A stretch of DNA of 6,244 nt from a virus, in the IMG/VR virus record IMGVR_UViG_3300045988_028382, positions 1-6,244 of that record; one strand, 5' to 3'. The notes below the pieces were generated by a model that made no database searches, was not told the origin of the DNA, and saw nothing but the letters and a program-made list of their open reading frames with translations. The position numbers were made by a program, and so were the translations under genes. How positions within the stretch are numbered: position 1 is the stretch's first letter; every line of letters starts with the position of its first letter. Positions 1 through 6,244 of the stretch are shown here, piece by piece.

Positions 1-55
1 ACCAGCAGAGGTAAGGACAGACCATCCATCTATAGGAGCACACCAAGACTGGTAA
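1..55. repeat. Terminal direct repeat, copy 1 (circular-assembly overlap).
   Basis: accagcagaggtaaggacagaccatccatctataggagcacaccaagactggtaa is identical at 1-55 and 6190-6244. Confidence 0.97.
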
Positions 56-1566
56 GCCATACCAGAACGGAATCCAGCGTGAACAGTATCAATATTAGAT
101 TTCCATTGCCAGTACCGGAGATTATAACCAAGAGGACCAGAAACAGTACGAGACGGGTTGTTCTGGAGACTCAGAGCAGGGACAGCCTGCATGCCTAACT
201 GGTCGAAAGCAGGTTGTGGGAAATCAGAAATAGCCGTAACAGTCAATTGAGGATTCTGACCCGTCAAGTTCCAATCAACCAGAGGAACAGCATGATATAC
301 GCACATAATCACCTGATGTTCAGCACCACAATCATAAGTCAGCGTATGACCAGACTGAGAACCTACACCTTTACCAGCGATTACAGCTTGAGAGTTATCA
401 GATTCTAAGTTGGTATTCAAGACTTCATTAATATTGATTACATTTGACCAACCTCCAATATAATGACAATGATTACCCATATATTCAGGAGCTTTGATAC
501 CAAACTGGGCGGCCATTTGGTCTGAATAGTCTTTACTGGAGAATTGTATTACCTCTTTCCACCGCTGTAAGTATTCTGTCGCACGGATTGAAAGAGCGGA
601 GAGGTCGGCATTCAAAACAACATTACGGCCAACAGTAGAAGAGGCACTGTTAGTAGTAGCGACGTTAACATTGCCAGGAGTATTAATCAACGCAGCATTA
701 GGTTGAGAACCACTACCACCAGCAATAACAGAACGGGAGTTCCATGTAGAATCAATAGCCGAAAGCACAGCAACACTACCATACTGACTATTCGGGAGCA
801 TACCCATAAAATAATCTTTCGGATAGTTAGCATACCGAAGCTGGAGCATTTCAGAGGCAAGATTTAACTGCGATTTACCGTCCCAATAGTCAACATTATA
901 AGAATAAGCCAGGTGCTTTTCCCATTGAGAATTTGAAAAAGCGTCATAATAAATTTTTTGATAGGTCAACAACGGAAGAAGATTTACAACCTGACTCTTA
1001 GAGTAAACCAAAGGATTAGAAGCATCACCGACAGAATCTAGACCTAAATAAGCCTTAGTAATAGCAGCCTTGGCAGTGTTTGAAGACGCAAGAAATGAAC
1101 CATATTCAAGCATATCCAATATCTTAGAAGCGCCATAAACATAAGGCAAGCCAGCATCATCAAAAACGTCTTTGCCGTTAATCACCTGGAGACTCAACGA
1201 TATCAAGTTCAATGTTGTGTTCGGTACAGAAGTCAACATTTCAGTATTAGCAGTATTACTAGCGGCAGACGTCATATAATCCGTCATCTGAGTAAACGCC
1301 TGAGGAAGAGCACGAGAAATCAAGCGTAACGGCACAGCGTAAAAGTCATAATACTCTTTAATACGAGTGTACGCAGCAGTGTTTACCGGAACAGTACGGG
1401 TAAACCAATCAGAGGAAATACGGTATTTATTACCGGGGATAGCAATCTGCCAATAGACGGGCAGAATTTCACCAACTTTCGCCGTAAACAACTTTTTACT
1501 AGACAGGTCAAAGGAAGAGCGATGAACGGCAACTTTCGCTCGGTCTAGCGGATTAAAATCACTCAT
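1..1566 (-). CDS. VP1: Major capsid protein VP1 (F-like jelly-roll capsid), N-terminal 522 codons. The ORF continues across the circular junction into 6189..6022.
   Basis: I checked every triplet by hand. The minus-strand frame with codons at 3k+1..3k+3 has no stop from 1566 down to 1. The ATG is at 1564-1566 (plus 'cat') and an in-frame stop lies just upstream at 1573-1575. The translation starts MSDFNPLDRAKVAVHRSSFDLSSKKLFTAKVGEILPVYWQIAIPGNKYRISSDWFTRTVPVNTAAYTRIKEYYDFYAVPLRL. The FDLS...FTAKVGEILP...PG...TRT.PVNT.AY.RI.EYYDF..VP pattern is what I recall for Microviridae VP1/F capsid N-termini. It is absent from the ORF track only because it runs off the window edge. Confidence 0.93.
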   Translation of the reverse strand, partial: MSDFNPLDRAKVAVHRSSFDLSSKKLFTAKVGEILPVYWQIAIPGNKYRISSDWFTRTVPVNTAAYTRIKEYYDFYAVPLRLISRALPQAFTQMTDYMTSAASNTANTEMLTSVPNTTLNLISLSLQVINGKDVFDDAGLPYVYGASKILDMLEYGSFLASSNTAKAAITKAYLGLDSVGDASNPLVYSKSQVVNLLPLLTYQKIYYDAFSNSQWEKHLAYSYNVDYWDGKSQLNLASEMLQLRYANYPKDYFMGMLPNSQYGSVAVLSAIDSTWNSRSVIAGGSGSQPNAALINTPGNVNVATTNSASSTVGRNVVLNADLSALSIRATEYLQRWKEVIQFSSKDYSDQMAAQFGIKAPEYMGNHCHYIGGWSNVININEVLNTNLESDNSQAVIAGKGVGSQSGHTLTYDCGAEHQVIMCVYHAVPLVDWNLTGQNPQLTVTAISDFPQPAFDQLGMQAVPALSLQNNPSRTVSGPLGYNLRYWQWKSNIDTVHAGFRSGMAYQSWCAPIDGWSVLTSAG

Positions 1567-1574
1567 AAATAATT

Positions 1575-1588
1575 AATTTAATTAAATT
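1575..1588. repeat. AT-only 14-nt perfect palindrome in the VP4-VP1 junction.
   Basis: AATTTAATTAAATT is self-complementary. It overlaps the VP4 stop (1587-1589) and sits 9 nt upstream of the VP1 ATG. It may simply be an AT-rich translation-initiation leader. Confidence 0.4.
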
Positions 1589-3431
1589 AGACCATACGGT
1601 TGAATATATTATTAGCGTCACTTAGCTTCTTATGTTTAATCATATCACGGCAGAACTTCGATGCACGGTTATCCAGACACCTCTGTAAGTCGTCGCACAA
1701 ATCGTTGTAATTTGCAGGTTGCGAGGCTTTAAAGGATAATCCGACCAGACGAGAAAGAGCTGGGGAAAATAATAATTTTCGGGGGTCATCAAAATGTAAG
1801 ATGGTGGGTTTGATTCCTGCCATTCTGTCTCGAATAGTGTACGTGGAAAATGTTCCATCTTCTTCCTCCTTAACGATTGACCTCTCACATCCTATGGCTG
1901 GTAAGTAAAAATATCGCAATAAAGGGAATTCACATGCTTCTTGTATTCGCAACGAATCACACATTCGTACATAGTCCGCTTTTTTCTCATACTCTATGCC
2001 TATTTTGATGATAAAATTAATACGATTGGCATAAGAATCAAGATTACCACCGATGGGAGGCAGATGCCAATTCCTAAGGAACTTACTGACATAAAGGAAT
2101 AGCCGATATAACTTATTAATATAAGATTCAACATCGACATCAGAAGAACTGTTACAGAACCTAGTAAGACACCGAGCAGAATGTAAAACAATTTCGTCCT
2201 CATTAGTTAAATGATGATTTAAGATAATATATTGATAATAAGCACGAACAATAGAAAGGATAGAATCGGAATTATAATCTATAATACCAAATCTTGCGAT
2301 TCTTTTCGGCGCATCTGCAACAGCACGAATAATTCTAGCAATCGCAACAGCATCGTCATAGCGAGCACTTGAGAATCGGGGGAGTAAGGTACGGATATAC
2401 GACATGGGGGGAGTTGATTTAACACTAATCCCGTTGAAGTTATAGATTCGTCCATTAATGACAGAATCGATTTTTTGCTCAATCGCATGATAGACGTCTT
2501 CGCTTTCATCAAGAACCTCGCCTTTTTCAAAAAATCCAATAGACGCTCTTTGTCGGGGTTTAAATGAGCCGCATGCTCGATATAATGAGGGAGCAGAGAT
2601 AAGGCTGTTAACGTAACTCGCAACGTATGATGAAGCTCCACCACGGGCAACCTGGAAATCTGAACGACCGAATTTCCAACTCTTAGCATGACACTGTCGT
2701 AATACCTCCGAGACTTTTTTCGAGTTTGAGAATAATAAGATATGATAATGCGGGCGGAAATGGACTGGTCCGTATTCACCCACAGCGTAGAAGTGTAACG
2801 TTTCATAAGAACCTAAAATTTGATATAAATGTTTACGTAAGCGTTTAATATAGTTCTGAACATCAACATAATTCAGAAAGGGTATAAGGTTATCAACACC
2901 ATATTTTTCAGCAACGGGATATACTGAGTTGTCAACGGCCTGCGTTTTACGGATAAAACTACGAATAGCATCCATACTAAGAAACCAATTAGCCCTAACA
3001 GGAACATGCTCCTTGATTTTACGGTCAAACGGCACCGTGCCTTGAACTTGCGTGAAGAATATATGACGTAAAAGGGAAGAATCCTCAGGTTGATACTCAG
3101 AAACAGGGATATAAGAGTGGCGTTCATAACCAAAAACTTTATCTCCTGAAATACTTAAGGCGTCTTCATACTCACTATACAGAACATCACATTTCATCAA
3201 AGGAACATGCTCGTTATCATAAGTAAGCGTCACAAAATAAGAATACTTGAAAGCACTTCCAGCGGTCTTCACACGCATGGACGCCTTTTGAGCACGCTTA
3301 TAAATACAGTAATCGCATTGACCGCAATCCACGGCAATACGTTGACCTGTGTAACGATTAGTTATAAAAGAACGATGTTGGCAATAATCAGCAGCCTTAA
3401 GCAAATCAGGAGAATATGCCTTAATTATCAT
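1587..3431 (-). CDS. VP4: Replication initiation protein VP4 (HUH rolling-circle endonuclease, phiX174 gpA analogue), 614 aa.
   Basis: The ATG is at 3429-3431. Motifs read from the translation: N-terminal Cys cluster DCGQCDYC (aa 35-42) and motif 1 FVTLTYD (aa 66-72). DVQNYIKRLRK (aa 190-200) is followed by the HUH motif 2 HFRPHYHILLF (aa 224-234). I verified the His codons at 2748-2750 and 2742-2744. Motif 3 carries paired Tyr, SSYVASYVNS (aa 267-276). There is no Walker A motif. Confidence 0.93.
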   Translation of the reverse strand: MIIKAYSPDLLKAADYCQHRSFITNRYTGQRIAVDCGQCDYCIYKRAQKASMRVKTAGSAFKYSYFVTLTYDNEHVPLMKCDVLYSEYEDALSISGDKVFGYERHSYIPVSEYQPEDSSLLRHIFFTQVQGTVPFDRKIKEHVPVRANWFLSMDAIRSFIRKTQAVDNSVYPVAEKYGVDNLIPFLNYVDVQNYIKRLRKHLYQILGSYETLHFYAVGEYGPVHFRPHYHILLFSNSKKVSEVLRQCHAKSWKFGRSDFQVARGGASSYVASYVNSLISAPSLYRACGSFKPRQRASIGFFEKGEVLDESEDVYHAIEQKIDSVINGRIYNFNGISVKSTPPMSYIRTLLPRFSSARYDDAVAIARIIRAVADAPKRIARFGIIDYNSDSILSIVRAYYQYIILNHHLTNEDEIVLHSARCLTRFCNSSSDVDVESYINKLYRLFLYVSKFLRNWHLPPIGGNLDSYANRINFIIKIGIEYEKKADYVRMCDSLRIQEACEFPLLRYFYLPAIGCERSIVKEEEDGTFSTYTIRDRMAGIKPTILHFDDPRKLLFSPALSRLVGLSFKASQPANYNDLCDDLQRCLDNRASKFCRDMIKHKKLSDANNIFNRMV

Positions 3432-3436
3432 AAGTA

Positions 3437-3742
3437 TTAACGTTTATCTATTACCTGTCGACGATTACGTGAACAGAACGAAACATGAATAAATGTCGGA
3501 TATATAATAAGCTGGTCAAATGGCGAAACATTATCAGAAAAAAAATGAATCTCTTCAAGCAACTTATTAAACGTAGTAGAACCATAAGGCTTAATATCAA
3601 CAGCTTCACCTACAAGATGCTGAGAATTCGGAGCACCATTGCAAGCTTTATTCTGCTCAGGAGTACGCCTGGCACTAGTTACAGAAAAATGAACATTAGA
3701 ATACAACAAGTACTCAAGAAAATGCATAAGAGTATAATTCAT
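3437..3742 (-). CDS. Peptidase M15-like zinc metallopeptidase (D-Ala-D-Ala carboxypeptidase / cell-wall peptidase fold), 101 aa. Putative endolysin.
   Basis: The ATG is at 3740-3742 and forms an ATGA overlap with the stop of the upstream small ORF. The translation contains SARRTPEQN (aa 23-31), then SQHLVGEAVDI (His42, Asp49; His codon verified at 3617-3619) and FIHVS (His86). This matches the (S/T)xxR...N...SxHxxGxAxD...H zinc-ligand H/D/H signature of the peptidase M15 (M15A/M15_3) family. Confidence 0.8.
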   Translation of the reverse strand: MNYTLMHFLEYLLYSNVHFSVTSARRTPEQNKACNGAPNSQHLVGEAVDIKPYGSTTFNKLLEEIHFFSDNVSPFDQLIIYPTFIHVSFCSRNRRQVIDKR

Positions 3743-3963
3743 AGTCCAATAGCATTAAGTACATAACCAAGAGCGGCAGAAATAGCGCCAATTACAATTT
3801 TCCAAACATTACTACTTTTCATCAGATTGAGATTTAAGTTCAACGAAATTATTTTCTTCTTTAATTGAATCCACAATAACAATAAGACCCAACGGAGAAA
3901 CTCGCTCAGAATAATTTCCAAGACCATCGAGAGAATTGACAATATAAGGCGGCATAACATCAC
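3739..3963 (-). CDS. Small hydrophobic protein with uncertain start. It could be 74 aa from GTG 3963, 73 aa from ATG 3960, or a 27-aa C-terminal version from ATG 3820-3822. Candidate membrane or holin-like peptide.
   Basis: The stop TGA at 3739-3741 overlaps the peptidase ATG at 3740-3742. The C-terminal 27 aa, MKSSNVWKIVIGAISAALGYVLNAIGL, form one predicted transmembrane helix. Their ATG overlaps the last codons of the 64-aa ORF (GATGAAAAGTAG). The N-terminal part overlaps ORF 3812..4006 in another frame and could be a compositional artefact. Confidence 0.35.
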   Translation of the reverse strand: MMLCRLILSILSMVLEIILSEFLRWVLLLLWIQLKKKIISLNLNLNLMKSSNVWKIVIGAISAALGYVLNAIGL

Positions 3964-4006
3964 GACCAGTTTGTTTTTCTTTTAAGGAAATAATGAATTT
4001 CTGCAT
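3812..4006 (-). CDS. Hypothetical protein, 64 aa, first ORF after the long non-coding region.
   Basis: The ATG is at 4004-4006. The composition looks like a mixed soluble protein (MQKFIISLKEKQTGRDVMPPYIVNSLDGLGNYSERVSPLGLIVIVDSIKEENNFVELKSQSDEK). It shares strand and polarity with all other genes. I recognised no motif. Confidence 0.5.
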   Translation of the reverse strand: MQKFIISLKEKQTGRDVMPPYIVNSLDGLGNYSERVSPLGLIVIVDSIKEENNFVELKSQSDEK

Positions 4007-4126
4007 AATTGTAAGATTTTAAATGTTAATAATTTAATGAGTTGGTTTCTACAAAGGCAAAGGAAAGAATTATTTTTGAATAAACAAAATATTTCGGAGT
4101 TTTTTTTATTCTACGGTCAGAGTGTG

Positions 4127-4194
4127 AGTTGTGCGTTTATAGACAAGAAGGGCCGAATTTGAGATGATAACTCAAATTTCCTTCGGACACAACT
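4127..4194. other. Nested stem-loop domain. An outer helix 4127-4133/4188-4194 encloses 4147-4151/4180-4184 and 4156-4163/4171-4178.
   Basis: Plus-strand pairs are AGTTGTG/CACAACT (7 bp), GAAGG/CCTTC (5 bp) and AATTTGAG/CTCAAATT (8 bp, 7-nt loop ATGATAA at 4164-4170). All pairs are Watson-Crick, so the domain can form on either strand. Confidence 0.6.
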
Positions 4195-4244
4195 AGGGGC
4201 TTCGCTTGAATAACAAAGTGGATGTATACAGGGTGTATAGGCAC

Positions 4245-4266
4245 GGCAGGTCAGATAGAACCTGCC
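4245..4266. other. GC-rich hairpin.
   Basis: GGCAGG (4245-4250) pairs with CCTGCC (4261-4266), with a 10-nt loop TCAGATAGAA. Flanking GCAC (4241-4244) and GTGC (4280-4283) could extend the stem. Confidence 0.55.
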
Positions 4267-4283
4267 TTTGCGCACCTACGTGC

Positions 4284-4308
4284 TAAAATACCGAAGCGGA
4301 AACGCTTC
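4284..4308 (-). terminator. Candidate intrinsic terminator in minus (mRNA) sense. The same hairpin carries a GNRA tetraloop in plus sense.
   Basis: GAAGCG (4293-4298) pairs with CGCTTC (4303-4308). The loop is GAAA on the plus strand and UUUC in minus sense. In minus sense the stem is followed by GG and then UAUUUU (plus 4285-4290). It lies about 110 nt downstream of the VP2 stop. The stem is only 6 bp and the U-tract is short. Confidence 0.25.
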
Positions 4309-4344
4309 TCTATGGAAGTCGCTCCGCTCCGTTTTTCGATCAGG

Positions 4345-4361
4345 GCCTAGGCGGCCGGCCG
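4345..4361. repeat. Two abutting GC-rich palindromes.
   Basis: GCCTAGGC (4345-4352) and CGGCCGGCCG (4352-4361) are each perfectly self-complementary. This is the most GC-dense spot in the window. Confidence 0.8.
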
Positions 4362-4367
4362 GTGTAT

Positions 4368-4386
4368 ATCACTCAAACGCCGTGAT
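4368..4386. other. Short hairpin.
   Basis: ATCAC (4368-4372) pairs with GTGAT (4382-4386), with a 9-nt loop TCAAACGCC. An alternative pairing is CGGTG (4360-4364) with CGCCG (4378-4382). Confidence 0.4.
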
Positions 4387-4415
4387 GGGCTCTTAGTCCT
4401 AAAGTATGTTAACAG

Positions 4416-5570
4416 CTAATAACCGATACCATTAGAACCGTTATAAATAGTAGTGTTACGAGGACCGTAATCATTACGGAAAATCTGAGCACCGGGGCGC
4501 ATAGCTCCAATTACATTACCAGCACCTTGAAAAATACGAGATGTATAATCAATAGCATTACGAATACCGTAAGAATCAAAGTCTTTTTTAGCATTACCGG
4601 CAGACCACTTATAATAATCACGTAAGGCTTTATCCTTAGAATACTGCATATTTTTACGATTATTAACATTCTTATAATCCCAGAGAGAATCATAATACTG
4701 TGTATAATAAGCCATATTCGTAGCAGAAATTAGAGCATCAGCAGTGCCAGAAGCAATTTTGTTAGAAATTTTCTGACCTTGTGCCTGAGCAGCTAGCAGA
4801 ACAGCACGCTGGATTTCAGTTTGAACCTGTTTTTCAGTCAAAGCACCTTGTTGAACAAGGTTATAAAGATACTGGGCTTTTGTAAACAAATCCGCTTGTT
4901 GTTTAGCATCCATATACTTATTCAGTATAGCTTGAGCGTCAGACTGCAAATAAACTTGAGTAGTTTGAGCGGCAGAAAGCTTACCAGCAGTAACAGCATT
5001 CTCCAATTGCTGGCGCTCCATAGATTGGTCTAATTCGGCAGAGATACGACCCGTTTCTTTATTCCAGTAACCAGACTGGCCGACACCAATATTTTTATAA
5101 TTAGTATCACCTAAAATCCTATTTACTAAATAAGGAGTAAGAGTATCTATCTGTCTAGATTCAGAAAGAGCCTTTTTGGCTTGAGCAAACGAAGACAAAG
5201 CCGTGTCAACAGAAGAAAAATCAAAGTGAGGGGCTTGCATGGAAGGAGTAGAAACAGAACCAGCCTGAGCTCCAGTAGGGACAGAGGCACCAGTACCCGA
5301 AGCGTTTTGAGTAAACGGGTTTAAACCGCGAGAAATCATAGCCTCAGGAGAATTATACTCATTCTGTTTATTCCACATTTTCTCCTGCCAATCACGAGTT
5401 TTTTGAGCTTCCTGTCGCTGAAAGGAACGATTCAGTTGGGCTTGACGCTCATTAGCGTCATTAGTGTCAGCAGTAGCAAAAGCATTACCAATAGCGCTAA
5501 ACAAACTACCAATAAAATGATGCTCATTCCTAGGAGAGAGCATGCTCTCTCCAATCTCTAGAAACCTCAT
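4416..5570 (-). CDS. VP2: Minor capsid / DNA pilot protein VP2 (phiX174 gpH analogue), 384 aa.
   Basis: The ATG at 5568-5570 forms an ATGA overlap with the upstream ORF stop at 5567-5569. There is an N-terminal small-residue hydrophobic segment, IGSLFSAIGNAF. This is followed by WQEKMWNKQNEYNSPEAMISRGLNP (aa 61-85). That matches the W..(E/R)MWN.QN.YN(S/T)P..Q(M)..R...AGLNP block I recall as the hallmark of Microviridae VP2. The rest is Q/A-rich and probably helical. An alternative start is Met10. Confidence 0.88.
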   Translation of the reverse strand: MRFLEIGESMLSPRNEHHFIGSLFSAIGNAFATADTNDANERQAQLNRSFQRQEAQKTRDWQEKMWNKQNEYNSPEAMISRGLNPFTQNASGTGASVPTGAQAGSVSTPSMQAPHFDFSSVDTALSSFAQAKKALSESRQIDTLTPYLVNRILGDTNYKNIGVGQSGYWNKETGRISAELDQSMERQQLENAVTAGKLSAAQTTQVYLQSDAQAILNKYMDAKQQADLFTKAQYLYNLVQQGALTEKQVQTEIQRAVLLAAQAQGQKISNKIASGTADALISATNMAYYTQYYDSLWDYKNVNNRKNMQYSKDKALRDYYKWSAGNAKKDFDSYGIRNAIDYTSRIFQGAGNVIGAMRPGAQIFRNDYGPRNTTIYNGSNGIGY

Positions 5571-6010
5571 TGCGCACTAGCGGCAGGGGCGGAATCCGTA
5601 GACGGCGCTGCCTGTTCCTCTGCCAGCATAGCCTCAGCATATGCAGTCAATTCAGATTTCTCATTAGCCAGTTGACGCAATACAGCCTGACGTTCAGACA
5701 TAGTTTGACAATGACGAGAAATAACACAGTTAAAACGTTCCTCATCCGTCATCTGGTCCATAGTGGTAGATTGAGTAGGATGCATCTGAGCCAAAATATT
5801 ATTCACATTCATATCACCAAGCAAACGACGATATTTTTCTTGATTCAGCAGAATCTGAGTCATATCGCATTGAATCAAATCACCGTCAGGAGTTTCATCA
5901 TACATAACAGAGTCATAAACAGAAGCCTGATAACACGGATTACCTTCCTCTAATTCAGGAACGTACGTGTCTTTTTCAAAAATATCATTTTTATAAGCAA
6001 AATTTCTCAT
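5567..6010 (-). CDS. Putative internal scaffolding protein (VP3-like), 147 aa from ATG 6008-6010. The ORF track extends it to a TTG at 6017-6019.
   Basis: Its size (about 150 aa), acidic composition, Ala/Ser/Pro-rich tail and position between VP1 and VP2 fit a gokushovirus-type VP3. I did not recognise a diagnostic motif, so the functional call rests on position and size only. The track start at 6017-6019 is plus 'caa', which is TTG; the first ATG is 6008-6010. Confidence 0.6.
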   Translation of the reverse strand: MRNFAYKNDIFEKDTYVPELEEGNPCYQASVYDSVMYDETPDGDLIQCDMTQILLNQEKYRRLLGDMNVNNILAQMHPTQSTTMDQMTDEERFNCVISRHCQTMSERQAVLRQLANEKSELTAYAEAMLAEEQAAPSTDSAPAASAQ

Positions 6011-6021
6011 AACAAGCAAAT

Positions 6022-6244
6022 TTAATAAGGTAAACCATTTCTATCCAAATTCTGAACAGCATAAACCTGGAAATTAACATTACACAACAACTGGTCATAA
6101 GCCACGGAACAGTTCTGACCTGAAACTTGAGGCTCAAAAATAGAGTTCAATTGCTGAGGACGAACTTTCATAGATTTATACGACCAAGAACCAGCAGAGG
6201 TAAGGACAGACCATCCATCTATAGGAGCACACCAAGACTGGTAA
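6022..6244 (-). CDS. VP1: Major capsid protein VP1, C-terminal part. 6022-6189 is unique sequence and 6190-6244 duplicates 1-55.
   Basis: Triplets from 6022 upward contain no minus-strand stop. The TAA stop is at 6022-6024 (plus 'tta'). Joining 1566..1 to 6189..6022 gives 1566+168 = 1734 nt, which is 577 aa plus a stop, exactly in frame. The C-terminus reads ...GSWSYKSMKVRPQQLNSIFEPQVSGQNCSVAYDQLLCNVNFQVYAVQNLDRNGLPY*. Confidence 0.9.
   Translation of the reverse strand, partial: YQSWCAPIDGWSVLTSAGSWSYKSMKVRPQQLNSIFEPQVSGQNCSVAYDQLLCNVNFQVYAVQNLDRNGLPY
6190..6244. repeat. Terminal direct repeat, copy 2 (circular-assembly overlap).
   Basis: Exact 55-nt match to 1-55. Reading-frame continuity of VP1 across the join indicates a circular molecule of 6189 nt. 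Confidence 0.97.

Follow-up and report, generated by a model that had tools for sequence, protein, structure and literature searches.

The window, a stretch of 6,244 nucleotides of viral DNA (IMG/VR record IMGVR_UViG_3300045988_028382), consists of a 6189-nt circular microvirus genome plus a 55-nt assembly overlap, and its minus strand carries all the genes. From what is known of the family, we take this gene-sense strand to be the packaged, or virion, strand. The genes are tightly joined, with ATGA overlaps at 5567–5570 and 3739–3742 and gaps of 5 nt (3432–3436) and 20 nt (1567–1586). An initial annotation of the sequence pointed to this close packing and to positions 4007–4415 as a stretch with no open reading frame of 60 aa or more, and both observations hold. 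Its hand-counted G+C numbers for 60-nt rows (27, 26, 31 and 37) are exact, and the GC enrichment that it described is found: the G+C fraction is 0.492 at 4111–4415 versus 0.399 for the genome, and that of the left part, 4007–4110, is 0.202. The region 4111–4415, here termed the element, had also been considered as a possible degraded coding remnant. It reads as non-coding, with a median longest stop-free stretch of 63 aa over an element of ∼112 codons, and alignment gaps that are mostly not multiples of three. Spurious ‘hypothetical proteins’ have been called over the element in several GenBank records.

The element sits between the stop codon of the pilot gene and a Bacteroidota-type promoter of the small-ORF/Rep operon (4058–4088, minus strand), and is outside the early transcription unit. 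The promoter displays a −33 motif, TTTG, at 4088–4085 and a −7 motif, TTCCTTTG, at 4065–4058; it bounds the structured element and is not part of it. Of 108 genomes, 103 carry the pattern TTTG-N17–23-T(A)nnTTTG on the gene strand, and in 70 of these the TAnnTTTG part is perfect. The plus strand has the same pattern in 0–2 of the 108 genomes, and none was found that faces into the element from upstream. Between promoter and element there is a run of eight A residues (4100–4107, minus strand; T8 on the plus strand), directly 3′ of the first structural domain on the virion strand. A run of 6–11 is present at this position in ∼101 of 112 copies and in two of three outgroups inspected (L132 and L133, not L134).

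The 4111–4415 sequence is conserved in ∼112 related microvirus genomes, and comparison of these relatives supports ten local hairpins. In an alignment of 29 diverse copies, paired cells make up 96.9%, and 19 of 46 pairs have changed on both sides, a number reached by none of 500 shuffles; slid controls are only 31–43% paired. Folding of the single sequence is mildly better than that of shuffled sequences (virion strand, z = −2.65; plus strand, z = −2.09). Comparative analysis of the sequences indicates that the element is a conserved set of hairpins, with structure beyond chance.

Six helices had been proposed at the outset, and the stems covary in homologues with one exception. Compensatory changes are found in 4245–4250/4261–4266, 4293–4298/4303–4308 and 4368–4372/4382–4386, and also in the outer and inner helices of a nested three-helix domain (4127–4133/4188–4194 and 4156–4163/4171–4178). 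The middle helix of that domain, 4147–4151/4180–4184, has to be abandoned: it is complementary in the window's own genome, but two of its pairs are Watson–Crick in just 23 and 30 of 112 sequences. The actual partners are 4180 with 4186 and 4181 with 4185, and these form a 2-bp hairpin (4180–4181/4185–4186). This hairpin and two other helices, 4272–4275/4280–4283 and 4344–4347/4353–4356, are supported in addition to those first listed. The hairpins at 4199–4205 and 4321–4327 have stems that are invariant in the window clade, and pair counts are therefore silent on both; their support comes from a GNA loop rule described below. Several further pairings were considered and rejected. An outer helix, 4106–4111/4208–4213, is not kept in relatives, and a pseudoknot between the junction strand and the P2 loop (TTAT/ATAA), checked by eye, is not kept in outgroups. 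A hammerhead-like reading of the junction does not fit, given strand lengths of 1, 0 and 21 nt.

Domain 1 (4118–4210, minus strand) is a three-way junction with a flanking mini-hairpin, and it is the core module, which recurs across the Alpavirinae-like microviruses. P1 (4127–4133/4188–4194) closes the junction. Three of its seven pairs covary within the clade (GC/CG, TA/AT/CG and GC/AT), and in outgroup clades it has a wholly different sequence that is still complementary. P1 is followed by J, a long single-stranded junction strand of 21 nt (4134–4154), whose conserved core is GACAAGA on the plus strand (4142–4148). The core reads YCTYG-YC on the virion strand, and its plus-strand form, RRCRAGR, is kept in every clade of a cross-clade alignment (A6) though the flanking helices change. 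The J core is a candidate protein-recognition or nick site.

The remaining parts of domain 1 are three hairpins, all on the minus strand. P2 (4155–4179; stem 4156–4163/4171–4178) has a loop at 4164–4170 that reads TTATCAT in virion sense, and the GAT(T)AA motif of this loop is kept from clade to clade. Its pairs 4158/4176, 4159/4175 and 4160/4174 are among the most strongly covarying column pairs and are Watson–Crick only. P3 (4180–4186) is a DNA mini-hairpin, CCGAAGG on the virion strand, with a 2-bp stem and a GNA triloop. No pair covaries more strongly than 4180/4186 (GC 62, CG 42, AT 8), and 111 of the 112 copies have a loop that reads GAA, GGA or GTA in virion sense. A second DNA mini-hairpin, mini2 (4199–4205; virion GCGAAGC), lies just 5′ of the junction on the virion strand. 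Its variation in the window clade is limited to the middle loop base (GAA in 105 copies, GGA in 7); other clades display covariation in the stem (GGC/GCC, GAC/GTC, GAT/ATC) together with a GAAA loop.

A covariance model of domain 1, R1, scores 106 bits at 4118–4210; of 79 outgroup contigs it matches 75, and five further contigs also have the module. It also detects domain 1 in three more distant GenBank genomes and five Bacteroidales proviruses. The module recurs in Alpavirinae-like phages whose Rep proteins are only 27–37% identical. On alignment A6, 94% of cells in domain 1 are paired and 17 of 21 pairs have changed on both sides, which was equalled in 0 of 500 shuffles; paired cells across clades amount to 94–97%. 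The orientation and position of domain 1 are fixed in every clade.

Domain 1 is separated from the rest of the element by a variable linker (4211–4232), a hot spot for insertion or replacement. Inserts of 20–170 nt, or replacement of the whole module, are found there in nine genomes (L015, L097, L047, L050, L082, L052, L084, L115 and L027). Domain 2 (about 4233–4400, minus strand) is a clade-specific hairpin cassette with compensatory changes in P4 (4245–4250/4261–4266), P5 (4272–4275/4280–4283), P6 (4293–4298/4303–4308), P7 (4344–4347/4353–4356) and P8 (4368–4372/4382–4386), all on the minus strand. The virion-sense loop of P5 is GGA in 28 copies, and that of P7 and P8 is of the form G...A in 112 and 107 of 112 copies, respectively. 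Domain 2 also has a mini-hairpin on the minus strand, mini3 (GCGGAGC, 4321–4327), which varies at the N base alone (G 98, A 14). The cassette is missing or replaced in some genomes and was not detectable in outgroup clades.

Covariation in the element is Watson–Crick only, as had been noted for the stems in the single sequence, with less than 1% G·T on either strand. In the window clade there are 14 G·T and 15 A·C cells, read on the plus strand, of roughly 4,800, and in the outgroups 1420 Watson–Crick, 10 G·T and 7 A·C. A-T and G-C pairs have switched essentially without wobble intermediates, and the count of further pair types is below that of every shuffle. The low G·T is in part due to high overall conservation, with few independent substitution events.

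The loops are markedly asymmetric between strands. GNA loops in virion sense are found in 111 of 112 copies of P3 and 112 of 112 of mini2, and in the L133 clade the loops are tetraloops, GCAA, GAAA or GTAA, together with GGCGAAAGCC. The plus-sense readings of the loops are U..C and fit no known motif. The initial annotation had noted that a GNRA tetraloop exists only in plus sense, and it had left the strand of action unresolved. That loop (4299–4302, in P6) proves to be the exception, the sole plus-sense G..A loop, and one subclade swaps P6 for a virion-sense GCGNAGC mini-hairpin (N = A, T or C). The loop asymmetry thus favours folding of the gene-sense, or virion, strand. Over its full length, the virion strand of the genome has exactly three copies of the motif N-C-GNA-G-N′, and all of them fall within the element. 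Clade-wide, the density of GCGNAGC-type sequences is 9.1 per kb on the virion strand of the element, 0.26 on the plus strand and ∼0.6 in the rest of the genome.

The three mini-hairpins, CCGAAGG, GCGAAGC and GCGGAGC, share a C-G closing pair and G..A loop ends, a sheared pair in the known motif, with variation confined to the N base and the outer pair. Hairpins of this type are known, as DNA, for exceptional thermal stability and for resistance to SSB or nuclease: d(GCGNAGC) melts at 70–76 °C versus 39 °C for r(GCGAAAGC), and SSB binds them poorly (PMC13037366). They are found at the primase site of the complementary-strand origins of G4, St-1 and α3; the RSF1010 ssiA mini-hairpin, CCGAAGG, is the same as P3, and the promoters of the N4 vRNAP carry GCGGAGC, the same as mini3 (PMC13037366). 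From the pairing and loop data we infer that the folded molecule is DNA rather than RNA. A point against a DNA-only reading is that GNRA-like and G..A loops occur in RNA too.

The element is probably not a structured RNA. A non-coding RNA or UTR element was one of four options first put forward, and it is disfavoured by the absence of an Rfam match and of a plus-strand promoter, by G·U of less than 1% in either sense, and by 2-bp stems that are stable as DNA but not as RNA. An Rfam cmscan of 3900–4550 on both strands (E ≤ 10), the check proposed for a known RNA family, gave no family match, just two chance snoRNA matches (E = 4.2 and 5.8). A tRNA/tmRNA scan found none, and a search of the literature on Microviridae and Alpavirinae found no non-coding RNAs or structured regions described. 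The better of two RNA readings, a structured RNA in mRNA sense, i.e. a 3′-UTR or inter-operon element of the late transcript that acts as a stabilizer, processing or protein-binding element, is improbable. The mRNA-sense strand does follow the GNRA-like and G..A loop rules, and a three-way junction whose joining strand is conserved would be typical of a functional RNA. In the window's own genome there is no strong terminator between the pilot gene and the element, and as no convincing terminator lies ahead of the element, late-gene read-through may transcribe the region. P6 followed by GGTATTTTAG was considered as a late terminator and rejected, as neither the T-tract nor the stem is conserved. 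This reading is opposed by G·U in only 0.3–0.5% of paired cells in mRNA sense and by 2-bp stems with GNA triloops that are weak as RNA (note the melting temperature of r(GCGAAAGC) above). It has no Rfam match, the element is upstream of the next promoter and not in a leader, and the P6 hairpin with GGUAUUUUAG is not kept as a terminator.

A plus-sense, gene-antisense non-coding RNA with a GNRA hairpin and G·U-rich long-range helices is extremely improbable. It draws on the GAAA at 4299–4302 in the window and on RNAalifold, which with 11 sequences proposes helices 4195–4201/4388–4394 and 4320–4328/4357–4364, each with many G·U pairs. These long-range helices were rejected, as their changes are one-sided only and as they clash with the invariant mini2 and mini3 hairpins and are impossible in genomes that lack domain 2. 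In addition, the plus strand has no Bacteroidota promoter and its loops are U..C except in P6, which is itself replaced by a virion-sense mini-hairpin in a subclade.

The reading that we favour, while giving it slightly less than an even chance, is that the element is folded single-stranded DNA of the virion strand and represents a replication-origin region of the phage, most likely a signal for complementary-strand priming. A single-stranded DNA complementary-strand origin was also among the options in the initial annotation. It is favoured by the Watson–Crick-only covariation and by G..A loops and mini-hairpins confined to the virion strand. Where such mini-hairpins have known precedents, these are sites at which single-stranded DNA is primed. 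A priming role may be proposed as follows. After injection, the circular virion strand would be coated by host SSB. The hairpins of the element would remain folded, three of them being of the very heat-stable GCGNAGC type that binds SSB poorly. The P1/P2/P3 junction, the 21-nt J strand and mini2 would jointly offer a fixed shape and sequence, and the priming apparatus of the Bacteroidales host, whether primase, RNA polymerase or a PriA-type primosome, would recognize domain 1 and begin the complementary strand. Domain 2 would be an exchangeable accessory cassette of hairpins that assists or tunes priming.

Comparisons with known systems reveal both likenesses and differences. As in the primase-dependent origins (oric) of G4, St-1 and α3, the element is in a microvirus intergenic region, has several stable hairpins and appears to be read as folded virion single-stranded DNA. 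The priming site there carries a GCGNNAGC or GCGNAGC-type mini-hairpin that resists SSB, and the same type is found here (PMC13037366). Those origins have three tandem stem-loops, whereas the element has a three-way junction and mini-hairpins; the host here is a member of the Bacteroidales, and there is no detectable sequence similarity. The RSF1010 ssiA and ssiB signals, used by the RepB′ primase, are likewise short single-stranded DNA signals, with the identical CCGAAGG cap and a flanking single-stranded recognition sequence. However, ssiA is 40 nt with one hairpin, and RSF1010 encodes its own primase, while no primase domain was recognized in the phage. The PriA/n′ site of φX174, in the F–G intergenic region, is also a hairpin-bearing intergenic single-stranded DNA signal for stage I replication. 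It consists of one imperfect hairpin, ∼55 nt long, and has no sequence similarity to the element; perhaps the branched DNA shape of domain 1 could mimic a PriA substrate.

The single-strand origins ssoA, ssoT, ssoU and ssoW and the M13 intergenic region resemble the element in being non-coding, 150–500 nt long, orientation-dependent and heavily hairpinned. These regions are modular, are swapped between replicons as domain 2 appears to be, and adjoin the Rep gene or the (+) origin. The ssoA marker CS-6 (TAGCG[TA]) was looked for along the entire virion strand and not found, nor was a promoter-like stem for a Bacteroidota RNA polymerase found in the element. In reekeekee- and roodoodoo-microviruses, conserved hairpins with compensatory changes upstream of Rep have been proposed as possible negative-strand origins (PMC9865509). 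These are one or two simple hairpins of 13–64 nt, versus a junction of ∼93 nt and a cassette of ∼170 nt here, and the lineage of the element is gut-associated and distinct from those phages.

Some observations count against the priming reading. In blastn (word size 11) of 3990–4430 against 50,697 phage records, only 34 records matched, all of this clade, and the element has no sequence similarity to the origins of G4, St-1 and α3 or the primosome site of φX174. Domain 1 is conserved far more deeply than usual (−) origins and tracks the Rep lineage, and this would suit a (+) origin recognized by Rep. In addition, the CTYG core of the J strand is similar to CTTG, the core of the nick site in φX174 and pC194. 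The main rival, which we regard as unlikely though clearly to be weighed, is that domain 1 is the viral-strand (+) origin, with a φX174-gpA-like Rep nicking J at or near virion TCTTG↓TC (arrow, nick), and that domain 2 is an exchangeable complementary-strand origin. The three-way junction would then present the nick site both in supercoiled RF and, when termination takes place, in the displaced strand.

The Rep protein has the HUH motif PHYHILLF and Pfam domain PF23343, and its catalytic motif, SYVASYVN, is close to what we take to be the φX174 motif, YVAKYVNK. Across all clades, no unpaired motif is better conserved than YCTYG, which resembles CTTG↓ATA, the nick core in φX174 and pC194. A universal domain 1 with a replaceable domain 2 also mirrors the dso/sso arrangement of rolling-circle plasmids. 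No other φX-like origin is present in the genome: 17 nt of the φX174 origin sequence, with three or fewer mismatches allowed, had 0 matches. A 10-nt sequence in VP1, AACTTGATAT, was rejected as a φX-like origin, being a chance match that relatives do not keep. The single CTTGATA of the genome (1201–1207) is not conserved in relatives, and the J strand has just CTYG. On the other side, the likeness of J to the nick core is just 4 nt, with T or C and not A after the G, and known microvirus (+) origins need no hairpins. The documented natural contexts of GCGNAGC are all signals for priming or transcription start on single-stranded DNA, not nick sites. The helix sequences drift freely inside one Rep clade, and Rep would thus not be reading them.

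The two roles may also be combined. Domain 1 would then be an undescribed class of single-stranded DNA origin, both a loading site for the priming machinery and a Rep nick/termination site, formed by a three-way junction with SSB-resistant mini-hairpins and kept across the Alpavirinae-like microviruses of gut and mouth; we consider this rather improbable. Were it true, a dual-role domain 1 would be a circular-genome analogue of the T-shaped terminal hairpins of parvoviruses.

A different role for virion single-stranded DNA, as a packaging or condensation signal, a site for a phage or host single-stranded DNA-binding protein or a folded Xer partner as in CTXφ, is distinctly improbable, although the same evidence for a virion-strand fold applies to it. 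Temperate relatives have dif-like att repeats in the same non-coding region, 9–400 nt from domain 1, and second dif-like sites are reminiscent of CTXφ (PMC3091885). These repeats fall outside domain 1; in proviruses L266, L269, L271 and L272 the flanking repeats lie beyond it and none within. An attP-like site, another of the original options, is thus unsupported for domain 1. Furthermore, the window clade keeps the element though no provirus of this clade was found in 185,579 species genomes, and we know of no hairpin signal required for packaging in microviruses. An IMG/VR search with the Rep of the P. plebeius provirus gave no matches. The fourth option, a captured host fragment, is likewise unsupported: the element had no matches in the 185,579 species genomes and co-occurs with this phage lineage alone. 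A strict domain-1 pattern had 0 matches in host genome contigs.

An association of Alpavirinae-like microviruses with the microbiota of the human gut and mouth has been described (PMC3091885). No description of a large non-coding region in Alpavirinae was found in the searchable literature. The conserved and easily recognized DNA module offers a concrete target for the study of how replication starts in these phages, as well as an annotation marker for Alpavirinae-like genomes. It also provides natural GCGNAGC mini-hairpins under purifying selection beyond the enterobacterial systems. A caution for related work is that strong covariation in a single-stranded DNA virus need not imply RNA.

The window represents a circular microvirus genome of 6189 nt: an exact 55-nt terminal direct repeat (positions 1-55 and 6190-6244) shows that the remainder of the 6244 bases is assembly overlap. 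Every gene is on the minus strand. The order of transcription is major capsid protein (1566..1, then 6189..6022), a scaffold-like protein of 147/150 aa, the pilot protein (384 aa, 5570..4416), two small ORFs of 64 aa (4006..3812) and 73 aa (3960..3739), a Peptidase_M15_3 protein (101 aa, 3437-3742) just upstream of Rep, and Rep itself (614 aa, 1587-3431), with an HUH motif, the tyrosine motif SYVASYVN and a match to Pfam PF23343. Gene order, together with related proviruses in Bacteroides, Phocaeicola, Paraprevotella and Muribaculaceae, places the phage among the Alpavirinae-like phages of Bacteroidales. The small ORFs overlap by ∼150 nt in different frames (3739-4006), and one of them may be spurious. 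The Peptidase_M15_3 protein, labelled 'peptidase' in GenBank relatives, is likely a cell-wall hydrolase. In Rep, the Pfam match is limited to residues 189-275, the N-terminal cysteine cluster C17, C36, C39 and C42 is invariant in four clades, and the C-terminal ∼330 aa are without annotation.

Between the pilot protein and the small ORFs lies a non-coding region (4415..4007) without any ORF of 60 aa or more, whereas the remaining junctions are all overlaps or gaps of at most 20 nt, as the initial annotation described. Its hand counts of 27, 26, 31 and 37 G+C per 60 nt are exact; the GC content is 0.492 in the core, 0.399 in the genome and 0.202 in the AT-rich left part. It is no decayed gene: stop-free stretches are short and alignment gaps are mostly not multiples of three. 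GenBank entries for some relatives have 'hypothetical protein' coding sequences across the element or its flanks (L005:1616-1942, L007:1888-2040, L001:1323-1619), which are probably false gene calls.

Folding the element (4111-4415) by itself as DNA yields z-scores that are only modest (gene-sense strand -2.65, plus strand -2.09); the evidence for structure thus has to come from comparing relatives. Thirty-four GenBank microviruses carry the region at 71-86% identity (blastn); their sources are faeces and saliva of lemurs, human vaginal fluid and dog faeces. One 15-nt conserved block retrieved more than 100 IMG/VR contigs, and nhmmer yielded 112 distinct full-length copies of the element. When column pairs are ranked by an APC-corrected G-test, the top pairs are Watson-Crick pairs of local hairpins, among them 4180/4186 (GC 62, CG 42, AT 8) and 4249/4262 (AT 62, GC 50). 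For 46 named pairs in 29 diverse copies, pairing holds in 96.9% of cells, and 19 pairs have changed on both sides; none of 500 shuffles is as good, and slid controls reach only 31-43%. Five of the six helices drawn initially are confirmed; the middle one, 4147-4151/4180-4184, is not, since the partners of 4180 and 4181 are instead 4186 and 4185.

The element consists of two modules. Domain 1 (4118-4210) contains helices P1 (4127-4133/4188-4194), P2 and P3, a junction strand (4134-4154) and the flanking mini-hairpin mini2 (4199-4205). Several genomes retain domain 1 alone, the remainder being deleted or replaced, and others have inserts exactly at the border with domain 2. This border (∼4211-4232) is a hot spot for insertion and replacement (L015:3600-3790, L097, L082, L047, L050); in L015 and L097 the inserted sequence is ∼170 nt long and includes, on the plus strand, a hairpin and T6, and L082 has three repeats of a 23-nt unit. 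Domain 2 (∼4233-4400) is found only in the window clade. Outgroup microviruses, with Rep identities of only 27-37%, share the gene order and, at the corresponding place, have 390-610 nt of non-coding sequence. There, domain 1 is recognisable: helix sequences are wholly different yet complementary, and the junction strand, the P2 loop and two small hairpins are conserved. A domain-1 covariance model matches 75 of 79 outgroup contigs, five more contigs, three more distant GenBank genomes and five proviruses within Bacteroidales genomes, always in the same orientation relative to Rep; it has no match in the partial genome L283, a 5.6-kb genome or a 4.7-kb gokushovirus-sized genome. Across clades, 94-97% of domain-1 cells are paired and 17 of 21 pairs show change on both sides, which no shuffle equals. 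Directly 3′ of domain 1 on the virion strand is an A8 run (4100-4107); runs of 6-11 A residues occur there in ∼101 of 112 relatives and in two of three outgroup genomes inspected.

Structural RNAs usually have several per cent G·U pairs, and G·T is less well tolerated in DNA hairpins. On the plus strand, the supported helices of the window clade show 14 G·T and 15 A·C cells of ∼4,800; outgroup helices have 1420 Watson-Crick, 10 G·T and 7 A·C. Distinct pair types are fewer than in every shuffle, and pairs alternating between A-T and G-C have almost no wobble intermediates. A loop rule is seen on the gene-sense strand only. C-GNA-G is the sequence of P3 in 111 of 112 copies and of mini2 in all 112, the middle base alone varying; in the loops of P7 and P8 the first base is G and the last is A, and the L133 clade has loops GCAA, GAAA or GTAA and also GGCGAAAGCC. 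The GNRA hairpin of the initial annotation (P6, 4293-4298/4303-4308) has the sole plus-sense GAA/GAAA loop, and in one subclade (L004, L018, L020, L046, L089, L125) a virion-sense mini-hairpin of 7 nt, GCGNAGC (N = A, T, C), stands in place of the 6-bp P6 (4293-4308). The motif N-C-GNA-G-N′ occurs three times on the gene-sense strand genome-wide, always within the element (4180, 4199, 4321). In 91 complete genomes its density is 9.1 per kb on that strand of the element, 0.26 per kb on the other strand and ∼0.6 per kb elsewhere. Watson-Crick-only covariation, the loop rule and motif concentration point the same way, to the gene-sense strand acting as DNA. As in all characterised Microviridae, this would be the packaged strand, and the only one that exists single-stranded.

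These motifs are the 'mini-hairpin DNA' of Hirao and colleagues: with just two G-C pairs, d(GCGNAGC) has a melting temperature of 70-76 °C, against 39 °C for the RNA counterpart r(GCGAAAGC), and mini-hairpin DNA is poorly bound by SSB (PMC13037366). The covarying 2-bp stem of P3 makes sense as DNA and hardly as RNA. An RNA role in the mRNA sense is possible but disfavoured. A Bacteroidota-type promoter (TTTG-N19-TAnnTTTG) is on the gene strand directly downstream of domain 1, so the element is not a leader of the Rep operon. In the window, this promoter of the small-ORF/Rep operon has the form TTTG-N19-TnnnTTTG (-33 at 4088-4085, -7 at 4065-4058). The promoter, retained by 103 of 108 genomes, suggests that the host belongs to the Bacteroidota. 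Counts for the plus strand are zero or two, so that a plus-sense RNA would have no promoter of this type. Neither strand matches any Rfam family. G·U-rich long-range helices proposed by RNAalifold for the plus strand have no support from changes on both sides; they also overlap the invariant mini-hairpins and could not form where domain 2 is missing.

Two other early proposals fare poorly. As to an attP-like site, the dif-like flanking repeats of four Bacteroidales proviruses (L271, L269, L266, L272; see PMC3091885) lie 9-400 nt beyond domain 1, in the non-coding region and not in the structured module. These direct repeats are imperfect; around the L271 provirus they are at 7125-7153 and 13580-13608, and four near-identical 82-nt units resembling tRNA genes adjoin that provirus (6360-6748). 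As to captured host DNA, the strict domain-1 pattern has no match in 185,579 species (one genome each).

Mini-hairpins are documented at the primase site of the G4, St-1 and α3 complementary-strand origins, in RSF1010 ssiA and in ssDNA promoters of the N4 virion RNA polymerase (PMC13037366). CCGAAGG of ssiA is identical to P3, and GCGGAGC of the N4 promoters to mini3 (4321-4327). By analogy with such sites, the region would stay folded on the incoming SSB-coated strand. Domain 1, with a three-way junction, a conserved 21-nt single-stranded strand and an adjacent mini-hairpin, may be the signal where host priming machinery begins complementary-strand synthesis; domain 2 would assist as an exchangeable cassette. 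The comparisons establish the fold, its strand, the modular build and the phylogenetic range, whereas the DNA nature of the folded molecule and its part in priming are inferred. The likeness to G4-type and ssi-type initiation signals would be in mode of working: blastn finds no sequence kinship and the architecture differs, the three-way junction being the element's own.

The main rival is that domain 1 is the Rep nick site. Its conservation is as deep as that of Rep, and a universal module beside a replaceable one mirrors the dso/sso of rolling-circle plasmids. The virion-strand junction core YCTYG is reminiscent of the nick core CTTG↓ATA of φX174 and pC194, but the likeness spans four bases only, and microvirus (+) origins are not known to need hairpins. 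A search with 17 nt of the φX174 origin, allowing up to 3 mismatches, gave no match. AACTTGATAT in VP1 (1198-1207, minus) matches the φX174 origin core over 10 nt, nick dinucleotide included; even close relatives do not keep it, and the match is therefore probably due to chance. The ssoA marker CS-6 is not found on the virion strand.

For tiny marine and wastewater microviruses, a role as negative-strand origins has already been proposed for conserved DNA hairpins upstream of Rep (PMC9865509), and the idea of priming at such a site is therefore not new. A literature search found no description of the domain-1 module or of the Alpavirinae non-coding region. The element offers a defined entry point for studying how replication begins in a major group of phages of the gut and mouth.
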